Shown here: piece by piece, positions 1 to 64,000 of the stretch
How positions within the stretch are numbered: position 1 is the first letter of the stretch
How the letters are laid out: every line of letters begins with the position of its first letter
DNA from: a virus
Length of the DNA: 64,000 bases
Strand: one strand, 5' to 3'
IMG/VR virus record: IMGVR_UViG_3300021962_000061
Coordinates: 25,598 to 89,597 of that record
Notes under the pieces: generated by a model
What the model was told of the DNA's origin: nothing
The model's input: only the letters and a program-made list of their open reading frames with translations
Databases searched by the model: none
Translations under genes and position numbers: made by a program

Positions 1-150
1 TTCTAGATGCTTAACCTTTTCATCACTTTGCTGAAGCTTTTCAGTGAGTAATTCACATTGAGCCTTAACAATTAAAAGTTGGTTTATTGTTTCAATCCAC
101 GCTGTCCTGTAGGCAGAAAAAACTTTTGCCTCTAATTCATTATTATCCAT
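1..150 (-). CDS. hypothetical coiled-coil protein (runs off window edge)
   Basis: ATG at 150 with GAGG RBS; MDNNELEAKVFSAYRTAWIETINQLL... stays open to position 1; not in ORF track. Confidence 0.55.
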   Translation of the reverse strand, partial: MDNNELEAKVFSAYRTAWIETINQLLIVKAQCELLTEKLQQSDEKVKHLE

Positions 151-161
151 TGTATTACCTC

Positions 162-1628
162 TTAGAATGTTCCTCCATCCAAATCAGCAAACACTGGGAA
201 TCCAGTAGAATTTGCCTGTAGTATTTGGCCATCTGTACCTGCTGCTGTTACTTGTAGAGCTGAAGTACCATTACCATAGATAACACCCTTGGACGTGAAT
301 GTGCCAGCGCCTGTACCGCCTGATGGAACACCTAGTGGTGATGATAATGTTATGCTTGTTGCCTCTAGAGCACCCACAACAAGCGCAGCAAGCGAACCAC
401 CTGTCAGATCAACAGTGGTACTTGGCTCATTCGATAGGCCAGTGTACAGTTTGTATTTACCTGAATCACTTTGGTCTCTGAAGAATGCAGTATAGCCAAC
501 AGTACCGTCATTATAAACACCATATAAACCAATATCTACAGAATCAGCTGAAACATTGCCGTTAGCTAACTTGATCAGCGGATCTTTTACTGTCATGTTA
601 ACTGTGTCGATAGTTGTTAATGTACCAGTAACTGTTAGGTTACCGGATACTGTCATATCAACAAACGAACCATTGCCAGCTGTAATTGTACCATCGATGT
701 CTAGCGATGAAGATGTTAGAACAGCATTGACAGTTGAGTTACCGATAAACAATGCTGATGTGTTTAATGATAGATTTGAACCAACTGTGATAGAACTACC
801 AACAGCTACAGCAGTTGAATTAACGGCTGTATTAACTGTTGAGTTGCCAATTGTTAGTGTTGTATCTATAGTTACATCTGGTGTTAGTGCAACAGTAATG
901 TTTTGAGATGAAAATACAACATTTGCCTGGCCAGAGTTACCACTGACGGTGTGGTTTTCCCACTGACCTGCATCGTTGTCGTAAACAAGAACATTATTGT
1001 TAGCAGCTGATGAAATTGTTACATCTGACAATCCATCCAGGTCTGTGACGGGAGCTGCCCAGTATACACCACCAGTTGAATTTGACGATAAAACTTGGCC
1101 ATCAGTACCCGTTGCACCATTAGCAGATACTATACCAGTGACTGTTAGATTGGTTGTTGTAACAACTGTTGAGTTGACTGAAACATTTACAGTTGAGTTG
1201 CCAACTGTAAGCACACCAGTTGCATTATCCCATGTGAATCTAGCGTTACTACCTAGGATACCACTATTATTAAATTGAATTTCAGTATTGGTGCCAGCAG
1301 CAGTTGCTGTTAGTGTTGTCCAATAGAGGCCACCACTAGAATTTGACGATAAAACTTGGCCATCTGTGCCAAATGTACCATTGGCTTGTAGTACTGTTGG
1401 AACCAAGTTGGCAACAATAAGTTTGTCAATCTCACTAGTTGCGTTAACAACAAGTGCCTGGTTAGCAGTCAGTACACCTGGTGTATGTTCACCACCAATT
1501 GGAATTACAGCTGAGCTGTTGCCAATAAACAGTTTACCTGATAAGTACGAGTATGCCAACTCACCTTCACTTAAGGATGTTGGTGTAGCTGTACTACTAC
1601 TTCTTTTAATTTTGATTACGTTTGCCAT
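162..1628 (-). CDS. tail fibre / virion structural protein
   Basis: N-terminal IKIKRS..TP.SL.EGELAY fibre motif, repeated GTDGQVLSSNS.GG.YW units, Gly/Ser/Thr/Asn-rich, C-terminal DGGTF. Confidence 0.75.
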   Translation of the reverse strand: MANVIKIKRSSSTATPTSLSEGELAYSYLSGKLFIGNSSAVIPIGGEHTPGVLTANQALVVNATSEIDKLIVANLVPTVLQANGTFGTDGQVLSSNSSGGLYWTTLTATAAGTNTEIQFNNSGILGSNARFTWDNATGVLTVGNSTVNVSVNSTVVTTTNLTVTGIVSANGATGTDGQVLSSNSTGGVYWAAPVTDLDGLSDVTISSAANNNVLVYDNDAGQWENHTVSGNSGQANVVFSSQNITVALTPDVTIDTTLTIGNSTVNTAVNSTAVAVGSSITVGSNLSLNTSALFIGNSTVNAVLTSSSLDIDGTITAGNGSFVDMTVSGNLTVTGTLTTIDTVNMTVKDPLIKLANGNVSADSVDIGLYGVYNDGTVGYTAFFRDQSDSGKYKLYTGLSNEPSTTVDLTGGSLAALVVGALEATSITLSSPLGVPSGGTGAGTFTSKGVIYGNGTSALQVTAAGTDGQILQANSTGFPVFADLDGGTF

Positions 1629-1892
1629 TTAGAACGTCCCTCCGTCAAGCGATATTGACGTATTGCTTAAAGTTTTTACTTCGTACTTATCATTAGAAGC
1701 ATTATATATGACGACATCGCCATTGGCGGGTGTTCCTTCTGTCACATCAAGTAATTGATCAAATCTTACCGAAGTTGCACCTCCCACATTAACCAACGTG
1801 ACAGGATTAACCTTGCCAGTGGATTGAAGTGAACCGTTAACTGATTTAACAACAACGTTTGCTGTTATATTTGTAGTTGTTAAAAGCGCCAT
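1629..1892 (-). CDS. small virion/fibre-associated protein
   Basis: 87 aa; shares the L.DV.....NG.V..Y unit and terminal LDGGTF with the 162-1628 protein; follows a late promoter. Confidence 0.65.
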   Translation of the reverse strand: MALLTTTNITANVVVKSVNGSLQSTGKVNPVTLVNVGGATSVRFDQLLDVTEGTPANGDVVIYNASNDKYEVKTLSNTSISLDGGTF

Positions 1893-1905
1893 CTATTCCT
1901 CAGAA

Positions 1906-1913
1906 TATTTATA
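1906..1913 (-). promoter_or_regulatory. T4-type late promoter TATAAATA
   Basis: exact TATAAATA on minus strand, intergenic, upstream of 1629-1892. Confidence 0.7.
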
Positions 1914-1919
1914 AATTTA

Positions 1920-2246
1920 TTACTTTGTGACGTTAGGTGTAACTGTTACAATACCTTCTATTAATCTAGAAATAACGTTGCCACTATCAGTTACTTCTAA
2001 ATCATACACATAACGACCTGCAACTAGATTTGAAGTTTGATTGGCAGTTAATGCTAATGTAACAATACCAGTGTTTGTTAATGACACGGAAAAGCTAACT
2101 GAGTTGGAAGACGTATAATGCTTTCTTATTTGGGCCTCGCCCGAATAATTACTAAAATCAACTGGAGTGCCACTCTCACTATTGAAGGTGACTGAAGTTG
2201 AAAATGTTGTGCCTTGGTCGACGACCAAATTAACTTTTGTAGCCAT
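1920..2246 (-). CDS. conserved T4-like virion beta-sandwich protein
   Basis: VDQGTTF...AQIRKHY...GRYVYDLEV...RLIEGIVTVTP pattern typical of T4-like structural regions. Confidence 0.7.
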   Translation of the reverse strand: MATKVNLVVDQGTTFSTSVTFNSESGTPVDFSNYSGEAQIRKHYTSSNSVSFSVSLTNTGIVTLALTANQTSNLVAGRYVYDLEVTDSGNVISRLIEGIVTVTPNVTK

Positions 2247-2249
2247 TTA

Positions 2250-3347
2250 TTATTTGTCTTTTAGTCCTAACTCTAGGGTTTGCACTTTATCATTAAGATG
2301 TTTGATCGCTTCAATAAGTAGTGGAACTAATTTACTGTAATCCACTGCTTTATAGCCATCTGATCTTAAGTAAACAGCTTGTGGTGCTACCTTTTCAACA
2401 TCTTGAGCAACCAAACCTATATCATTATCTGGTTTTGGGCCCACATTTGTTAAATCAGCAATTGCCTCTTTATCCCAGTCAAATTCAACGCCGTTTAATT
2501 TTAATATCTTTTCAAGACTATTATCAATTAACTTGATATTTTTCTTTAATCTTTCGTCAGATGTATAATAAGCGGTTACATCACCTGTCGCGTAAATTGC
2601 ACCATTCACGTGCAAAGGAGCTTCTGGGTTAGTCACACCACCAACACCAATTCTTGCTGCTGTGTTTGAAATAAACAATGATGCTGTTGTACCACCAAAA
2701 TTTACATTAGCATTGAATCTTACTTGACCGCTACTATTGGCGTTTACGGTGCCTAATGTTAGTGTATCAATTTGTTGTTCGGTTAGATGGGTTAATCGTG
2801 TTCTTACCCACTTATTTGATGATGTGTCATATACAATTGTATCATAAGCAGAATTTGTAGTGTTAGCATACCCAACATTTGAAGTCAAAAGAAACTCGGC
2901 CGGGTCAAGATCAGTACCCTTAACATTTAAATTTGCAAACGCCATATACCCAGTACTGTTTGCTTTTAGCCAACCAGTAGTGGATGAGTAAGTGGATGAT
3001 CTATCAGCAAATCTAAGTTTTGTTGTTGTATCAATTGTTACGTTACCAAGAGCGCTCAAATGACCAATGGTATACAAATTGTATGAACCATCAACAACAA
3101 CATTCGTACTAATTGTAGCATTAGCACCAGCTGGACCTGTTAATGTGTTATTAATAGTTATTGTATTTGCAATAAAAGTACCAAATAATCTAGCTGTGTA
3201 ACTGACTGTTGAGTTGCCAGTATTACTTCCTGTTGTATTAGCAGTAATAACAGCATTACTAATAGTCTGTGCTATTTGGTTGGTAATGGAAATCCAACCT
3301 GCAAATGTATCCGTATTTGCATTTATTTCGGAAATTACTACTGACAT
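2250..3347 (-). CDS. tail fibre with C-terminal intramolecular chaperone (peptidase S74) domain
   Basis: GDVTAYYTSDERLKKNI...GVEFDW...GLVAQDVE...VDYSKLVPLLIEAIK signature. Confidence 0.85.
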   Translation of the reverse strand: MSVVISEINANTDTFAGWISITNQIAQTISNAVITANTTGSNTGNSTVSYTARLFGTFIANTITINNTLTGPAGANATISTNVVVDGSYNLYTIGHLSALGNVTIDTTTKLRFADRSSTYSSTTGWLKANSTGYMAFANLNVKGTDLDPAEFLLTSNVGYANTTNSAYDTIVYDTSSNKWVRTRLTHLTEQQIDTLTLGTVNANSSGQVRFNANVNFGGTTASLFISNTAARIGVGGVTNPEAPLHVNGAIYATGDVTAYYTSDERLKKNIKLIDNSLEKILKLNGVEFDWDKEAIADLTNVGPKPDNDIGLVAQDVEKVAPQAVYLRSDGYKAVDYSKLVPLLIEAIKHLNDKVQTLELGLKDK

Positions 3348-3553
3348 TTTTTATCCTCAAGTAACATTTGCACTAGCGTTTTTAGTTCTTGCACTTCTGC
3401 CTGTAGCATATTTATTTTGCTATTTTGCTGCTTCCTAAGTTTATATTCCTTCAACTTAGCAGTATTGGTATTTAAAATAGCCCCAGTGCTTTCGTCTTTA
3501 ATATAATCGGGATTTTCTTTAACCCTATAAACTATTGACTGTTCCATCGTCAT
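3338..3553 (-). CDS. conserved small T4-like protein
   Basis: KDESTGAILNTN motif plus coiled coil; translationally coupled within the late operon. Confidence 0.65.
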   Translation of the reverse strand: MTMEQSIVYRVKENPDYIKDESTGAILNTNTAKLKEYKLRKQQNSKINMLQAEVQELKTLVQMLLEDKKCQ

Positions 3554-5253
3554 ACCTGAACCGCAATAACTCTTAGATCGTTGATTTTTGGGTATAGATG
3601 TTCTTTGCCACTATCAGCAGTCATAACAATTTTCACTGCAAACTTTTTAATGACTCTATCATATCCATAACCACCATATGATGGACCACCTGTTGTTCCC
3701 CCTGTTGAATTTGCCGAGTAGTAGACTACAGGAACTGAATTGTTTGATTGATATGCAGCAAATGCATTGCCAGCTAATGCAGCTGTGTTGGCAAATGAAT
3801 ATGAATACTCTAGGTACTCATCTGGGGCATTTGTGTTTCTTGCTTTATTTGGATCTTCCAATGCCATCTTTGACCATACTTTATCATCAAACTTATCAGG
3901 GTCAGCGGCATTCCATATTTTTGTATAAACGTGAATTTCTGTATTTGCTGGCTTATTAACAGTGATGAAGATTTTTAGATCTTCAGCTTCCATCTCATCC
4001 TCAAGTGTTATAACCTTTGATATATACTTGGCATCAGCACTACCAGCGTTTGTGTGCTCGTTTGTTAAGTTATTATTAATTAAATTTCGAATAGCCACCA
4101 AACTATTTTTACCATTCAAGTTAATAACAGGCGAAATGAAATTACTATTAGTTGTTAGTGTTGCTTGAATTACAATAGATGAGTTAGATGATGGTGTGCC
4201 TGTTCTGAAGTCATTTCCTGCATTCTGTTCGTCGGTTTCTCCCAACAAATATCTAGGCTGATCTTTATATTCCAACTCAATATTGTTTTCTAGTGTAGCA
4301 CCAGTGTCTTGAACGTACTTAGTGCCATTATACACCGCACTCTTAACATTGAGCGAGATATTAGTTAGGGGTAGTTTCTTAATACCAAGTTTTGGAGCAA
4401 TTGCATGTATTGGGAACTTGTACAGGCCACTATTGGCAGTATTATGGACTCTTGCCAATCCTAAAATACCCGATCCATTAGCTGTTGGAGCTGACTCATC
4501 TGCTGTTCTCACAAATGCAATATCAGTATTTGCTTGGAAGTTTGCAGATGAATTCTTCAAATACAAAATTTTGTTAACAAGATCTAAGTTTTGTACAGTG
4601 GCTGAGATAGCTGTGTTTACAGCATTGTTTGACCAGCCATACACTTGATCCCCTGATCTGATATCATACTTACCTAACAACGATGAGAAATTATACAGCT
4701 TTAGGATTTCTGTATTTTTATTTCTTAGTGCTGCTGTTCCAGAGGTTGGTGTGAATTTAGCTCTATACAATCTAAATTTAATATCTTGGTTTACAAGATC
4801 AGCATATTTTTCTTCGTTGCCTGAGAAGTATGCTGTACCAACTAATGGATTTGAACCAATTGGTTTATCATCAGCTATATCACGCTTGCCTAGTTCCCCA
4901 ACCCAAATATTGTAATCTGGTGAATTACCAATTGGTCTAACGACAAATCCGTAGCTTTCTGCGGAATCAAGATATACTAACTGATTAAAGGTAAACAATG
5001 TTTCTGATGTACCATCAACAGAAGTTGTAATATTTTCAGGGTCAACAATAATAGTGGACCCAGCAATTGCCTTGCTAGGATCTGGAATACCATTTGTAAG
5101 TCTGACTAGGAAAAGTTCTACACCCAGTGAGTCTGACTTGTTTTTGAAAAACAAACCTAATTTTGAAACAAATACACCTGGAACACCATCTGGTGTTGAC
5201 ACTTTGAATGTTTGTGTTAAACTAGTGTATTTAATGTTTAATGAACTAGGCAT
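3550..5253 (-). CDS. virion structural protein (resembles C-terminal part of VrlC/DUF4815-like proteins)
   Basis: LTQTF..GVFVSKLGLFF, DIKFRLYRAKF, ISPVIN, AKYISKVITL, FAVKIVM...P.I.DLRVIA motifs. Confidence 0.7.
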   Translation of the reverse strand: MPSSLNIKYTSLTQTFKVSTPDGVPGVFVSKLGLFFKNKSDSLGVELFLVRLTNGIPDPSKAIAGSTIIVDPENITTSVDGTSETLFTFNQLVYLDSAESYGFVVRPIGNSPDYNIWVGELGKRDIADDKPIGSNPLVGTAYFSGNEEKYADLVNQDIKFRLYRAKFTPTSGTAALRNKNTEILKLYNFSSLLGKYDIRSGDQVYGWSNNAVNTAISATVQNLDLVNKILYLKNSSANFQANTDIAFVRTADESAPTANGSGILGLARVHNTANSGLYKFPIHAIAPKLGIKKLPLTNISLNVKSAVYNGTKYVQDTGATLENNIELEYKDQPRYLLGETDEQNAGNDFRTGTPSSNSSIVIQATLTTNSNFISPVINLNGKNSLVAIRNLINNNLTNEHTNAGSADAKYISKVITLEDEMEAEDLKIFITVNKPANTEIHVYTKIWNAADPDKFDDKVWSKMALEDPNKARNTNAPDEYLEYSYSFANTAALAGNAFAAYQSNNSVPVVYYSANSTGGTTGGPSYGGYGYDRVIKKFAVKIVMTADSGKEHLYPKINDLRVIAVQV

Positions 5254-5277
5254 CTAAATTAACCTCTAATTAATAAA

Positions 5278-8200
5278 TTATACATTTCTCAAATTTACTC
5301 TAAGATCGGAGTTCTTGGAATATGGCAATGACCCACTTCTATCACCACCACCAACTACAATAGTATTGTTAGTAGTAGTTGATGAGCTGGCAGTATTTGC
5401 ATTCTTAAGAGTAAACACCTGAGAAGTATTACCAATGGAATTTGCATAACCGTTTGACAAGTAGAAGTCAGCCTTAACCAAAACTTTTGTCTCTGCACCA
5501 AATGTATTGTTTGAATATAATGTCAATATATCATTTTCTACACGTGGTGACGAAGCAATTGAGTTTGACGTTAGACCAGTTATTACCAAGAATGAAGCTC
5601 CGGAACCAGCACTTGTATTTGATGTTGAGTTTGCCAGCACGCTGGAGTTTGAAACTCTAATACGAATCTGGTTAACTGGTTTAATTGTTGTACCAGGTAC
5701 AACATTGGTATATTCAACATATACAACATCACTTACTGCTGCATTAGCTGTGTTGGCTGTATCGCCATTATTAATCAACTTCAGTGTCGTGCCGCTATCA
5801 ACCCAATAATCTGTACCACCTATTTGCAGAACACCATTAATTGCAACTTGAATACTTGTGTTTGTTGAAGTTGTTGATAGAGTAAAGTCATTGTTTGAAG
5901 TACTATTTGCTACAAACGAATCTGGTGTAGTAATAGTACCGTCTGTGAAATTACCTCTGCCTGTAACTTTTACTAGTACAATGCCTCCAGTTGTATTAGT
6001 TTGGATTGAAGCGTATCCATCTACTTGACCATTAGAGAACTGAATTGTATCACTGTTGGAGTAGTTTGAACCACCTGCTGTTACGTATACCTGTGTGATA
6101 TTAGCATACGATATAGCTGGCAAAGGATCACCACTCTGAGTAGTTACTGTCCATACAACATTACCCTGGTAATCAATGGCTGGCTGAGCCAAAATCTTCA
6201 GTGTTGTGTTTGAACCAAGTGACAAGCCAGCATTATATGTTAGCATGTTATATGGTAGTGTATCTACTGCTAAACCAAGACCAATATCTGTTGTGTATTG
6301 AGACCAGTCGCCATATGCTTTTAGGTCAGAATAATCATCAAACAAACTTGGAATTAATCTTAGCAGCATTCCCTCTGGATTTGTTGGTGTACCAGGAGCT
6401 GCAATGCCACCAGTCTGCAATAGTTTTGTTAGTCTAATTTGTTTAGCAAATTCTCTTGTTGCACCAGCTGATGTTGTTATTGCCAACGACACAATCACAT
6501 CTTCAACCGAATTCAATGTATCGAAGGATATCGTATGGGGCCCAACACCTGTAGCGGTATTTGAAGAGCATGTAATCAAACCAGGAACAGCACCAAAGTT
6601 CCATGAGTAAGATGTAATTGTACCTTGGTTTGTATAGCTGTCATCAGTAAATGTTAGTACAAATGTACCATTAGCAGTTATGCCATTTGTAACAACTGAT
6701 GTTATAGTTGTATTACCTGTAAATGTATAATGAGCAAACAAGTTAGATGATGGTGTTGTGTTACCTGGTTGTGGATTGCCTGGATTTTTAGGTGGATCAT
6801 TGGCTGAAATGTCAATTGTAAAGAATGTCTGCGCAATGGATTCATCTGAACCAGCAGCTAGTGATTCGCGATTAACCAATGTTAATTTGTGAACACCAAC
6901 CTTAATTGTAGCAGCTGGAAGAATAAATTTACCAATAATTTCACCACGCGAATCACTAACTAATGGTGTACCCCATGGTGTAGTTCTTGTAACGAATGTT
7001 TCATCCTGAGCATTAGGTGTTGAACTTAGTTCACCCAATGCTGCTTGTGAGGTCAAATTGTATTGATTATCAATAAACAAATAGTGAGTTGTATTTGGCT
7101 TCAAGCCATAGGCCTTAAAGGCAAATACACTTTCTTTTGCTTGATACAATACACTTGGTGACATTGTAACATTATCATTGTCGCCAAGAACATCGTTCAA
7201 ATCAATCTGCTTAGATGTAGCAATAGGTGTAGATGTTTGATCTCTAATTTCATTAAATGCTTTACCACTTGTATCGCGATACTGGAACAAGTCACCTGCG
7301 CCGCCTATGTACATATAATCTGTTGGGTCAATATTTAAGCGCCAGAAGCCATACTGGGCTATACCCGGCACTATCGAGTTTTGACCTGAATTCATATTGT
7401 TGTATGCAAGTGAAGGTCCATTGGTACCAGTAACAGCTGCTGGAGGTGCTAGGTAGTCAACGCGAGTCGACTTCAATGGTCTTAGATCAATGGTACCCGC
7501 CCAAGACAAAGGAACACCCGATACGTTCAATGGTTCAGATGCGTTAGGCTGCTCTAAGAATACTTCTTCCGTATACGCAAGAGTAATCATACTACCTGTT
7601 GCTTGAACATTAGAGTATGAGTTTGTATTAGTATCAAATTCAACATCAACAATTTCTGGATGGAAAGGTGGTCTTAGTAAACCATTCTTTTCATCAATAG
7701 CTGCTCTATAGTCTGGATCTTCAGTTCTACCAAACACATGACTGTTGAATGGATCAACAAAGAAACCATTTTGGAATCTTTGATTACCTGAGCTATCGGC
7801 AATAGTTGTTTGTAATGCAACCTTTTCTAATAAGTTTAAAGTTGTATAATATTCTAGTCTCTCAATTCTCTGTTCAAGAATCGAAATGTCACGCATTGTG
7901 AAACGCTTATGTGTTAACAAATTTAGCTGAGTGATGTAGTGGAATTTAGGCTTATTGACGAATTGTTTTTCGGCATCTGTTAATGAAGGATATGGAGGAA
8001 TATCAACTTCAGCAATATTCAACACATCAGAGTTCATTGGAGATAGTCTTGGTGCTACATCCGGCAGCCCTTCTTCGACTTGGAACAACTTATCGCTTGT
8101 TAATACAAGTCTATCCTTTCTACCTAGGTAGTATGTAAAGTTAGATGATAGGACTGATGTTGGGAAAGGATTGTAATTTGTTGTATTGGAATTGAATGTG

Positions 8201-11100
8201 TTAGTAACAGGTGGGTTAACTGTAGCTGTTGTAAATTCAGCTGTTAGGTTAGCTGTATTTGATTTGTATGGTCGGAAGTCAATTACATCTCTTAGATCAT
8301 AGCTTGTATTTGCTGTAGAAGAGAAGTACTTTGGAATTTCCCATGTTCTGATATACAAACTTGCATTAGCATTTAATGTGTCGTTTGCTGGATAAGAATC
8401 AACAGAGAAGAAACCTTCACCAGTTGTAGCATTTACAACAAAGCAATCAAATTCAACCAACATATGGACGTTAGCTAAACTGCCAAGACCTGACAATGGG
8501 TTGATCGATAGGGTTGCATGGTCATAATGGGTATCATTTTGGCCATCATTTAGTGCAAACTTATTAACCTGGTTTTGTAAGATATTAAAGTTGGATGAAT
8601 TAGTGCCAAAATATACACCTGTTAGGTTGAATACATCCGGTATACCTAAATTCCACGGACCAGTTTCTCCACCAGCATTATTTGCTGTATTAATAATTAC
8701 AACTCTCTTTCTATTAACATCCTTCTTCAATTCGCTTGCTTCATTATTGTAGGCATAGAATCTTACAGCTACATTAGAAGTACCAACATATGTGGAGCCT
8801 AGATTAATTGTTGCTGTTTCTCTATTAACAGCTACTGACAATGATCTCTTTGAACCAGCTGAAGTGTTAAGAGCAATATGTGATCCTTCTACATGTATTC
8901 TTCTATATGTGTTTGCCACTGCTGTTACGGCAGAATCTACAGTCATTGTTGTTGCGTCTGTAATTGCAGTGATTCTTCTTGTTTGGCTTGCACCAATAAA
9001 TTCAATATATTCACCTACAACAAAGTCTTCATTAAATGTTGTTGTAGTACCTGTAATAATATTAGTTGCGGATGCTGCAACTGTGCCTGCTAAGTTGGCA
9101 GACGAAGCATTTGCATCTAACAAGACTACATCTGCTAGTAGTTTAGAAGAATCAGAACCGTCACTGAAGCCAACGATGCCCTTCAATGCGCCAATACCAA
9201 ATGTTATAGTGCCACCGGAAATTAACTGGGCAGTTGTATTTGCTGCTGTATAGAAATAATTAGTATCAAACACGTTGTTTGAATTTCTCAGATTTTTTAC
9301 AGCACGAGCATTCAGATTAAATAGCAGTTGTGGTACAGATGATTCCTTAACGACAGCTAGGCTGTTATCTAGAACAATGTCGGCAAATGCCTCTGTGTTA
9401 GTTGAGTTTGCGGTACCACTGTGGTAAACAATTGATCTAATGTCCTGTGGATTAGATCCATTATTCATTCTGATATTAAACAAATACAATCTATACTGGG
9501 AAGTTGGTTTGCCTTTTGTGCTATCAAATGTGTCGTTAAACTTAACAGCTCTCACATTAGCGTAGCCAATGATTGAACCTGTTGCAGCGGCACCAGGAGA
9601 TCTATTTCCTGACACAGCATCTTGAGCTGCTGAGTATAAGACCACCTCTGTTGATTGGTTGACAGGGAAATAACCCCTAACCTCATCCACAACATAATAA
9701 TTACCATACGATACAGTAATTAATGCTTCATTTACAGATAATGTATCTGTGCCTCTTCTACCAACAACATTAAGGTTGTCTAGCAATTCAATTCTCTTAC
9801 CCTTGACATAGGCAAGACCTTGTGTCACTTCATATACCATATTATTGGTGCTAGTGAAGTCTGGTTTTGTTGTTACACTAAATGGTTTGATTACATAATG
9901 GCCTGATTCTTCGTATGTTCTTTTAGCTAGTTCTTCACCCAGTGTGTTGAACTGAGTATCTGTTCTTTGGAACACAGGTCCATTATTTGAAAATTCTACA
10001 ATTGGGAATGCAATATCAGTGTTTGAAATTGTATTTGCGCCAGTCTTATTACGCGAAATCAACGTTGATGTTAGCTTTAGTCTATGAGCACCGGGTGCAT
10101 TGATATTTGGTGTACCAGAAGCATTGTCATATAAGGAGCTGTCTGTTGTTTCTTTTACAATTTCTTCACTAGTATTAAAATATAATACCTTACCAGCAGG
10201 ATCTCTTCCATTTTCATTGACGATAGTCAAATGTGACTCAACTTTAATAAAATGACCTTTGTGGAAAACAATACCAGGGCTAACAGCTACACCATAAGCA
10301 AACCCTTTTGAGTCATAAAGGGATGCGTTTGTAGCTAAGACTTGAACTGAGTCAATAAATGAGTTAGAGTATGGGATTAAATTAATACTGTCAATTGTTG
10401 CTGAAATATTTGTGTCTGTTGATACAACTACTGTTTCACCAGCTGCAAATTTCTTTCTTACATTTCTTAATTCAACAAAGGAGCCGGAACCATTAGCGTA
10501 TGCATTAACAATAAAACCACGTGCAAGTGATGTTTGGTTAATAATTCTTGCGCCAGTTGGAAAATTCAAGCTATTAGCTGTTGAAGCAGAAGTTATCTTC
10601 AAAACAGTCTTATCAATGTAGGTCTTGCCAGGTATGTAAATATTTAAATATTCACCTTCAGCAAATGTTCTTTCGTTGTTGCTACCTGGTTGCGTATACT
10701 TAACAAAAAATCTAGCAGGATTTGCTGTTGCTGAAAACCCCTCTCTTGCAGCAACAATTTGTGCTACAACACCAGTAGTATTACCAACAGCAATGGCATT
10801 AACAAACTGAGTGTTTGTGGATGATAGTGATGTATTTGTAACAAACTGATCAGCAATTGAAACAAAATCAATATCTGGAAGATAGGAAATACCACATCCT
10901 TTAATAATTGTGCCATCTTTAAAGATGTGCTGGCCAAATCTCTCAATTTGATTTTGTAGAATTGATTGAGCTTGGTTTAGTTCACGAGCTTGGACGGCAA
11001 CGGATGGTCGGAATAGAATTCTGTGGAAATTCTTATTCTCATTGTAATCATCAAAATACGGGGACGCATTTAATGTTGTATTTGCTATGTCAAGGGCCAT
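5278..11100 (-). CDS. large virion structural protein, VrlC/DUF4815-like
   Basis: PYFDDY...HRILFRP..AVQARELNQ.QSILQNQ, PGAHRLK, FTMRDI..LE.RI..LEYYT.L.LLE, RF.NGFFVDPF. Confidence 0.8.
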   Translation of the reverse strand: MALDIANTTLNASPYFDDYNENKNFHRILFRPSVAVQARELNQAQSILQNQIERFGQHIFKDGTIIKGCGISYLPDIDFVSIADQFVTNTSLSSTNTQFVNAIAVGNTTGVVAQIVAAREGFSATANPARFFVKYTQPGSNNERTFAEGEYLNIYIPGKTYIDKTVLKITSASTANSLNFPTGARIINQTSLARGFIVNAYANGSGSFVELRNVRKKFAAGETVVVSTDTNISATIDSINLIPYSNSFIDSVQVLATNASLYDSKGFAYGVAVSPGIVFHKGHFIKVESHLTIVNENGRDPAGKVLYFNTSEEIVKETTDSSLYDNASGTPNINAPGAHRLKLTSTLISRNKTGANTISNTDIAFPIVEFSNNGPVFQRTDTQFNTLGEELAKRTYEESGHYVIKPFSVTTKPDFTSTNNMVYEVTQGLAYVKGKRIELLDNLNVVGRRGTDTLSVNEALITVSYGNYYVVDEVRGYFPVNQSTEVVLYSAAQDAVSGNRSPGAAATGSIIGYANVRAVKFNDTFDSTKGKPTSQYRLYLFNIRMNNGSNPQDIRSIVYHSGTANSTNTEAFADIVLDNSLAVVKESSVPQLLFNLNARAVKNLRNSNNVFDTNYFYTAANTTAQLISGGTITFGIGALKGIVGFSDGSDSSKLLADVVLLDANASSANLAGTVAASATNIITGTTTTFNEDFVVGEYIEFIGASQTRRITAITDATTMTVDSAVTAVANTYRRIHVEGSHIALNTSAGSKRSLSVAVNRETATINLGSTYVGTSNVAVRFYAYNNEASELKKDVNRKRVVIINTANNAGGETGPWNLGIPDVFNLTGVYFGTNSSNFNILQNQVNKFALNDGQNDTHYDHATLSINPLSGLGSLANVHMLVEFDCFVVNATTGEGFFSVDSYPANDTLNANASLYIRTWEIPKYFSSTANTSYDLRDVIDFRPYKSNTANLTAEFTTATVNPPVTNTFNSNTTNYNPFPTSVLSSNFTYYLGRKDRLVLTSDKLFQVEEGLPDVAPRLSPMNSDVLNIAEVDIPPYPSLTDAEKQFVNKPKFHYITQLNLLTHKRFTMRDISILEQRIERLEYYTTLNLLEKVALQTTIADSSGNQRFQNGFFVDPFNSHVFGRTEDPDYRAAIDEKNGLLRPPFHPEIVDVEFDTNTNSYSNVQATGSMITLAYTEEVFLEQPNASEPLNVSGVPLSWAGTIDLRPLKSTRVDYLAPPAAVTGTNGPSLAYNNMNSGQNSIVPGIAQYGFWRLNIDPTDYMYIGGAGDLFQYRDTSGKAFNEIRDQTSTPIATSKQIDLNDVLGDNDNVTMSPSVLYQAKESVFAFKAYGLKPNTTHYLFIDNQYNLTSQAALGELSSTPNAQDETFVTRTTPWGTPLVSDSRGEIIGKFILPAATIKVGVHKLTLVNRESLAAGSDESIAQTFFTIDISANDPPKNPGNPQPGNTTPSSNLFAHYTFTGNTTITSVVTNGITANGTFVLTFTDDSYTNQGTITSYSWNFGAVPGLITCSSNTATGVGPHTISFDTLNSVEDVIVSLAITTSAGATREFAKQIRLTKLLQTGGIAAPGTPTNPEGMLLRLIPSLFDDYSDLKAYGDWSQYTTDIGLGLAVDTLPYNMLTYNAGLSLGSNTTLKILAQPAIDYQGNVVWTVTTQSGDPLPAISYANITQVYVTAGGSNYSNSDTIQFSNGQVDGYASIQTNTTGGIVLVKVTGRGNFTDGTITTPDSFVANSTSNNDFTLSTTSTNTSIQVAINGVLQIGGTDYWVDSGTTLKLINNGDTANTANAAVSDVVYVEYTNVVPGTTIKPVNQIRIRVSNSSVLANSTSNTSAGSGASFLVITGLTSNSIASSPRVENDILTLYSNNTFGAETKVLVKADFYLSNGYANSIGNTSQVFTLKNANTASSSTTTNNTIVVGGGDRSGSLPYSKNSDLRVNLRNV

Positions 11101-11112
11101 TCCTTTACTCCA

Positions 11113-13176
11113 TTAGAACGTAATTACAAGTCTGACTTGTTCGTTTGTAGTATTTGATCTTTGAATTGGTAAAACATTTTGTATGTACAAAATTTCACCG
11201 GAATATAGTTTAGCATCAGGAATTGTTGTTATATAGGTATTACCAATCACCTTAGAGTATTTAGCTCCCGAAGCAGCAATGGTTGGTGTAGCTGCATCCC
11301 CTACAACATAGCCAACACCTGTTATTAATGTGTCGTTGACAAATGTATTAGCACTGCTTATACCACGAGTTTGATCCTTATCCAGTCCTGTTAATACAAT
11401 AGTTGAACTGTTGGAAAATGCTACTTTAGCCATTATCTGGGACCCGCCCCCAGAATTATTAGATCCAACCACATATTCACCTGGAATTAATGACTGAGTT
11501 GCGTCTTGCGTTGCTGTTACTGCTACTGTTTGGTTAAAGAATGATCCTGAAAATCTTGGTCTAATTGTTAAAGCTTCAGCTACAACAGTACGTGAGAACG
11601 GAGATTTAATCTTCAAACTTGTATCACTAACAACTTCAGTTACTTCTTTTTCTTCGTCCAAATAAACAATATAATCGCCAACGTTTACCTGGGCTGTAAA
11701 ATATGTTCCTGTTCCAGTAACAGATGTGCTATCAGCAACCAGATCCATTGTCCCTGTTCCTGTTATTGTGTTTGCAGCAAGAGGATTTTTAATGATACCT
11801 ACAGATCTAAACTCAACTTCTGATGAATGCGAAAATGTTGCTGAATTGGAGAACTGCATACCAATACCAATAGATTGGCAGTATAATTCATCCACTACAT
11901 TGAAGCCATGGCCACCAGGTGGTGATATTACTGCTCTTACTACTGCACCACTACCAAATCCTGTGGACGTCTGAATGTTTACATTAGCTTGCTTATAATT
12001 TTTGCCAGGATTTACAATCTCAATTTTTTGAATGCTACCAGTAAATGTAGTGTTTGAAACATTCTGCATTATAGCATAAGCAATACAATTTGATCCCGTT
12101 TTAGAATTAATCTTTACATACGGTGATATAATATATGGCTGATTATTAGCAACATCTCCTGTGTTAAATGGTGTTTTAACTATAGCAAAATTACCACTGC
12201 TGTTAGAAACATATTCACGAATTTCTTTAACGTATGTTTGATTTGTTGTGTCGTTAGTAATAATTAATGCACAGTTTGAAAAGAATCCATTTGTGGATGA
12301 AGAATCGCTGTCAATTCCAATAACAAAATTATTATTGTTTAATGTTGAAATGGTTCCACTATCAGCTGGATAACTTGAGCCATTTGCTTCAACTGCAAAG
12401 TAGAAAATGGATCCTTCAATTGCCGCATTTTTAACATTTGCATTTTGAAAAATGGGAATAAAGTTATCTGTTGCAAATGTTAGAAAATCACTGTTATTAA
12501 TTTCATACAAAAATAACCATCTATAACCATCCGACTCCTTAGGTGGATATCCCAGCTCAATATGTGTAGGTTCAATTGTTGACCTTCCATCATTGTTATT
12601 TTCAATACATTTGTAAACTTTATTTTCTGATGTTAATACGTAAAAGCTTTTTTCAATTAACTGTGTATCTTTATCGTCATATTTTGAATACAACGTGTTT
12701 GCTTGCCAGACAGTTTTTGAAGCCATTGGAATAACATTATTAGCAGTAATTTTTCTGCCAAACATCATTTCTTCATGCATGAATATGTTACTTTCATATT
12801 CATTATCAATTGTATTTGCAGCAGTTGCTTCATCATCTTCATAAGGGGACTGTCGAGCAGCAAACACATAATAATTGTTATTAACTAACTTACCTTTCTT
12901 ATATGTGTTTGCTGAATATACACTACTAAATGATGCTGCTGTGGATAGATGTGTTGCATTAGTAATGCTTATAATTTGACGGGATTCAGGACCAATAAAA
13001 ATACGGTCATTGACCGTAACCTCGTTAACAAAATTTGTACCAACCCCAACCACAGTTGTGGATGTGGTATTTACGGTAATTGTACCTGATAAGTTAGCAC
13101 TTAAAGTATTAGCAATAGAATCTATAAATGCGTCAACTATATTGGACTTGAATCTTGTTAACATTCTATTTCCCAA
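11113..13176 (-). CDS. gp8: baseplate wedge protein gp8
   Basis: Y.KYDD...FYVLT.E.KVYKCI.NN....S..EPT, DGYRWLFLY, ISPPGGHG, YSGEILY; alternative ATG start at 13164. Confidence 0.85.
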   Translation of the reverse strand: MGNRMLTRFKSNIVDAFIDSIANTLSANLSGTITVNTTSTTVVGVGTNFVNEVTVNDRIFIGPESRQIISITNATHLSTAASFSSVYSANTYKKGKLVNNNYYVFAARQSPYEDDEATAANTIDNEYESNIFMHEEMMFGRKITANNVIPMASKTVWQANTLYSKYDDKDTQLIEKSFYVLTSENKVYKCIENNNDGRSTIEPTHIELGYPPKESDGYRWLFLYEINNSDFLTFATDNFIPIFQNANVKNAAIEGSIFYFAVEANGSSYPADSGTISTLNNNNFVIGIDSDSSSTNGFFSNCALIITNDTTNQTYVKEIREYVSNSSGNFAIVKTPFNTGDVANNQPYIISPYVKINSKTGSNCIAYAIMQNVSNTTFTGSIQKIEIVNPGKNYKQANVNIQTSTGFGSGAVVRAVISPPGGHGFNVVDELYCQSIGIGMQFSNSATFSHSSEVEFRSVGIIKNPLAANTITGTGTMDLVADSTSVTGTGTYFTAQVNVGDYIVYLDEEKEVTEVVSDTSLKIKSPFSRTVVAEALTIRPRFSGSFFNQTVAVTATQDATQSLIPGEYVVGSNNSGGGSQIMAKVAFSNSSTIVLTGLDKDQTRGISSANTFVNDTLITGVGYVVGDAATPTIAASGAKYSKVIGNTYITTIPDAKLYSGEILYIQNVLPIQRSNTTNEQVRLVITF

Positions 13177-13185
13177 ACCTTACTT

Positions 13186-16100
13186 TTAATTATTTATATA
13201 AACGGTATCATAATTTGTTTGGATAGCCGTTTCATATGCAGTTGTAGTTGTTTTGTCAGTTACTATGCTTGTAGCTGTTGTAACAGTTGTATCAAGATCA
13301 GTATCTTTATATACTGTATCAAATGTAGTAATAACTTCTGTTGTTCTTGTGGTATCTCTTACGTATTCAAACGTCTGTGTATTAGTTAGAATATTTGTTG
13401 CTCGACTGGTTAATTTACTACCTGTTAAAAATACAGTTGTAAGTTCAACGTCTGTTAAAGTATCAAACTCGGTAATTCTATCCTTATAATCAATAACAGT
13501 AGTCGTAGATTTTGATGTTAACTGTTGTGTTTGGCCAGAAGCTGTATTATACGTTGTAGATGTTAAAAACGAGGTTGATGTCTGTGTCGATACAGCAGAA
13601 AGAGTGGATTTTGATGTAGCAGTTGACTTTGTAGTTAGCAAAGCGGAAACAGTAGTTGAAGATGTTTCAAATGCTGTTGATGTGATTGATGTAATTGTAC
13701 TTGTTGTCTTTGATGTAGCTGTTTGGAATTGTGTAATCAGTATAGAATCAGTCACTTTGGCTGTGTCAGTTAAAAATGCCGTTGTTGTAGTTGTTGAAGT
13801 ATATGTGTCTCTTGTGGTATTAAATGTTGTTGATCCAAAAGGCGTTGTTAAAAATACTGTATCATAATCTGTTGAAGTTGTCTTACCACCCTCATAGCGA
13901 GTGAATGCAGTAGTGGTTGATTTTGATGTGGATGTTGTTACATCTGTGTCAAGTGCTGTGTCTTTATAAACCGTATCAAATGTAGTTGTAGTAGCTGCAG
14001 AAGATTGGGTAATAGCAAACGTTGTATCAAATGTAGTGGACGTTGATAATGTTGTGTCATACCCAGTTGTTGTGTTGAATGTTGTTAATGTGTTTTTAAC
14101 AGTGGATGTGGTAACATCTGTATCCAGCGAAGTATCTTTATAGGTTGTTGAACCTGTGGTGCTTGTTAGCTTGGATGTTGCTGTACTCTTTGTTGTACCA
14201 AATGTAGTCAGTGTATTTCTAGAAGTGGACAATGTTGTATTTGTATATGTACTTCTTGCAGTTTCAAATGCAGTAGAATATGCTGAAAGATACTGAGTGG
14301 TTGTATTAAATGTAGTATCATAAACAGTATTGTATACTGTTAATGTTCCTACTGTGGTGGCTGTATCCTTTGATGTTTGGCCAGGGTTTGTATTAATAAC
14401 TGTATTGAATGATGTGGTTGTAGTACTAGATGTAAAGAACCCACTTGAAGTGACATAAGTTGTGTTTGTTGTCTTAGATGTACTAATTGTGGTATCAACA
14501 AATGTTCCAGCCCCAGAGTTTGTTTGATATGAAGTGTTATACGAAGTTGTTGTTCCAATTGTAGTTAAATACACTGTACCAATAACAGTCTCAAAAACTG
14601 TGGTTGTATCATAATCACCTGACATTGGATATAGTGTATCAGTTATAATGTCAGTAGATCTTGTTGTTGCCTTTGATGTTACGCTTGACGTTATTGTAAT
14701 TGTGCCCTTAGATGTAAGACCCAGGGATGTAGCAGTTGTTTTGGATGTAGAAGTTGTAACATCTGTTTCAAGAGCAGTATCTCTAAACAGTGTTAAGAAA
14801 GTTGTAGCTGTACTTGAGGTTGTTATATAAGATGTTGTTGTTTGATTGCCTGTATCATAACCAGTATCAAATGCAGTTGATGTATTTACAGATGTCGAAA
14901 ACACAGTATCAAATGTTGATGTAGTTGATTTGGTTGTTGCATAATTTGTAGCGTACGCAGTTGCAGTTGTCTTAGCTGTATCAATATTAGTATCGTAGGT
15001 TGTAGAAGATGTAATTACTGTACTTGATAATGTGTCAAATGCTGTTGTTGTATTTTTAGAGGTAATAACATCTGTTTCAATACTTGTTATATAATCAGTA
15101 TCATATACTGTAGATGTTGACTTAGATGTTATGGATGATGTTGAAGTATTACGGGCTGTATTGTATGCAGTTGCAAATTCTGTAGAAGAGTCATACACAG
15201 TTGTAATTTCTGTACCTCTTCTTGTATCGTATGTGGTATTAATAACTGTACTTGTTGAGTATTCAGTAACGCGAGACACCGTAGCAAAGTTACTTACAAA
15301 TACTGTAGATCTACTGGTTGTTGTTGGCTTGTCAGTTGCTTGTGAAGTATTGAAGTATGTTATCACCTCAGTACCCTTAGACAAAGCTGTTGCTCTAGAT
15401 GTTGATATGGACGTGTCAAATGTTGTTGATGTATCAAATTGTGACACATATCCAGTTGTAGTGCTCTTTGATGTACTGTACTGGGATGCATACTCAGTAT
15501 CTACTACTGTGTTGTAAAGACTTGAAGTCGTTCTGGCAGTGGCCTTCACAAGGTCTGTGTTGCGACTATCACTCAATGTTGTTTCATAAGAAGTTGCAAT
15601 TGATGTTGATGTGTCAATAGTTGTATCTGCAACACTGTCATATGCTGTAGTTGTTGATACGTTTGTTGATAAAGATGTGTTGAACGCAGATGCTGTAGTT
15701 TTTGAGGTAGCAACTAACGTATTATAAGTTTCGTATGTTGTTACAAAAACGCTACTGTAAACTGTGTCGTATACTGAAGTAGTTGCAATTAATGTTGGGT
15801 TTGTAGTAGCAACAACTGTGTCACGCAATGTGTTTCTGTTTTGGAACACAAACTCTGTGTCAGTAACTTTGGATGTTAAAACATTTGTATCTACAGAAGT
15901 TATAATACCAGCAACCGTTTCATATTGCGTTTGATACGTTGAACTGTAAACAGTTTGTGTAGCTAGGATAACATATGTTGTTGTAGTGTTAACATCTGTA
16001 TCCCGTGAGGTTGAGCGGTTTGTTGTACTAGCAAATGTAGTAGCCGTGTTTCTACTTTCATCCACACCGGTATCATAAGTTGTTGTAGTATCAAAAATTG

Positions 16101-18285
16101 ATGTTGTAGATTTACTTGTAGATTTAGTTGTTGCATAACCTGTGTCGTAGGTAGTGTTAAACACTGTTGCAGTAGAAACATTTGTTTGTCTAGTTGTAAA
16201 TCTACCTGTGTTTGTAATCTTTTGTGTGATAAATGTTGTGTCAATAGTTGTATCAAATACAGATGTTGTATTTTTAGATGTAGCAAAAATAGTATCAAAG
16301 ACTGTTGTAACAACACTAGATGTATCATATCCTGTTTGATAAGTTGTATCAAAGGAAGATGTGGTTGATTTGGAAGTTGTCTTAGTAGTGTTAATTGTTG
16401 TATCAGTTAGAATTGCTGTATCAAACGCACTTACAACAGTTGTGTCGGTGCTATACGCTGTATTAAATGTGCTTAAAATAGTTGTGTCAAATGTACTTAC
16501 AGTATCAAATGTGGTAGTTGTATCAAACGTGGATGTAGTATCATAAGCAGTTGTAGTTGCCACAATAGTAGATGTAGCTTTACTTGTAGCAACACTAGTT
16601 GTTTTGGATGTTGCAGTTGCTCTAGATGTTACAATTACCGTGTCATAAGTTGTATTGTAGGTTGTAGTTGTTGTGTACGTTGTGTTAAACAGTACTGTTG
16701 TCTGCGTTGATCTACCTGTTGCTACTGCTGTACTATAAGATGTTGTGTATGTAGTTGTTGTTGATACGGACGTAGCTCTGGATGTTGCAAAAGCAGTTGA
16801 AGTAGCTTTATTTGTAGCTTTTGAAGTTTCAAAAGTTGTTGTTCTTGCTGTATTAAAAAAGAACGATGTGTCTCTAATTGTATTGGGTACCACAGCTGTA
16901 GTACCAAATGTTGTGTTAAAAAAGAACGATGTATCTCTAACAGTGTTATTTAATACTGTTGTTTGTGTAGATTTTGATGTTGCTGTTTGTTTATTTGCTT
17001 CAAATACTGTTACGGTATATGTAATAAGCTCCTCTTGGAGTTCGGGGTCAAAATAAGATGATACGGTTTCTCTAGAAGTAATAAAGGCTGTAACCGTATT
17101 GAAGGTTGATGTTGTATTGAAGAAGAATGTTGTCTGGAATGTAGTTAATAAAGCTGTATTTGTTGCTTTAGATGTATTAAAAAAGAATGTTGTCTGGAAT
17201 GTAGTAAATAAAGCTGAGGTTGTTAAAAATGTAGTTGTTTTAGATGTATTATATACTGTATTAAACACCGTTGATGTTGATGAGGTTGTATCATATACAG
17301 TTGAATAGCTTGAAGTTGTAGCTTTAGAAGTAGCTGCACTGGTGTCAAATATGCTCAAGTATGATGTTGTTGTTGCCTTTAAACTGCTTGTTGCTTTGGT
17401 TGTATCAGTGGATTTAGATGTCGATTTACTAGTAGCAAAACTTGTGTCAAAAGATGTTGTGGTATTGAAAGTAGTTGTATACTCAGAATCATAAGACGTG
17501 GTTGTAGCTACAGCTGTATCTGTGGATTTAGATGTACTTGTAAGCTTAGATGTTTGTGTTGATTTTGAAGTGCTTGTAGATACAGTTGTGCTATAAGACG
17601 TTTCTCTTGATGTACTTTTTGTTGTATCCGTTGAATAAGATGTTTCTCTAGTTGTTTCATAGGCAGTAGTTGTTTGATATGATGTCTCGTAAGTTGTTGT
17701 ATAAGACGTTGTCGTAGCTTGATTTGTACCTAGAGTTGTTGTTACAAGTGTATTAAATGTAGTAGTTGTGTTCTTAGATGTGGACTGGGATGTATCAAGC
17801 GTAGTAGATGTTATCTTTGTTGTAATATAGGCTGTCGATCGTGATGTATTATAAGCTGTTACGGTATCAACAAGGGTTTCATATGCCGTAATGAATATGC
17901 TGGAAGTTGTCTTGGATGTACTCTTTGTCGTTAATACAAAAGTATCAAACGTCGTATTAAATACAGTTGTTGTTGACTTAGATGTAGAAGTAGCTTTGGA
18001 TGTGTCAATATTAGTTACATACGCTGTAGTCGTTGTGGATGATCTGTCTGTATTGTACAGCGTAATGTATGTTGTTTGAGTTATATAAGCTGTTGCAATT
18101 TCTGTTTGTCTTTGCTGTTGTATTTCAAAAGAAGTTTCAGTAGCAGTTCTCGGAATTGCTTTAGTAATTTCAATCTTGGCACCGGAAGCGGGAGCTGTAA
18201 CAAATACAACATTGTTACCAGTAATAGTATAATTAGTACCTAGTACTTGCGTTATGCCATTGACTTTAACAACTATGCTGCTCAT
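13186..18285 (-). CDS. 1699-aa Thr-rich low-complexity virion protein, predicted extended beta-hairpin filament
   Basis: open 5.1-kb frame between gp7 and gp8 with ATGA overlap to gp7; ~4-residue T-periodic repeats (TSKST, TAYDT, TVFNT). Confidence 0.8.
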   Translation of the reverse strand: MSSIVVKVNGITQVLGTNYTITGNNVVFVTAPASGAKIEITKAIPRTATETSFEIQQQRQTEIATAYITQTTYITLYNTDRSSTTTTAYVTNIDTSKATSTSKSTTTVFNTTFDTFVLTTKSTSKTTSSIFITAYETLVDTVTAYNTSRSTAYITTKITSTTLDTSQSTSKNTTTTFNTLVTTTLGTNQATTTSYTTTYETSYQTTTAYETTRETSYSTDTTKSTSRETSYSTTVSTSTSKSTQTSKLTSTSKSTDTAVATTTSYDSEYTTTFNTTTSFDTSFATSKSTSKSTDTTKATSSLKATTTSYLSIFDTSAATSKATTSSYSTVYDTTSSTSTVFNTVYNTSKTTTFLTTSALFTTFQTTFFFNTSKATNTALLTTFQTTFFFNTTSTFNTVTAFITSRETVSSYFDPELQEELITYTVTVFEANKQTATSKSTQTTVLNNTVRDTSFFFNTTFGTTAVVPNTIRDTSFFFNTARTTTFETSKATNKATSTAFATSRATSVSTTTTYTTSYSTAVATGRSTQTTVLFNTTYTTTTTYNTTYDTVIVTSRATATSKTTSVATSKATSTIVATTTAYDTTSTFDTTTTFDTVSTFDTTILSTFNTAYSTDTTVVSAFDTAILTDTTINTTKTTSKSTTSSFDTTYQTGYDTSSVVTTVFDTIFATSKNTTSVFDTTIDTTFITQKITNTGRFTTRQTNVSTATVFNTTYDTGYATTKSTSKSTTSIFDTTTTYDTGVDESRNTATTFASTTNRSTSRDTDVNTTTTYVILATQTVYSSTYQTQYETVAGIITSVDTNVLTSKVTDTEFVFQNRNTLRDTVVATTNPTLIATTSVYDTVYSSVFVTTYETYNTLVATSKTTASAFNTSLSTNVSTTTAYDSVADTTIDTSTSIATSYETTLSDSRNTDLVKATARTTSSLYNTVVDTEYASQYSTSKSTTTGYVSQFDTSTTFDTSISTSRATALSKGTEVITYFNTSQATDKPTTTSRSTVFVSNFATVSRVTEYSTSTVINTTYDTRRGTEITTVYDSSTEFATAYNTARNTSTSSITSKSTSTVYDTDYITSIETDVITSKNTTTAFDTLSSTVITSSTTYDTNIDTAKTTATAYATNYATTKSTTSTFDTVFSTSVNTSTAFDTGYDTGNQTTTSYITTSSTATTFLTLFRDTALETDVTTSTSKTTATSLGLTSKGTITITSSVTSKATTRSTDIITDTLYPMSGDYDTTTVFETVIGTVYLTTIGTTTSYNTSYQTNSGAGTFVDTTISTSKTTNTTYVTSSGFFTSSTTTTSFNTVINTNPGQTSKDTATTVGTLTVYNTVYDTTFNTTTQYLSAYSTAFETARSTYTNTTLSTSRNTLTTFGTTKSTATSKLTSTTGSTTYKDTSLDTDVTTSTVKNTLTTFNTTTGYDTTLSTSTTFDTTFAITQSSAATTTTFDTVYKDTALDTDVTTSTSKSTTTAFTRYEGGKTTSTDYDTVFLTTPFGSTTFNTTRDTYTSTTTTTAFLTDTAKVTDSILITQFQTATSKTTSTITSITSTAFETSSTTVSALLTTKSTATSKSTLSAVSTQTSTSFLTSTTYNTASGQTQQLTSKSTTTVIDYKDRITEFDTLTDVELTTVFLTGSKLTSRATNILTNTQTFEYVRDTTRTTEVITTFDTVYKDTDLDTTVTTATSIVTDKTTTTAYETAIQTNYDTVYINN
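13191..13198 (-). promoter_or_regulatory. T4-type late promoter TATAAATA
   Basis: exact match immediately upstream of gp8. Confidence 0.65.
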
Positions 18286-20243
18286 GCCCCACCAGGAATA
18301 GAGTATGCGTTTGTACTACCATCACCAACAAAACCCCTACCAGAATAGCCTGTTGTTGCTGATGTTACCTCACTAGAAATCAATACACGACCAAACTTTT
18401 CAACACCTGCAGGGTGCCACAACTTTCTTAGTAAGTCACTATACTTGTCAAATACAATAGAGGATCTTACTTCGTATGAAAAATCTTGGTAGTAAAAACT
18501 ATCGTGTATGTACTTATCTGAGTTTAAAAATCCTCTAGTGGATTTAAATCTACCTTCACCTTCACCTTGCTTGAGCACCTCAAGAGTACCTGTACCTTCT
18601 AGTTGGGTGTTTGCCAGTGACACAAGAGTAACAAATTCATTTGGCTCATATCCAAACCCCGAATCAGTAATTTTAACAGCACCAACAGCGTCTGTACCAA
18701 ATCCTGTTAATGCTGTAATTACAGCATTGTTGCCAAGATAACCATTACCACTTTCTCCTCTGCCAGCTTCGTGTTGAACATCAAGCAACTTCAAAGTTGA
18801 TATAATAGTATCTACTGCTTTCACTTGAAGATTAGTGGTATAGCCTGAGCCAGGGTTGACAGTTTTTAGACGTCCAATGGTGCCCACTAAATAGTTTTGA
18901 AATCCTAAAGCATCCTTCAGAAGTGTATCAAAACCAGCTTCAACATTGGATGATAATCCATATCCATTTGCTGTAGGATAAGACAATTGGCCAATTATCA
19001 TATTAGTGACATTGTTAGCTGTACCAATATAAGTTGTTGTTTGCCCGAGAGCTGAAATTTTTAGTGGAGATGTAAATAGGTTGTGCGTGTCTACTAATGT
19101 TTGGATCGCCAAGTTTGCTTCTTCCCCACCGCCGGCTATTTCAGCATCAAGTATAGCCGCCACACCAACACTTGGACTACTTGATGTATTAATAACACTG
19201 ATCACTACAGTGTTTGCGTTTAAGAAACCATTACCACCATTTGTTAGTGATATTGTTACAATACCACCCACAGTATTTGTACTGACGTTTGCTATTGCAT
19301 TAATAGAGCCGTTTGAAAGAATAACAATATCACTGTTGTCATAGCCAGAACCACCCGATGTTATGATTACATTTGTTACAGGACCTGTAATTTGAAATTC
19401 TGTGTTATCAATAGTATAGCCGCTACCACCATCAAGTAATCTAAAACTTACTGTGCCGTCTCTTTCTTCTAATTGTGTAACAACTGCTTTACACCCCTTG
19501 CCCTTACCTCTAACTTCTAGCTCATCTCCTAGATTAAAACCAAACCCTGTTTGGATTCCTGTTATTGATGTGGCTGAACCAATGATTTGAGGGGAGTTGA
19601 TAGCACTAACAGCGGGTTCCGTGCCTTCAGGTAAGCGGGCTTGGTCAATTAAAACGGTTTCATCGTTTCGGAAGTTTCCTTCAACATCTGTCAAATAAAA
19701 TATGTTAATGTTTTTATTATTAATATATTTTGTTTGAAATCTTTCTACATAAGCTCTTGCACCAGATACACGCCCAACAATAAACTCACCAACAAATAAT
19801 GAATTGAAAGGCTTATAGGATACTTCAAGGTAGATGTTCTGCCCCCATTCACCATCAGAAAGTCTGAAGACATCGTCACCTGGTTTGTATACACTTATAC
19901 TATCACCAAATAACAATTGAAATAATAGTTTTAAACCACGCTCGGTTCCCTTTGAACCATATACTTCTTTAATATGTTTCTGGAGTAGCTGCTTATCGCC
20001 TGAAATATCTTCAGGAATTGGAAACATGTATTTTTTCTTAAACTCATTAATAAAGACATCAATTGTTTTATCAATATCTCTATATTCCAACAATCTTCTT
20101 GAATCATAAAGAATTTGATCTTGAGATTCTAACCACTCGAAGTATGCTTTAACAAAAGCAATAAACAACGGACCTTCATCTCTGTAGATAGAAGGAAATT
20201 GATCGGCAATAAATGGAGAAATGAATCTTTCTATTTGCTTCAT
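18282..20243 (-). CDS. gp7: baseplate wedge initiator gp7-like
   Basis: QFP..YR.E.PLF.AF.KAYFEWLE, Y.SKGTE..LKLLF.LLF, IHDSFYYQDFSYEVRS, HPAG...FG; lies between gp6 and gp8. Confidence 0.8.
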   Translation of the reverse strand: MKQIERFISPFIADQFPSIYRDEGPLFIAFVKAYFEWLESQDQILYDSRRLLEYRDIDKTIDVFINEFKKKYMFPIPEDISGDKQLLQKHIKEVYGSKGTERGLKLLFQLLFGDSISVYKPGDDVFRLSDGEWGQNIYLEVSYKPFNSLFVGEFIVGRVSGARAYVERFQTKYINNKNINIFYLTDVEGNFRNDETVLIDQARLPEGTEPAVSAINSPQIIGSATSITGIQTGFGFNLGDELEVRGKGKGCKAVVTQLEERDGTVSFRLLDGGSGYTIDNTEFQITGPVTNVIITSGGSGYDNSDIVILSNGSINAIANVSTNTVGGIVTISLTNGGNGFLNANTVVISVINTSSSPSVGVAAILDAEIAGGGEEANLAIQTLVDTHNLFTSPLKISALGQTTTYIGTANNVTNMIIGQLSYPTANGYGLSSNVEAGFDTLLKDALGFQNYLVGTIGRLKTVNPGSGYTTNLQVKAVDTIISTLKLLDVQHEAGRGESGNGYLGNNAVITALTGFGTDAVGAVKITDSGFGYEPNEFVTLVSLANTQLEGTGTLEVLKQGEGEGRFKSTRGFLNSDKYIHDSFYYQDFSYEVRSSIVFDKYSDLLRKLWHPAGVEKFGRVLISSEVTSATTGYSGRGFVGDGSTNAYSIPGGA

Positions 20244-22039
20244 TATTCTCTGATACCATTTACGGTTACAGTAAGATATTCGTCACTGAGCTGTAATATT
20301 TTATTTGCTTTTGTTTCAATATCAAAATTTTGTGTCTTAGCATATATGCTAATGTATGACCCGTCAAAATCTTCGTATGTTATTTCACTGATAGTTAATA
20401 ATCCTGTTGCATAATCAATTGTACCCACTTTATCAGCTAGCAATACAATTTCATTATTAATTACCGCAACTACCATCAAGTTACCTTGACCATCATCCTT
20501 TATTCTTGCCTGATAATCTACATTGCCAATACTATACGTGAATACAGAAGTTTCAATTGAAGGTTGAGTAGTTTCATAAATTTTTCTTGTTGTTAGATTT
20601 TCAGTCTTGATTTGATTTTCAAACGAGAATGAAACTCTTGTTGCCACACCCTTCTCTATAATAACTTGTTTGACTAATCTTAATTGGGTATTATTGCTGA
20701 TGATAGCGTCTTCACTATCATCTATTGCTTTACATAGTTTGGAGAATCTTAAATCTGACCCAAACTTTTCAAGATTATCTGAACCCCAAGTTAGTATTGT
20801 TGACTCAACAAGCGACTGGATATCTCTTGCTGATCTACTTGTATTATTGATGTTGTAAAGAACATTGGTTACTACTTCTGCTAGAAAATAATCTGGATCT
20901 ACTACTACAGGATCAATTGATATCGATGTTCTTTCCTTCAAGAAATTATAAATTTGTGTTTTTAATGAAGCAGGTAACTTGGTTGTACCAATTGGTTTGG
21001 CTGCAACAATTACCTTACCATACTGCTTTGGTTCCGTCTCTTCACCACCATATGCTGTCACAACTTGGAGAGATGGGAATTCTTGTCTTGTTAAGATAAT
21101 AAAATCTTCTACAGTAACAGCCCTATTCTGAGTTGGGAAGTATCTTGGAGCATTAAATTTAATTTCATTATCTGTCTCGTGTTCTGCACCACCTTGAGCT
21201 GCCGTGACAGTTGTTACAGTAATACCAGTATATCCATCAATTGGTGTTGGTGCAGTGAATGTATTGACACCATTACCATCAATGCCATTGGTTTCTCTAT
21301 AGTTAACAGTGATAACATTGCCATCCACCAATTTTTTACCAATGCTACCATTACCAAACACAAGCTCAAACAAATGGTCTTCAGCACCTTGAACAAAGAA
21401 TATCTCAGCAGTGCTATCTAAGCCAAATAGGAATGTCTCTTTATTCCATGTTCGCTCAGTTGTTGAGCTCGTAGAATCTTTAACAGTTACGCTTATTGAT
21501 GAAGTATCAACATTAGCTGATTGTAGAAGATATCTTGCTGAGTTGTTAGCGATGAATATTTCTCTTACGATATTACCTTCATACACACCAACGTTGGCAG
21601 CTTTATAAACGCCGTTCTCTGGTCTAATAACTAAGGTTTCGTTTGTTGTAAAATAGTAGGTTGTACCATTTTCTGTCCTACCATTAATTTCATAATACTT
21701 TGGTATTGTGATAGAATCAGGGGAATCAGTGGGCACAACTGTAAAATTAACGTAGGCAACGGCTGATGTTCTTGATCTTGGGGTGTAATTTAACTCTTTA
21801 GAATGCGATACAATTGATTCCCTAAGTGTTGCTGTATCAAGAAACATTTCGCTGCCTACCATGTTGAGGTAGACGCCATTCATATATGTGTTATAAGCTA
21901 ACACATCTAATAATACAGAAAGATTGGACCCTTCAAAATCGTAGTCTTTAAAAACATCTTGTTGGGATAAAAATGTCTTTAGTCTAGATTTATAGTTTTG
22001 AAAATCTAACTCAGTAGTTGTTAAGAAACCATTAGCCAT
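20243..22039 (-). CDS. gp6: baseplate wedge protein gp6
   Basis: ELDF...K..LK.FL..Q..FKDYDFEGSNLSVLLDVLAYNT, QNRAVT..D, GGEE..P..YGKV. Confidence 0.92.
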   Translation of the reverse strand: MANGFLTTTELDFQNYKSRLKTFLSQQDVFKDYDFEGSNLSVLLDVLAYNTYMNGVYLNMVGSEMFLDTATLRESIVSHSKELNYTPRSRTSAVAYVNFTVVPTDSPDSITIPKYYEINGRTENGTTYYFTTNETLVIRPENGVYKAANVGVYEGNIVREIFIANNSARYLLQSANVDTSSISVTVKDSTSSTTERTWNKETFLFGLDSTAEIFFVQGAEDHLFELVFGNGSIGKKLVDGNVITVNYRETNGIDGNGVNTFTAPTPIDGYTGITVTTVTAAQGGAEHETDNEIKFNAPRYFPTQNRAVTVEDFIILTRQEFPSLQVVTAYGGEETEPKQYGKVIVAAKPIGTTKLPASLKTQIYNFLKERTSISIDPVVVDPDYFLAEVVTNVLYNINNTSRSARDIQSLVESTILTWGSDNLEKFGSDLRFSKLCKAIDDSEDAIISNNTQLRLVKQVIIEKGVATRVSFSFENQIKTENLTTRKIYETTQPSIETSVFTYSIGNVDYQARIKDDGQGNLMVVAVINNEIVLLADKVGTIDYATGLLTISEITYEDFDGSYISIYAKTQNFDIETKANKILQLSDEYLTVTVNGIRE

Positions 22040-22040
22040 G

Positions 22041-22463
22041 TTATCTTACCCTATCTAATAGAAAATCCAGAGTCTGGACATCTTCTGATGTGTCCATTCT
22101 GAATCGTATTGTAACATTATACGAGTTTGTGTCGTAGTTTGCCTGAACTACTACCTGTTCTAGAATAGCTCGAGGCTCATAGTTTTCAATCACTTCCGTA
22201 ATATAATCTTCAACAATCGATTCAGTTAGAGGTGTCGCCGGCGAAAATAGTAATGATCTTAGGTTGCCGCCAATCTCAGGATCAAGTAATCTTTCAAACT
22301 TATCAGTTAACACTAAGGATTTAACCGATCTTTTAACTGAGTCAACGTCTGTTAATCTATTAACATCTTTTGAAAAGGGATTATAACCAAATCCTATACT
22401 CACATCTGAGTACTTGGCATTAGTCTTTGCAAATGTAGATGTTGTTTTGATGTAATTAGACAT
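22041..22463 (-). CDS. gp25: baseplate wedge protein gp25
   Basis: VKRSVKSLVLT...ER..DP.IG..L..LLF, I.NYEPR; adjacent to gp6. Confidence 0.9.
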   Translation of the reverse strand: MSNYIKTTSTFAKTNAKYSDVSIGFGYNPFSKDVNRLTDVDSVKRSVKSLVLTDKFERLLDPEIGGNLRSLLFSPATPLTESIVEDYITEVIENYEPRAILEQVVVQANYDTNSYNVTIRFRMDTSEDVQTLDFLLDRVR

Positions 22464-22483
22464 TTAAAGCCTCTTAATCTGAT

Positions 22484-22491
22484 TATTTATA
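22484..22491 (-). promoter_or_regulatory. T4-type late promoter TATAAATA
   Basis: exact match in the intergenic gap upstream of gp25. Confidence 0.7.
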
Positions 22492-22818
22492 TTAACCATT
22501 TGCAAAGACATTATGTGAACCCTCAGCAATGACATTTTGTTCTGGAGTGCCAGTACCATAATGATCATCTTGTCTACCAATTTGCTTGTTGCCAATAAAG
22601 ACATTTGGAGAGTATTTGTCTAAAACAGATTGATCCACTTCACACCCCTTTCTTTTATGTTCTGCTATTTTATTGCCCTTGACGGGTATTAATTTAAAAT
22701 TAGCATATACATAACTGCTGTTAACCTCTCCAACTGCTGTGTTGACAGGGTTTCCACACTGATGGCCTTGACCAGTAGGTGATTGTACTCTATCTCCCTC
22801 TCTTGCTACAGCTGGCAT
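22492..22818 (-). CDS. PAAR-like spike tip protein (gp5.4-like)
   Basis: MPAVAREGD start, His/Cys ligands, EGSHNVFANG end; directly after gp5. Confidence 0.8.
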   Translation of the reverse strand: MPAVAREGDRVQSPTGQGHQCGNPVNTAVGEVNSSYVYANFKLIPVKGNKIAEHKRKGCEVDQSVLDKYSPNVFIGNKQIGRQDDHYGTGTPEQNVIAEGSHNVFANG

Positions 22819-24491
22819 TATGCTACCGCCGTTGGTTTGAGATCTACTAATTTATTCCGTGCATAGGTGCTGTGGTTATTGAATGTTGCAAGTGGTAATC
22901 CGCTCTTAGAAACGCCATCACCATACGCAATGTGAATCCACCCCGAACCCCCATTTGTTGTATATTCTAATAAAAATTGCTTTGCAATTTTACCAACAAG
23001 TGGGTATATTTTCTGAGCAGCTTGGTAATTTGACATACCATGTACCTTAATATCCACTGCTCTACCAATATCGTGGTCAGACACTTTACCACTTGCGGAA
23101 ACACCAGTTTTTCCTGATTCCCTAAATGCAGAAGTAATAGTGAATCTAAAACCAGCTGCCTTAATAGGTTCAAGAATATTTTCTGCTAGTTTGACCAGAT
23201 TGCAAAGTATATCAGACTCACTCTGTCCACCCTGAGCTCTCAGTTTTCTTGTTCCCCCTTGTGTCATATCAGCAAGCGTGAAGTTTTTTGAAATTTTTAC
23301 TTGTTTGTAATCATCCTTAAGTTGGATAGCACCACAAGAAACATCTTTCTTCTCACCACCAGCAGGAGGTGTTGATGATTCCCCTTCTGCTGGTGGTGTA
23401 GTATCAATAGGGGGAAACCCTGCCTCTACTCTTAATGCATTGATCTGTTCTGGTGTCTTTTCTACATCATCTTCTACAGCAAGTAGTTCAAATACAGTAG
23501 GCCCACCAGAGCTCTTAGTAATTGCTTCAGGTGGCTTGATGGTATCTAGTGGTTTGGCAGTTGGCTTATTAAAATGAACTTGACTACCTTGTAGTTCTAC
23601 ATTACCGCCAGAGTATATAATAGCGTTACCACCTGAATCAATATTTGTGGCACCACCAACAGCAACATCAAAATTGCCACCAATATCCATTCTTAAATTA
23701 CCACCAACTCTCCATGTAGCATCACCAGTTGTTGAGATATTTGTATTTGCACCAGCTAGAATGTTAACAGACCCAACAACAGACATATTCATGTTACCAC
23801 CAGTATATGTGTTTTCGTTATTGAACACAATCTGGTAACGACTATTAGCACATCTATATACTGTTGAGCCATCTGGATGGAATTCAATAAACGAACCCTT
23901 CCTATGGAAAATTTGAACTCTTTCAGACGTTGGTGTATCATCCAATTCAATTACATGGCCACTATTAGTTTCCATTACATGGTTGAATGGATACCTTGCA
24001 TCAAATTGGGAAATTGGTTCTGAAAATTTTGTACCATCAGCAGCTGGTACTGCAGCCGTGGCTGATGACTTACTATAGGCTACTGCATTTCTATCAGCAG
24101 TACCTTCCTCACCTCTAGCTAGTCTTGAATTTGTTCCTTCATTAATAAACCTTGGATATGTCCCAGATGGGTCGTAGAATCCTTCTGAGGTGACTGCTTG
24201 TGTTTCAGGTATACTAACAATTGAGCCAAGAACAATAGGTTGCTGCGCAAGTTCACCATCCACAAAAAAGCCAACAACCCAATCACCTTGGTTAACAAGT
24301 GGGGCTGACATAGCTGCTGTAGATGATACAAATGGTGCCCAAGGTAAGTCGCTTGTTGGCAATAATGCTTTATCTTTTGTGTGATAACCAATACATCTCA
24401 CTTTCACTCTGTTGATTAGTAAGGGATCGTTAACATCCTCAACTACACCCATAAACCATGTCATTGCTCTAAACTGTGCTTGCCCTTCCAT
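22818..24491 (-). CDS. gp5: baseplate hub/spike gp5 with C-terminal peptidase M15 domain
   Basis: WF.GVVEDV.DP....RVKVR..G.H OB fold, YPFNHV.ET.SGH..E.DDTP..ER, beta-helix repeats, then ITSAFR..SDH..GRAVD..WIH. Confidence 0.88.
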   Translation of the reverse strand: MEGQAQFRAMTWFMGVVEDVNDPLLINRVKVRCIGYHTKDKALLPTSDLPWAPFVSSTAAMSAPLVNQGDWVVGFFVDGELAQQPIVLGSIVSIPETQAVTSEGFYDPSGTYPRFINEGTNSRLARGEEGTADRNAVAYSKSSATAAVPAADGTKFSEPISQFDARYPFNHVMETNSGHVIELDDTPTSERVQIFHRKGSFIEFHPDGSTVYRCANSRYQIVFNNENTYTGGNMNMSVVGSVNILAGANTNISTTGDATWRVGGNLRMDIGGNFDVAVGGATNIDSGGNAIIYSGGNVELQGSQVHFNKPTAKPLDTIKPPEAITKSSGGPTVFELLAVEDDVEKTPEQINALRVEAGFPPIDTTPPAEGESSTPPAGGEKKDVSCGAIQLKDDYKQVKISKNFTLADMTQGGTRKLRAQGGQSESDILCNLVKLAENILEPIKAAGFRFTITSAFRESGKTGVSASGKVSDHDIGRAVDIKVHGMSNYQAAQKIYPLVGKIAKQFLLEYTTNGGSGWIHIAYGDGVSKSGLPLATFNNHSTYARNKLVDLKPTAVA

Positions 24492-24493
24492 AA

Positions 24494-25867
24494 TTATGAC
24501 GCTCTCTCTTTAATAAACTGAGAATTAATATCCTTTCTATAATCCTCAATACTTCTTTCATACCCATCTTTAAACAAATCACAAATTGTTACATACTTCT
24601 CAACATCAGTTATCGCATGTACACAGCTGCCGACTAAAAACTTACCACTTATAAAAAAGTCAGATTCTTCTCTTGGTTCACCAGCTGCCTGGTTAATTTT
24701 AATGTTGATAATGTCGCCAGGTTTCAATCTTGGGTTACCTAGCAGTACTACAGTCATTACTGTTTGGTTTAGTAGAGCTTTTTGTGCTATTGCTAAACTT
24801 GTAATTGAACCAATATATTCATTGGTATTATCGTAGGCAACACCACTACATCTAATAAACAAGCTTGGTTCTTCGTTTGTTTCTCTTTGGTCATTATTGA
24901 CATCGCCTACAAAATTTGTCATTTCTTCCTTGTCCATCAATAAGTTTTGACCAAGGAGTAAAACATTTTTAGTTTCGTTTCTTATATCAAACGTTGTTTC
25001 CTCAATTGTTCTTCTTACAAAGTCAAACACAACAGTTTTGTTTTTAAGAGAACCCATCATTATTTTTTTTCTTTGGTCAGTGGATTCGTGATGAACAAAT
25101 TCCTGAATTCTAAAATAGTCGTTTGATGCACTTGTTTGATTTCTGTTCTTTTCGGGTGAGAAGATATAATTAAATGAGTTACCACTAGCCACAATATCAG
25201 CTAGTGGCTTGAAGTATATTTTATCTCTTGTTTCATAAAAGAAATAATTGCCTTTCTTGTCATCATTTTCAGAAATACAATGCTTACTGATTTCTTCTAT
25301 CGCTGCAAACGGTGGCTTTGACGATATAGTATATGTTAAGGCTCCAAATGTGTTAGCAAAGTTTTCTGGTTGTATTTGATCTGGGGTCGGTGTCAAAAAT
25401 TCCTCACACATATTTTTGACAATATCGCTAGCTCTACCTCTATAAGATTTTTTAACAACATTTGTTAAGCTTTTAAATCCAATTTTAGAAACAGCTCTAA
25501 AAGTATATTTTGAACTTTTCTGACCCTCGTTGCGGATCTGACCACCAATTTGTTCAACAACAAATTCTTTAGAAATCTTATCATCAATTGTATCGCTCGG
25601 GTCCTTAAAGATATCAAATCTCAGTATGTCTCCGGGCTGAATACCCAACCGCTGAATAATGTTACCACCGTCCACAAATAATCCCTCAACATACATGAAT
25701 TTAGAAAATAATGATTCGTATATTCTAAAGGTTCTTGCATATGTTGTTAATCCAGTTTCTGTATCTGAATTATTTGTTCTCTTTATGAGGGTTATCTTAT
25801 AACCAAATTGTTCAATCTGTCCCTTTTTGACAACAAATGATTGAACTAGCGATTGTGTTTGGGACAT
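24494..25867 (-). CDS. baseplate hub protein, gp27-like
   Basis: position between gp53 and gp5; IYESLF, FFYET, GNPRLKPGDII, ISGKFLV....H motifs. Confidence 0.65.
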   Translation of the reverse strand: MSQTQSLVQSFVVKKGQIEQFGYKITLIKRTNNSDTETGLTTYARTFRIYESLFSKFMYVEGLFVDGGNIIQRLGIQPGDILRFDIFKDPSDTIDDKISKEFVVEQIGGQIRNEGQKSSKYTFRAVSKIGFKSLTNVVKKSYRGRASDIVKNMCEEFLTPTPDQIQPENFANTFGALTYTISSKPPFAAIEEISKHCISENDDKKGNYFFYETRDKIYFKPLADIVASGNSFNYIFSPEKNRNQTSASNDYFRIQEFVHHESTDQRKKIMMGSLKNKTVVFDFVRRTIEETTFDIRNETKNVLLLGQNLLMDKEEMTNFVGDVNNDQRETNEEPSLFIRCSGVAYDNTNEYIGSITSLAIAQKALLNQTVMTVVLLGNPRLKPGDIINIKINQAAGEPREESDFFISGKFLVGSCVHAITDVEKYVTICDLFKDGYERSIEDYRKDINSQFIKERAS

Positions 25868-26403
25868 TACAAATTAACCTTTTTGAATAGTAGCTCTAAT
25901 TCATTAGTAATATCAAGAGAAAGGGATCTATCTATCAGTCTAATTTTTCTTTTTTCTTCGTTAATAATTAATTCGTATGTGTAATTATCAACAGCACTCC
26001 ACCCACTTCTTAAAACATTAGTTGTATTTTGGTAAGTTGTTTTTGTCATCCAGTAAGAATGATTGTCGCTTCTATAATATAAAGCGTTGTTAATATTGGT
26101 GGCTTGTTCAATACTACCATATTTTTTAGTAATGTACTTGTCGAATTGATTTGAATCAAGAGGCCAATCATAATATGGATCAATCATATCATTAGCAGCC
26201 ATAATTAACCAAACAAAGTTAATTGAACCATAATAGTTGTATGATAATGTTGTTATCTTTTCGTCGTCTCTAATTGTATACGGGTAAAAATTATCAAAGT
26301 TATTAAGAAGGTTTTTTGCCAACTTAGCTTTGAGAATAATATTTCTTACGGAGTGTTCACCGTACTGTACAATTGGAAAATTTTTAAAATATTTCTCAGA
26401 CAT
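25867..26403 (-). CDS. gp53: baseplate wedge protein gp53
   Basis: YF.NFP, Y.I.D.E....LSY.YYG....WLI..AN.MIDPYYDWPL, NEEKRKI. Confidence 0.88.
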   Translation of the reverse strand: MSEKYFKNFPIVQYGEHSVRNIILKAKLAKNLLNNFDNFYPYTIRDDEKITTLSYNYYGSINFVWLIMAANDMIDPYYDWPLDSNQFDKYITKKYGSIEQATNINNALYYRSDNHSYWMTKTTYQNTTNVLRSGWSAVDNYTYELIINEEKRKIRLIDRSLSLDITNELELLFKKVNL

Positions 26404-27368
26404 TAAGTACCTCTGAATCTACTGACTCTATCTCTTACGTTGTCACGTAATCCATTACCTTCTCTCTCACCTCGTGGGAGGGATTCAACAGCCTGGTTAG
26501 GCAATATTGTTACATCACCACCATATGTAACATCAAACACATCACCTCTTAGCTGTTCAATTTCTGACAGCTGTAACTGTAGCTCCACAGCTTGGGGAGC
26601 CCCAATCAGACTTGTGCCTGTGTTTTTAAAGAATGCAGGTTGATTGCTTGGATTGTAATTAACTGTGATACCTTGAATTACACATCTAGCAAAGCCAAAC
26701 AAAGCATTTGTTCCAAAGAATGTGATTTCCACTTCGCTTGGCATTGACAGGAATAATCCCTGACCAACGGGAAGGGATTCTTTTTTGAATCTCGTAATAA
26801 TTTTTTGAATTGCTTCAGAGTCTTCTGGTGTTTCTGGCGTTAGTCTAAAATTTAAATTATGTCTTCTTAATTCAACGTTTTTAAATACAGCTGTTGTGAA
26901 TGGATTAGGAACATTACCTGCTGCAAGGTTTAACGCACCAGCAACAGAGCCTGAAACCTGAGCCAATGTTCTGGCCAAAAACTCAGCATCACCACCAACT
27001 CTACCAGCAAATGTCTTAACTGCCTCGCTAGCGCCAGATTTAGAAAATGCATCACTCACAGCTTCACCACTTTGAATACCAGCAGCTACTGCACCAAGAT
27101 CAACAGTATCATACGCTAAGCTTAGTGTATCAGTGATGTTTTCTGGTAATGGCAGTGCTATATGAGCTTGCGTTAAGTTACGTGAAACGACTTGCTTTTT
27201 AGTATCCGTTGTGCCCCCAAACGATGTTTCAAACTTAACAAATTTGAACAACGTGCCCATGTTCAATTTACTATCAGCAGCTGGGAAAACTGTTTCAGCA
27301 ATGTCATTGACTCTTCTTGCTCTGTTCAATACTGCTGATGGATGATTTCTACTTCCAGGTCCGGCCAT
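26403..27368 (-). CDS. gp48: baseplate tail tube cap gp48
   Basis: IALPLP, NP....VFK.V.LR.H...F.L.P....S..I..II..FK, V.L.L.LSEIE; start reassigned to ATG 27368. Confidence 0.78.
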   Translation of the reverse strand: MAGPGSRNHPSAVLNRARRVNDIAETVFPAADSKLNMGTLFKFVKFETSFGGTTDTKKQVVSRNLTQAHIALPLPENITDTLSLAYDTVDLGAVAAGIQSGEAVSDAFSKSGASEAVKTFAGRVGGDAEFLARTLAQVSGSVAGALNLAAGNVPNPFTTAVFKNVELRRHNLNFRLTPETPEDSEAIQKIITRFKKESLPVGQGLFLSMPSEVEITFFGTNALFGFARCVIQGITVNYNPSNQPAFFKNTGTSLIGAPQAVELQLQLSEIEQLRGDVFDVTYGGDVTILPNQAVESLPRGEREGNGLRDNVRDRVSRFRGT

Positions 27369-27375
27369 ATAAATA
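27368..27375 (+). promoter_or_regulatory. T4-type late promoter TATAAATA driving gp4-gp2-gp54-gp26
   Basis: exact match, 5 nt before gp4 ATG at 27381. Confidence 0.75.
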
Positions 27376-27380
27376 CCTAT

Positions 27381-27824
27381 ATGAGTTATAAGGGGCGTTA
27401 CAAAGTTAAAAATCCACAAAAATACAAAGGTGACCCCACCAATGTTATTTATCGTTCATCTTTAGAGCTTAAATTGATGAACTATCTTGATATGCATCCT
27501 GATGTTCTTGAATGGTCAAGTGAAGAGTTTTTCATTCCTTATATTTCACCAATTGATGGCAGATTCCATAGGTACTTTCCGGATTTCAGTGTGAAGAGAC
27601 GTGATAAGAATGGTAACGTTGATAAAATTGTAATTGAGATTAAACCGTCAACACAAACACGACCACCAGAAAAGAAAAGTAAAGTCACTAGAAGATATAT
27701 TACAGATGTTAAAAATTGGGGTGTAAATAATGCCAAGTGGAAGGCATGCCAAGAGTTCTGCGATGAGAAAAATTGGAAATTTCAAATATTGACAGAACGA
27801 GAAATTAATGGCTACAACTACTAA
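27381..27824 (+). CDS. gp4: head completion nuclease gp4
   Basis: MSYKGRY...NP.KYKGDP..VIYRSS.E, WSSEE..IPY.SP.D...HRYFPDF, IEIKP..QT; start at ATG 27381. Confidence 0.92.
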   Translation: MSYKGRYKVKNPQKYKGDPTNVIYRSSLELKLMNYLDMHPDVLEWSSEEFFIPYISPIDGRFHRYFPDFSVKRRDKNGNVDKIVIEIKPSTQTRPPEKKSKVTRRYITDVKNWGVNNAKWKACQEFCDEKNWKFQILTEREINGYNY

Positions 27825-28422
27825 TAGCAATATTACAGGATTTCAAAAGCTGCTGCAGCAAGCTGCTGATGAGGGTGTTTTATTAGATAACTCTAAAGAG
27901 TCGTTAGAGTGGCTAAGGAAGAAGTACGTAACGATCAAACCATCCGACGTCATAGAAAAGAAGTTTTTATCTGAAACAGATAGAAGGCGAAAAACACCAC
28001 TGCTTGGTAGAATGTACATGTTTTTGTACATGCCAAAATACAGAAATGAATTACCTTACTACGATAGGTTTCCATTAGTATTTCCATTTAGAAGGGTGGC
28101 TGGCGGATTTTACGGATTAAATTTACATTACCTATCACCTAAGTATAGGGCACTGCTAATGGATCCGCTATACAATCTACTTAATAATATGAAGTTTGAT
28201 GAGTCAACTCGGCTGAGAATGACATATGACCTACTTGATAGTTCATCTAAATATAGATGGTTCAAGCCTTGTGTAAAGCATTATCTAACAGAATATATGC
28301 GCTCAACCTTAGTTTATATTGAACCTACAGAGTGGAACCTTGCTTTGTTTGTTCCTTCTGAGCAGTTTAGAAAAGAAAACAAGAGAAATGTTTGGCAAGA
28401 TTCATACAGGTCAATAAACTAA
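27808..28422 (+). CDS. gp2: DNA end protector protein gp2
   Basis: GRMY.F.Y.PK....LPYYD.FPL, GLNLHYL, KPC.KHYL motifs. Confidence 0.9.
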   Translation: MATTTNSNITGFQKLLQQAADEGVLLDNSKESLEWLRKKYVTIKPSDVIEKKFLSETDRRRKTPLLGRMYMFLYMPKYRNELPYYDRFPLVFPFRRVAGGFYGLNLHYLSPKYRALLMDPLYNLLNNMKFDESTRLRMTYDLLDSSSKYRWFKPCVKHYLTEYMRSTLVYIEPTEWNLALFVPSEQFRKENKRNVWQDSYRSIN

Positions 28423-29486
28423 TGGCATTTGATATAGACAAATGGAAGTCAGTTCACACTGCTGGATTTTTAAGATCTTCCAACTACATTGCTTTAATAT
28501 ATCCTCCACAATGGGCCTATGCAGAGTCTGAGAAGTGGTGGGGTCCTGATTTGGCTTATCTTATTTCTGCTACATCTCTACCAGGCGTACAGATAGCCAC
28601 TACAGAAAGCAGATTATATGGTCAAGGCCCATTAGTCAAAATGCCATATGATATCTTAATTACAGATATTCAAATGAAGCTGTATGTTGATGCTACAGGA
28701 AGATCAATTCCCTTTTTCCACGATTGGGTAAGGAATATTGTTAACCTTAGCCACGTACAAAATGAACCTAGATTTGGTGCATTTAGTAATCAAATATCAT
28801 ATAGAAGTGAGTATGCTACAAGAATTGACATACTTGTTTATGGTGATAAGCCTAGAGTAAGTAGTGGCGAATTAGCTGATGGGGCTTTAATGATTTACAG
28901 CCTCTATGACGCATTTCCTGTGTCAGTATCAGAGGCATCATTGGATTGGCAAGCTGGTGGTGAAATAATGACGTTCAATGTTTCGTGGGCGTACAGATCA
29001 TTTGAGTATAAACTGCTTGAAGACGTTGCCCCTACTATTAAGAGCACTGCAGTGAGAATACAGCAACCAAAGAGTACTTCAGCATCAGATGCTGGCACTG
29101 CTCCAACAAGAGTTCCTTTGAATGTGTCAAATCCTACAGTACCTACAGCAGTACCCGTAGATCTTTCTAATGGACCACCACAGGTAAACACAACAGCAAA
29201 GAGACCAGAAAGTGGATTGGCAAGAATTAATAAAACAGCTAGCAACATCAGAGAGAGTTCTCAGAAAGTTAGAACTCAATCCGTATCCTTAATCAAAAAT
29301 GTTGAGAGTGTAATTTATAACAACGAATACATAAAGGCCGCAGAAAACATTGTTGGTACAATCAATGATGTTAGAAAGACAGTTGGCGTTCTAGCAAAAC
29401 TCAATAATACATTGAAGAGTGACCTAAAACAACAACTCACTACAGCTACCGGCGGTAAGAGTTTGAAGAATATTATTAAATTTTAA
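28422..29486 (+). CDS. gp54: baseplate tail tube initiator gp54-like (gp19 family) with C-terminal extension
   Basis: LPG........YG....MPY, FFHDW, L.DAFPVSV....LDW, F.V..AYR; start reassigned to ATG 28422. Confidence 0.7.
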   Translation: MAFDIDKWKSVHTAGFLRSSNYIALIYPPQWAYAESEKWWGPDLAYLISATSLPGVQIATTESRLYGQGPLVKMPYDILITDIQMKLYVDATGRSIPFFHDWVRNIVNLSHVQNEPRFGAFSNQISYRSEYATRIDILVYGDKPRVSSGELADGALMIYSLYDAFPVSVSEASLDWQAGGEIMTFNVSWAYRSFEYKLLEDVAPTIKSTAVRIQQPKSTSASDAGTAPTRVPLNVSNPTVPTAVPVDLSNGPPQVNTTAKRPESGLARINKTASNIRESSQKVRTQSVSLIKNVESVIYNNEYIKAAENIVGTINDVRKTVGVLAKLNNTLKSDLKQQLTTATGGKSLKNIIKF

Positions 29487-29501
29487 CTATTGAGGTGAAG
29501 T

Positions 29502-30191
29502 ATGCCACTACCAAAAATTAACCAACCAATTTTTTCATTAACACTACCATCTACAGGTAAAGCAATTAGATTTAGACCCTTTACTGTTAGAGAAGAGAAG
29601 TTATTGTTGATTGCTCAGGAATCCGGTGAACGTAAAGACATTATCAATGCATATAAGCAACTAATTAATAATTGCTGTATTGATCCAGTGGATGTTGACA
29701 AGTTAGCATCATTTGATATTGAGTACTTCTTTATCAATCTTAGATCTAAGTCTGTTTCAAATATTGCTAAAGTTATGATTACAGATCAAGACGATGGTAA
29801 GCAATACGAAGTAGAATTCAATCTTGATAAAGCTGAAATTGTGAAGAAGAACGATATATCAAACAACATTAAGTTAACTGATAGCATTGGTGTTTTCCTC
29901 AAATATCCAACATTTGAAATGTTATTGAGCCTTGATCTAGAAAAATTAGATACCATTGGTATTCTTCGAAGTTGTATTGATCAAATTTATGAAGGTGATC
30001 AAGTATTTGACACATCAAACTACACTACTAGTGAGATGGATGAATTTATTATGTCACTCAATAAACACCAGATGGAAAAAATTCAAGAATTCTTTGAGTC
30101 ATTACCAAAAATTGTTGCGCGTAGTAAATATGTAACTGCTGAAGGTAATGTCAAAGATATTGTGATTGAGGGCCTCGATAATTTTTTCTAG
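29502..30191 (+). CDS. gp26: baseplate hub assembly protein gp26
   Basis: MPLPKI..P...LTLPSTGK.I.FRPF.V.EEK.LL.A.E, FDIEY.F..LR.KSV, LKYPT, ends EGL.NFF. Confidence 0.88.
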   Translation: MPLPKINQPIFSLTLPSTGKAIRFRPFTVREEKLLLIAQESGERKDIINAYKQLINNCCIDPVDVDKLASFDIEYFFINLRSKSVSNIAKVMITDQDDGKQYEVEFNLDKAEIVKKNDISNNIKLTDSIGVFLKYPTFEMLLSLDLEKLDTIGILRSCIDQIYEGDQVFDTSNYTTSEMDEFIMSLNKHQMEKIQEFFESLPKIVARSKYVTAEGNVKDIVIEGLDNFF

Positions 30192-30382
30192 TCCTGGCTG
30201 GGTATAACAACCTAGCCAATTATTACCAGACTGTATTTGCATTATGTCAGCATCATAAATATTCAATTAGAGATATTGAAGATTTGATGCCTTATGAAAG
30301 AGACATATACTTAACATTATTAATAGATTTTCTTGAAAAAGAAAAGGAAAACTTAAGAAAGCAAGGAATTAGGGACGTATAG
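30182..30382 (+). CDS. gp51: gp51-like baseplate hub assembly domain, probably expressed by -1 frameshift from gp26
   Basis: frame missed by ORF track: (FF)LVLAGYNNLANYYQTVFALCQHHKYSIRDIEDLMPYERDIYLTLLIDFLEKEKENLRKQGIRDV*, matching the NYY..F.L.QHH.YS...E.MP.ER.IY motif; no ATG/GTG/TTG before the motif. Confidence 0.82.
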   Translation, partial: FFLVLAGYNNLANYYQTVFALCQHHKYSIRDIEDLMPYERDIYLTLLIDFLEKEKENLRKQGIRDV

Positions 30383-30385
30383 TTA

Positions 30386-32437
30386 ATGGCTGATAAACCA
30401 CTACCAAATGTAAACCAACAAGATCCAGCCCGAGCTGTTATTCAGGTTAAGCTGGACAGTGGCCAGTTTAAAGTTCTGGATAGAATGGTTTTGTTGTTAA
30501 CTAATGTGTCCGACAACCTCTACAACTTAACAGGGTTTATGGGCGCCCAGCTCACTTCTCTTAAGGAAACGGAAGCTGCACTAAAGGAAATGGCAGCTGT
30601 TGATGAAGGAAAGGAAAGGGAAAAGGCTCTTGAGAAAGAACGAAAGCAGGTACCACAGCAAGAAAAAAAGAACCCATTCCAAAAAATTATAGATTTCTTT
30701 GATAACATTATTAATGTTCTTCTGCCCTTCATTATTGGCTTTTTTATTGGACTGAAGAAAGAAATAGGGCTGATAGCAGCTCTTGCGTTAGTCTTTAGAA
30801 AACAAATATTTTCAATATTTAAACTTGTTTTTGATCAAATAAAGAAAGTAGTCCTTGCTCGGAGTGGGACAGCTGCTACAGATAAAGCGGCAGGAGCAGC
30901 CGGAGCGGCTGGCCAGCAGGTGCCAGAATCACCTGAAGGTAAGGGAGCTAAGGGTGCAAAGAAAGGACCTTCTGGATTAGACAAGTTCCTGGAAGGGGCT
31001 AGAAAGACTGGCAAGGCTATAAAGGACTTGTTCGTAGGTATTGCTGATACTATTGCCAAGGTTCTTGGTAAGCTAGCTGGTGGTATCAAAGATTTTATAT
31101 CAAAAGTTTCACAAGGTATCAAGACGCTTTTACAAAACATCGCCAAAGGTATTGAAAGCTTTGGTAAGGGCAATGTATTAAAGGGTGCAGCTGCTCTATT
31201 GGTTGTATCTGGTGCTCTGTTCGTTGCTGCCAAGGCATTCAAAGAATTTGCAGATGTCAAGTGGGAATCTGTTGCCAAGGGCTTAGTGGGCATTACTGGA
31301 CTTGTTGTCGTAATGAAACTACTAGAGAAAGTAACAGGTAGTATTATTAAGGGTGCTGCAGCTCTTGCAATTATGTCAGGCGCATTATTTATTGCTGGCA
31401 AAGCATTCCAACAATTTGCTGATGTCAATTGGGAAACATTGGCCATCGCTGCAGTTGGTATTGGTGGTCTGGCAGCTGCAATGATGCTGCTTGGTCCAGC
31501 AATTGTTCCTATTACTTTGGGTGCTGCTGCTCTTGGTGTTATGAGCTTGGCGCTAGCTGGGTTTGGAGCAGCTGTACAAGTACTAGCAGCTGGCTTACCT
31601 ACAATTAGTGAATTTATTAAAACTTTGGCTACTATTGATGGTGGAGCACTGCTGCTTGCTGCCTCGGGCATAACGGCTATTGGTGTAGCGTTAGCAGCAT
31701 TAGGTGCTGGCCAGGTTATACAAGCATTGGGTAACTTTGTTTCTGGAATCTTGAGTTTTGGTGAAGAAGACATCTTTACCAAACTAACGAACCTTGGTAA
31801 AGTTGCTGGTGATTTAAATCAATTACCAGCTACACTAGAAGCTCTTGGTGGATTGTCAAACTTCAAAGTCTCAAGTGACTTTATGAAGAATGTTGATATA
31901 CTATCAGGTGGCCTAAAGAAAATAGCTGATGCTGCTAAAGGATTTGAAAACACAGACGATTCTCTAACTGCTTTAGCTAAGATTGCTGGGGCAATGGGTA
32001 AACCTGCTGGTGGCGCCGCTGGCAAACCTGCTGCTACTGGCGGACCAATGTACAGTGAAAAGGATCTTGCTGATCAGAAGAAGCGTTTAGAGATAGCTGA
32101 GAAGGCTGGCGGAAAGGCTGCTATTAGTGTAGAACGTAGTCGACTCCAAAACATGGAGTCCCGAAATAGATTGGCAGCAGCTGAAGGTCCTAATGTTAAG
32201 CCTGTACCAACAGGCGTACCGGGTCAAACATTAAATGCTGAGTCTCAGGCTATTAATAACCGTGCCACTGCTGGCCAGGGGGCAGGCGTTTCACAAAACG
32301 TTGTTGCACCAACTACAACTGTTAACCAAAGTAGCAGTCAAAACTTAAGCACATACCCATCTGCAACACCTGCATTTGGTTCATGGCAAAGCCAATTCTA
32401 CAATCTTGGCTTGTCTGGCCGGCGTCCAGAATTTTAA
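30386..32437 (+). CDS. putative tape measure protein (gp29-like position)
   Basis: 683 aa, Ala/Gly-rich helical with hydrophobic repeats (KAF..FADV.WE twice); follows gp26/gp51. Confidence 0.65.
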   Translation: MADKPLPNVNQQDPARAVIQVKLDSGQFKVLDRMVLLLTNVSDNLYNLTGFMGAQLTSLKETEAALKEMAAVDEGKEREKALEKERKQVPQQEKKNPFQKIIDFFDNIINVLLPFIIGFFIGLKKEIGLIAALALVFRKQIFSIFKLVFDQIKKVVLARSGTAATDKAAGAAGAAGQQVPESPEGKGAKGAKKGPSGLDKFLEGARKTGKAIKDLFVGIADTIAKVLGKLAGGIKDFISKVSQGIKTLLQNIAKGIESFGKGNVLKGAAALLVVSGALFVAAKAFKEFADVKWESVAKGLVGITGLVVVMKLLEKVTGSIIKGAAALAIMSGALFIAGKAFQQFADVNWETLAIAAVGIGGLAAAMMLLGPAIVPITLGAAALGVMSLALAGFGAAVQVLAAGLPTISEFIKTLATIDGGALLLAASGITAIGVALAALGAGQVIQALGNFVSGILSFGEEDIFTKLTNLGKVAGDLNQLPATLEALGGLSNFKVSSDFMKNVDILSGGLKKIADAAKGFENTDDSLTALAKIAGAMGKPAGGAAGKPAATGGPMYSEKDLADQKKRLEIAEKAGGKAAISVERSRLQNMESRNRLAAAEGPNVKPVPTGVPGQTLNAESQAINNRATAGQGAGVSQNVVAPTTTVNQSSSQNLSTYPSATPAFGSWQSQFYNLGLSGRRPEF

Positions 32438-33996
32438 TTATATACACTTAAGTCTGGGTAGCACATAGCCAAAGCATCTTGCTTGGTACCAATTGTTTCC
32501 CTTAGCTTGTTGTTTGTGTTTTTAGTGAACACAGTACACATAAACAGTTGGGCAACACCATCATATCTAAAAACAGCATCCTCTGTATTAGAACCCGTTT
32601 GCAATATCCAGGATGATCCATACGTAGCCACAATTGTATCAATTTGGTTTGGGCTATATGGAAGCTGCTGTAGTTCTGATAGAGCTTGAGCGGAATCAAA
32701 CTGAGTTGTGATCGGATCAGTACTTATATAGCTACTCAAGTACTGCAATGTTGGTACAGTAGTTCCATAATATCTAAACAAGCTGTATGTGTAGCCATTG
32801 CTAGTGGGCTGGTGGCTAACCTGTCTTGAAAATTGTACACCCTGATCCACTTTATTACATCCATATGTTTGAGTTGCATCAACAATTGGCGATCTATAGT
32901 TAAACTCAACAGTTGGTGTGCTAAACGATAACATATTACTACACGTATTGTTCTTTTTAGTAAACACTACACTTCTGTTAGTAAATTTAATAACTCTTCT
33001 GCTATATGAGGATGCTTTGATTAGATTCGTATCAGTTTCAACATTAACTACTTGACATCCATAGATGTTGTCTTCACCGCAAAGCGAATCCACCACTAAT
33101 CCATCATTGCGCAATCTTGTGCCTCTACTAACAAGAAAAACATTACCCGATTCATTCGTAGGCATAGTTAACTGATTACTATACACAGAAAGATCAAATG
33201 ATACAGATTGAGGATTTGTATCAATTATTTGTTTGATGACATCAAAATTAATATTATAGAAGCTCCTTACTTGACCGGTGGCTCCTAAATTCGTTTGTAT
33301 TGATTGAGTAACTCTCTTACTAATCTGCTGATAGGCTGCAAGATAGTCAACTATAAGCTCACCTTTTTGTTGAGCTGCAGTATCATTTGAAAGAATGTAG
33401 TCATTGTAAAATGTCGATATGTCTACGCCTATATCTTTCATTTTTACGGCGAATGATTCCACTTCCTTTTTAGCCAAAGTAGCAACGTTGTTTGACTGAC
33501 TACTGCATCCATCACCAACACTAATGCTTGTGGATGAAACAATATCAGAGATAGCTACTGCAAATAAAGTAGTGAAGGGTGTTAAATTGACATTTGTTTG
33601 ATTTGATCCAACCCAAGACCCAGGTAGGTGAAGCATAGTGTATGGTACACTAACCACTCCTCGATCACTGTCTACAGCTCCTGCGGGAACATTAACAACT
33701 ATTGGTCTGTCTTGCCAGCACTGGAAATTGCTTACCTGTTCTTGTGTAAATTGCCAGCTTCCATCAGATCCGGATACTGTTATTGGTTCACCGGTCTCGT
33801 GACTCATGCTCCAGTTTACATCAATATAGATACTAGCTCCAGAAACATATCCGTCAATAACTTTACCAGCTATTACGGATGGTATTGTCTGTACAGTAGC
33901 TGCTTTAGATAAAGTGGGGGTGGAAGAATTTTCTTCTCCACCCCCACACGATGCTACAACTAGGCACACTAGTATGCCTACTGTTGCTCTGTTCAT
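32434..33996 (-). CDS. predicted lipoprotein
   Basis: signal peptide MNRATVGILVCLVVAS-CGGG (lipobox), then GKVIDGYVSGA.IY.D.N...GEP and VNLTPFTTL motifs of proteobacterial lipoproteins. Confidence 0.7.
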   Translation of the reverse strand: MNRATVGILVCLVVASCGGGEENSSTPTLSKAATVQTIPSVIAGKVIDGYVSGASIYIDVNWSMSHETGEPITVSGSDGSWQFTQEQVSNFQCWQDRPIVVNVPAGAVDSDRGVVSVPYTMLHLPGSWVGSNQTNVNLTPFTTLFAVAISDIVSSTSISVGDGCSSQSNNVATLAKKEVESFAVKMKDIGVDISTFYNDYILSNDTAAQQKGELIVDYLAAYQQISKRVTQSIQTNLGATGQVRSFYNINFDVIKQIIDTNPQSVSFDLSVYSNQLTMPTNESGNVFLVSRGTRLRNDGLVVDSLCGEDNIYGCQVVNVETDTNLIKASSYSRRVIKFTNRSVVFTKKNNTCSNMLSFSTPTVEFNYRSPIVDATQTYGCNKVDQGVQFSRQVSHQPTSNGYTYSLFRYYGTTVPTLQYLSSYISTDPITTQFDSAQALSELQQLPYSPNQIDTIVATYGSSWILQTGSNTEDAVFRYDGVAQLFMCTVFTKNTNNKLRETIGTKQDALAMCYPDLSVYN

Positions 33997-34001
33997 TTTT
34001 T

Positions 34002-34925
34002 TTATTCTTCAGCTAACTTCTTGAAGAAATCAGGAAGGTTATCTTCTGAATCCGAAGGCGTGAATACATCATCGCTCTCGTTCCAGCTCTCCTTCTGAGC
34101 CTTAGGTGCAGCTGCCTTAGGACGATATGCAGGTGCTGCAACCTCATCCTCTTCTTCTTCAATAGCACGAGTCATTGGAGCACTCTGGCCAAGAGACTTA
34201 GCCAGGCGAGCCTTGAGATCATCATAGCTCTTGAATTCCTTCTTGTCAGTGAACTGAGCAAGAGAGTGTTCTGATTGCCATACCTTCTCTAACTTAGCAT
34301 CATCGTCAAGCAATGCAGCTGGTGCATCGAACTCAGACTTATCGTAGTTACGATAGCCTTCAACCTTACGAATCTTCAACTTGAAGTCAGCACCTTCCCA
34401 CATATCAAAAGGATTGACTGCTTCCTCATCTTCAAACTCAGGATACATGGCATTGTTGATCTTATCATAGATCTTCTTACCATACTTGAACAAGAACACC
34501 TTACCTTCATTGGAAGGGTTAGCAGGGTCACGAACCACATAGATGTTTGAGATGAAGTTTAGCTTACGCTTACGGGCTGAAACAATCTTCTTGTTTGCAT
34601 CCACTCCACTATTCCAAAGAACAGTGTTCTCTTCACATGCGGGGCACTTATCGCCAAGAGTCGTAGGACAGTTCTCAATGAACCAACCACCAGGACCTTG
34701 GAAGCCATGAGAGAATATGCGAACGAAAGGATTGTCTTCACCAGAAGGAGCAGGAAGAAATCGAATGACGGCAAAGCCGTTACCTGCTTGGTCAACGCCA
34801 GGTTGCCAGAAACGATTATCGTCGTTACTACCACCTTGTCTGTCGTTGATCTTCTTTACTGTATCTGCCAACTTATCAAAGTCGGACTTACGATTGCGCT
34901 TTAATTGATCAAATGCATTTGCCAT
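34002..34925 (-). CDS. gp32: single-stranded DNA-binding protein gp32
   Basis: D.RFW.P.VD.AGNG.AVIRFLP, HGFQGPGGW.IENC.TT, GKVFLFKYGKKI.DKI, acidic tail; ATG 34925 with GGAG RBS. Confidence 0.95.
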   Translation of the reverse strand: MANAFDQLKRNRKSDFDKLADTVKKINDRQGGSNDDNRFWQPGVDQAGNGFAVIRFLPAPSGEDNPFVRIFSHGFQGPGGWFIENCPTTLGDKCPACEENTVLWNSGVDANKKIVSARKRKLNFISNIYVVRDPANPSNEGKVFLFKYGKKIYDKINNAMYPEFEDEEAVNPFDMWEGADFKLKIRKVEGYRNYDKSEFDAPAALLDDDAKLEKVWQSEHSLAQFTDKKEFKSYDDLKARLAKSLGQSAPMTRAIEEEEDEVAAPAYRPKAAAPKAQKESWNESDDVFTPSDSEDNLPDFFKKLAEE

Positions 34926-34989
34926 ATAATTGTATCTCCGTATAGATGTATAGTGTATTAGTTTGTTCACAATTAAACATAATATACAC

Positions 34990-34997
34990 TATTTATA
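34990..34997 (-). promoter_or_regulatory. T4-type late promoter TATAAATA upstream of gp32
   Basis: exact match in the gp59-gp32 intergenic region. Confidence 0.6.
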
Positions 34998-35003
34998 ATA
35001 CCA

Positions 35004-35588
35004 TTAAAGATCGAAATAGTCAACAGTTAACTTCTTAATTTTTACTTTATCATACTTAACAAATGGTTTGTACTTCTGTAATTTGTTTAACTGTACTGGC
35101 CAAATTGCCGGATCCATAATTTCATTTTCCCAATAAGGGAAGAAGTTCAATTGGGAATTCAGCAAAATCATGGTTTCTGGATAAATAGTAGTTCCAATCA
35201 ACATTTTTAGCAGCTTAGGGTGTTGACCATTAACTACTCTCAATGATTGGTCAATATCGTGGGGCAGCTTCTTTATGTCTTCTTGGTAGGTGTAAGATAT
35301 AGCATCTTGTCTCTTCTTCCAACGAAGATACACATCCTCGCTCATTTCGGCGTTTACAATATCTCCAATCCAAGCATTTGGATCATCAACAAAGTTAGAT
35401 ACAAGAAGACCAATAGGGTCAGAATGCTTCTGAAGCTTCGAAAAGAAATACTTGTCCTTGCGAACTTCAAAAGCAGTGAGCTGAACTTTAACTTTGCCGT
35501 TGTACTTGAAGAAATCATAGCTAGTATGAAAGTGATTCTTGATTGCTACGTAAAGTTGATACGCTTCGTACGGACTTTGTAGTTGCAT
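35004..35588 (-). CDS. gp59: helicase loader gp59
   Basis: Y..Y.A.K.HF..SYDFFKY.GK, F..RKDKYFF.KL, GQHP.LL, KYKPF; upstream of gp32. Confidence 0.88.
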   Translation of the reverse strand: MQLQSPYEAYQLYVAIKNHFHTSYDFFKYNGKVKVQLTAFEVRKDKYFFSKLQKHSDPIGLLVSNFVDDPNAWIGDIVNAEMSEDVYLRWKKRQDAISYTYQEDIKKLPHDIDQSLRVVNGQHPKLLKMLIGTTIYPETMILLNSQLNFFPYWENEIMDPAIWPVQLNKLQKYKPFVKYDKVKIKKLTVDYFDL

Positions 35589-36159
35589 CTGTATACCACT
35601 TAGGAGGGGTTGTATATCGCCAGCGAGCAAACTTAGACTTGCTACCGATGTAAAAATTTCTATAAGCCTTTACAGGATCTTCGTCTTTATACTCATCTGG
35701 CATCGCCTGAACAAATGACTTCAACTTATAAACTTTATCTGTTGTACCATAGGTCCAATCATAGTTAGGCATATTTTGAGGTGGCCCTCTATCTGCTATA
35801 CATCTAAGGATAGGACTACAAGCATGGCTTTTACGAAACCGCTTTTGATATTCCGACTCTAATGCAACAGTATGTAAAAATAGCCATTCGTAATGGACAG
35901 CATCTTCTCTAATCCAAATGTTGCATGGATGTTTAAAGTGAACAGCATGGTAAAGAACTTTATCTCTACGATCAGCCAAACGATAGCGAGGGACATTACG
36001 CTTTCCAGAATTAGATGGAGCAATTTCCATTTTACCATCTAGCACTCTATGGCAAGTTGACAGCATCTGGATGCTCTCGGTGAACATCTTGACAACATGC
36101 TGGTCACAAAGCATTTGTGCAGCTATGAATGGGTTACGATCTACAATAAAAATATTCAT
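35521..36159 (-). CDS. pyrimidine dimer DNA glycosylase (DenV/endonuclease V-related family)
   Basis: MNIF.VD..P..AAQ.LCD.HVVKM..ES.QMLST.H, H.KHPC.IW, QAMPDEYK..D.V.AYR.FY. Confidence 0.72.
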   Translation of the reverse strand: MNIFIVDRNPFIAAQMLCDQHVVKMFTESIQMLSTCHRVLDGKMEIAPSNSGKRNVPRYRLADRRDKVLYHAVHFKHPCNIWIREDAVHYEWLFLHTVALESEYQKRFRKSHACSPILRCIADRGPPQNMPNYDWTYGTTDKVYKLKSFVQAMPDEYKDEDPVKAYRNFYIGSKSKFARWRYTTPPKWYTDATTKSVRSVSTLRSNQESLSY

Positions 36160-36161
36160 AA

Positions 36162-36749
36162 CTAACTGATGTGTTCTAGTAGTTTGTCTATATTACTACA
36201 TTTCTCTAGGAACGTCAAGTCTGGCTCCCACATTGTTAGGATTCTTTGCTTCTGTGTTTCGGTAAGTTCAACGTCAACGTTTGTTTGGTTTAACTTCTGA
36301 GGAAGGTCAAGGTCGGTGATGTTGAACATATCACCACTAAATGATTTGAGGAAGTACGTCTGCGATCTCAAATGAATGTTCAAATCCCCTTCATTATCAA
36401 CTTTACTAATATATGTAATTAGTTCGTCAATTGACATTCCTCGAATTTCTGGAATAGCATCTTTCCTTACGTACCTAAAGTCACTATATAATGACTTGAA
36501 CCTTTCAACAGGATCCCTAACAACTGTAAAGTTATAAAGGCCATTTGTATTAGCATCTAGTGGTGTTATATAGTCAGCAAGATCCTCGTGGTGGATCCAT
36601 TGATTGGATTGATTGTCTAAAGATTTCAACCACCTTGGTTGATACTTCTTCATTAATAAGTACTTGACTGTAGTATTGCCGCACTTAGGAATTGCCCAAA
36701 AGTTGCAGGGACCAATACTGGCAATACTATACGTAAGTTTGACGCTCAT
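36162..36749 (-). CDS. sulfotransferase family protein
   Basis: 5'-PSB-like IPKCGNTT and 3'-PB-like VRDPVERFKSLY, H...Q motif. Confidence 0.78.
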   Translation of the reverse strand: MSVKLTYSIASIGPCNFWAIPKCGNTTVKYLLMKKYQPRWLKSLDNQSNQWIHHEDLADYITPLDANTNGLYNFTVVRDPVERFKSLYSDFRYVRKDAIPEIRGMSIDELITYISKVDNEGDLNIHLRSQTYFLKSFSGDMFNITDLDLPQKLNQTNVDVELTETQKQRILTMWEPDLTFLEKCSNIDKLLEHIS

Positions 36750-37386
36750 AAGGTAACAAAGATTGTTGTATTGTGGAGTAGTTAACTAAACCAACATTGT
36801 ATGTTTCCCTAGCATACACAGCTAGTCTATTATAAAAGAATTGAATTATTTCTTCGTCTGTTAGATCGCACCATGGCTTATTATAATATGCGTTGAGTGT
36901 TGAGCGGTTATACTCTCTTTGAAACTTGGCCATCAATGAGGGATCTGAATAACCCTTAAGTTCAATGTCTATTCCCCTACCATAGTAAGCAGTTGATTGG
37001 TTTGGGCCATTATAGACCATATCAGCTCCAATAAAGCCAATTTGGTTGATTGCTTTTCCAAAATAAACAAGAGAGCAATATGCTGTAGCCAATACAGTAC
37101 TACGTCCACATATATCCCAGCCACCACACTGCTCAACAGCATACATTGCACTAGCTTGATTGAAAAAATTGCCCTCAGGCTGACTGGATGATAGATCTAT
37201 AGGAGTTAAATTTTGAGGGAACCCAATAGACTCAACATACTCTTTTTCATAATCTTCTGAACAACAAAAGTAGTTCCACTTTACTCTACCATGAGCATTG
37301 TTGACGGCGATAACTGTATGTGTAGATAAGTCCCAGTTATCCGTCTGCTCAATTGAAAACCCACTACCACAAATTAGTACGTTCAT
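36727..37386 (-). CDS. hypothetical protein, possible sugar-transferase-like Rossmann fold
   Basis: VLICGSG.S, IAVNNA, IGFIGADM pattern resembles sialyltransferase/MAF-like folds; weak. Confidence 0.4.
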   Translation of the reverse strand: MNVLICGSGFSIEQTDNWDLSTHTVIAVNNAHGRVKWNYFCCSEDYEKEYVESIGFPQNLTPIDLSSSQPEGNFFNQASAMYAVEQCGGWDICGRSTVLATAYCSLVYFGKAINQIGFIGADMVYNGPNQSTAYYGRGIDIELKGYSDPSLMAKFQREYNRSTLNAYYNKPWCDLTDEEIIQFFYNRLAVYARETYNVGLVNYSTIQQSLLPYERQTYV

Positions 37387-38003
37387 TGCTTTATATCTGA
37401 AGTATTGATAGCAAAACCAAACTGGCACACCACTCTAGGTAACGTGCCTTGCAAAAAAGGCATATAGTGTAACATTCTATCAGCAGGAAAACACCATGCA
37501 TCACACATATCTATTTGTATGTTTTTATTGTTTATATGCGGGTCGTACGATTCATGGTTGTCTCTGTTTACCATCACATTAAACCTAATGTGCCTCCAAC
37601 CTTTTATTCGCTGAGGTAGTTGAGCATATTCTCTGTCATAAGCATCAGTATGCTTTTGTATAAACCCACCTGGTTGTATATAGGTCATCAACCAACCAAG
37701 TCTAGGATCTATAGCATAATCATTGAACCTATCCAGCTCCATTACCTTTGTTATTCTTTCGTACAAAGTTTTAAACAATGGCATGCTGTCAAATATATCC
37801 ACACTACTAAATTTCAGTGAGTGTCTTAGATGTTTGGATACTGCTACTTGATATTGCTCGGATTGGTTATATGAAAATCTATCACAATTAAAATAACCAT
37901 TCGTCCATTTGTCAACAGCAAATTGATATAGTAAATTTCTTTCTTCCTGAGAAATGAACTTTCTGTGTACTACTATATTACTGAGAAAATTGATTTGCTG
38001 CAA
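37383..38003 (-). CDS. 2OG-Fe(II) oxygenase-like protein
   Basis: GGFIQKHTD (HxD), RFNVM, distal H and R.V..FG. Confidence 0.65.
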   Translation of the reverse strand: MQQINFLSNIVVHRKFISQEERNLLYQFAVDKWTNGYFNCDRFSYNQSEQYQVAVSKHLRHSLKFSSVDIFDSMPLFKTLYERITKVMELDRFNDYAIDPRLGWLMTYIQPGGFIQKHTDAYDREYAQLPQRIKGWRHIRFNVMVNRDNHESYDPHINNKNIQIDMCDAWCFPADRMLHYMPFLQGTLPRVVCQFGFAINTSDIKQ

Positions 38004-38253
38004 TTAAGTAGTTGCTCCCACTAGTTGAATCTATAGTTCTATCTATCTCACCCCAGTACTCTTCAATTGCTCTTTTAGCAAATTCCATTTCAACATACTG
38101 ACCAAGAATTTTTTCTTCTGTAGCATTGATAGGAATCTTAGCGCCCCAGATAATAGTATGAGCATAATTATAAGCTTGGCCAACTACTAAACCATCTTCT
38201 ACCTGGAAGTAGTAGTGGTTATTTTTATCAACACAGCGCCAGTTGCGTTTCAT
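37978..38253 (-). CDS. hypothetical protein
   Basis: ORF in co-oriented operon; ATG 38253. Confidence 0.55.
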   Translation of the reverse strand: MKRNWRCVDKNNHYYFQVEDGLVVGQAYNYAHTIIWGAKIPINATEEKILGQYVEMEFAKRAIEEYWGEIDRTIDSTSGSNYLIAANQFSQ

Positions 38254-38254
38254 A

Positions 38255-38806
38255 TTAGTCCCACAATCCGTTGTAGTACTTACCAAACAGCCTAAAGCCA
38301 TTCTTCATACGTTCGTCATGAGCTCTCATACCTTCAAGGTCCATCTTGAAAGTATGGTTAGGTCCATGAACAAGCTGCGAGTACTTATAACCTTTAGGAC
38401 CTTTTGCTGGCCACTTGAATGGATCACCAATCTTCTGATCATTCTCATCATAGGCTTGATGGTAGTAATCAGCTTCACCACTATAGTATTGGTCTTCCCA
38501 TTTTGTAAGCTTCTGACCAAATGCCCAGATCATTTCATCAAGAACATAGTCCCAACGATCGAAATAAAATTCGTCTGTATCGTAATCATTCTCTTTAGGA
38601 GCAGCAGATGTTGATCGGATGTTTTCTGGAACATCACAGTCATCAACATTAGGAGCACCATGCTTTGTATCCTTCAATTGGATAAGCATAGGGTGGATGA
38701 TATGGGCCAACGTACAGTCCATATTCCAAGTATCCCATTTGTCGATTTGAACTTTGACTTTTTGGTCATTGCCATTCTTTGGATAACGGCCAATCGATAC
38801 TTTCAT
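38255..38806 (-). CDS. conserved phage hypothetical protein
   Basis: V.ID.WDTW.MD.TLA.II.PML.QLK..KHG.P, W..VLDEMIWAF, G.RLFGKYY..LWD. Confidence 0.75.
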   Translation of the reverse strand: MKVSIGRYPKNGNDQKVKVQIDKWDTWNMDCTLAHIIHPMLIQLKDTKHGAPNVDDCDVPENIRSTSAAPKENDYDTDEFYFDRWDYVLDEMIWAFGQKLTKWEDQYYSGEADYYHQAYDENDQKIGDPFKWPAKGPKGYKYSQLVHGPNHTFKMDLEGMRAHDERMKNGFRLFGKYYNGLWD

Positions 38807-39066
38807 GTGAAGTACATCCTCAACAATCCTGCAAATAGTATAACACCGATTACACCATTAAGAACAATAAGGGCTCTGTCGTTCCATCTGAATCCCACAT
38901 AGAACCAACCAACAGCACCAAGCCAGCTGCAAAGGACATCGAGCCAATGAAGCTCCATTACTCCACTGGCTCTGATTGTAATTGCTACTAGCGTAATGAT
39001 ACTAGCAGTCCATTTCACATACCAAGTAATATCATACTTGGGTGTAACTGAATTTACTTTTGTCAC
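38803..39066 (-). CDS. small membrane protein
   Basis: three hydrophobic segments, WYVKW.AS and W.DRALI.LN motifs. Confidence 0.65.
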   Translation of the reverse strand: MTKVNSVTPKYDITWYVKWTASIITLVAITIRASGVMELHWLDVLCSWLGAVGWFYVGFRWNDRALIVLNGVIGVILFAGLLRMYFT

Positions 39067-39152
39067 GACTTCTTACGTCGTGCCTTTCGCTTTTTAGAGC
39101 CTAGCTTAGCTCTACCTTTACCGAAACCTTTTGTACCTGTTTTTGCTGGCAT
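39063..39152 (-). CDS. 29-aa highly basic peptide
   Basis: MPAKTGTKGFGKGRAKLGSKKRKARRKKS; AGGA RBS; fills the gap between flanking ORFs. Confidence 0.55.
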   Translation of the reverse strand: MPAKTGTKGFGKGRAKLGSKKRKARRKKS

Positions 39153-39153
39153 G

Positions 39154-39504
39154 TTAGTAATCCTTTGGATTGTAAGATGTGTACTCTTTTGCGACACCGT
39201 TTGCGTCATACTCGACCCAACTATTTGTCTGCCACTCAGTGGCAGCTGGTGTGTCAAACCCATCGAATGGGTTCAGCTCATCAATATACTCTTCACTATT
39301 CAAAGTAGGGTGTTTAAAGTCATTGACAACATCAAGACGATCGTCAATATGAAAGCAATACCCACATGCCTTCATAAAGTTCATGAACTCATTAAGAAGA
39401 TCAGTAACAGTTGCATCCTGCTTATCGAAATTGATCGTAACATCTTTACCATTACGACGGTTGGTAAAGGTGAAGGTCGAATAATCATTGTCAAATAATT
39501 TCAT
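39154..39504 (-). CDS. hypothetical protein
   Basis: coupled ORF with GGAG RBS. Confidence 0.6.
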   Translation of the reverse strand: MKLFDNDYSTFTFTNRRNGKDVTINFDKQDATVTDLLNEFMNFMKACGYCFHIDDRLDVVNDFKHPTLNSEEYIDELNPFDGFDTPAATEWQTNSWVEYDANGVAKEYTSYNPKDY

Positions 39505-39737
39505 AATTCCTTCTCCCGTCTAATTTGTTCTTTCTCAATAGCAGCCATGATTCGGTTCTCATCGAACTTTAGCTGCTCTGTTGTTTCTTTGATTGCATTT
39601 AGAAGGCATGCTACTTGAATCTCAACTTTAGCATCTGCCTTACCTTTATGTACTGCCATTAAGCTCTCAGCACAAACTTTAGATAGTTCACTTGCCTCGA
39701 GCATCAGGTATTGTAGTGTTTGTTGTCTTGAATCCAT
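39501..39737 (-). CDS. hypothetical protein
   Basis: 78-aa helical ORF directly after tRNA. Confidence 0.55.
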   Translation of the reverse strand: MDSRQQTLQYLMLEASELSKVCAESLMAVHKGKADAKVEIQVACLLNAIKETTEQLKFDENRIMAAIEKEQIRREKEL

Positions 39738-39747
39738 AATATTATAT

Positions 39748-39823
39748 TGGTGGGCCCAGTAGGATTCGAACCTACAGTCAAAGGATTATGAGTCCTCTGC
39801 ATTAACCGTTATGCTATAGGCCC
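39748..39823 (-). tRNA. tRNA-CAT (probably Ile2, lysidine type)
   Basis: cloverleaf GGGCCTA...TGGGCCC-A-CCA, anticodon arm GAGGA-CTCATAA-TCCTT; Ile2 versus Met is inference. Confidence 0.9.
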
Positions 39824-39829
39824 TTTTGT

Positions 39830-40168
39830 TTAGGACCTTTTGAATATTCGAGCAAGCAAACTTTTCTTTGGCTGCTCTACTACTTGGGTTGTAGGGTCTT
39901 CTGTTACAGGGTCTTCTACAACATCTGTGTCAACATCCATCTCAATAGTCATATCTTGAAGGACGAAGAATCCACCCTGTGCTTTAAGTGTATCTGCTCT
40001 ATTCTTAGCATCCATAAATTCGCGATACTGGCCTTCCACATTCCATACACTAAATAACAACTTCTTAGAGCGACACTCAACATGCCAACTTCCATCCCGG
40101 AAGCGGACACGAACCTTATTGATAGGTTTAAGTACTAACTCTTTACCGAAGTAGTCGATCGTGTTCAT
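39830..40168 (-). CDS. hypothetical protein
   Basis: 112-aa coupled ORF. Confidence 0.55.
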   Translation of the reverse strand: MNTIDYFGKELVLKPINKVRVRFRDGSWHVECRSKKLLFSVWNVEGQYREFMDAKNRADTLKAQGGFFVLQDMTIEMDVDTDVVEDPVTEDPTTQVVEQPKKSLLARIFKRS

Positions 40169-40380
40169 TCACTACCTTCATCTAGTGAGATGTTTTGGCC
40201 AACAGCCATAGAGCCTCGCTTATTGATGTAATCGCGGTGATGTTTATGTGCATCAAGCCACAATTGTTTCAAAGAGCCGCGTTCGTGGCTATCCTTAATC
40301 CACCCATACGCACCTTCCATAGCAAGCATACGCTTGAGCTGACGCGGAAAGTTTGATTGAAAATCACTTCTGTTAGCCAT
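40165..40380 (-). CDS. conserved small phage protein
   Basis: GAGG RBS; downstream of sigma70-like promoter. Confidence 0.65.
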   Translation of the reverse strand: MANRSDFQSNFPRQLKRMLAMEGAYGWIKDSHERGSLKQLWLDAHKHHRDYINKRGSMAVGQNISLDEGSE

Positions 40381-40408
40381 TATGTTCCTCTAATTTCAAA
40401 TATTTATC

Positions 40409-40437
40409 ACTATACTATATAGTAATCCAAAAAGCAA
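40409..40437 (-). promoter_or_regulatory. sigma70-like promoter
   Basis: TTGCTT-17 nt-TATAGT, intergenic. Confidence 0.55.
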
Positions 40438-40440
40438 CAT

Positions 40441-41760
40441 CTATTTAATGTTCTTGGAATGGTCTGCCTCGTCCTTATCATCTCTTACTTCAATGAAGAC
40501 GGGAAGAAAGAGACTCGATACACCAGTTCGTTGGTCAACAATCCTGCCATTATACTTGATGGCAATGATGCTACCAATAACATCCCTACCGATTCTATCT
40601 CGGTCATGGTCTGTAAATCCAGTGCCAACATTTACCTTAACCGTACCATCAGCTGATTCGAGAACCAGGGCACCTAAGCGACCGGCATTCTTACCGGTAC
40701 CCTCGACCCAGTCGACGCAAACCAAGTCGCATTCAAGTTCTCCCTTGAACTTAATCTGGTGCTTCGCTCTCTTATCTTCCCATCTTGCATTCAAATCTTT
40801 TAAAATAATGCCTTCTTGGCCTTCTGTTAACATCTCTTCAAACACCTCCTGTGCTTGTTCGATATCTGTAACATCCTTGTTCCAGACCTTATGAACCTTA
40901 CCGACTCTAAGCTCTGTTTTCTCGTGGACAGCATTGTTCATAGAAGCGAACAGTGAGTTCAAACGAATACGATATGGCATGTCGCAAACACCAGTCAAGA
41001 AGTCGGTGTATGGAATCCAATCCCAAACAGTAGCATGGATCAGAGCAGCATCACCAAGTGTCAATGTGCCCTTCTGAGCCTTTGATAAGACACCATTACC
41101 GATCTGTCTTGCCAAGAACTGCATCGAGTCGGTATCCATAACATTAAGTTCGCCATCAAAGACGACCTCATCGTCACCAGCAATAGCCAAGAACTCTTGT
41201 TCAAGCTGACCAAGAAGGTTCAACAATTTGCCGTTACGTGAACGGAATTCAACAGTACCGTTCTTAACGATAGCATTGAACCTCATACCATCCAACTTTA
41301 ACTGTACATTGGCTGGCCATGTGATCTTATTGATAAGACGGTCTTCGTATCCAGATGCAAGCATACATGGATATGTTGGAACAAGGTTAGGCCAAATCTT
41401 ATTGACTGTAGCCTCTGATACGCCACAACGAAGATCCTTCTCGATCACACGCTCTAGTACCTTTGCGTCCTCAGCACTTAGTGCTTCAAGGTTAGATTTC
41501 AAATGAGTAATAGCAGCGTTGCCAGTGACTATACGCTTGGATAAGTCACCAATTGAATCAAGAGCAAACTTCAATGAGATTCCTTCACTATTGTTTGGAA
41601 TATAGTTTGGAATCTTCCGAACATAGAAGTTGGTGAATGGATCTAATGCCAAGAAACATACACGCTTTAGTAAAGCATTGTCAATGTTATTACGTAAGAT
41701 GGCCTCCTTCTCAAGACGAGAAGATGTAGCAGCCAACTCATTCAGAATTTTATCAATCAT
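40441..41760 (-). CDS. gp30: ATP-dependent DNA ligase gp30
   Basis: KLDGMR adenylation motif, FDGEL, EGIILK, KFK, GTGK..G.LG, SLFLPVF...R.DK. Confidence 0.95.
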   Translation of the reverse strand: MIDKILNELAATSSRLEKEAILRNNIDNALLKRVCFLALDPFTNFYVRKIPNYIPNNSEGISLKFALDSIGDLSKRIVTGNAAITHLKSNLEALSAEDAKVLERVIEKDLRCGVSEATVNKIWPNLVPTYPCMLASGYEDRLINKITWPANVQLKLDGMRFNAIVKNGTVEFRSRNGKLLNLLGQLEQEFLAIAGDDEVVFDGELNVMDTDSMQFLARQIGNGVLSKAQKGTLTLGDAALIHATVWDWIPYTDFLTGVCDMPYRIRLNSLFASMNNAVHEKTELRVGKVHKVWNKDVTDIEQAQEVFEEMLTEGQEGIILKDLNARWEDKRAKHQIKFKGELECDLVCVDWVEGTGKNAGRLGALVLESADGTVKVNVGTGFTDHDRDRIGRDVIGSIIAIKYNGRIVDQRTGVSSLFLPVFIEVRDDKDEADHSKNIK

Positions 41761-42215
41761 TACCAAATGTCCGCATCAGGTTCTTCACGAAGACCATATT
41801 CAACTCCTATTTGGAGAAGTGTACGGCGGTCACATACCTTATAATAATCCAACAATTCGAAGTATTTGTCAACAAAATCTTCGTCATGGTCATCATAGCC
41901 AAGTGCATGGACCATCTCGTGGATCAGTACAAACTTCTTACGCTCAGACCGAGCAAGCTCTACTCGCCGACCATCGCAATAAGAATAATACCGACCACTA
42001 TACTTAGTTCCTTTGCCGGCCACAACAGCAGGCATTCGCTTAACTTTGTCACCATAGTAGTGACCAGCATATCCAGCTTCCTTCCAAATGTCACGAGCAA
42101 GCTCCTGTAGTACCTTCATTGGGAGGTTTGGTTCACCACGGAACCATTCCTTCTCGAACTTGTACAGACGACGAGTGTCGAGTGTACGCTTTAGACGACT
42201 CTTAGTAATGTTCAT
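41760..42215 (-). CDS. putative zinc metallopeptidase-like protein
   Basis: HEMVH (HExxH) followed by H..F. Confidence 0.55.
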   Translation of the reverse strand: MNITKSRLKRTLDTRRLYKFEKEWFRGEPNLPMKVLQELARDIWKEAGYAGHYYGDKVKRMPAVVAGKGTKYSGRYYSYCDGRRVELARSERKKFVLIHEMVHALGYDDHDEDFVDKYFELLDYYKVCDRRTLLQIGVEYGLREEPDADIW

Positions 42216-42423
42216 CTCCTAACCAAACCTCAGGTTCGTGTGAAAGGTCATCATAGCTGACAACATCACCATCAGCAGTAACATCCCAATCGTACTCGCG
42301 ATTGAAGTATGCCTCAAGTTCACGTTCACTCAAGAACGGATACTTAACAAGCACCTCATCTCGAGTTGCACCCTGTGCAATCATGTCGTTAATTTCAATA
42401 TCAAGTTCGCTAAAAAAGCCCAT
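42202..42423 (-). CDS. hypothetical early protein
   Basis: acidic 73-aa ORF in early cassette. Confidence 0.55.
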   Translation of the reverse strand: MGFFSELDIEINDMIAQGATRDEVLVKYPFLSERELEAYFNREYDWDVTADGDVVSYDDLSHEPEVWLGDEHY

Positions 42424-42614
42424 TATGCAGCCCTCTGTTTGTTAAAAGTAATTCGTTGAAGTATACGGTCGCGGAATTTTGGACTTCGGTCCATCTCCGT
42501 AGCAATCATGCTCTCAAGATAGCCGACAGCATACATCGGTCCGCCCTTCTCGACAAGAAGGTCAGTAAACATCTTAGCAAGATTGGAATTCAATTCGGTT
42601 TGTTTCAATGACAT
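42423..42614 (-). CDS. hypothetical early protein
   Basis: YAVGYLES motif; coupled ORF. Confidence 0.55.
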   Translation of the reverse strand: MSLKQTELNSNLAKMFTDLLVEKGGPMYAVGYLESMIATEMDRSPKFRDRILQRITFNKQRAA

Positions 42615-42823
42615 TAGTAGTAATCCTTAAAGTTGTAGTCAGCTTCGTTATCATCAAAGCCCTTGTTGTAGGCAGCAATCTCATCTACTGTCATATTCTT
42701 CTCCAAGATCTCTTCGCTCATGTAAGAGCCACCCTTGAAGTAGTGAGGACGACGTTCACGACGATAGTAGCTGTCAGCTGAACCTCGGTCGTATGGACCA
42801 CCATGGCGACGATTATTAGACAT
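42614..42823 (-). CDS. conserved T4-like hypothetical protein
   Basis: HGGPYDRGSADSYY.R...PH, MT..EI.AY..G motif; ATG 42823. Confidence 0.7.
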   Translation of the reverse strand: MSNNRRHGGPYDRGSADSYYRRERRPHYFKGGSYMSEEILEKNMTVDEIAAYNKGFDDNEADYNFKDYY

Positions 42824-43028
42824 TGCCCAACCTCTCATAAAGAGCAAACGAAACTTCTTCGCGAACTGCAGTATCAGCTGCTTCCTCGAAGCCTTTGACC
42901 TTGCTGAGTTTTTCCAACATCTGCATCACTACCATCCAAGAGATGTCGATGCGATACGCGACAGCAACAATTTCGTGAACTGCAGCATTACCTTCGTCTG
43001 TAAACATTCCGTAGTAAGGAGTCTTCAT
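42816..43028 (-). CDS. hypothetical early protein
   Basis: YGMFT.EGN.AV..IV, EA.DTAVRE motif; ATG 43028 with GGA RBS. Confidence 0.6.
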   Translation of the reverse strand: MKTPYYGMFTDEGNAAVHEIVAVAYRIDISWMVVMQMLEKLSKVKGFEEAADTAVREEVSFALYERLGNV

Positions 43029-43029
43029 G

Positions 43030-43197
43030 TTACTTCCACTCCCGCGGATCGATGCCATCACAAGGATCATCATAGCCACCGTAGCGACTCTCGATCCAAG
43101 CGAGCAGCTCTTGCTCCTCACGCTCAGCGTCCAAAACACCCTGAACGAGTTCGTACTCGGTCCAGGCCTCTTGTTTAATTGCAGTTATTGTTTCCAT
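43030..43197 (-). CDS. hypothetical early protein, probably leaderless
   Basis: ATG 7 nt after the -10 TATAGT. Confidence 0.5.
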   Translation of the reverse strand: METITAIKQEAWTEYELVQGVLDAEREEQELLAWIESRYGGYDDPCDGIDPREWK

Positions 43198-43204
43198 GTC
43201 GCCC

Positions 43205-43291
43205 ACTATACGCGAATGGTCAATTAAGGCAACACGTAAAATCAAGGAGTTAGTAACTGCTTGATTGTAAAGGGATTGTAACTTATTGATT
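43205..43291 (-). promoter_or_regulatory. repeated early promoter copy 1 with three IHF-consensus sites
   Basis: TTGCCT-16-TATAGT; WATCAANNNNTTR matches at 43240-43252, 43254-43266, 43279-43291. Confidence 0.7.
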
Positions 43292-43302
43292 CTAAAGGAC
43301 TT

Positions 43303-43884
43303 TTAAGAATCGCGTGGTTTTGCGAGCAAACACTGGGTGGCTTGGGCGCGGTTTGAGATGAAATGGTCAAGAACCTGGAACCTGGAATCGATATACCGTC
43401 CAAACTCTTCTAATGTCCATTCTCTTACATGACAGATGTTATCAGGTGGACCATCATGCCCTCTTTGAAATAACATTCGCTCAGGAGTAGAGAAGACAAT
43501 CAGCTTTGGCTTAGCAGCCTCGATTGTATCTAAGAGAGGGTCTGGATCAGGAATGTGTTCAATGACATCAGAGCAAATAATCATATCGTAGTTTGGGAAG
43601 ACTTCAAAACTATCAGACCATTGATGATTAGGATATGTCTTCTTTAACCAATCGACTGTTGGTTTAAGATCAGTACCAAGAGTATCAACATCACCAAAGT
43701 TCTTTAGGAGCTTATAGCCAGACCCAGTTCCAATATCCCAGACACTCTTTAGACTGTAGAGGTCAAATTTCTGACGAGCATACTCATAAACCTCTTTCTG
43801 CCACTCGTCTTTCATATTGGTGTCGTTATAAAACATATTGTCTAAACGAACCTTATAGCCTTCTTTTATAAAATAGTTTTTCAT
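43303..43884 (-). CDS. class I SAM-dependent methyltransferase
   Basis: VWDIGTGSG, YDMIICSDVIEHIPDP, FSTP, HVREW. Confidence 0.85.
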   Translation of the reverse strand: MKNYFIKEGYKVRLDNMFYNDTNMKDEWQKEVYEYARQKFDLYSLKSVWDIGTGSGYKLLKNFGDVDTLGTDLKPTVDWLKKTYPNHQWSDSFEVFPNYDMIICSDVIEHIPDPDPLLDTIEAAKPKLIVFSTPERMLFQRGHDGPPDNICHVREWTLEEFGRYIDSRFQVLDHFISNRAQATQCLLAKPRDS

Positions 43885-44519
43885 TGTTTATGTATTACCA
43901 TTGATCCATCTTCAATTGATAAGTTATAATCACCATCAATGTTAGCTAAGTATTCATCAACAGCCAACTTGCAACCAGGCCAGTCTGAGTAATCATCGAC
44001 AATGATATAGCCACCTTTAACAACTTTAGGGTAGAGAACTTCCAGTTCCTTCTTAGTAGAAGAGTACCAATCAGTATCTAACCTACATAGGGCAATTGCA
44101 TCAGGCCCAAATTCTTCTAGCGTATATTCAACCTTTCCGGGAACTAGATAGCAATGATCGCTATATGTTTCCGAAACCTGCCTAAGAGTGCTTCTTACCT
44201 CTTCCAGTCCAGCTCTACACCAATCAGAGTACTCACCATCTTTCTTTTCGTTATATCTTCTTAGAGCCTCTGGATGGTCTTTGTCACCAGGCTCTGGCAT
44301 ACCTTCAAAAGTATCGTAAATGAAGATCAATTTGTTAAGTTTGTAGTCTAAGACATATTGGAGCATTAGGGCGGCAAGGCCACCTTTCCACGTACCACAC
44401 TCTACAATATGTCCTAGAATATTACTTTCAATAACCCGCTTCAAACAACTATCCAATGATTGGATTCTCTTCTCACTGCACATTGTATTTTTGGTCACTA
44501 TCTCATTCAAATTAAACAT
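43881..44519 (-). CDS. TylF/MycF-family sugar O-methyltransferase
   Basis: G.IVECGTWKGG, YDTFEGMP, IAL.RLDTDWY.ST, GG.IIVDDY..WPGC..AVDEY. Confidence 0.88.
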   Translation of the reverse strand: MFNLNEIVTKNTMCSEKRIQSLDSCLKRVIESNILGHIVECGTWKGGLAALMLQYVLDYKLNKLIFIYDTFEGMPEPGDKDHPEALRRYNEKKDGEYSDWCRAGLEEVRSTLRQVSETYSDHCYLVPGKVEYTLEEFGPDAIALCRLDTDWYSSTKKELEVLYPKVVKGGYIIVDDYSDWPGCKLAVDEYLANIDGDYNLSIEDGSMVIHKQ

Positions 44520-45276
44520 CCTCTTTACATCCTTTAAGACTTTTCTGGTGGGTATATAAGAATTTATTTCCACTGGCATCTTCGCCTCTATGGTACCTCC
44601 TTCCTACACCGTGAGGTTTAGATACATCTACAGTAGATCTTTCAGTACCAAGCGCAGCTGCAGCTTTCCTTTCACCATCAACATCTTCACTTGAGAGCAC
44701 CTCATCACCTTCCACAATCTTGTAATTGTCTATAAACAATCTTGGATAAGGAAGAACAGCTGACAAAACATCACCTTTCTTAATTTCAATTGGATGGTTT
44801 GGGCGAGTGATTCTTAAGTTAAATGTAAAGTCTCTTCTAAGATTGTCTGTCTCAATAACACCCATCATATTCTGAATACCATCAATACACATATTTGGAG
44901 GCTGTATTGTTATTAAGCTGACATTTGGAGGAGTGCGAAGGGAAAATACTGTTTGGATAGTAACTGTTGCCATTCCAAAATGTGATTTTACTGTTTGTAA
45001 ATTTAACGGATTGTTGTAGGCATCCATATCGTGGATTGTTACAGTAACATCATCTCGGGTTTTACCCCCGTTCCAAATTACTGAGAAATCATGTACTGAC
45101 TTTAACCCAAACCCATGCTGATTACCCATAACAAGTGGAAGACATCTATATGCATGAGTATTGAACCAATCACGTTTGACCATTCCATTAAAATTAAAGA
45201 ATACATCACCAACACGATTGGCAAATCTTGAATCGTACGGTATAGCAACTATTGTACTTTCAGGGACTACTATCAT
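44512..45276 (-). CDS. DUF6065-like protein (dUTPase-like fold)
   Basis: RDWF..HAYRCLPL..GNQ.G, SHFG, LRTPP, PPN, GVIETD...FTFN. Confidence 0.65.
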   Translation of the reverse strand: MIVVPESTIVAIPYDSRFANRVGDVFFNFNGMVKRDWFNTHAYRCLPLVMGNQHGFGLKSVHDFSVIWNGGKTRDDVTVTIHDMDAYNNPLNLQTVKSHFGMATVTIQTVFSLRTPPNVSLITIQPPNMCIDGIQNMMGVIETDNLRRDFTFNLRITRPNHPIEIKKGDVLSAVLPYPRLFIDNYKIVEGDEVLSSEDVDGERKAAAALGTERSTVDVSKPHGVGRRYHRGEDASGNKFLYTHQKSLKGCKEDV

Positions 45277-45280
45277 GGTG

Positions 45281-45898
45281 TCAAAAAATTCTATATTCTT
45301 TCGTTTGATCAAAAGTTATGAATGTGGCTATTGTATGTCTAGTGCCACTTGTTACTGGACGAATACCATGTAGGTATTGTAGTGTACCAGGGAATACCAT
45401 AAATGTACCTGGTACAGGTTTTAGTGTAATATCTTGGTTGGGAAAAAATATTTCTCCCCCACCATAATCATTATTTAGATATATTACGGAACCAAAATCA
45501 CGATACGTAAATCTATGGGGGCTGCCATCAGGATTTTCATTATCAGCATGGGGCCTAAGCTCATATCCAACTGGCCATCTGGCGAAATTAATTAAATCTA
45601 CATACAGTGGAGGCTGAGGACCAAGGTGGATGTCTAGTAATTGTTGAATCGTAGTGGTTATCTTGAATCTAATTTCTCTAAACATGTCACGGATATCAGT
45701 ATTGACAATTCTTTTAGCATCTAATGTGCGACCTTGCCAGTACTCTTTTATATCTAGATTTCCAAATCCAGAATTTGCTTCTTCAGTGTTGAGGTAGAGT
45801 AGCAGCTGTTGTGTCTGCTCTTGCGAGATAAAATTTGTTACGCTGTAGGGGAAAACAGGTAATGCATCAATTTGTGATCGAGTCGCTTTGTATTCCAT
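45281..45898 (-). CDS. 2OG-Fe(II) oxygenase (prolyl 4-hydroxylase-like)
   Basis: PHAD, IYLN.DY.GGE..FP, HGI.PVTSG.R.T. Confidence 0.88.
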   Translation of the reverse strand: MEYKATRSQIDALPVFPYSVTNFISQEQTQQLLLYLNTEEANSGFGNLDIKEYWQGRTLDAKRIVNTDIRDMFREIRFKITTTIQQLLDIHLGPQPPLYVDLINFARWPVGYELRPHADNENPDGSPHRFTYRDFGSVIYLNNDYGGGEIFFPNQDITLKPVPGTFMVFPGTLQYLHGIRPVTSGTRHTIATFITFDQTKEYRIF

Positions 45899-45905
45899 AA
45901 GCCAA

Positions 45906-45913
45906 TATTTATA
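45906..45913 (-). promoter_or_regulatory. T4-type late promoter TATAAATA
   Basis: exact match heading the oxygenase-DUF6065-TylF-methyltransferase cassette. Confidence 0.65.
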
Positions 45914-45916
45914 TCA

Positions 45917-46144
45917 TTAAATGTTATGCTCCTTAACAAACTGCTCAAACTGCTGAAACAATTTATCGAACTTGGCTTCATATAGAGACTCAATACCCAT
46001 CAGCATGTTCGCAATTTTATCTTCGCGATCTGCCTCAAGAGGAGCATCAAGAAGATACTCAGTGACAGTCTTAATGTCACTAGTAACATTCCAGCATGAC
46101 ATGATCTGTTGTTCAAAATCAAAGCGATTAAACCTGCTCATCAT
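45917..46144 (-). CDS. conserved phage hypothetical protein
   Basis: RFD.EQ.IM.CW.V..D, N.L.G...LY..KF..L motif. Confidence 0.65.
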   Translation of the reverse strand: MMSRFNRFDFEQQIMSCWNVTSDIKTVTEYLLDAPLEADREDKIANMLMGIESLYEAKFDKLFQQFEQFVKEHNI

Positions 46145-46389
46145 TGCACCTCAAAGAAAATGCCATCCTCTTTACTCATGATGCGAGAGACTGGTCGACC
46201 TTCAATCATGTAACCATGATCAATAAAAGGACCACCACTCGGATCAACAAAGCCAAGATTGTTCATGTCAATACCATCTTGACCTTCAATACCACCCATG
46301 CGCCAATAACTCAACTCACCAACAATCTTGTAGGTGTTGTCATTGATCTTTTCGAAATTGTATTCATTGCCGTAGCGATTTTTCATCAT
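46141..46389 (-). CDS. conserved phage hypothetical protein
   Basis: NRYG..Y.F, FVDPSGGPFI motif. Confidence 0.65.
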   Translation of the reverse strand: MMKNRYGNEYNFEKINDNTYKIVGELSYWRMGGIEGQDGIDMNNLGFVDPSGGPFIDHGYMIEGRPVSRIMSKEDGIFFEVQ

Positions 46390-46751
46390 TGCACACTCCG
46401 ATAAGTCTGTTCGGTCTCACGAACCCAGAACGCAGCATCTTCGGATTCTGAATCCCAATCTGAGTCAGCATCATACTGAGCAAGGACTTGTTGTGTCGTC
46501 AGAAGATCATCCAAGTACGAGCGACCAAATTGAGCAAGACGCTCTTGAACGTCCTCACATGCAAAGTCTGAATCCCAATCAAACTCGGCTTGGAACGAAT
46601 CACAGTGATCGCAAGAGCCAAACGCACCCTGCGTCCAGCCACGCTCACCTTGATACTCAACTAGCGCGACCCATGAACCTTGCCAGTCACCAAACTCCTG
46701 GAACGCGATTACTCGCGCACCAGCAGCTTGTAACGCTTGTTGATACGACAT
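46386..46751 (-). CDS. hypothetical protein
   Basis: GDWQG.W, FGSC..CD motif; GAGG RBS. Confidence 0.6.
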   Translation of the reverse strand: MSYQQALQAAGARVIAFQEFGDWQGSWVALVEYQGERGWTQGAFGSCDHCDSFQAEFDWDSDFACEDVQERLAQFGRSYLDDLLTTQQVLAQYDADSDWDSESEDAAFWVRETEQTYRSVQ

Positions 46752-46769
46752 ATAATGTACCTCACATAG

Positions 46770-47012
46770 TTAAGACTTAACAGCTACGACTCGAACGTAG
46801 CAATTGCCAGTCGTGTAAACTTGATTGCTGAAACCTGACTCTTGAAACTTACTCTTAACAATGTCCAAAGCAGCATCAACGTTAGTTGGAAAAAAGAAGC
46901 CAAGAGTCCGCATATCAGGATCAGCCACTGTGTTTGTAAAAAGAGGACTGACCGAAAACGTCTGCTTGAAAAGCTTCCGAATCTGTTTCGTGTTAGCGAT
47001 TGTTGTATTCAT
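46770..47012 (-). CDS. hypothetical protein
   Basis: coupled ORF, ATG 47012. Confidence 0.5.
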   Translation of the reverse strand: MNTTIANTKQIRKLFKQTFSVSPLFTNTVADPDMRTLGFFFPTNVDAALDIVKSKFQESGFSNQVYTTGNCYVRVVAVKS

Positions 47013-47326
47013 TAGAGACCCACCCATCGATGATTGATATATGAACTAGTATCCAGCACATTGCCACGAGCAAAGTTCTTCGCAGGTTGTGCCCACGTAG
47101 CAGCCTTCAGAATGTCGCCATACTTCCAACTATCGTGCTCCTTGATGCATATAAAACTATGCACCGACTTCGAGCCCCATGACGTGCTAACGACTTTCAG
47201 AAACTTGCGACCCTTGTCGAAAGAAACTTGATACTGACCATCTGAGCCCGTCTTGTTATATGTTGCAACAAGATGGTCAGCATACTTGTAAAGAGCCATG
47301 TCAAAATCATAATTTTCAAACAACAT
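47012..47326 (-). CDS. conserved T4-like hypothetical protein
   Basis: GRKF.KV, SVHSF, GDILKAATW..PAKN.ARGN. Confidence 0.72.
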   Translation of the reverse strand: MLFENYDFDMALYKYADHLVATYNKTGSDGQYQVSFDKGRKFLKVVSTSWGSKSVHSFICIKEHDSWKYGDILKAATWAQPAKNFARGNVLDTSSYINHRWVGL

Positions 47327-47338
47327 TGTATAATCCTC

Positions 47339-47722
47339 TTAGGCAACCATATCGCCAATGTTACGACCACTCAGGTAACCAAACGGTACGCCAAGATGAA
47401 ACTCGAGATACTCAACATCGCCGTTCGTATTGTAGACGTCGTGCAAGTATCGAATTGCATCATCTCGAGTGCAACCAATGATCGTCGACTGCATGAACTT
47501 GATTCGGTCCTCAAGATCATGGATAGCCTCGATCTGATACTCGCGCTCGTTCTCGACAGCACGCTCAGCATCATCAAGTAGAGCATCCCACATGCGCTGC
47601 TTACCGTCGTTGTCAGTTAGACTCCACTCAGCCCAGAAGCGCTCACCAGGACGGAAGCCGTAAGCATCCTTGTGGAGGTCGGAAACGATGTTCTCGTCAA
47701 ATGTGTATTCGCGTTTGTTCAT
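47339..47722 (-). CDS. conserved hypothetical early protein, probably leaderless
   Basis: SDLHKDAYGFRP motif; ATG 47722 is 7 nt after TATAGT. Confidence 0.7.
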   Translation of the reverse strand: MNKREYTFDENIVSDLHKDAYGFRPGERFWAEWSLTDNDGKQRMWDALLDDAERAVENEREYQIEAIHDLEDRIKFMQSTIIGCTRDDAIRYLHDVYNTNGDVEYLEFHLGVPFGYLSGRNIGDMVA

Positions 47723-47729
47723 GTCGCCC

Positions 47730-47827
47730 ACTATACGCGGTTGGTCAATTAAGACAACACGTAGAATCAAGGAGTTACAAGAACTACGCTAACTCGTTGA
47801 TTTTTAAGGATTCGTAACCTATTGATT
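47730..47827 (-). promoter_or_regulatory. repeated early promoter copy 2 with three IHF-consensus sites
   Basis: TTGTCT-16-TATAGT; IHF matches at 47765-47777, 47790-47802, 47815-47827; near-identical to 43198-43300. Confidence 0.7.
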
Positions 47828-48380
47828 CTAAAGGACTTTTTAAAACTACGGAATTTAGGACCTGGTTTGGTAGGATATCGACCATCAAATGCACCCTACC
47901 GATATCTGTAGGGTTCTGAACGCCATGCTCAACTAGGTTGTTAAGTTCATATATCCACCCTCTTTTCAAATGCACTTTCTTATTTGTAAGAGTGAATAAG
48001 ATGTCTGGATGTGTAATGATTGGAATATGGAGTCTATGGGTGTTGTTGAACCAGCCACCATCTGTATGTGGTAAGATGTTTGTTCTTGGTTTTAGCTTAA
48101 CAAGGACAATTGCACCAGCCTTTCTATTATAGAACATCTCTAGCTTATCTATAAGAGGCTTAACTACTTTCCACATTTCTGTATCTTGATTATAGGTCTT
48201 TGGCTCTTCACCATACTCAGAGAACATAAATGGGTAAGACTCTGTGGCAGAATGAACTTTGTATCTATTCTGCCTCAGGTCCCACTCAACCCATTGTTCT
48301 TGAGTTAGATTGTTTATATGCTGCTCAATCTTAGAAGTGTCTACCTCTCCTACTTTGTAAAGCAAGCCTGGTAATTTCAT
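47784..48380 (-). CDS. aspartyl/asparaginyl beta-hydroxylase-family 2OG-Fe(II) oxygenase
   Basis: I.PHTD, HRLHIPIIT, YELNN...HGV.N....RVHL.VD. Confidence 0.82.
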   Translation of the reverse strand: MKLPGLLYKVGEVDTSKIEQHINNLTQEQWVEWDLRQNRYKVHSATESYPFMFSEYGEEPKTYNQDTEMWKVVKPLIDKLEMFYNRKAGAIVLVKLKPRTNILPHTDGGWFNNTHRLHIPIITHPDILFTLTNKKVHLKRGWIYELNNLVEHGVQNPTDIGRVHLMVDILPNQVLNSVVLKSPLESIGYESLKINELA

Positions 48381-48946
48381 TAGATTGGAAAGATTCTACT
48401 ATGCTTTGGAATCCTACTAATTAGGAATTCCATCTGATCAGCTAAGATCTTCTTGTTCCGCAAAATCATCTTTTCAAAGATGTTTGGAACGTATGGAACA
48501 TATAAAAGATGCATCTTTGCTTCTTCAGGAGTCTTGTTGCCCTTCCTGTGATTGCATGGCTTACATGCGGCCACGACGTTAGTCCATAGGTTCTTACCAC
48601 CTCTAGAGCGAGGATGGACATGATCGATTGTTAGCTCCTTAGGAGCAAACTGATCACCACAGTAAGCGCAAAGGTGCCGGTCGCGTGAATATAGAACATA
48701 GCGATCAGCATAGATTGATTCCTTATCGTAAAAAGCTGATCCAAGGATTGGACCAGAAACACCCAGAATCGAAGAAATAGTAACCTTAGATTGTTCTCCT
48801 AGGTTGTTGATGCCGCCGTAGAATTCCTTTATCTGGGAACCAATTTCCCAGAGAACTTTGTTCTTGGCATAGTAACAAACAGCTGTTTCAAAGTTAACCC
48901 AATCTTTTGGGGTACCGGCACTATCGGCAATCAACACAAGGGACAC
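48380..48946 (-). CDS. HNH endonuclease (McrA-like)
   Basis: RD.H.CAYCG, TIDHV.P.SRGG...W.NVV.AC..CN..KG.KTPEEA.M; GTG start with AGGAG. Confidence 0.9.
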   Translation of the reverse strand: MSLVLIADSAGTPKDWVNFETAVCYYAKNKVLWEIGSQIKEFYGGINNLGEQSKVTISSILGVSGPILGSAFYDKESIYADRYVLYSRDRHLCAYCGDQFAPKELTIDHVHPRSRGGKNLWTNVVAACKPCNHRKGNKTPEEAKMHLLYVPYVPNIFEKMILRNKKILADQMEFLISRIPKHSRIFPI

Positions 48947-48978
48947 AATAAACTCCTAATGGTCAACTAATAATATTT

Positions 48979-49007
48979 ATTATACTAGCCCTTGGTATTG
49001 GAATCAA
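48979..49007 (-). promoter_or_regulatory. sigma70-like promoter upstream of HNH gene
   Basis: TTGATT-17-TATAAT, overlapping a late-like AATAAATA. Confidence 0.55.
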
Positions 49008-49152
49008 CAGATAACTTTTCTAGTTGTTCTTTCCAATTAATCAGCGTAACGTAGTATTGAAATCTTCTAGGTTCAGTTGTCGGATCAGGCAATTGGTCAC
49101 CGTATTGCTCAACGAGCCTTTCGTACTTTTCTTTCACTTGCTCGTTGTCCAT
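48985..49152 (-). CDS. small conserved phage protein (55 aa)
   Basis: below ORF-track cutoff: MDNEQVKEKYERLVEQYGDQLPDPTTEPRRFQYYV... Confidence 0.55.
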   Translation of the reverse strand: MDNEQVKEKYERLVEQYGDQLPDPTTEPRRFQYYVTLINWKEQLEKLSVDSNTKG

Positions 49153-49264
49153 CTTTCTTTTTATTATCCTTCTTACCGAAGATCTTTTCCCAGTTTTGTC
49201 TATAAGCGTCAGATGCTAATTTGGTCTGGATCGTGTCACCGGTTACATCATTCTTTGTCGCCAT
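49109..49264 (-). CDS. small conserved T4-like protein
   Basis: MATKNDVTGD.I.TK..S..Y..NW..IF motif; GGAG RBS. Confidence 0.62.
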   Translation of the reverse strand: MATKNDVTGDTIQTKLASDAYRQNWEKIFGKKDNKKKDGQRASERKVRKAR

Positions 49265-49775
49265 GTTTGACGTACTCCACAATTTCATATTTCGTTGTTC
49301 TGTCAACGTACACACTAATGTACTTGTCCTTGTTGCCTTCCAAAAGAGAGACCATCATTCTGTCTTTAATCAGAGCTTCATCGTATTTCTGGTTTCTTCC
49401 AGTCTCGATGTACTTCTTGGACTCCCTTTGGAGAACGATATTTATGTTGTCGTACGAATTCCAAACCTCATGAATAAACTTGTTAAAGTATTGAGGATAA
49501 TAATCTGGTGGCACATAAGCCAATCCTAAAAGAATTGGCGAGTCTGTAATAACATATTCCACTTTGCCTTTCAATCTAACAAGGCGTCTATTTTGGTGGG
49601 CCAGGACATAAAACTCATCATCTAAATAACTAAGATGACCCTCCCAGGTTATTTCCTTAGCATATTCATTCACTAGCTCTACGCTTGCCCCCTCGCGCTT
49701 CATCAAGGCGAATAGGTCGGCAGCAACAGTAGACTTACCAACGCCTGGCCCACCAAACAGATTAATTACTTTCAT
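49248..49775 (-). CDS. NadR-like/AAA_28 P-loop kinase
   Basis: INLFGGPGVGKST Walker A, EYAK, ITDSP, GRNQ. Confidence 0.78.
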   Translation of the reverse strand: MKVINLFGGPGVGKSTVAADLFALMKREGASVELVNEYAKEITWEGHLSYLDDEFYVLAHQNRRLVRLKGKVEYVITDSPILLGLAYVPPDYYPQYFNKFIHEVWNSYDNINIVLQRESKKYIETGRNQKYDEALIKDRMMVSLLEGNKDKYISVYVDRTTKYEIVEYVKHGDKE

Positions 49776-49999
49776 TCTATGATTTCTACTTCACTTTCTG
49801 TTACAACAGCAACTCTCGCACCACATGGAAGCAGTGGCTTGTCGTTACCGGAATATATTACTTCACTTGGTCCTAGTATCTTTACTTTCTTACAATATGT
49901 GTTCTTGCTACCACGCTTTACAGTAATAACGGCTTCTGATTTGTTGTTCTTTTTATTAGAACGGATCACATGCTGATTAACGTGAATGTATGTTTTCAT
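49772..49999 (-). CDS. conserved phage hypothetical protein
   Basis: IHVNQH.IR.N.K, ITVK, I.GPS..IY, PL.CGARV. Confidence 0.68.
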   Translation of the reverse strand: MKTYIHVNQHVIRSNKKNNKSEAVITVKRGSKNTYCKKVKILGPSEVIYSGNDKPLLPCGARVAVVTESEVEIIE

Positions 50000-50375
50000 A
50001 TAACTCAACTGCAACTTCACCCATAAAGTATTTGGCCGACTCATCATCAGACCATCCAGCTTCCATTAATTCTTCAAAACCTTCATAAAAAAGATTTTCA
50101 AACTCTTCGCGTTCATCTTCTGTAACTGACTCTGAATATTCAAACCATGTACCAACACCATCATCTGATTGTTGATCATAGACATCATAATCATATACAT
50201 CAAAACCATCTTCATTAGAACCAAATACTGGTGGTTCGTCTGATTCAACTATAACATAACCCCAGCGCCATATCTCTTCCACCTTAACCCACTTGTCGCT
50301 GTCACCATCTTTAGTGAACAACCATTGGTCAACAACTGATTTTTTATTTAGAGTTGATATTTTCCACAATGCCAT
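49977..50375 (-). CDS. acidic hypothetical protein
   Basis: 132-aa ORF, KKS...WRWG motif. Confidence 0.6.
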   Translation of the reverse strand: MALWKISTLNKKSVVDQWLFTKDGDSDKWVKVEEIWRWGYVIVESDEPPVFGSNEDGFDVYDYDVYDQQSDDGVGTWFEYSESVTEDEREEFENLFYEGFEELMEAGWSDDESAKYFMGEVAVELYENIHSR

Positions 50376-50394
50376 ATGTCACCTATATTTGAGT

Positions 50395-50478
50395 TGGTGC
50401 GAGAGAAGAGATTCGAACTCTTAAACCTTTCGGTACTAGTTCCTAAGACTAGCGCGTATACCGTTCCGCCACTCTCGC
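50395..50478 (-). tRNA. tRNA-Leu(TAG)
   Basis: cloverleaf with long variable arm, CTAGT-CTTAGGA-ACTAG, CCA encoded. Confidence 0.93.
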
Positions 50479-50488
50479 AGTATTGGGC

Positions 50489-50517
50489 ATTATATGTTAA
50501 TTTGTCTTACTAGTCAA
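50489..50517 (-). promoter_or_regulatory. sigma70-like promoter for tRNA-Leu
   Basis: TTGACT-17-TATAAT. Confidence 0.7.
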
Positions 50518-50521
50518 CAGA

Positions 50522-50611
50522 TGGCGGAAGCGGAAGGATTCGAACCTTCGAGTCCCGTAAAGGACTTCTAGTTTTCAAGACTAGCGTATTCAACCGCTCT
50601 ACCACACTTCC
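50522..50611 (-). tRNA. tRNA-Ser(TGA)
   Basis: long variable arm, CTAGT-CTTGAAA-ACTAG, G73-CCA. Confidence 0.93.
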
Positions 50612-50627
50612 GTCTGTTTAGTTGTAC

Positions 50628-50656
50628 ATTATATATGTTTTTAAGTATAACGTCAA
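50628..50656 (-). promoter_or_regulatory. sigma70-like promoter for tRNA-Ser
   Basis: TTGACG-17-TATAAT. Confidence 0.7.
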
Positions 50657-50662
50657 CACATA

Positions 50663-51307
50663 TTAGTCATTTGAATATTTCATTTTAGATCTAGGAGCAA
50701 AGATCATATTAATCACAACTCTTGTTTCATGATTGATAGGTGTAGACCCTGCATGTACAGTACATGATGGATAGATAATACCAGTTCCCTTTACGGGTGA
50801 CGCCTTTGCAATGCAATGGTCATTATCATTAAAGAACAAGGTATCTCCATCACTATCATTAACATAATACAAACAGGTTAAAAATGATGGGTCTCTGTTA
50901 TCTGGATGCGGTGCATTAAGACACCAGTGTGGTCTGATTGTTTGCATATTTGCCATTGCTCTAAACACCACATAATCAGAAGGTATCATCTTTTCATGCA
51001 CAAATTTAATTAAGTGAATTGATGCTGGAAATAAACTATTGAGTGGATTTGTGTTTGCGCTGAATTCTCTTTCAAATGTTGTTGTATGGTACTGAGGTTT
51101 ATCAAAATTGTAAAACTCTTGCGTAAACTTCTGAGTATCGTTTACATGGTACTCACCTATCTTATTTGCTTCGCCACCAACGCGCTCCCAATGCTTATAC
51201 TTTGTTGTTATTTTACAATACTGCCAATTTACTTTTACACTATGCAGTTCTTTATTAATTGGATCTGCTAGAGAGTTTGGTATTACAAATTTTGAAAATG
51301 AAGCCAT
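50663..51307 (-). CDS. 2OG-Fe(II) oxygenase-like protein
   Basis: PHPD, LYYVNDSDGDTLFF, HAGS.P....RVVIN. Confidence 0.8.
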   Translation of the reverse strand: MASFSKFVIPNSLADPINKELHSVKVNWQYCKITTKYKHWERVGGEANKIGEYHVNDTQKFTQEFYNFDKPQYHTTTFEREFSANTNPLNSLFPASIHLIKFVHEKMIPSDYVVFRAMANMQTIRPHWCLNAPHPDNRDPSFLTCLYYVNDSDGDTLFFNDNDHCIAKASPVKGTGIIYPSCTVHAGSTPINHETRVVINMIFAPRSKMKYSND

Positions 51308-51309
51308 AA

Positions 51310-51864
51310 TTATTTTGATCCAAAAATCATATTAATGACATACCTATTATTGTTAGTAACAGGCAGCTGTCCTGCATGAACAGTGTTTGAAGAAAACATT
51401 ACACCAGTACCTTTGATTGGTTGCGTTCTTAATACTTCTACTCCCTTGTCATAAAACAACGTACACCCATCACTATTGTTTACATAATACAAAAATGATA
51501 TTTTATCATCATCGTACGAATCAACATGGGGTAGATTTATCAGATAATTTTTTGTTTGTGTAGTTAGATTAGCCATTACGCGTAACGGTTTGTAGTTGGG
51601 TGGCATTACATTATTTTTCACCCAACCAATTAGAGGATAAACAAACTTGATATCCTCTTCATGACTTTTTGTTTTTGGATAGAAGTAGTGTGTTAATCTA
51701 GGGCTATCAAGAATTGGAAACTCTTGGGGTAAGATTTCTTCGTGACCTTTCTCTTCGCGTGTTAAAGTAGTACCAAAATAAAACCAGGGTATTTTTGTTC
51801 CTGTAACCCATTGTTCTACTTTATCGGCAATTTGATTTGGTATATTATCAATAACTTTTAGCAT
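51310..51864 (-). CDS. 2OG-Fe(II) oxygenase-like protein (paralog of 50663-51307)
   Basis: PHVD, LYYVNNSDG.TLF, HAG..P....RYVIN. Confidence 0.8.
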   Translation of the reverse strand: MLKVIDNIPNQIADKVEQWVTGTKIPWFYFGTTLTREEKGHEEILPQEFPILDSPRLTHYFYPKTKSHEEDIKFVYPLIGWVKNNVMPPNYKPLRVMANLTTQTKNYLINLPHVDSYDDDKISFLYYVNNSDGCTLFYDKGVEVLRTQPIKGTGVMFSSNTVHAGQLPVTNNNRYVINMIFGSK

Positions 51865-51874
51865 ACACTATAAA

Positions 51875-51950
<76 letters not shown>

Positions 51951-51955
51951 ATATT

Positions 51956-54292
51956 TTATGAATCAGTATAGTAAACAATACTTAAGTTTAAGTAACCAGC
52001 TTGCCATCCACCTGAGTCGTTAGTTGAAGATTGTGTTCCGCTTCTGAAATATATAGAAGTGCTATCGATCCATGTACTATAGACAGCATTTACAAAAGCA
52101 TCGTTGTACCCAATAGTCCCATTACCACCATACTGTGGATCGTCACAAGCAAAAGGCAACCCTGTAATTTGTGTTGAACCAGACCCAGCAGATGATACGC
52201 TTGATATATGTGCTTTAATTGTAACGAACACCAGATGTCCAATTTTAACATATTTACCAGTTGGGCTGACAGTAAACGACAAAGTGGGGCTTGATGATGC
52301 ACGTGTTAGTGTTGGTGTGAATGTTCCTGCTTCATAATCCCCAAGTAGTTCAGACGTCATCCCGGAATTGTTTGAGCTTGGTGAGAAATCAACACCATAT
52401 CCACTATCAAATCTAATACTCGATCTCTTAACTTCTATAATGTTATTTGAAACATTTGGTACCACTAAAGACTGATTATCATTAACAACACTTGTCAGGT
52501 GACCAACCTCAATTGGCCAATCCTTACACAGATTGTTGTCAATCCAATACTTAGTGGTGATTGTATTACTGCTTACACCACTTAATAACTCAACAAAATA
52601 TTTTCCAGTCCCAGCATTCACGGATGTGCCAATATTATTCCGAACAAAGATATAATCTAGTGAGGCTGAGTTACACACACCATTCTTACCTATTGTAACA
52701 AGTGGTGGCATATATGATGATACGGTTCCTTTAAAGTGAACCTTGTTATTTTCGATTACAATCTGTTTACCATTCTGAATATAGATGCAAGGATTACTAG
52801 AACCAAAAGTCGTTGGCGTACCCTCAAAGTTATTATTGGTGATATAAACTTTTTCTGTGAAGTAACTTGTAGGAGTTTGTTCTTCACCAATTATAATATC
52901 TGATGCTGCATTTTGTCTATTAGTAATATAGTTACCAGATATCATAACTGAACTACAATTCAGCGAATCAGATGTTACTGTATCTACTGCAATGGCTGTA
53001 TCCCAAAATGTATCAATCTTGTTGTTGATAAACATCACATCTGATGATCTTGAGAGGCTTACAGCAGCTCTAATTGCACCAGTGTTTCCAACAAAGTCAC
53101 CAATTGGTTTCCTGTGGTTGGTAACAATATTATTTTCCCAAATATTATTTGTATTAATACCGCTGGCCTGGTAAATAGAGTGTCGGCAAGCATTATCAAT
53201 ATTGTTGCCATAGATGTGACAGTTTGTAGCTGCTGTCAAATTGATACCATAACCAGAGCCAGTAGCGGCACCGAGAATATTGTATAAGTTGTTGTTATAT
53301 ACTTGACAACTATCTATTGTGTCTCCGCTGCGAGCGTACAAAGCAATACCAACATTGATATTTTTAATCGTTAGGTTATGTAATCTTATATTTGTAGCAT
53401 TCAGTGAAGGTACTGTAAATCCTATCACAGCGATGGCATTTTGACCCCACCACTCATAAACAACACCATTACCTGTAACAGATGAGCCATCATAGATAAA
53501 TTTTTGATCTTCCCCATTACTAGGAGCACCTAGTGTAGTGAAATCTGTTGTTCCAGCTGATTTAATTGAGTAGGTTTTACCTGATACCATTGATGTTGCA
53601 TTAAGGGATGTTACACCTTTATTTGATCCCTCTAGCGTCAAACCATCAATCTCAACACTATCACAAGTACCATCAATATCAATGATTGTACTTTCTCTCA
53701 TGTAGGTGTAGTTTGCAGACGTGCTGAAAAATATCCTACCTTTACCAGTCAGTCTAATTCTGTTCTTGTTATATACTAATAGAGCAGGAGACGTACCAGT
53801 CCCGCTACCAACAGATACAAGATAATTTTTTGTGAATAGTAATGTTTCGCCATCTGTTAGACTATCGATAGCAGCTTGAATTGCTGCTGTATCATCTGTA
53901 GTTCCATCACCAACAGCTCCATAACTTTCAGGTGTTTTTACTCTACCAACAAAGGAAACACTACCTGTCACGGTTAAATTTCCTGTGGTAGTAGTATTAA
54001 CACCAATAGAACTTACGTTGATTGTTGTTGAATTTGCGGTCCAGTATACAGTTGAGTTTCCAACATGTAAGTTACCAGATACGTTTGCATATCCTGATAT
54101 TTGAATACTCTCAAATTCTGTTACAGAAGAAGGTGGCGACGATGTGTTAGCAACAAGAAATATGTGACCATTTGATGTACTGCCAACATCAGTGGGGTCG
54201 ATAGTAGCTACAGTTATAGAATTTGAGGTGTAAACGCCATTATTACTAATACCAGCTTCTACTAGATTTGAAGGTCTTATTCGTGTTGTCAT
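51956..54292 (-). CDS. tailspike / beta-helix polysaccharide depolymerase-like protein
   Basis: YGAVGDGTTDDTAAIQAAID (pectate-lyase-3-like start), Asn-ladder I.NN repeats, C-terminal DYEAGTFTPTL...GKYVKIGHLV module; ATG 54292. Confidence 0.78.
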   Translation of the reverse strand: MTTRIRPSNLVEAGISNNGVYTSNSITVATIDPTDVGSTSNGHIFLVANTSSPPSSVTEFESIQISGYANVSGNLHVGNSTVYWTANSTTINVSSIGVNTTTTGNLTVTGSVSFVGRVKTPESYGAVGDGTTDDTAAIQAAIDSLTDGETLLFTKNYLVSVGSGTGTSPALLVYNKNRIRLTGKGRIFFSTSANYTYMRESTIIDIDGTCDSVEIDGLTLEGSNKGVTSLNATSMVSGKTYSIKSAGTTDFTTLGAPSNGEDQKFIYDGSSVTGNGVVYEWWGQNAIAVIGFTVPSLNATNIRLHNLTIKNINVGIALYARSGDTIDSCQVYNNNLYNILGAATGSGYGINLTAATNCHIYGNNIDNACRHSIYQASGINTNNIWENNIVTNHRKPIGDFVGNTGAIRAAVSLSRSSDVMFINNKIDTFWDTAIAVDTVTSDSLNCSSVMISGNYITNRQNAASDIIIGEEQTPTSYFTEKVYITNNNFEGTPTTFGSSNPCIYIQNGKQIVIENNKVHFKGTVSSYMPPLVTIGKNGVCNSASLDYIFVRNNIGTSVNAGTGKYFVELLSGVSSNTITTKYWIDNNLCKDWPIEVGHLTSVVNDNQSLVVPNVSNNIIEVKRSSIRFDSGYGVDFSPSSNNSGMTSELLGDYEAGTFTPTLTRASSSPTLSFTVSPTGKYVKIGHLVFVTIKAHISSVSSAGSGSTQITGLPFACDDPQYGGNGTIGYNDAFVNAVYSTWIDSTSIYFRSGTQSSTNDSGGWQAGYLNLSIVYYTDS

Positions 54293-54339
54293 TTGTTTTA
54301 AATACCTGCAAAAGTTAAACATTGAAGACCGCCCAGGAA

Positions 54340-55140
54340 CTAGCTAAAGTTGGTTAGGTAGCTCACCTTCTGTAAAATATTTATATATGTTTCCCAATTA
54401 CCTTCCCTTAAATTAGTAGTATTGAATGGTGTTGGTATTAAGCTATCGGAACTCTCTTTATATTGTTGAACCACATCTTTAGTTATTCCTAGACACTGTA
54501 AATTCAACGGCTTTATATGGTCTTCGTATGATAAAAGCATACCCTTACTGCCATATAATTGATAGAGGAGTTTGAATATCTCAAGTCTTTGAATGCTGGC
54601 TGTTGCTGCTCTTTTCATTTCAGCATCTGTGTAACCAAGTGTATCATACTTAATGATTTCACTACTAGCTGTAAAATTATTTTGTGGCTTCTTTCTTAAG
54701 ACGTTTCTATAGGCGTTGTTGATTTCTGATTTAAATTGTTCGGCAATATCCTTTCGGTATAAAAATATTACTTGTGTCTCAGGATCATTACAGCAGTATT
54801 CAATAAACTGTTTGTTGTAAAGTATCTGTATAATTGGATTCTTAATAATCCAGTTACTTTGCTGCTTAACAATTTGAATTCTTCTTTCTTGCTCCTCGGC
54901 CATTCTAATTAAGTCTGTTGAAAGATTGGAGCCAGCATACCTTATTAGGTTATCTCTAAAGTCATAAACCAAACGGTTATTTGTTTGTATTAGATTTGGT
55001 CTACCAGAAAGCGAAGATGTAATCAAACACTCACCTAAATTTTGATATCCAGTTGCCTGCTCTAGCAAATCTGCTAGTACAGTACTACCTGTTCTGAATG
55101 TACAGACAATTAGATATCGCTTGGGTGTTGTTTTGGCCAT
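54340..55140 (-). CDS. sulfotransferase (Stf0-like)
   Basis: FRTGST P-loop-like motif, LGE, IFLYRKD...Q..S, YED. Confidence 0.7.
   Translation of the reverse strand: MAKTTPKRYLIVCTFRTGSTVLADLLEQATGYQNLGECLITSSLSGRPNLIQTNNRLVYDFRDNLIRYAGSNLSTDLIRMAEEQERRIQIVKQQSNWIIKNPIIQILYNKQFIEYCCNDPETQVIFLYRKDIAEQFKSEINNAYRNVLRKKPQNNFTASSEIIKYDTLGYTDAEMKRAATASIQRLEIFKLLYQLYGSKGMLLSYEDHIKPLNLQCLGITKDVVQQYKESSDSLIPTPFNTTNLREGNWETYINILQKVSYLTNFS
54378..54385 (-). promoter_or_regulatory. T4-type late promoter for tailspike gene
   Basis: exact TATAAATA ~86 nt upstream of the tailspike start, inside the upstream CDS. Confidence 0.45.
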
Positions 55141-55159
55141 TGATGCAGGACCTCAAATT

Positions 55160-55234
55160 TGGTGAACCCAAGGGAATTCGAATCCCTATTCCAGCCGTGA
55201 AAGGGCTGTGTCCTAACCGTTAGACGATGGGTCC
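55160..55234 (-). tRNA. tRNA-Glu(TTC)
   Basis: CAGCC-CTTTCAC-GGCTG, CCA encoded. Confidence 0.92.
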
Positions 55235-55494
55235 TTCTTAATAAAGTTGTAGTAGATCATCATACTATACCACGTGACGGAAAGACAAGTGTACCATATA
55301 CCTGCCATTGCTGAGTAGTATTGACCTAGTGAAAATAAAAGATATGTTCCTGATATCTGACCAGTATAGTTGATAAGTGGTGCCGCCCAATGGACGCCTT
55401 TAACAACTTTATCCCTATAGACTTTATAGATGTTCAGCATCACAGCTGTACTTGCTATAATTGGGAACATGCTATTGAATTGGTCTAGTGTCAT
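55213..55494 (-). CDS. small membrane protein (3 TM, PQ-loop/SemiSWEET-like size)
   Basis: hydrophobic 93 aa, YRDK.VKGV.W motif; stop lies inside tRNA-Glu. Confidence 0.55.
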   Translation of the reverse strand: MTLDQFNSMFPIIASTAVMLNIYKVYRDKVVKGVHWAAPLINYTGQISGTYLLFSLGQYYSAMAGIWYTCLSVTWYSMMIYYNFIKKDPSSNG

Positions 55495-55504
55495 AATTTA
55501 AAAT

Positions 55505-55579
55505 TGGTAGCGGGGGATGGATTTGCACCACCGGTCTTCAGCTTATGAGGCTGACGAGTTGCTACTTCTCTACCCCGCA
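55505..55579 (-). tRNA. tRNA-Met(CAT), initiator-like
   Basis: unpaired 1:72 (T:T) over GCGGGG/CCCCGC; TCAGC-CTCATAA-GCTGA; atypical T-loop TGCAAAT. Confidence 0.85.
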
Positions 55580-55643
55580 ATAGTAAGGTCTCGGTTTATC
55601 TATCGCCACGCAGTGCGCACTACGTCCTAGATTCCTCATTTAC

Positions 55644-55702
55644 AAAAAACAGCCATCGCTGTGCGACAAACCTTACACCGAAAGGTAGGGCGGCTGGCTG
55701 CT
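55644..55702 (-). ncRNA. candidate small structured RNA or terminator-like element
   Basis: CAGCCA/TGGCTG closing stem with two internal hairpins and a T6 run, directly after TATAAATA. Confidence 0.35.
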
Positions 55703-55710
55703 TATTTATA
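55703..55710 (-). promoter_or_regulatory. T4-type late promoter TATAAATA
   Basis: exact match between tRNA-Thr and the structured element. Confidence 0.5.
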
Positions 55711-55721
55711 TAAATTTGAAA

Positions 55722-55797
55722 TGGTGCCCACTGTCTGACTCGAACAGACCACCTGCTGATTACAAATCAGCTGCTCTACCGGATGAGCTAAGTGGGC
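55722..55797 (-). tRNA. tRNA-Thr(TGT)
   Basis: GCTGA-TTTGTAA-TCAGC, CCA encoded. Confidence 0.93.
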
Positions 55798-55808
55798 GAT
55801 TAATTAGT

Positions 55809-55837
55809 ATTATAGTATATATGGGTTAATGAGTCAA
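55809..55837 (-). promoter_or_regulatory. sigma70-like promoter for tRNA-Thr
   Basis: TTGACT-17-TATAAT. Confidence 0.68.
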
Positions 55838-56122
55838 CATTTTTATTAACCCTGCAAAATCAATTAGTGTCAACAAAAGATAGTTGGCTAGCATTCCAAA
55901 CGAACCTCTCGTCCATGAGGACCAGGCATACATTGAGCAGCCAATAATCCACGCAGCGTAGAGAGGAATGAGAGGAGGATTGGGGACAGTTATTGCCATG
56001 GTTAATGTACAACCAATCGATATTGCCCAAGCCAATACTTCTATACAAAATCTAAAAGGGTAAGAATGATAATCCTCTTTAGCCCAGTTATACGTATCAT
56101 TTACTGCTTGTTTAATTAACAT
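55826..56122 (-). CDS. small membrane protein
   Basis: DY.S.P.RF..E, TVPNPP, hydrophobic helices. Confidence 0.65.
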   Translation of the reverse strand: MLIKQAVNDTYNWAKEDYHSYPFRFCIEVLAWAISIGCTLTMAITVPNPPLIPLYAAWIIGCSMYAWSSWTRGSFGMLANYLLLTLIDFAGLIKMLTH

Positions 56123-56137
56123 TCTTACACCCTAAAT

Positions 56138-56214
56138 TGGCGACCCCGGCAGGACTCGAACCTGCGACCCACAGCTTAGAAGGCTGTTGCTCTAATCCAC
56201 TGAGCTACGAGGCC
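56138..56214 (-). tRNA. tRNA-Arg(TCT)
   Basis: ACAGC-CTTCTAA-GCTGT, G73-CCA. Confidence 0.93.
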
Positions 56215-56220
56215 ATAAAC

Positions 56221-56305
56221 TGGTGCGACTGGTCGGACTTGAACCGACATGGCTAACGCCGACAGATTTTAAGTCTGTTGTGTATACCGATTCCACCACA
56301 GTCGC
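56221..56305 (-). tRNA. tRNA-Leu(TAA)
   Basis: long variable arm, ACAGA-CTTAAAA-TCTGT. Confidence 0.93.
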
Positions 56306-56308
56306 AAA

Positions 56309-56845
56309 CTAATTGTATTTGTTACCAAAAGATATTGTTGCTCTTGGTCCTAATGGTTTAGCATGGTGGTGTGTGCCACGTGGTATATAAATTAAATCCC
56401 CTGGACGCATCTCAGTTTGAAAGTAGCTATCTTCTTCGTCGATAGTAAACACTGATTTACCAACTGCCTGCCAGCACCACACATCCATCTTATCTTTATG
56501 TCTAGTATAACTTTGGGACATTGAGCTAAAACTTATGAATGCATAAGCAGAGCACCACTGAACACTACTATTACTACTCTGAGCAAGTTTAGTTGCAAAC
56601 TCTCGTACGTGTGGTAGATCAATAACAGACCCATGAATTATAAAGCCATAGTTATCCATTTGAACAAACGGTTTGATTCTTTTTCTTTCTTCGCCACTAA
56701 CATGCTTATGTTGTATTTCTTTATCAAATGCATGAAGTATTCCATTCCAGCCCGGCGTAGGAATACCAACGTTGCCAAAAAAATGAAAGCGCTTTTCAAC
56801 TATTGCAAGTTGATAATGTTTGTCGTAAAGAAAGTCGTATGTCAT
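56309..56845 (-). CDS. JmjC/cupin-family oxygenase
   Basis: RHKD.MDV..WQ..G, PGDLIYIPRGTHH.A; start reassigned to ATG 56845 outside tRNA-Pro. Confidence 0.78.
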   Translation of the reverse strand: MTYDFLYDKHYQLAIVEKRFHFFGNVGIPTPGWNGILHAFDKEIQHKHVSGEERKRIKPFVQMDNYGFIIHGSVIDLPHVREFATKLAQSSNSSVQWCSAYAFISFSSMSQSYTRHKDKMDVWCWQAVGKSVFTIDEEDSYFQTEMRPGDLIYIPRGTHHHAKPLGPRATISFGNKYN

Positions 56846-56854
56846 ACAATTTAG

Positions 56855-56931
56855 TGGTCGGATATGCAAGATTCGAACTTGCGACCCCCTGCTCCCAAAG
56901 CAGGTGCACTACCAGACTGTGCTAATATCCG
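56855..56931 (-). tRNA. tRNA-Pro(TGG)
   Basis: CCTGC-TTTGGGA-GCAGG, C1-G72, CCA. Confidence 0.93.
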
Positions 56932-57173
56932 ATTCTTAGATTAGTAATATACCTTAAATTCTTTTCCGCGTCAACTTTATTCTTATATCCTTCGCAAGAA
57001 GCACCAATTATATTTCCATTTGATGCAGTGATTCTCCAACGCCATTCGTTAGCTTTGTCTTTGTAAATCTCGTGCTTTGGTTTGGAAATTTTTGGTGGGT
57101 CTTCGCGCAGGCGATCATTGCTTGTATCGCGTACGACTTTTGGATTCAAAAATTCAAGCAATTGATGTAACAT
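56922..57173 (-). CDS. YegP/DUF1508-domain protein
   Basis: EIYKDKA.EWRWRI.ASNG.II.AS.EGY.NK.DA. Confidence 0.8.
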   Translation of the reverse strand: MLHQLLEFLNPKVVRDTSNDRLREDPPKISKPKHEIYKDKANEWRWRITASNGNIIGASCEGYKNKVDAEKNLRYITNLRIGY

Positions 57174-57190
57174 TTTATACTCTTACGTAG

Positions 57191-57265
57191 TGGTGGGACC
57201 ACAGGGGCTCGAACCCTGAACTTACTGGTTAAAAGCCAGTTACTCTACCATTGAGTTATAGTCCC
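57191..57265 (-). tRNA. tRNA-Lys(TTT)
   Basis: ACTGG-CTTTTAA-CCAGT, CCA. Confidence 0.93.
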
Positions 57266-57284
57266 GGTAATTAATTCTAGAATA

Positions 57285-57313
57285 ATTATAGACTATTTTA
57301 GATTGAATGGCAA
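57285..57313 (-). promoter_or_regulatory. sigma70-like promoter for tRNA-Lys
   Basis: TTGCCA-17-TATAAT. Confidence 0.65.
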
Positions 57314-57318
57314 CTGGT

Positions 57319-57957
57319 TTATGGTCGTCTATCGAAGTAGTATTCTGAATACTTTCCTCTACTCTTAACGTAATGGAAATAAACCTGTAGTGTCTCTTCA
57401 CCCTGGAAGAACTCTCTGTGTTTGTATAGGTTGTGACCATAATATAATAGAGCGTCACCTACACCGATACAAACATCTTCAATTGTACCATCTGGCTTTT
57501 CAATAACAATTGGCCAATTGGCACCACCTTTGCCACTAGGGCCAAAATTAGCTAGTAAGGAAATTTCACAAGGCTCTCTTTCGCTATGTTTTGAAACTGT
57601 TGAACCTGCTTTATATAATTTTGCATATGTGTATGTTGGTAGAACAGGTTCTCCAAATATCTTACCAACAGCTGCTGTTCTTTCTACTAAAATTTGTAAA
57701 CAAGCAGTTTCATTTGCACTGCCTAAGTTACCAGACTTATCTGTTGCTACACTACCTTTATTGCAGGACTCTATAAATTTATCTGCAACATCAGTTAGAA
57801 CTTCTGAGCTGATGTAATTTTTAATAACCACAAAGCCCTTTTGTTGTAGCGATTGGTTTAGATTATTAGCATCATTATCATCTGGAAACCAGCCAGCATT
57901 AACACCAGCAAACAACTGTGTGCCACCAACTACTACTTTTGATACTGATAGACCCAT
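57319..57957 (-). CDS. 2OG-Fe(II) oxygenase-like phage protein
   Basis: PTY.YA.LY..G....KH.ER..CEIS, WPI, GDALLY.G....H.R, QV.FHYV; HxE in place of the usual HxD. Confidence 0.68.
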   Translation of the reverse strand: MGLSVSKVVVGGTQLFAGVNAGWFPDDNDANNLNQSLQQKGFVVIKNYISSEVLTDVADKFIESCNKGSVATDKSGNLGSANETACLQILVERTAAVGKIFGEPVLPTYTYAKLYKAGSTVSKHSEREPCEISLLANFGPSGKGGANWPIVIEKPDGTIEDVCIGVGDALLYYGHNLYKHREFFQGEETLQVYFHYVKSRGKYSEYYFDRRP

Positions 57958-57992
57958 TTGATTGCCTACTTAATTTGTTACCTGGCTAGGGT

Positions 57993-58000
57993 TATTTATA
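57993..58000 (-). promoter_or_regulatory. T4-type late promoter TATAAATA
   Basis: exact match upstream of 57319-57957. Confidence 0.6.
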
Positions 58001-58017
58001 TATCACATTTATCCAAA

Positions 58018-58599
58018 TTAACGAAACTGAATCAAATTAAACGCATCTCTACTAGCAGTGAATGCTCTAGCAGTTTCCTTTCTGTATACTACAGCATTCA
58101 GGCCTAACAATCTTTTGTTTTCTAGGATGGTGTAATTACAGTGCTCGGCAAGTGTCAAGAAAAACTCATCTGTATAGTATATTCTACAATGATTGTTCCA
58201 AGCACCACTAACCTCAAGTTCTCTTGCATTAGGAACAAGATGAATCATAATGCCACCTGGTTTAACAACATCATGCAGTATTGAAAAGCATTGATATTGT
58301 TTATCAATTGGTTCAACGTGTTCTGTTGTTCCTAAGTTAGTTAGGATATCAAATGAACTACGGAATTGGTAGAACAGTTCTGGCTTAGTTAAGTCAAGAG
58401 GTAATGCACCATCTTGCCCATTGATATCAACGGATGTGTGTAACATTCCGAGATCTTCAAAATGTTGCTTGCCTGTTGTAAACAGGCCACCAATAAATCT
58501 CTGATTGCCAAGTTCAAACATCGAAAGGCCGTTAGAGTTGTAGTATTCAAGGTTTATTGAATCCATAACAAAATCTAAGTATTCGGGTGTGTAAGCCAT
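58018..58599 (-). CDS. SAM-dependent methyltransferase
   Basis: ELGNQ, SVDING, DLT.P, FD..TN.GT.EHV, KPGG.MIH..P; ATG 58599. Confidence 0.75.
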   Translation of the reverse strand: MAYTPEYLDFVMDSINLEYYNSNGLSMFELGNQRFIGGLFTTGKQHFEDLGMLHTSVDINGQDGALPLDLTKPELFYQFRSSFDILTNLGTTEHVEPIDKQYQCFSILHDVVKPGGIMIHLVPNARELEVSGAWNNHCRIYYTDEFFLTLAEHCNYTILENKRLLGLNAVVYRKETARAFTASRDAFNLIQFR

Positions 58600-58614
58600 A
58601 TGAATTCTCTTGAG

Positions 58615-58690
58615 TGGTGGGACAACATGGGTTCGAACCATGGACCTAAGCGTTATCAACACTTTGCTCTACCGACTGAGCTATTGTCCC
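58615..58690 (-). tRNA. tRNA-Ile(GAT)
   Basis: AAGTG-TTGATAA-CGCTT, CCA. Confidence 0.92.
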
Positions 58691-58701
58691 TTATATGTAT
58701 A

Positions 58702-58775
58702 TGGAGCAGTGTAGGAGAATCGAACTCCTTTGACGAGCTTGGAAGGCTCGGACACAACCAATATGCCAACACTGC
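58702..58775 (-). tRNA. tRNA-Gly(TCC)
   Basis: CGAGC-CTTCCAA-GCTCG, T73-CCA. Confidence 0.92.
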
Positions 58776-58779
58776 AATA

Positions 58780-58856
58780 TGGGGTGACCGGTTGGATTCG
58801 AACCAACGAATACCGGGATCACAACCCGGGGTCTTAGGCCACTTGACAACGGTCAC
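58780..58856 (-). tRNA. tRNA-His(GTG)
   Basis: CCGGG-TTGTGAT-CCCGG, C73-CCA. Confidence 0.92.
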
Positions 58857-58862
58857 GTAAAA

Positions 58863-58937
58863 TGGAGTTGCGGACTGGACTCGCACCAGCATAAAAGAGT
58901 TTTGCAGACTCTTGCCTAACTTTTCGGCCACCGCAAC
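58863..58937 (-). tRNA. tRNA-Cys(GCA)
   Basis: AGAGT-CTGCAAA-ACTCT, T73-CCA; atypical T-loop TGCGAGT. Confidence 0.88.
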
Positions 58938-58938
58938 A

Positions 58939-59014
58939 TGGTAGCAACGGTCAGACTCGAACTGACGATAAACTCCGTATGAAGGAGGTGCATTGGCCAC
59001 TATGCTACGTTGCT
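58939..59014 (-). tRNA. tRNA-Met(CAT), elongator-like
   Basis: CTCC-TTCATAC-GGAG arm, paired acceptor AGCAACG/CGTTGCT, CCA. Confidence 0.88.
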
Positions 59015-59015
59015 A

Positions 59016-59576
59016 TTAAATAACTGGTATCAGCGACATCGAGTCGCTTGGTCCAAATGCTGTATTTGTAACATCAAACCCTATTGTAATTCTATGACCA
59101 TCATATGGTTCAACAACTTGAACTTTATGTCGTCTGTTACCAGGACCAATGTATATGTTGCCTATATCGTTTTCAATTTCGTAATTATCGAAAACTGTTT
59201 TGGTTCTTTTTGGATCTACTGAGATGTATCCATGAATGTACCAACTATGGTTGTGCCATTTGAGAACCTGATCTTGTCTATGGACATTTAACCACGACTG
59301 AAACCAAAGGTACTCGTCTGTAGGAGCAGTAATTTTAATCGCATCCAATAAGTCTTTATATAAATCAGTGAAGTATGAGCGTGGACCAACCAAGGAAAAT
59401 ATGTTGTATGTTTTGTATAGCCACGTACTATCTTTACTCACACTACCATACGTCTTAATTAAGAGCTTGTGTGCCGCACTAAGATCACGCAGCATCTCTT
59501 GCTGATGTTTTAAAATAACATCAGATCTGTAGATCCTATATCCACATTCGGTGTTATCTTCAATGAGTGAAAGCAT
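59016..59576 (-). CDS. 2OG-Fe(II) oxygenase/cupin-like phage protein
   Basis: QSWLNVH.....L.WHNH, HGY..V, HKV, RITIGFD; ATG 59576 with AGGAG. Confidence 0.6.
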   Translation of the reverse strand: MLSLIEDNTECGYRIYRSDVILKHQQEMLRDLSAAHKLLIKTYGSVSKDSTWLYKTYNIFSLVGPRSYFTDLYKDLLDAIKITAPTDEYLWFQSWLNVHRQDQVLKWHNHSWYIHGYISVDPKRTKTVFDNYEIENDIGNIYIGPGNRRHKVQVVEPYDGHRITIGFDVTNTAFGPSDSMSLIPVI

Positions 59577-59588
59577 ATCTTCTCCTAA

Positions 59589-59720
59589 TGGTGGAAGGTG
59601 TAAGGCAACACTTTCCAATGAAAGGAGGACTCATGTTGGCCAAGGCCTTTTTCGTGCTTGGCGCCGCGAGTCCACCGGCCTTTGCCCCACTTGCCCACCT
59701 CCATGGAGGCAGTACGAGGC
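59589..59720 (-). ncRNA. candidate structured RNA ending in a CCA-tailed minihelix
   Basis: GC-rich island with GGACTC/GAGTCC and GCCAAG/CTTGGC stems, then GGAAAGTGT-loop-ACACCTTCC-ACCA. Confidence 0.45.
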
Positions 59721-59724
59721 TATA

Positions 59725-59800
59725 TGGTACCCGGTGACGGGATCGAACCGCCGACAGTCGCCGTGTAAAGGCGGCGCTCTACCAGCTGAGCTAACCGGGC
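59725..59800 (-). tRNA. tRNA-Val(TAC)
   Basis: CGCC-TTTACAC-GGCG, CCA. Confidence 0.92.
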
Positions 59801-59808
59801 ATTCAAAA

Positions 59809-59894
59809 TGGTGGGAAAGGAAGGATTCGAACCTACTCAGCCTAAGGCGACAGATTTACAGTCTGTTGTGACTCTCCAACTTCACCGCTTGCCC
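59809..59894 (-). tRNA. tRNA-Tyr(GTA)
   Basis: long variable arm, ACAGA-CTGTAAA-TCTGT. Confidence 0.92.
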
Positions 59895-59907
59895 ACATAA
59901 ACTTTAA

Positions 59908-59981
59908 TGGCTGAGGAGCATGGATTCGAACCACGATAAGCAGGATCAAAACCTGCTGTCCTGCCGTTAGACGACTCCTCA
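59908..59981 (-). tRNA. tRNA-Gln(TTG)
   Basis: T1-A72, GCAGG-TTTTGAT-CCTGC, G73-CCA. Confidence 0.92.
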
Positions 59982-59987
59982 AAATAA

Positions 59988-60215
59988 GATGCTCATGTAT
60001 CTCTCACACTTCCACACATCTCTGATTTTTCAATCATGATAGACTCGGGTGATTTTCAGATTTTGTATCGCGAGTACAAAACCAGCGATACATGAGCAAC
60101 AGAGAAGGATGGGATAGTTGGGTTTGCTCACTCCAGGCATCCGGTGGAGGCTATACATTACTGCTAGCCACATCCTAAAGACAGCCGACACGTACATTGC
60201 TGCAGAGGTGTCGGG
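59988..60215 (-). ncRNA. candidate structured RNA(s) between tRNA-Ala and tRNA-Gln
   Basis: 12-bp TGCTCATGTATC/GATACATGAGCA stem; AGGATG/CATCCT junction; CCGACAC/GTGTCGG hairpin; GCAA and GTAA tetraloops. Confidence 0.5.
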
Positions 60216-60222
60216 CATATTT

Positions 60223-60298
60223 TGGTGGAGATGGACGGGATCGAACCGACGACATCCAGCTTGCAAAGCTGGCGCTCTCCCAACTGAGCTACATCCCC
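60223..60298 (-). tRNA. tRNA-Ala(TGC)
   Basis: G3:T70 pair, CCAGC-TTTGCAA-GCTGG. Confidence 0.94.
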
Positions 60299-60302
60299 AA
60301 AT

Positions 60303-60456
60303 AAGGCGTGGGCTACCATTCAAGGTTCGTTCTTAGACCTTACCCCCACGCAATAAGGCTGCATTCCGTTAGCTCTCATAATTCATATAGTGCTACCCAT
60401 ACGGACAAACTCTCACACTATAGGGGTGTACCCGTCAGACATGCCTGCAGGTCACC
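60303..60456 (-). ncRNA. candidate structured RNA(s) between tRNA-Asn and tRNA-Ala
   Basis: CTGCA/TGCAG and TATAGTG/CACTATA stems, then GCGTGGG/CCCACGC with inner AAGGT/ACCTT. Confidence 0.4.
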
Positions 60457-60460
60457 AAGA

Positions 60461-60535
60461 TGGCTGGCGAGGTAGGGATCGAACCTACGACAGAGTGATT
60501 AACAGTCACTTGATCTACCACTGATCTACTCGCCA
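60461..60535 (-). tRNA. tRNA-Asn(GTT)
   Basis: AGTGA-CTGTTAA-TCACT, G73-CCA. Confidence 0.92.
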
Positions 60536-60548
60536 ATAAAATATGATA

Positions 60549-60625
60549 TGGCGACTCGGATGGGGCTCGAACCCACGACCTCATGCGTGACAGGCATGTG
60601 AACTAACCAACTGTTCTACCGAGCC
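60549..60625 (-). tRNA. tRNA-Asp(GTC)
   Basis: CATGC-CTGTCAC-GCATG, G73-CCA. Confidence 0.93.
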
Positions 60626-60630
60626 AGAAA

Positions 60631-60706
60631 TGGTGGACCGTGTAGGGATCGAACCTACGACCTGTTGATTAAGAGTCAAATGCTCTACCAGCTGAGCTAA
60701 CGATCC
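60631..60706 (-). tRNA. tRNA-Lys(CTT)
   Basis: TTGA-CTCTTAA-TCAA, CCA. Confidence 0.92.
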
Positions 60707-60713
60707 ATAATAA

Positions 60714-60996
60714 ATGCCGGTTACTAATCCGGCGTCACACTATGCTCCGTGGTGACAGTCGACGCTGCTATGATAACAGATAGCAGTCTGTTATAGGTCC
60801 ACGCTTTTCACTGCTACAACAACAAACAGTTCGGGCCGGTACAATATGGCCTACCTACAACGAGGAGGTGGTGGGACACCCAGTTAATAAGGTCGCTGTT
60901 AAGCCGTCCTGAACGGAAGCCGAGCATGACACTCCAGTCGGTCTAGAAAGATGTTTAGACTAAATGCCGACAGGTCGCGAAGCACCTAATTGGAAT
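60714..60996 (-). ncRNA. candidate ~280-nt multi-domain structured RNA heading the tRNA operon
   Basis: no ORF; many nested stems and a predicted H-type pseudoknot; sits between boxA and the first tRNA. Confidence 0.55.
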
Positions 60997-61001
60997 TCGT
61001 G

Positions 61002-61013
61002 TTTTTAAAGAGC
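61002..61013 (-). promoter_or_regulatory. boxA-like antitermination element
   Basis: GCTCTTTAAAAA versus rrn boxA TGCTCTTTAACA, ~35 nt downstream of the -10 box. Confidence 0.65.
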
Positions 61014-61047
61014 TGAACAAGAGCACAATGTCTTATCCAGGGCTAGC

Positions 61048-61076
61048 ATTATCTGCTAGTTTAATATGTATGTCAA
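61048..61076 (-). promoter_or_regulatory. sigma70-like promoter of the tRNA/ncRNA operon
   Basis: TTGACA-17-GATAAT. Confidence 0.7.
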
Positions 61077-61942
61077 CAGCCTCGAAAACAAGTTTGCTTA
61101 GCTAACTTTTGCCAATTGGCATAATCCATCTTCATCAACGTGGCCAACTTAATGACCATTCGAAGAGAGAGTTCACGGAGATTATCCATGTTCTTCTCTA
61201 CGAAGTCCACGATCGTAGACTCGTCGACCAATGTCAAACCCTTATCACGGAGCATCCCTAACGCAACGACTTGCTTGATACGAACGACGTAGTCCATCTT
61301 CGTCTTCATAGCCAAGTCGAGGTAATGAGACCTCGAGACAAGCGCCTCAAAGTGAGGAGCAAGTCTTGAACCACGAGCAATGAGATCATCAAAGTCGTAG
61401 TTCGTGATAAAGATCACCGAACCTTCGAACTCGAAACTGTTAGGAATCGGTTCGCCATCTTCATCTTCGATCTTATCAATAGATCGTGACAACCAATGAA
61501 GTTTGCGAGTGTCAGTAGAGTCACACGCGCTCTTCAACAAGTTCATTGACACGTCATCTGCGAAGATCGAATCCGAATCGTCGAATACAAGCACGCTGTG
61601 AGCGAAACGAGCTTCATATAACAATCGGTAGAGCGAGAGAGGACGAACATAACCCTTGATGTAGGTCACATGGTGACCCTGATCTTCGAGTTCCTTCATC
61701 TTCTGCTCAACCGTATACGACTTACCAAGACCAGCAGGTCCAGATACAATCAGAGCACGGTTGATGCCCTTACCTGTTGCCTCAGTGAGAACCTCAAGAG
61801 CGTTGAAACGATCCTTGAGCTTCTCCTCGATCTGCTCTACTGACTCTATACTCTTAGTAAGTGTAAGAGTCGGCATCACAGTACCTTGCTTCCGACGATT
61901 CTTAGTCATTCGGAAACCCTTCTTTGGAACGCCTCTAGGCAT
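61073..61942 (-). CDS. P-loop (AAA-type) ATPase conserved in T4-like phages
   Basis: IVSGPAGLGKS Walker A, LVFDDSD Walker B, F.GSVIFITN, H..AL.SR; ATG 61942 with GAGG. Confidence 0.8.
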   Translation of the reverse strand: MPRGVPKKGFRMTKNRRKQGTVMPTLTLTKSIESVEQIEEKLKDRFNALEVLTEATGKGINRALIVSGPAGLGKSYTVEQKMKELEDQGHHVTYIKGYVRPLSLYRLLYEARFAHSVLVFDDSDSIFADDVSMNLLKSACDSTDTRKLHWLSRSIDKIEDEDGEPIPNSFEFEGSVIFITNYDFDDLIARGSRLAPHFEALVSRSHYLDLAMKTKMDYVVRIKQVVALGMLRDKGLTLVDESTIVDFVEKNMDNLRELSLRMVIKLATLMKMDYANWQKLAKQTCFRGC

Positions 61943-61974
61943 TCGATACCTCATTCATCTCAAACATGACGCGC

Positions 61975-62245
61975 ACTATACGCACATTGGCCAGACATAG
62001 CAACACGTAGAATCAAGGGGTTACAAAATTGACCATAACCTCTTGATTTTCAACGAGTTATAACTTGTTGATTTTACTGGGGAATTTGAGAGCACATTTT
62101 GACGTGTATATACGAAAATTGAGCTAGTAGTACGCCAATGATACACAACTACACCTTCTAGACGACCTCGAAACGTGTAACCCATTGATTCTGAAGGAAA
62201 ACGTGTTTTCTTCATCCAAAAACACGGCGTTGTAACTTATTGATT
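61975..62245 (-). promoter_or_regulatory. repeated early promoter copy 3 with an extended IHF-site array
   Basis: TTGCTA-17-TATAGT; IHF matches at 62011-62023, 62036-62048, 62048-62060 (1 mismatch), 62061-62073, 62178-62190, 62233-62245. Confidence 0.7.
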
Positions 62246-62434
62246 ATAGTAAGGATTTTCAGTGCGTAGGAATTGCTCGACCAATCGCTCAGCATATCGG
62301 ATGTCGCAACACCGTATTCTGTCTTCAGTTCTAAGAGTCTTATCCGTAAGAACACAAATGATGTTCTCAGGACCGTCAACAACCAGTTCAGCAACTTTAT
62401 TGTTAAATGCTATTGATCGGTAAACTAGACTCAT
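62237..62434 (-). CDS. hypothetical protein
   Basis: 65-aa ORF with GGAG RBS overlapping the carbamoyltransferase 3' end. Confidence 0.45.
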   Translation of the reverse strand: MSLVYRSIAFNNKVAELVVDGPENIICVLTDKTLRTEDRIRCCDIRYAERLVEQFLRTENPYYNQ

Positions 62435-63623
62435 TGTTGTACTGCTCCACTAACTTATAAAGTTTGTCCTTGGTCTCTACTATACTATATTCAGGACCAA
62501 GATACAAGGTGTCAATATTTTTAAATTTAGTATTTGGAAATTTATGTTTGTAGTGATATAGAGCAGCACCTAGTGCTTGGGATGCATCACACGCGATTGG
62601 TTCAATGAACACATTGAGATGTGGAAATGTCTTCTTGATTATTGAGTTTCCGAGAATGTTTAATGCACACCCACCACCTAACACCAGGTTGTTAGATGGA
62701 TTCAAATCTAGAGCCTGCTGTACTCTCTTTATAAAAATATCTTCCAAAGCTCTTTGAATATTATAGGCTAAATCTTTTTTAATCTCATCAGACGGATCAA
62801 TAAGAACAGGATTAGTTATTGTATCCACTTGACTATCATTTCTAAAGAAATTAGCATCCGAATGAGTTGTGCCTGGTATCAGCATAGGAGGAAGATTGTT
62901 AGGTTTACCGTAAGCTGAGAGGCCCATTGTTTTGCCAGCTTCATTAGAAGAAGGAAACCCTATATGTCTTGTTATTGTTCCATACATCTTGCCAATATCT
63001 ACATGCGATGATATTTGTACTGGATATTTAAAGAATTGTTTAGCATTTTGTGTTTTCGTATATGACCATCCAGTTAGTCCAAGGCCATGCTGCATATAAA
63101 ACAAATGTTTAAACAATGTTCTGAGATTTTGGTCAGCTTTGAAAATTGTTGTCGTTTCAGATAGATTGCAATCTGCCCAAACCCAGCCTGTTCCTACACC
63201 ATCAATTATGATGCAGTTTGCTTCTTCGAATCCTGATTGATAAAAGCCAGCAGCAGCATGGTATAAGTGGTGGTTGCTATTGTCGACAACAATTTGGCCA
63301 GTTTGTATTTTGGCCTTTTGCAGCATTTTTGTTAGTAGCATAACGTGAGTCGATACAGCAAACCCATTAACATTAGGCTCATGTTTTACATAAGCTGGAG
63401 AGTTTGGATTATTATTGTTATCTCTTACGTTGACTAGAACAACTAAATTAACTTTGTTTGTATATTTCTTAATGTGTTCTATATCATGTTGTTGTATTTT
63501 ACATGTGTGCTTTTGTCTAGTTGTTCTCTCACATGGATAGGCAAATAACACTTTACTATCTTCAAGTAGACAGATGCATGAATCGTGACTAGAAGATGAA
63601 AGTGCTAATGTGTAAAAACTCAT
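62403..63623 (-). CDS. carbamoyltransferase N-terminal (Kae1-like) domain, CmcH/NodU family
   Basis: SHDS, ER.TR.KH, HHLYHAA.GFY.SGF, IDGVG, AGKTMGLSAYG, LGGGCALN, D...A.GAA, LYLGP. Confidence 0.88.
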   Translation of the reverse strand: MSFYTLALSSSSHDSCICLLEDSKVLFAYPCERTTRQKHTCKIQQHDIEHIKKYTNKVNLVVLVNVRDNNNNPNSPAYVKHEPNVNGFAVSTHVMLLTKMLQKAKIQTGQIVVDNSNHHLYHAAAGFYQSGFEEANCIIIDGVGTGWVWADCNLSETTTIFKADQNLRTLFKHLFYMQHGLGLTGWSYTKTQNAKQFFKYPVQISSHVDIGKMYGTITRHIGFPSSNEAGKTMGLSAYGKPNNLPPMLIPGTTHSDANFFRNDSQVDTITNPVLIDPSDEIKKDLAYNIQRALEDIFIKRVQQALDLNPSNNLVLGGGCALNILGNSIIKKTFPHLNVFIEPIACDASQALGAALYHYKHKFPNTKFKNIDTLYLGPEYSIVETKDKLYKLVEQYNNESSLPINSI

Positions 63624-64000
63624 TTACTAACAACAACCTGCAACTCAGGGAGGTATAGGTAATCAATTCTAGACTTTGCAAATGTTTTGAATGTATCTTC
63701 TATAGTTTCCACCAACGGTTCACCAGCAAGATTCAATGATGTATTCAATACCATTGGTACCCCTGTCAAGTTGTAAAATGCTTTAATTAGGTTGTAGTAG
63801 TGATAATTTTGCTGTTCTGTTACCGTTTGTATTCTACACGACCCATCGACATGAATAACACAAGGTATAATATGCTTCTTGTCTTCTTTGCACGTAAATG
63901 AAAATGTCATGTATGGTGATTCTGGCAATCCAAGCATATCGAACCACTGATTAGCATACTCTAGCATCATTGATGCAGCTAGAGGTCTAAAGTATTCTCT
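63620..64000 (-). CDS. carbamoyltransferase C-terminal (YrdC-like) domain, 5' part outside window
   Basis: RP.AASMM, ESPYM, HVDGSCRIQTV, TGVPMVLNTS.NLAGEPLVET. Confidence 0.88.
   Translation of the reverse strand, partial: REYFRPLAASMMLEYANQWFDMLGLPESPYMTFSFTCKEDKKHIIPCVIHVDGSCRIQTVTEQQNYHYYNLIKAFYNLTGVPMVLNTSLNLAGEPLVETIEDTFKTFAKSRIDYLYLPELQVVVSK

What the first reader, a model, noticed from the sequence alone, without database searches (positions are those of the whole stretch)
16003..18072. Mirror-complementary 'protein palindrome': predicted ~340-residue-per-arm antiparallel beta-hairpin zipped by K/R-F/Y pairs
Seen: residues ~72-411 and ~423-761 of the 1699-aa Thr-rich protein mirror each other around the single non-repetitive turn FDPELQEEL (aa 412-420; DPELQE at nt 17032-17049). 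Pairing residue i with j where i+j=833-834, basic residues face aromatics: R405-F428, F401-K432, F395-K438, F383-R450, K373-F460, K349-F485, Y345-K489, Y331-R503, K321-Y513, K297-Y537, F279-R555, K253-Y581 ... K125-F709, F113-K721, K103-F731, K97-Y737, Y89-R745, Y73-R761. By hand I count about 41 of 45 K/R in the arms opposite F/Y, with only a single 1-residue register shift. The irregular 4/6-residue spacing is also mirrored. Established: Thr has high beta propensity and cross-strand cation-pi pairs stabilise hairpins. Inference: a two-stranded ribbon of ~110 nm (3.3 A per residue) whose register is set by a base-pairing-like code. The gene sits between gp7 and gp8, so this could be an undescribed baseplate antenna or fibre (adsorption, drag, or surface binding by Thr ladders). 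I do not know a described phage fibre of this kind.
Basis: partly seen in the sequence, partly recalled or inferred. Interest (0 to 1): 0.92.

Follow-up and report, generated by a model that had tools for sequence, protein, structure and literature searches.

The report
Mirror-coded fold-back fibre beside gp7
A threonine-rich phage baseplate protein has two 336-residue stretches that match residue for residue when one is read backwards, so the chain very probably folds back on itself into an extremely long, thin beta ribbon, a fibre design I found in no paper or database.

Summary
In the 1699-aa ORF (13186-18285, minus strand), 41 of 45 Lys/Arg in aa 72-761 face Phe/Tyr (36 at i+j=834, 5 at 833). 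The best of 2000 shuffles in each of five nulls reached at most 26, against 36 observed. Thr faces Thr, and no DNA inverted repeat explains the pattern.

The code is conserved. It occurs in 13 of 14 fused gp7-like homologues, including Stenotrophomonas phage DLP_6, and in four closer relatives with arms of 454-555 residues. It also occurs in a second 662-aa protein of the same contig. Arm lengths change in step, including a clean 54+54-residue mirrored insertion. Five pair columns show K/R-F/Y swaps. One relative carries a Pfam glycine-rich domain exactly at the turn.

Best reading: a fold-back antiparallel beta ribbon, at most about 110 nm long, anchored to gp7 through a domain split across the conserved ATGA gene junction, with its distal tip at the turn.

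I found no literature, Pfam, PHROG or PDB precedent. This scan's earlier AI notes report the same code on other phage DNA.

The parts
18282..20243 (-). gp7-like baseplate wedge protein (653 aa). Its last residues supply the first part of a small beta module that the next gene completes.
   Evidence: phrog_17744, E 6e-137. PF23786, 33 bits. Aligns to aa 1-518 of the fused DLP_6 protein P0004. The tail matches module-HMM positions 5-17.
18079..18285 (-). N-terminal adaptor of the Thr-rich protein (aa 1-69). aa 2-40 form the second part of the split module. The start codon overlaps the gp7 stop (ATGA).
   Evidence: aa 2-40 match HMM positions 25-63 at 42.4 bits. The same module repeats in collagen-like phage fibre proteins P0018-P0022. 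The junction is conserved in 10 of 10 loci.
17071..18078 (-). Hairpin 1, outgoing arm (aa 70-405)
   Evidence: Mirror alignment score 173.7 with one gap. 36+5 of 45 K/R face F/Y.
17005..17070 (-). Hairpin 1 tip (aa 406-427), containing the non-repetitive FDPELQEEL turn
   Evidence: This is the loop left unpaired by the mirror alignment. Relatives carry 25- to 210-residue inserts at this point.
15994..17004 (-). Hairpin 1, returning arm (aa 428-764)
15721..15993 (-). Linker between the two hairpins (aa 765-855); no mirror signal
   Evidence: Lies outside the arms found.
14851..15720 (-). Hairpin 2. Arms aa 856-998 and 1003-1145, ungapped, i+j=2001, four-residue turn NFAT.
   Evidence: Score 68.1 against at most 21.4 in 12 phase-2 shuffles. 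The same 143-144-residue arms occur in all 4 relatives.
13186..14850 (-). C-terminal Thr-rich region (aa 1146-1699 plus stop), architecture unresolved. It holds four copies of a Y-[KR]-D-T-x-L-[DE]-T-[DT]-V-T-T motif and one weak mirror (1250-1300/1349-1400).
   Evidence: Motif copies. DNA repeat family D11. The weak mirror scores 25.4, close to the shuffle maximum of 21.4.
11113..13176 (-). gp8-like baseplate wedge protein (687 aa), downstream neighbour
   Evidence: phrog_438, E 8e-72. Same gene order in DLP_6.

Best explanation
The ORF encodes a baseplate-attached fibre whose shaft is the chain folded back on itself. Residues 70-405 run outward, the chain turns at aa 406-427, and residues 428-764 run back antiparallel in exact register. 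I infer that this gives a two-stranded beta ribbon of at most about 110 nm (336 residues x about 3.3 A, a textbook rise).

A side-chain code sets the register on one face. Thr faces Thr, and every 4 or 6 residues an aromatic (F/Y) faces a basic (K/R) or, less often, an aliphatic residue. Basic never faces basic. The other face pairs small polar residues (D/N with S). The ribbon is charge-neutral.

A second, shorter hairpin (143 residues per arm, about 47 nm) follows. The protein is probably fixed to gp7 by completing a small beta module whose first part is the C-terminal tail of gp7, in a manner like strand complementation. The turn is the distal tip and is the place where relatives display loops or a glycine-rich domain, so the likely role is long-range contact with the host surface.

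Shown: the mirror code, its conservation, the paired indels, the swaps, the gene context, the split junction and the tip insertions. Inferred: beta conformation, pairing within one chain, length, attachment mode and function.
For: 1. Mirror signal. 41 of 45 K/R face F/Y, and the signal lies far above five shuffle nulls. Thr-Thr pairs are enriched 2-fold, F-R 10-fold and K-Y 10-fold in the training hairpins.

2. Beta-type periodicity. Period 2.0 dominates, at 31.6x mean power for K/R/F/Y/W. 109 of 122 key residues share parity within their arm. K+R is 45 and D+E is 47.

3. Not a nucleic-acid effect. Arm 1 against the reverse complement of arm 2 is 28.5% identical, against 25.6+-1.6% for shuffles. 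Only 7 short inverted DNA repeats exist and none is centred on the turn.

4. Independent recurrence.
- 13 of 14 fused gp7 homologues have one dominant antidiagonal (24-41 pairs against 15-21 for the runner-up). P0003 has none.
- In 15 proteins, K/R faces an aromatic residue in 72-97% of cases, and K/R faces K/R 0 times.
- The 662-aa paralogue on the same contig scores 38 of 39.

5. Arms change length together.
- Arm lengths are 336/337 (window), 454/454, 551/555, 528/526 and 491/491.
- Fused homologues show paired indels of 10+10, 24 against 20+4, and 10+4 against 14.
- The conserved Pro anchors are exact mirror partners in 8 of the 8 proteins my pattern caught, out of 13.
- L014 carries a 54-residue insertion in each arm at mirrored places, relative both to L005 (85% identical) and to L012 (80%).

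6. Covariation. 5 of 271 pair columns hold both K/R-F/Y and F/Y-K/R. Complementary cells number 374, against 337.8+-4.0 in 500 column permutations (max 351).

7. Tip. Insertions of 25, 51, 53 and 210 residues sit exactly at the turn. The 210-residue insert matches PF21722 Gly_rich_2 at 30.3 bits (cut-off 24.3) over profile positions 4-223 of 226. An inserted domain needs its two ends adjacent, as they would be at a hairpin tip.

8. Context. The gene order is gp5, PAAR, gp25, gp6, gp7-like, this ORF, gp8-like, and the same order holds in DLP_6, where the Thr-rich part is fused to gp7.

9. Junction. ...IPGGA-stop overlapping ATG is kept in 10 of 10 loci. The gp7 tail matches module-HMM positions 5-17 and P0001 aa 2-40 match positions 25-63. 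Contigs from 4 runs in 4 studies show no indel there.
Against: - No three-dimensional evidence.
- The ESM Atlas model of the 662-aa paralogue is unfolded-looking (pLDDT 0.23, pTM 0.13). That may mean disorder, or only that the predictor fails on this design.
- To my knowledge (recalled), a free two-stranded ribbon of more than 300 residues per strand has no solved precedent, so burial in an oligomer cannot be excluded.
- Between the window protein and its 4 closer relatives I found no direct K/R<->F/Y swap, only concerted changes such as K/R-F/Y to T-T and one-sided K/R to aliphatic changes.
- Only 54-62% of the window's pair columns land in the relatives' own register in a blind MAFFT alignment; the rest are off by small even shifts.
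- Near the tip (about aa 355-480, FFFNT motifs) the code is weaker and the register shifts by one.
- The gp7 tail alone matches the module only weakly (3.1 bits).
- No expression or virion data: no RNA run holds the stretch.
Confidence: 0.72

Rival explanations
1. The arms pair as predicted, but the ribbon is not free. Several fold-back chains, or ribbon faces, pack together into a multi-stranded rod. One form would be a trimer forming a six-stranded needle like the T4 gp37 tip; another would be two ribbons packed face to face. The K/R-F/Y/Thr face would then be partly buried.
For: The mirror data fit this reading as well as the free-ribbon reading. Many phage fibres are trimers and the gp37 needle is a fold-back trimer (recalled, not tested). 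The 662-aa paralogue has its own N-terminal domain with three short repeats, which could be an oligomerisation head. A free ribbon of this length has no precedent that I know of.
Against: In the fused homologues the hairpin is part of gp7. gp7 is present once per wedge in T4 (recalled), so chains would be about 60 degrees apart on the baseplate. There is no His (no HxH iron sites) and no Cys in the protein. The charge balance and polar make-up of both faces suit solvent exposure.
Confidence: 0.2
2. The mirror complementarity is used between chains. Two copies pair antiparallel (arm 1 of one with arm 2 of the other) instead of each chain folding back.
For: A self-complementary sequence cannot by itself tell pairing in cis from pairing in trans. 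Earlier AI notes of this scan (e1-6074650, e1-5879904; unchecked by me) describe two-gene versions in which two separate chains carry the complementary arms.
Against: Turn-type, non-repetitive loops sit exactly at the centre: DPELQE, NPG, and the four-residue NFAT of hairpin 2. Domains are inserted exactly at the centre. Pairing in cis is favoured by proximity. A trans dimer would put the two gp7 anchors about twice the arm length apart.
Confidence: 0.05
3. The region is a disordered, perhaps glycosylated, Ser/Thr-rich brush, or a beta-solenoid or antifreeze-like TxT array. The mirror would then be a by-product of repeat composition or of DNA-level symmetry.
For: 34% Thr and low complexity. 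The predictor gives no fold. Earlier first-reader notes mention glycosyltransferase genes on the contig (e1-6125731, e1-6125736; not checked).
Against: Shuffles that keep composition, periodicity, spacing units or the key sites never reach the observed score. No direct-repeat period dominates, and at the best direct offsets the residue classes agree only about half the time. Pro is 0.5%. There is no DNA inverted repeat. Paired indels and swaps have no explanation under disorder or a solenoid.
Confidence: 0.03

Closest known systems
C-terminal Thr-rich extension of the gp7-like 'baseplate wedge subunit protein' of Stenotrophomonas phage vB_SmaS-DLP_6 (AAY80_265, AMQ65900.1; P0004)
   Same: It uses the same alphabet and the same mirror code: 34 of 38 K/R face aromatics, i+j=1949, and the turn is at TNPGLS. 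It sits at the same genome position between gp6 and gp8. BLASTP gives 37-40% identity over Thr-rich stretches.
   Different: It is fused to gp7 behind an extra globular domain. Its arms are about 262 residues from the Pro anchors and it has one hairpin only. The DLP6 paper (PMC5349666; passages seen by term search) lists gp7 only in an identity table and never mentions threonine. The structure has therefore not been described there either.
Needle domain of the T4 long-tail-fibre tip protein gp37 (Bartual et al. 2010; recalled, not read here)
   Same: It is a phage fibre in which the chain runs to the distal tip, reverses and runs back, so the receptor-binding end is at the chain reversal.
   Different: gp37 is an intertwined trimer held by His-x-His iron sites and is about 15 nm long. 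Here there is no His at all, a binary aromatic/basic code, arms 20 times longer, and no sequence or Pfam relation.
Fold-back stalks built from other secondary structures: streptococcal antigen I/II (alpha helix paired with a polyproline helix, domain at the tip) and SMC/Rad50 antiparallel coiled-coil arms (recalled)
   Same: The principle is the same. One chain goes out and comes back, the two halves are complementary, and a domain or loop is displayed at the far end tens of nm away.
   Different: Those are helical. Here the period-2 pattern and the beta-branched composition point to beta strands.
Single-layer beta-sheet rods (Borrelia OspA central sheet, staphylococcal SasG G5-E repeats) and the two-stranded beta-ribbon stalk-and-knob of bovine ultralong CDR-H3 antibodies (recalled)
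   Same: They are solvent-exposed beta sheets or ribbons without a hydrophobic core, stabilised by cross-strand side-chain pairs. The antibody stalk displays a knob domain at its tip, like the PF21722 insert in relative L014.
   Different: Those ribbons are 10-20 residues per strand or are built of repeated domains. None has a register code running over hundreds of residues.
Designed beta-hairpin peptides with cross-strand aromatic/Lys-Arg (cation-pi) pairs (recalled; the search listing gave only general peptide-design reviews)
   Same: They use the same pair chemistry to stabilise a hairpin.
   Different: They are 12-20-residue peptides, not natural fibres.

Membership tests
Antiparallel two-stranded beta hairpin/ribbon (structural class) | Residue i is complementary to residue (constant - i) over the whole length of both arms | tested here: met
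   36+5 of 45 K/R face F/Y, Thr faces Thr, and the mirror alignment needs one gap. The score is above all shuffles.
Antiparallel two-stranded beta hairpin/ribbon (structural class) | Two-residue alternation of side-chain type, as in beta strands | tested here: met
   The period-2.0 peak is 31.6x mean power, and 109 of 122 key residues keep parity.
Antiparallel two-stranded beta hairpin/ribbon (structural class) | Indels in one arm are matched by indels in the other arm in relatives | tested here: met
   Arm pairs of 336/337, 454/454, 551/555, 528/526 and 491/491. A 54+54 mirrored insertion. Paired indels of 10+10, 24 against 20+4, and 14 against 14 in the fused set.
Antiparallel two-stranded beta hairpin/ribbon (structural class) | Compensatory exchange of the two partners (K/R-F/Y to F/Y-K/R) | tested here: met
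   5 of 271 pair columns in 13 fused homologues, with 0 K/R-K/R cells. None was seen among the window protein and its 4 closer relatives, where only concerted or one-sided changes occur.
Antiparallel two-stranded beta hairpin/ribbon (structural class) | Backbone geometry seen in a model or a structure | not testable with these tools
PDB sequence searches gave 0 hits. The Atlas model has pLDDT 0.23.
gp7-type baseplate wedge protein (Pfam PF23786) | Match to the family profile | tested here: not met
   P0001 has 0 Pfam families at E<=1 and 0 PHROGs. The upstream neighbour matches (33 bits). P0001 corresponds to the extension that relatives fuse to gp7.
T4 gp37-like fold-back needle | His-x-His metal sites along the shaft | tested here: not met
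   The protein contains no His, Cys or Trp (composition). The defining motif itself is recalled.
Mucin-like / PTS disordered Ser-Thr-Pro region | Pro-rich, with no long-range positional order | tested here: not met
   Pro is 9 of 1699 residues. Strict long-range mirror order is present.
Beta-solenoid / antifreeze-type TxT repeat array | One constant direct-repeat period relating successive coils | tested here: not met
   No direct offset dominates. The top offsets (4, 18, 14, 22 ...) have 39-53 coincidences with only about half in the same class, against 36 of 37 complementary in the mirror.
DNA palindrome / inverted repeat | Arm 1 DNA is complementary to arm 2 DNA | tested here: not met
   28.5% identity against 25.6+-1.6% for shuffles. 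Only 7 short inverted pairs of 20-39 nt, none centred at the turn. GC skew is uniform across both arms.
Glycine-rich domain PF21722 (as tip domain) | Profile match above the curated cut-off at the hairpin turn | tested here: not met
   Met only in relative L014 (30.3 bits, cut-off 24.3). The window's own tip is a 22-residue loop.

The most novel reading that the evidence does not exclude
Proteins can carry an RNA-stem-like register code (aromatic opposite basic or aliphatic, Thr opposite Thr). This code specifies ultra-long two-stranded beta 'duplexes' of hundreds of residues. Phages use it as a modular, length-adjustable fibre shaft that grows by mirrored insertions, displays loops or domains at the turn, and is plugged onto the baseplate by a domain split between two genes. 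If earlier notes of this scan hold, the same code also works between separate chains and in several unrelated phage lineages. It would then be a general and designable protein-pairing principle.
Probability: 0.5. Interest if true: 0.95.

Novelty: categorically new. Interest (0 to 1): 0.87.

Why it matters
If the fold-back ribbon is real, it is a fibre architecture outside the known phage repertoire (triple beta-helix, beta-spiral, coiled coil, collagen). It would also be a natural example of a sequence code that fixes the register of two beta strands over more than 300 residues. That bears on three things:
- protein design, as programmable beta 'duplexes' of set length;
- the limits of current structure predictors, which give no fold for it;
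- phage biology, as an unannotated, length-variable appendage on the baseplate of an aquatic T4-like clade that could reach about 100 nm or more and take part in finding the host.

A cultured relative exists (DLP_6), so the idea is directly testable by EM and proteomics.

Tried and rejected
- **Searches with the Thr-rich protein.** Relatives were reached through the gp7 neighbour instead.
- **Other sequence searches.** HMMER against 1.8 billion representatives gave only 10 hits, mostly to the N-terminal module. The word-index search with the 662-aa paralogue found only P0003.
- **Family and structure libraries.** PHROGs and Pfam gave nothing for the Thr-rich protein. PDB sequence searches with P0001 and P0014 gave 0 hits.
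- **ESM Atlas.** Its model of the paralogue is unusable (pLDDT 0.23). All structure rows have TM <= 0.30 and feature hits are <= 0.89, so they are leads only.
- **Rejected readings.** DNA palindrome, solenoid or direct-repeat array, and mucin-like region.
- **The gp7 junction.** I rejected both a sequencing error and a -1 slip in the GGGG run as the origin of the gp7/Thr-rich split. 8 of 9 related loci have no G run there yet keep the same stop/start overlap, and contigs of 4 runs show no indel.
- **Third hairpin.** The mirror at aa 1250-1400 scores 25.4, too close to the shuffle maximum of 21.4 to claim.
- **Late promoter motif.** TATAAATA is not enriched in the window: 9 found, 6.35 expected, and 17 of 100 shuffles reach 9.
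- **Expression.** No RNA holder was listed for the stretch.
- **Literature.** Seven searches returned no paper on such hairpins; I saw the search listings only. I read the abstract and outline of PMC10743442 (tentaclins), which is unrelated. In PMC5349666, PMC5587285 and PMC7029224 I read passages found by term search; none mentions threonine or this extension. Supplements were not opened. Those of the DLP6 paper might hold virion data that I could not see.
Full report
**1. What is there**

The finding lies inside one ORF, window 13186-18285 on the minus strand. It is 1699 aa, 34% Thr and 13% Ser, and has no Cys, His or Trp; Pro is 0.5%.

The window is part of an 89.6-kb IMG/VR virus contig rated 53% complete. 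The nearest named phage, judged by gp6, is Stenotrophomonas phage DLP_6 at 48% identity. Public runs that hold the stretch are marine, estuary and riverine metagenomes.

**2.

All 18 listed pairs are correct. Of 45 K/R in aa 72-761, 36 face F/Y at i+j=834 and 5 at 833. The other 14 sums tested give 0-16. Over the whole protein the 834 antidiagonal has 38 pairs; the next best has 24, although central antidiagonals are twice as long.

I ran five nulls of 2000 shuffles each, always taking the best antidiagonal:

| Null | Maximum |
|---|---|
| Full shuffle | 15 |
| Within phase mod 2 | 21 |
| Within phase mod 4 | 20 |
| Permuted spacing units | 19 |
| Permuted identities on the fixed 125 K/R/F/Y/W sites | 26 (mean 17.9, sd 2.2) |

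The observed value is 36.

The mirror alignment also puts Thr opposite Thr. A gapped mirror alignment gives arms 70-405 and 428-764 with one gap. Of 37 mirror pairs in which both members are key residues, 36 are complementary.

**3. It is a protein-level signal**

Reverse-complementing Thr codons cannot give Thr. In line with this, GC skew is uniform over both arms. Arm 1 DNA is 28.5% identical to the reverse complement of arm 2, against 25.6+-1.6% for shuffles. The only inverted DNA repeats are 7 pairs of 20-39 nt, and none is centred on the turn.

No direct-repeat period dominates, which argues against a solenoid.

Key residues are spaced almost only by even numbers, mostly 4 and 6. 58 of 62 in arm 1 and 51 of 60 in arm 2 share one parity, and the spectrum peaks at period 2.0. 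This is the signature of beta strands with one face carrying the code.

Around aromatics the consensus is T-x-[FY]-[DN]-T. Around basics it is T-S-[KR]-[SA]-T. The D/N after the aromatic faces the S before the basic residue. K+R is 45 and D+E is 47.

**4. The code recurs and evolves as a paired structure**

*(a) Fused gp7 homologues.* A word-index search found 14 proteins of 1075-1416 aa with a gp7-type N-terminal part (PF23786) and a Thr-rich C-terminal part. They include the DLP_6 'baseplate wedge subunit protein'.
- 13 of 14 have one dominant antidiagonal (24-41 pairs against 15-21). P0003 has none.
- In these 13 proteins, K/R faces an aromatic residue in 72-97% of cases and never faces K/R.
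- A conserved Pro at the start of arm 1 is the exact mirror partner of a conserved Pro near the C-terminus in 8 of the 8 proteins my pattern caught, out of 13. The distance between these two Pro residues varies from 496 to 653 residues.
- In a MAFFT alignment made blind to the mirror, the pair columns of P0014 keep the other proteins' own register in 201-262 of 235-271 comparable pairs.
- Indels are paired: 10+10, 24 against 20+4, 10+4 against 14, and about 105 residues at the tip of P0010.
- Five of 271 pair columns contain both K/R-F/Y and F/Y-K/R.
- Complementary cells number 374, against 337.8+-4.0 after permuting within columns (max 351 of 500). Like-with-like cells number 21 (all aromatic-aromatic), against 45.7+-3.5.

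*(b) Closer relatives.* These were found through the gp7 neighbour, which is 66-68% identical over the full length in nine loci (L005-L012, L014).
- The four loci with complete downstream DNA (L005, L006, L012, L014) each have a Thr-rich ORF of 2004-2275 aa between gp7 and gp8. Each has a dominant mirror of 50-55 pairs against 21-25.
- L010 is cut after 460 aa. L007, L008, L009, L011 and L013 end at or before the junction and say nothing.
- L015-L019 share only a 60-residue motif, are not Thr-rich, and show no mirror.
- Mirror alignments give hairpin 1 arms of 454/454, 551/555, 528/526 and 491/491. All start at aa 65, as in the window (aa 70).
- They also give a hairpin 2 with 144-residue ungapped arms in all four.
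- Relative to L005 (85% identical) and to L012 (80%), L014 has one 54-residue insertion in arm 1 at 429. It has a second 54-residue insertion in arm 2, within 3-9 residues of the mirror position. All other indels lie in the tip zone.
- Against the window protein (45-47% identity) a blind alignment keeps the relatives' register in 178-189 of 306-327 pairs. The rest are shifted by small even numbers.
- At in-register columns I saw no direct swap. I did see concerted changes (K/R-F/Y to T-T in 4 cells, T-T to F/Y-K/R in 4 cells), K/R to aliphatic changes, and 0 like-with-like pairs.

*(c) A paralogue.* The same contig, outside the window, encodes a 662-aa protein (L002:1495-3483, minus strand). 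After a 47-residue head, 38 of its 39 K/R face aromatics about i+j=710. The arms run all the way to the C-terminus.

**5. The tip**

The unpaired centre is 22 residues in the window and 25, 51, 53 and 210 residues in the four relatives. The 210-residue insert of L014 matches Pfam PF21722 (Gly_rich_2) at 30.3 bits, above the cut-off of 24.3, over nearly the whole profile. P0010 has about 105 extra residues at its turn.

A place where loops and whole domains are inserted, with both ends returning to adjacent strands, fits the far end of a hairpin. It also suggests that the tip is the business end. That role is inference.

**6. Attachment to gp7**

The gp7-like ORF (653 aa) aligns with aa 1-518 of fused P0004. 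It ends ...GFVGDGSTNAYSIPGGA-stop, and the stop overlaps the ATG of the Thr-rich ORF.

The first 40 residues of the Thr-rich protein match the second part (positions 25-63 of 72) of a small module that repeats in collagen-like phage fibre proteins. The gp7 tail matches positions 5-17 of the same module, weakly on its own (3.1 bits). The two together score 50.6 bits, against 42.4 for the head alone.

The stop/start overlap and both half-motifs are conserved in 10 of 10 loci. 8 of the 9 relatives have no G run at the junction. Contigs from four runs in four studies cross the junction without an indel, one of them differing at 21 of the 646 positions it covers across the junction. X1 and X2 may be the source sample.

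The split is therefore real and conserved. I infer that the gp7 tail completes the module non-covalently, as in strand complementation, and so docks the fibre.

**7. The rest of the protein**

Hairpin 2 (arms 856-998 and 1003-1145, turn NFAT) scores 68.1, against at most 21.4 in 12 shuffles. The last 550 residues keep the same alphabet and hold four copies of a junction-like motif, but they give only marginal mirrors.

**8. Mechanism**

Shown: the two arms behave in sequence, and in evolution, like the two strands of a stem.

Inferred:
- The arms form an antiparallel two-stranded beta ribbon within one chain.
- One face has rungs alternating between Thr-Thr and aromatic-basic (or aromatic-aliphatic); the other face is small and polar.
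- The irregular 4/6 spacing makes any out-of-register pairing place like against like, so the code fixes the register.
- At 3.3 A per residue (textbook value) the upper-bound lengths are about 110 nm for hairpin 1 and about 47 nm for hairpin 2. Supertwisting would shorten both.
- Function is most likely a long flexible baseplate appendage for early contact with the host surface.

Rivals: packing into an oligomeric rod (0.2), pairing in trans (0.05), and disorder, solenoid or artefact (0.03).

**9. What is known**

P0001 has no Pfam, PHROG or PDB relative. Seven full-text searches returned nothing on such hairpins. The DLP6 paper does not mention the feature; I saw passages only.

The closest analogies are recalled, not tested: the fold-back needle of T4 gp37, helical fold-back stalks (antigen I/II, SMC), single-layer beta sheets (OspA, SasG), and the stalk-and-knob of bovine antibodies.

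Earlier AI notes of this scan report the same code in other phage genomes. These include gp7-linked proteins like L006's, T5-like and phiKZ-like phages, and two-gene versions. I list them as leads. They agree with my result but are not independent evidence.

**10. Limits**

There are no expression or virion data. The covariation counts rest on 13 and 5 related sequences and on alignments of repetitive sequence.

Noticed in passing
window 18163-18348 (junction of 18282-20243 and 13186-18285, minus strand): A small beta module is split between two genes. The gp7 tail (...GDGS....IPGGA-stop) carries its first part and the Thr-rich protein's first 40 residues carry the rest. The ATGA overlap is conserved in 10 of 10 loci, and no indel appears in contigs from 4 runs. 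This suggests docking by domain complementation rather than a frameshift.
   Followed up: yes
L002:1495-3483 (-), same contig, about 9.4 kb before the window start: A second Thr-rich protein (662 aa) is one almost perfect mirror hairpin: i+j=710, 38 of 39 K/R face aromatics, and the arms reach the C-terminus. It shares the FFFNT tip motifs with the window protein. The gene upstream of it (232 aa; the next ORF at higher L002 coordinates) is rich in N-x-T/S repeats.
   Followed up: partly
window 14851-15720 (-): Second hairpin in the same protein. It has 143-residue ungapped arms and a four-residue turn. Its length is constant (143-144) in all four relatives, whereas hairpin 1 varies from 336 to 555 residues per arm.
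   Followed up: yes
window 13186-14850 (-): Four copies of a Y-[KR]-D-T-x-L-[DE]-T-[DT]-V-T-T motif lie at aa 1169, 1384, 1442 and 1661 (DNA repeat family D11, 74 nt). Spacings are about 215, 58 and 219 residues. Only marginal mirror signals are found between the copies, so the architecture is unresolved.
   Followed up: partly
L014:5957-6586 (+): A 210-residue glycine-rich domain (Pfam PF21722, 30.3 bits) is inserted exactly at the turn of hairpin 1 in one relative. L006 and L012 have 51-53-residue Gly-rich loops at the same place.
   Followed up: partly
window 22484-22491 (-) and 13191-13198 (-): T4-type late-promoter-like TATAAATA motifs lie just upstream of the gp25-like gene and of the gp8-like gene; the second lies inside the last codons of the Thr-rich ORF. 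8 of the 9 matches in the window are on the minus strand, but the total count is not above chance.
   Followed up: partly
window 22492-22818 (-): A PAAR-motif protein gene (phrog_281) sits between the gp5-like hub/lysozyme gene and the gp25-like gene.
   Followed up: no
window 14001-18000: Strong positive GC skew (+0.26 to +0.35) and negative AT skew are confined to the Thr-rich ORF. They are a by-product of ACN Thr codons on the minus strand, not a replication signal.
   Followed up: partly
L015-L019 (for example L018:3748-13134): Giant proteins of 2895-3128 aa follow a gp6-like gene in other viral contigs. They share only a 60-residue motif with the end of the gp7-like protein (aa 564-628). 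They are not Thr-rich and show no mirror signal.
   Followed up: no

What the first reader, a model, noticed from the sequence alone, without database searches (positions are those of the whole stretch)
60714..60996. Unrecognised ~280-nt structured RNA with a pseudoknot at the head of the tRNA operon
Seen (minus strand): an ORF-free, GC-richer block. A 5' three-way junction (TCCA/TGGA) encloses AGGT/ACCT and GTCGG-GTCTA/TAGAC-CCGAC. A main domain closed by ATGCTC/GAGCAT contains CCGT/ACGG and an AACAG/CTGTT multiloop. The hairpin ATAACAGA-[CTGCTA]-TCTGTTAT is followed 2 nt later by TAGCAG, exactly complementary to its loop (H-type pseudoknot). A terminal GCCGG/CCGGC hairpin ends just before tRNA-Lys. 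It lacks tmRNA, RNase P and SRP signatures. Established: T4 has stable non-tRNA RNAs in its tRNA cluster, and GOLLD/ROOL RNAs are tRNA-associated in phages. Inference: a stable phage RNA, possibly a new class.
Basis: partly seen in the sequence, partly recalled or inferred. Interest (0 to 1): 0.72.

Follow-up and report, generated by a model that had tools for sequence, protein, structure and literature searches.

The report
Modular RNA leader of phage tRNA operon
The stretch is a real, conserved, non-coding leader in front of a T4-like phage's tRNA genes, but it is several separable RNA pieces, not one large RNA, and one 85-base piece with a small pseudoknot looks like a new phage RNA motif.

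Summary
The block 60707-61045 (minus strand) is ORF-free and matches no Rfam 15 family. It is conserved in 9 full and 2 partial distinct variants from aquatic phage contigs.

It is not one ~280-nt RNA. A tRNA-Leu gene is inserted inside it in 4 of the 9 full variants. One metagenome contig lacks its first ~100 nt.

From 5' to 3' it reads:
- a near-consensus sigma-70 promoter
- a hairpin
- an exact match to the published boxA consensus GYTCTTTAANA
- two clade-specific hairpin modules, M1 and M2
- module M3 (60795-60712)

M3 recurs alone in distant relatives, giving 18 distinct sequences. It usually fills the gap between two tRNAs. Once it follows an ORF with no tRNA nearby.

My best reading is an rrn-style antitermination leader followed by processed small RNAs, analogous to but not homologous with T4 rnaC and rnaD. 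No discrete transcript is shown.

This scan has already noted boxA-led phage tRNA arrays on other DNA.

The parts
61048..61076 (-). Sigma-70-type promoter: TTGACA (61076-61071), 17-nt spacer, GATAAT (53-48). It overlaps the stop codon of the ATPase gene. The inferred start of the RNA is about 61044-61041.
   Evidence: best site in 59500-62500, 11 of 12 matches. It is conserved in all 9 full variants; the -10 is TATAAT in 3 of them (L030, L036, L039). The transcription start is inferred, not shown.
61013..61040 (-). Leader hairpin CUGGAUAAGA/UCUUGUUCAG, in the position of an rrn boxB hairpin.
   Evidence: L032 has a hairpin of different sequence (AGUCGAGU/ACUCGACU) at the same place (read by eye).
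61003..61013 (-). boxA-like element GCUCUUUAAAA.
   Evidence: It matches GYTCTTTAANA (PMC5725501, passage read) exactly. It is the only match in the window (0.48 expected) and in the 89.6-kb contig (the reversed control also gives 1). Among the 9 full variants plus the partial L043, 7 of 10 match and 3 (L033, L036, L039) differ at position 4.
60899..61001 (-). Module M1: hairpins AGGUGC..GCgACCU (60987-60972), GUCGG/CCGAC with a tip of variable length (60971-60937), GAGUG/AUGCU C-type hairpin (60934-60922), and GGCU..GGCU.
   Evidence: Only the GAGUG hairpin covaries (G-U, G-C, A-U). M1 is absent from L043. Model R3 finds it in no distant relative.
60796..60898 (-). Module M2: hairpins GGGUG/CACCU (60881-60866), GGCC/GGCC (60851-60834) and ACUG/CAGU with a U/G-rich loop (60830-60810), ending in GUGGACC.
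   Evidence: There are compensatory changes in GGCC/GGCC (L032: GACU/AGUC) and in ACUG/CAGU (ACCG/CGGU). Model R2 finds it in no distant relative.
60765..60791 (-). M3 pseudoknot: S1 CAG (60790-60788) with CUG (60779-60777), L1 A60787, S2 CUGCUAU (60786-60780) with AUAGCAG (60771-60765), L3 60776-60772.
   Evidence: 18 distinct sequences. S1 is 100% paired, with A-U changed to U-A in 3. S2 is 100% paired, and 3 of its 7 pairs show changes on both sides.
60734..60756 (-). M3 hairpin H2: GUCAC/GUGAC with a conserved 13-nt loop.
   Evidence: 98.9% paired, with no covariation because the stem is invariant. The two extra inner pairs of the RNAalifold model fail in 7 and 4 of 18 sequences.
60716..60733 (-). 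M3 hairpin H3: GCCGG/CCGGC with loop AUUAGUAA, followed by the A/U-rich tail 60715-60707.
   Evidence: C-G in 8 sequences against U-A in 10. flags it as terminator-like (5 pairs, tail ATTTATTATG).
60631..60706 (-). tRNA-Lys(ctt), the first of the 23 tRNA genes of the window.

Best explanation
The interval is the untranslated head of the phage's polycistronic tRNA transcript. It is a chain of separable RNA modules, not one RNA.

Host sigma-70 RNA polymerase starts at a near-consensus promoter (61076-61048). The nascent RNA first forms a hairpin and then exposes a boxA element (61013-61003). By analogy with rRNA operons, boxA loads NusB/S10 and the other Nus factors. This would make the polymerase resistant to termination across the roughly 10-kb (to tRNA-Leu at 50395) to 21-kb (to tRNA-Met at 39748), hairpin-rich tRNA array. 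This step is inferred.

Two clade-specific sets of hairpins follow (M1, M2). Then comes M3, an autonomous module of about 85 nt. M3 is a compact H-type pseudoknot (S1 3 bp, L1 1 nt, S2 7 bp, L3 5-7 nt) followed by two 5-bp hairpins.

M3 usually fills the whole gap between two tRNAs. RNase P cutting at the next tRNA's 5' end, together with 3' trimming of the preceding tRNA, would therefore release it as a small stable RNA. This is how T4's rnaC and rnaD lie in their tRNA cluster. That step is also inferred.

What M3 does once released is unknown. Its invariant loops suggest that it binds a protein or another RNA.
For: Promoter: 11 of 12 matches.

boxA:
- It matches the published consensus exactly.
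- It is the only match in the window and in the contig.
- It lies about 30-40 nt after the inferred start, directly after a hairpin whose sequence differs in L032 while the hairpin itself is kept.

Modularity:
- tRNA-Leu(tag) is inserted between M2 and M3 in L033, L036, L039 and L047.
- L043 lacks M1.
- The M3 model R1 scores 62-85 bits in distant relatives.
- Models R2 and R3 find nothing there, including a genome rated 100% complete.

M3 structure: 99.7% of 360 cells are paired. Five pairs show changes on both sides; 2 of 500 shuffles reach that. The covariation score is 0.169 against 0.081 for shuffles (0 of 500 reach it). Slid controls pair 19-53%.

M3 neighbours, 19 copies:
- A tRNA starts within 2 nt of the model's end in 15 copies: Glu in 13, Lys in 2.
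- A tRNA ends within 2 nt of the model's start in 7 copies.
- The upstream neighbour varies: M2, tRNA-Leu, tRNA-Thr, or other spacers.
- In L065, M3 follows an ORF stop and no tRNA is nearby.

Non-coding.

Phage type: the ATPase next door has relatives in 1310 phage records, led by T4-like Straboviridae.

T4 comparison: rnaD and rnaC abut tRNA-Arg.
Against: - No RNA ends are known. In two metatranscriptome runs, contigs of relatives cover the block at depth about 11, but one runs on into the ATPase gene. This could be read-through or DNA carry-over.
- The single-sequence fold is not better than shuffles.
- The family is narrow: 16 IMG/VR contigs besides the window's own, plus metagenome contigs.
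- Substitutions are few. The S1 change sits in three related sequences and may be a single event.
- Alignment A6 was fitted to a model that contains S2, H2 and H3 (though not S1).
- boxA: one match per 89.6 kb is about what chance gives (0.48 expected in the window; the reversed control gives 1). Only its position argues for it. Three of 10 variants change position 4, and a C4T/T6C double mutant abolishes SuhB recruitment at the suhB boxA in E. coli (passage).
- No boxA was seen at the tRNA arrays of the distant relatives examined.
- The host is unknown, so its own boxA could not be compared.
- M1 and M2 are only a little more conserved (84-97%) than the ATPase gene (82-85%).
Confidence: 0.6

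Rival explanations
1. One reading: a single ~280-330-nt structured RNA with long-range closing helices. It would function as one molecule, a new large RNA class comparable to GOLLD or ROOL.
For: The modules are contiguous and co-conserved in 5 of the 9 full variants. RNAalifold proposes one long-range pairing, UCCA with UGGA of GUGGACC, enclosing M1 and M2.
Against: The ATGCTC/GAGCAT and AACAG/CTGTT helices fail in homologs. A tRNA gene splits the block in 4 of 9 variants. L043 lacks M1. M3 occurs alone in distant relatives. The UCCA/UGGA pairing never varies, and its 5' strand is missing in L043.
Confidence: 0.08
2. The block is only a precursor spacer. The hairpins merely keep neighbouring tRNAs from misfolding and present sites for RNase P, RNase E and RNase III, and the pieces are degraded after processing with no function of their own.
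For: M3 abuts tRNAs. A/U-rich single-stranded linkers lie between the modules. M1 and M2 are barely more conserved than the flanking gene. Other structured spacers are noted in the same array (earlier notes e1-6125742 and e1-6125743, not tested here).
Against: The unpaired loops of M3 are nearly invariant across relatives whose ATPase is only 67-72% identical in protein. M3 keeps its sequence while its neighbours change. It also occurs away from any tRNA in L065. L060 carries two copies.
Confidence: 0.2
3. M3 is a cis-acting attenuator or riboswitch-like element. The pseudoknot and H2 would sense a ligand or protein, and H3 with its U-rich tail would be a conditional terminator that gates the downstream tRNAs.
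For: H3 plus its tail is flagged as terminator-like. L057 has a run of six U after H3. The conserved loops and junctions resemble those of an aptamer.
Against: The stem has only 5 bp with an 8-nt loop. The U run is interrupted in most copies and absent in L065. I found no alternative antiterminator pairing by eye. No riboswitch family matches in Rfam.
Confidence: 0.07
4. The conservation reflects a DNA-level or repeat-derived element. For example, the M1 hairpin could be a copy of a host REP-like palindrome or a protein-binding DNA site.
For: 21 nt of the M1 hairpin (AGGTGCTTCGCGACCTGTCGG) are identical to a dispersed palindromic repeat of five Bacteroidota MAGs. These carry 1-7 copies per genome within 2 mismatches, and the reversed control gives 0.
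Against: It is single-copy in the window. About one exact 20-mer hit is expected by chance in 596 Gb (my estimate), and 7 of the 12 hits lie in unrelated GC-rich DNA that looks coding by eye. The phage promoter is of the TTGACA/TATAAT type, which from recall is not the Bacteroidota type. Strand-specific G-U pairs and covariation elsewhere in the block point to RNA.
Confidence: 0.03

Closest known systems
Phage T4 small stable RNAs rnaC (species 1) and rnaD (species 2)
   Same: They are non-tRNA RNAs inside the tRNA cluster of a T4-type phage, directly abutting a tRNA (T4: tRNA-Arg, rnaD 1 nt later, rnaC 6 nt later). Their function remains unknown (PMC9697503, passage read).
   Different: The M3 model finds no similarity. 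Its best hit in the T4 region is 9.8 bits and lies outside rnaC and rnaD; a 3.5-bit partial hit lies in rnaD. The T4 RNAs end in tRNA-like parts: a T-arm-like GGGTTCGAATCCC in rnaC and a CCA end in rnaD (read by eye). M3 has neither, and it has a 5' pseudoknot.
Bacterial rrn operon leader (boxB hairpin, boxA, boxC) and the Nus-factor antitermination complex
   Same: The order is strong promoter, hairpin, then a boxA that matches GYTCTTTAANA exactly. It heads a long untranslated array of structured RNAs. The elements are named in the abstract of PMC10250234 (search listing).
   Different: It stands in a phage and before tRNAs only. No boxC was identified. No leader-trailer helix was found. Three variants deviate at boxA position 4. 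Nus binding is untested.
GOLLD and ROOL RNAs
   Same: Association with phage tRNA genes (from recall).
   Different: No Rfam 15 family of any kind matches the block at gathering score or at E<=10. The block falls apart into modules of about 85-105 nt, whereas those RNAs are several hundred nt long (from recall).
COG2908 RNA (Rfam RF02939)
   Same: It is another short structured RNA in the same array. It sits between tRNA-Met and tRNA-Thr in the window (55651-55695, 71.8 bits) and occurs in 4 of the 4 close-relative loci searched.
   Different: It is a different sequence and structure, and a catalogued family. M1, M2 and M3 are not catalogued.

Membership tests
Any Rfam 15 family (including tmRNA, RNase P, SRP, 6S, riboswitches, self-cleaving ribozymes, GOLLD, ROOL) | A covariance-model score at or above the family's gathering score. 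| tested here: not met
   (window): 23 tRNA matches and COG2908 only. (60600-61200, E<=10): nothing credible in 60707-61072. (8 relatives' loci, 89 kb): tRNA and COG2908 only. ARAGORN finds no tmRNA.
rrn-type boxA antitermination leader | A boxA sequence matching the consensus GYTCTTTAANA. | tested here: met
   GCTCTTTAAAA at 61013-61003, against the consensus from PMC5725501. Seven of 10 variants match; 3 differ at position 4.
rrn-type boxA antitermination leader | Placement in the nascent RNA shortly after a strong promoter, next to a hairpin (boxB-boxA order). | tested here: met
   Promoter at 61076-61048, hairpin at 61040-61013, boxA directly after it. The rrn order of the elements is from recall.
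rrn-type boxA antitermination leader | Binding of NusB/S10 and read-through of terminators, with identity to the host's own rrn boxA. | not testable with these tools
H-type RNA pseudoknot (M3, 5' part) | Two helices, the second made from the loop of the first and downstream sequence, both supported across homologs. | tested here: met
   S1 is 100% paired with A-U changed to U-A in 3 of 18 sequences. S2 is 100% paired with 3 covarying pairs. The S1 support may come from a single event.
H-type RNA pseudoknot (M3, 5' part) | Loop lengths that can span the helices. | tested here: inconclusive
L1 is 1 nt over a 7-bp S2, L2 is 0, and L3 is 5-7 nt over a 3-4-bp S1. This fits the rules for classical pseudoknots as I recall them. 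No 3D test was made.
T4 rnaC / rnaD | Similarity of sequence and structure to the T4 RNAs. | tested here: not met
   Model R1 with filters off on the T4 region: no hit on rnaC, and a 3.5-bit partial hit on rnaD. Blastn of the block against 50,697 phage records gave no match.
T4 rnaC / rnaD | A position inside a T4-type phage tRNA cluster, abutting tRNAs. | tested here: met
Intrinsic terminator (H3 plus tail) | A G+C-rich stem followed by a run of U. | tested here: inconclusive
   flags 60733-60716 with its tail. The stem has only 5 bp, the U run is interrupted, and the run is absent in L065.
tRNA or tRNA-like element | A cloverleaf with T-arm and acceptor stem. | tested here: not met
   ARAGORN and the Rfam tRNA model give no hit in 60707-61045.

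The most novel reading that the evidence does not exclude
M3 is a new class of phage small RNA. It is a compact 5' pseudoknot plus two hairpins with invariant loops, cut out of tRNA arrays by the host's tRNA-processing enzymes, and it acts in trans. It might act as a decoy or binding partner for a host or phage protein that handles tRNAs, such as a defence nuclease, or as an aptamer. Its presence away from any tRNA in L065 would mean its function does not depend on tRNA processing.
Probability: 0.2. Interest if true: 0.7.

Novelty: new variant of a known kind. Interest (0 to 1): 0.45.

Why it matters
Large phages carry long tRNA arrays. How these arrays are transcribed, and what the non-tRNA RNAs inside them do, has been open since T4's species 1 and 2 RNAs were found.

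This locus adds two things. First, it is a further case of a phage tRNA array headed by an rRNA-operon-type boxA, a hypothesis that can be tested in E. coli-type systems. This scan has already noted such cases on other DNA. Second, it defines a small candidate RNA motif (M3) with covariation support and a pseudoknot. At about 85 nt it is short enough for direct probing, binding and structural work.

The analysis also shows that a plausible-looking 280-nt fold read from a single sequence was mostly not conserved.

Tried and rejected
Searches that found nothing or only chance matches:
- Blastn (distant mode) of the block against cultured phages gave no match.
- An exact 30-mer covering the hairpin and pseudoknot gave 0 hits in IMG/VR.
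- A looser H2 pattern in IMG/VR returned 82 stretches. Model R1 found no M3 in any of the 65 new loci among them.
- In the metagenome scan, 6 of 17 loci were chance matches in unrelated coding DNA.
- The M3 motif gave 0 hits in 185,579 species genomes.
- R1, R2 and R3 were run on ATPase-linked relatives L007-L029 (R1 only) and on whole records. M1 and M2 were not found, although only 5 records were searched with each model.

Other tests:
About 0.1 and 1.8 are expected by my own estimate, and both lie inside ORFs. Rejected.
- A small protein: the 37-aa ORF loses its start codon in homologs. Rejected.
- RNA runs: all runs are Logan contigs. Parts of the block without cover in X15 and X19 say nothing. 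No starts or ends can be read.
- Host as Bacteroidota, from the 21-nt repeat match: left open and judged unlikely.

Supplementary Table 2 of PMC5725501 (boxA positions) could bear on whether G or A at position 4 is tolerated. A search for COG2908 found two papers, and their listing suggested no relevance to the RNA motif. That boxA before phage tRNA arrays is not in print rests only on the searches, which listed no such paper.

Full report
What is there. The window is part of an 89.6-kb IMG/VR virus record rated 53% complete. On the minus strand an ATPase gene (61954..61073) is followed by 366 non-coding bases and then by tRNA-Lys(ctt) (60706..60631). This is the first of the window's 23 tRNA genes. 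The ATPase has relatives below 60% identity in 1310 phage records, led by T4-like Straboviridae such as Citrobacter phage Moon, where it is annotated 'T4-like'. From recall I take it to be the T4 NrdC.11 type. The phage is therefore an uncultured aquatic T4-like phage. DNA runs holding the stretch are estuary, marine, lagoon and lake metagenomes.

Checking the observation. The block has no ORF above 37 aa. No Rfam 15 family matches at gathering score, and none matches credibly at E<=10. As a single sequence, however, it folds no better than shuffles (z = -0.84), and its G+C content is only marginally raised. Everything therefore depends on homologs.

Homologs.
- A protein-anchored search with the ATPase returned 28 IMG/VR loci. 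Only the five closest carry the block and a tRNA array behind the gene.
- DNA patterns from the block found 7 IMG/VR contigs.
- In the single metagenome scan, 17 loci were returned, of which 11 are real and 6 are chance matches.
- After removing duplicates there are 9 full and 2 partial variants.

- The closing helix ATGCTC/GAGCAT is broken in 6 cells with no compensation.
- CCGT/ACGG pairs 66.7% of cells.
- In AACAG/CTGTT the A-U pair is kept in 1 of 9 variants.
- The 8-bp hairpin pairs 56.9%; only CAG/CUG is constant.
- Four variants carry a complete tRNA-Leu(tag) gene between the two strands of the supposed main domain.
- Contig L043 joins the boxA region directly to the second third of the block, so it lacks about 100 nt.

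A single 280-nt RNA is therefore not supported. A model made only of local hairpins pairs 99.3% of cells and has 5 pairs with changes on both sides (0 of 500 shuffles reach that). That model was derived from these same sequences.

The best sigma-70 site in 59500-62500 is TTGACA-17-GATAAT at 61076-61048, with 11 of 12 matches. It is followed by a 10-bp hairpin (61040-61013). In L032 this hairpin is replaced by one of different sequence.

Directly after the hairpin comes GCTCTTTAAAA (61013-61003). I first recognised this from memory as boxA (note). I then checked it against the consensus GYTCTTTAANA, derived for gamma-proteobacteria in PMC5725501 (passages read). It matches exactly. It is the only match in the window (0.48 expected) and in the whole contig (the reversed control also gives 1). 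The count alone is what chance gives, so the argument rests on position and on conservation.

Seven of 10 variants match the consensus, and three have G or A at position 4. In E. coli a C4T/T6C double mutant of the suhB boxA abolishes SuhB recruitment (same paper), so this variation counts against the reading. The distant relatives' arrays that I inspected showed no strict boxA. Earlier notes of this scan report boxA-led phage tRNA arrays on other DNA. I did not use them as support. My two literature searches listed no paper on this.

M3.
- A covariance model of the last 91 nt (R1) found single copies at 78-81 bits in the whole records of three relatives whose ATPase is only 67-72% identical. 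These copies lie several kb from that gene, inside tRNA arrays.
- A degenerate pattern then found 15 IMG/VR contigs, 6 of them new.
- I gave 18 sources to the model, leaving out duplicates and second loci of the same contigs. This yielded 19 copies and 18 distinct sequences, with L060 holding two copies.

With the pseudoknot written in, 99.7% of 360 cells pair:
- S2 (CUGCUAC/GUAGCAG) has three covarying pairs; L065 reads CCGAUAC/GUAUCGG.
- H3 splits into 8 C-G against 10 U-A.
- S1 (CAG/CUG) becomes CUG/CAG in L057, L064 and L065.
- H2 never varies.
- Slid controls pair 19-53%.

Its form is S1 of 3-4 bp, L1 of 1 nt, S2 of 7 bp and L3 of 5-7 nt. The window-specific 8-bp hairpin is not part of the conserved structure.

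Caveats apply. The alignment was fitted to a model holding S2, H2 and H3. The S1 change may be a single event. The family is narrow: a looser scan gave 65 further loci and none contained M3, and a scan of genomes gave none.

M3 in context. In 15 of 19 copies a tRNA begins within 2 nt of the model's end (Glu in 13, Lys in 2). In 7 copies a tRNA ends within 2 nt of its start; an eighth, L047, is shown by the alignment. M3 thus often fills a tRNA-to-tRNA gap exactly. In L065 it instead follows an ORF stop codon. There it is followed by an RNA of about 105 nt closed by a 16-bp stem and then by a strong terminator, with no tRNA in the 9.4-kb locus. M3 is therefore an autonomous module.

M1 and M2. 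Models R2 and R3 find these modules only in the close clade. Their hairpins show a few compensatory changes. They are only slightly more conserved than the neighbouring gene.

The 21-nt core of the first M1 hairpin is identical to a dispersed palindromic repeat in five Bacteroidota MAGs. I cannot tell chance from meaning here. The promoter type argues, from recall, against a Bacteroidota host.

Expression. Only Logan contigs were available. Two metatranscriptome runs from different studies hold contigs of tRNA-Leu-bearing relatives across the block at depth about 11. One of them continues into the ATPase gene. This shows presence in RNA libraries and nothing more.

Comparison with known RNAs. 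T4's rnaD and rnaC abut tRNA-Arg, and their function is still called unknown (PMC9697503, passage). R1 does not match them, and they have tRNA-like 3' parts that M3 lacks. The same array also holds a catalogued short RNA, COG2908.

Verdict. The block is best read as an rrn-style leader followed by separable small RNAs. Of these, M3 is a candidate new motif. What M3 does after release is not known.

Noticed in passing
window 55651-55695 (-); L030 13723-13767, L031 3887-3931, L032 8322-8366, L033 3935-3979: The Rfam family COG2908 RNA (RF02939, typed 'Cis-reg') sits between tRNA-Met and tRNA-Thr inside the phage tRNA array at 71.8 bits (gathering score 58.7). It recurs in 4 of the 4 close-relative loci searched and in 0 of the 4 distant-relative loci. 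A cis-regulatory label fits poorly with a position flanked by tRNAs.
   Followed up: partly
L030 about 10569-10710 (+): Between tRNA-Glu and tRNA-Lys lies a stretch of about 125-140 nt. Read by eye, it has a 7-bp acceptor-like stem, a T-arm-like GGGTTCGAATCCC and a CCA end, but a large insert. Neither ARAGORN nor the Rfam tRNA model called it.
   Followed up: no
L065 5507-5760 (+): The most divergent M3 copy directly follows an ORF stop codon. After it come an RNA of about 105 nt closed by a perfect 16-bp stem and a strong intrinsic terminator. Rfam finds no tRNA in the 9.4-kb locus.
   Followed up: partly
L060 1082-1173 and 1328-1419 (-): Two M3 copies lie in tandem, with starts 246 nt apart, on one IMG/VR contig.
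   Followed up: no
L142, L143, L145, L148, L149 (Bacteroidota MAG contigs); window 60987-60967: A dispersed imperfect palindrome of Bacteroidota genomes has a 21-nt core identical to the first M1 hairpin of the phage. There are 1-7 copies per genome within 2 mismatches, and the reversed control gives 0. No Rfam family covers it.
   Followed up: partly
L030, minus strand, about 4568-4578 in + coordinates: A second TTGACA promoter-like site, a hairpin and a strict boxA match (GCTCTTTAATA) lie on the opposite strand, about 5.5 kb from the tRNA-operon leader of this close relative. The window has no second boxA.
   Followed up: no
window 62403-64000 (-): An ORF end with a carbamoyltransferase C-terminal domain (63970..63620, running off the window) is followed, with a 4-base overlap, by an ORF with only the N-terminal domain (63623..62403). 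No C-terminal domain follows that second ORF.
   Followed up: no
window 60831-60819 and 54818-54806 (-): A 13-nt perfect complementarity links the U/G-rich hairpin of M2 to a site inside an ORF 6 kb downstream on the same strand. About 0.1 is expected by my estimate. The sequence is low in complexity, so this is probably chance.
   Followed up: no
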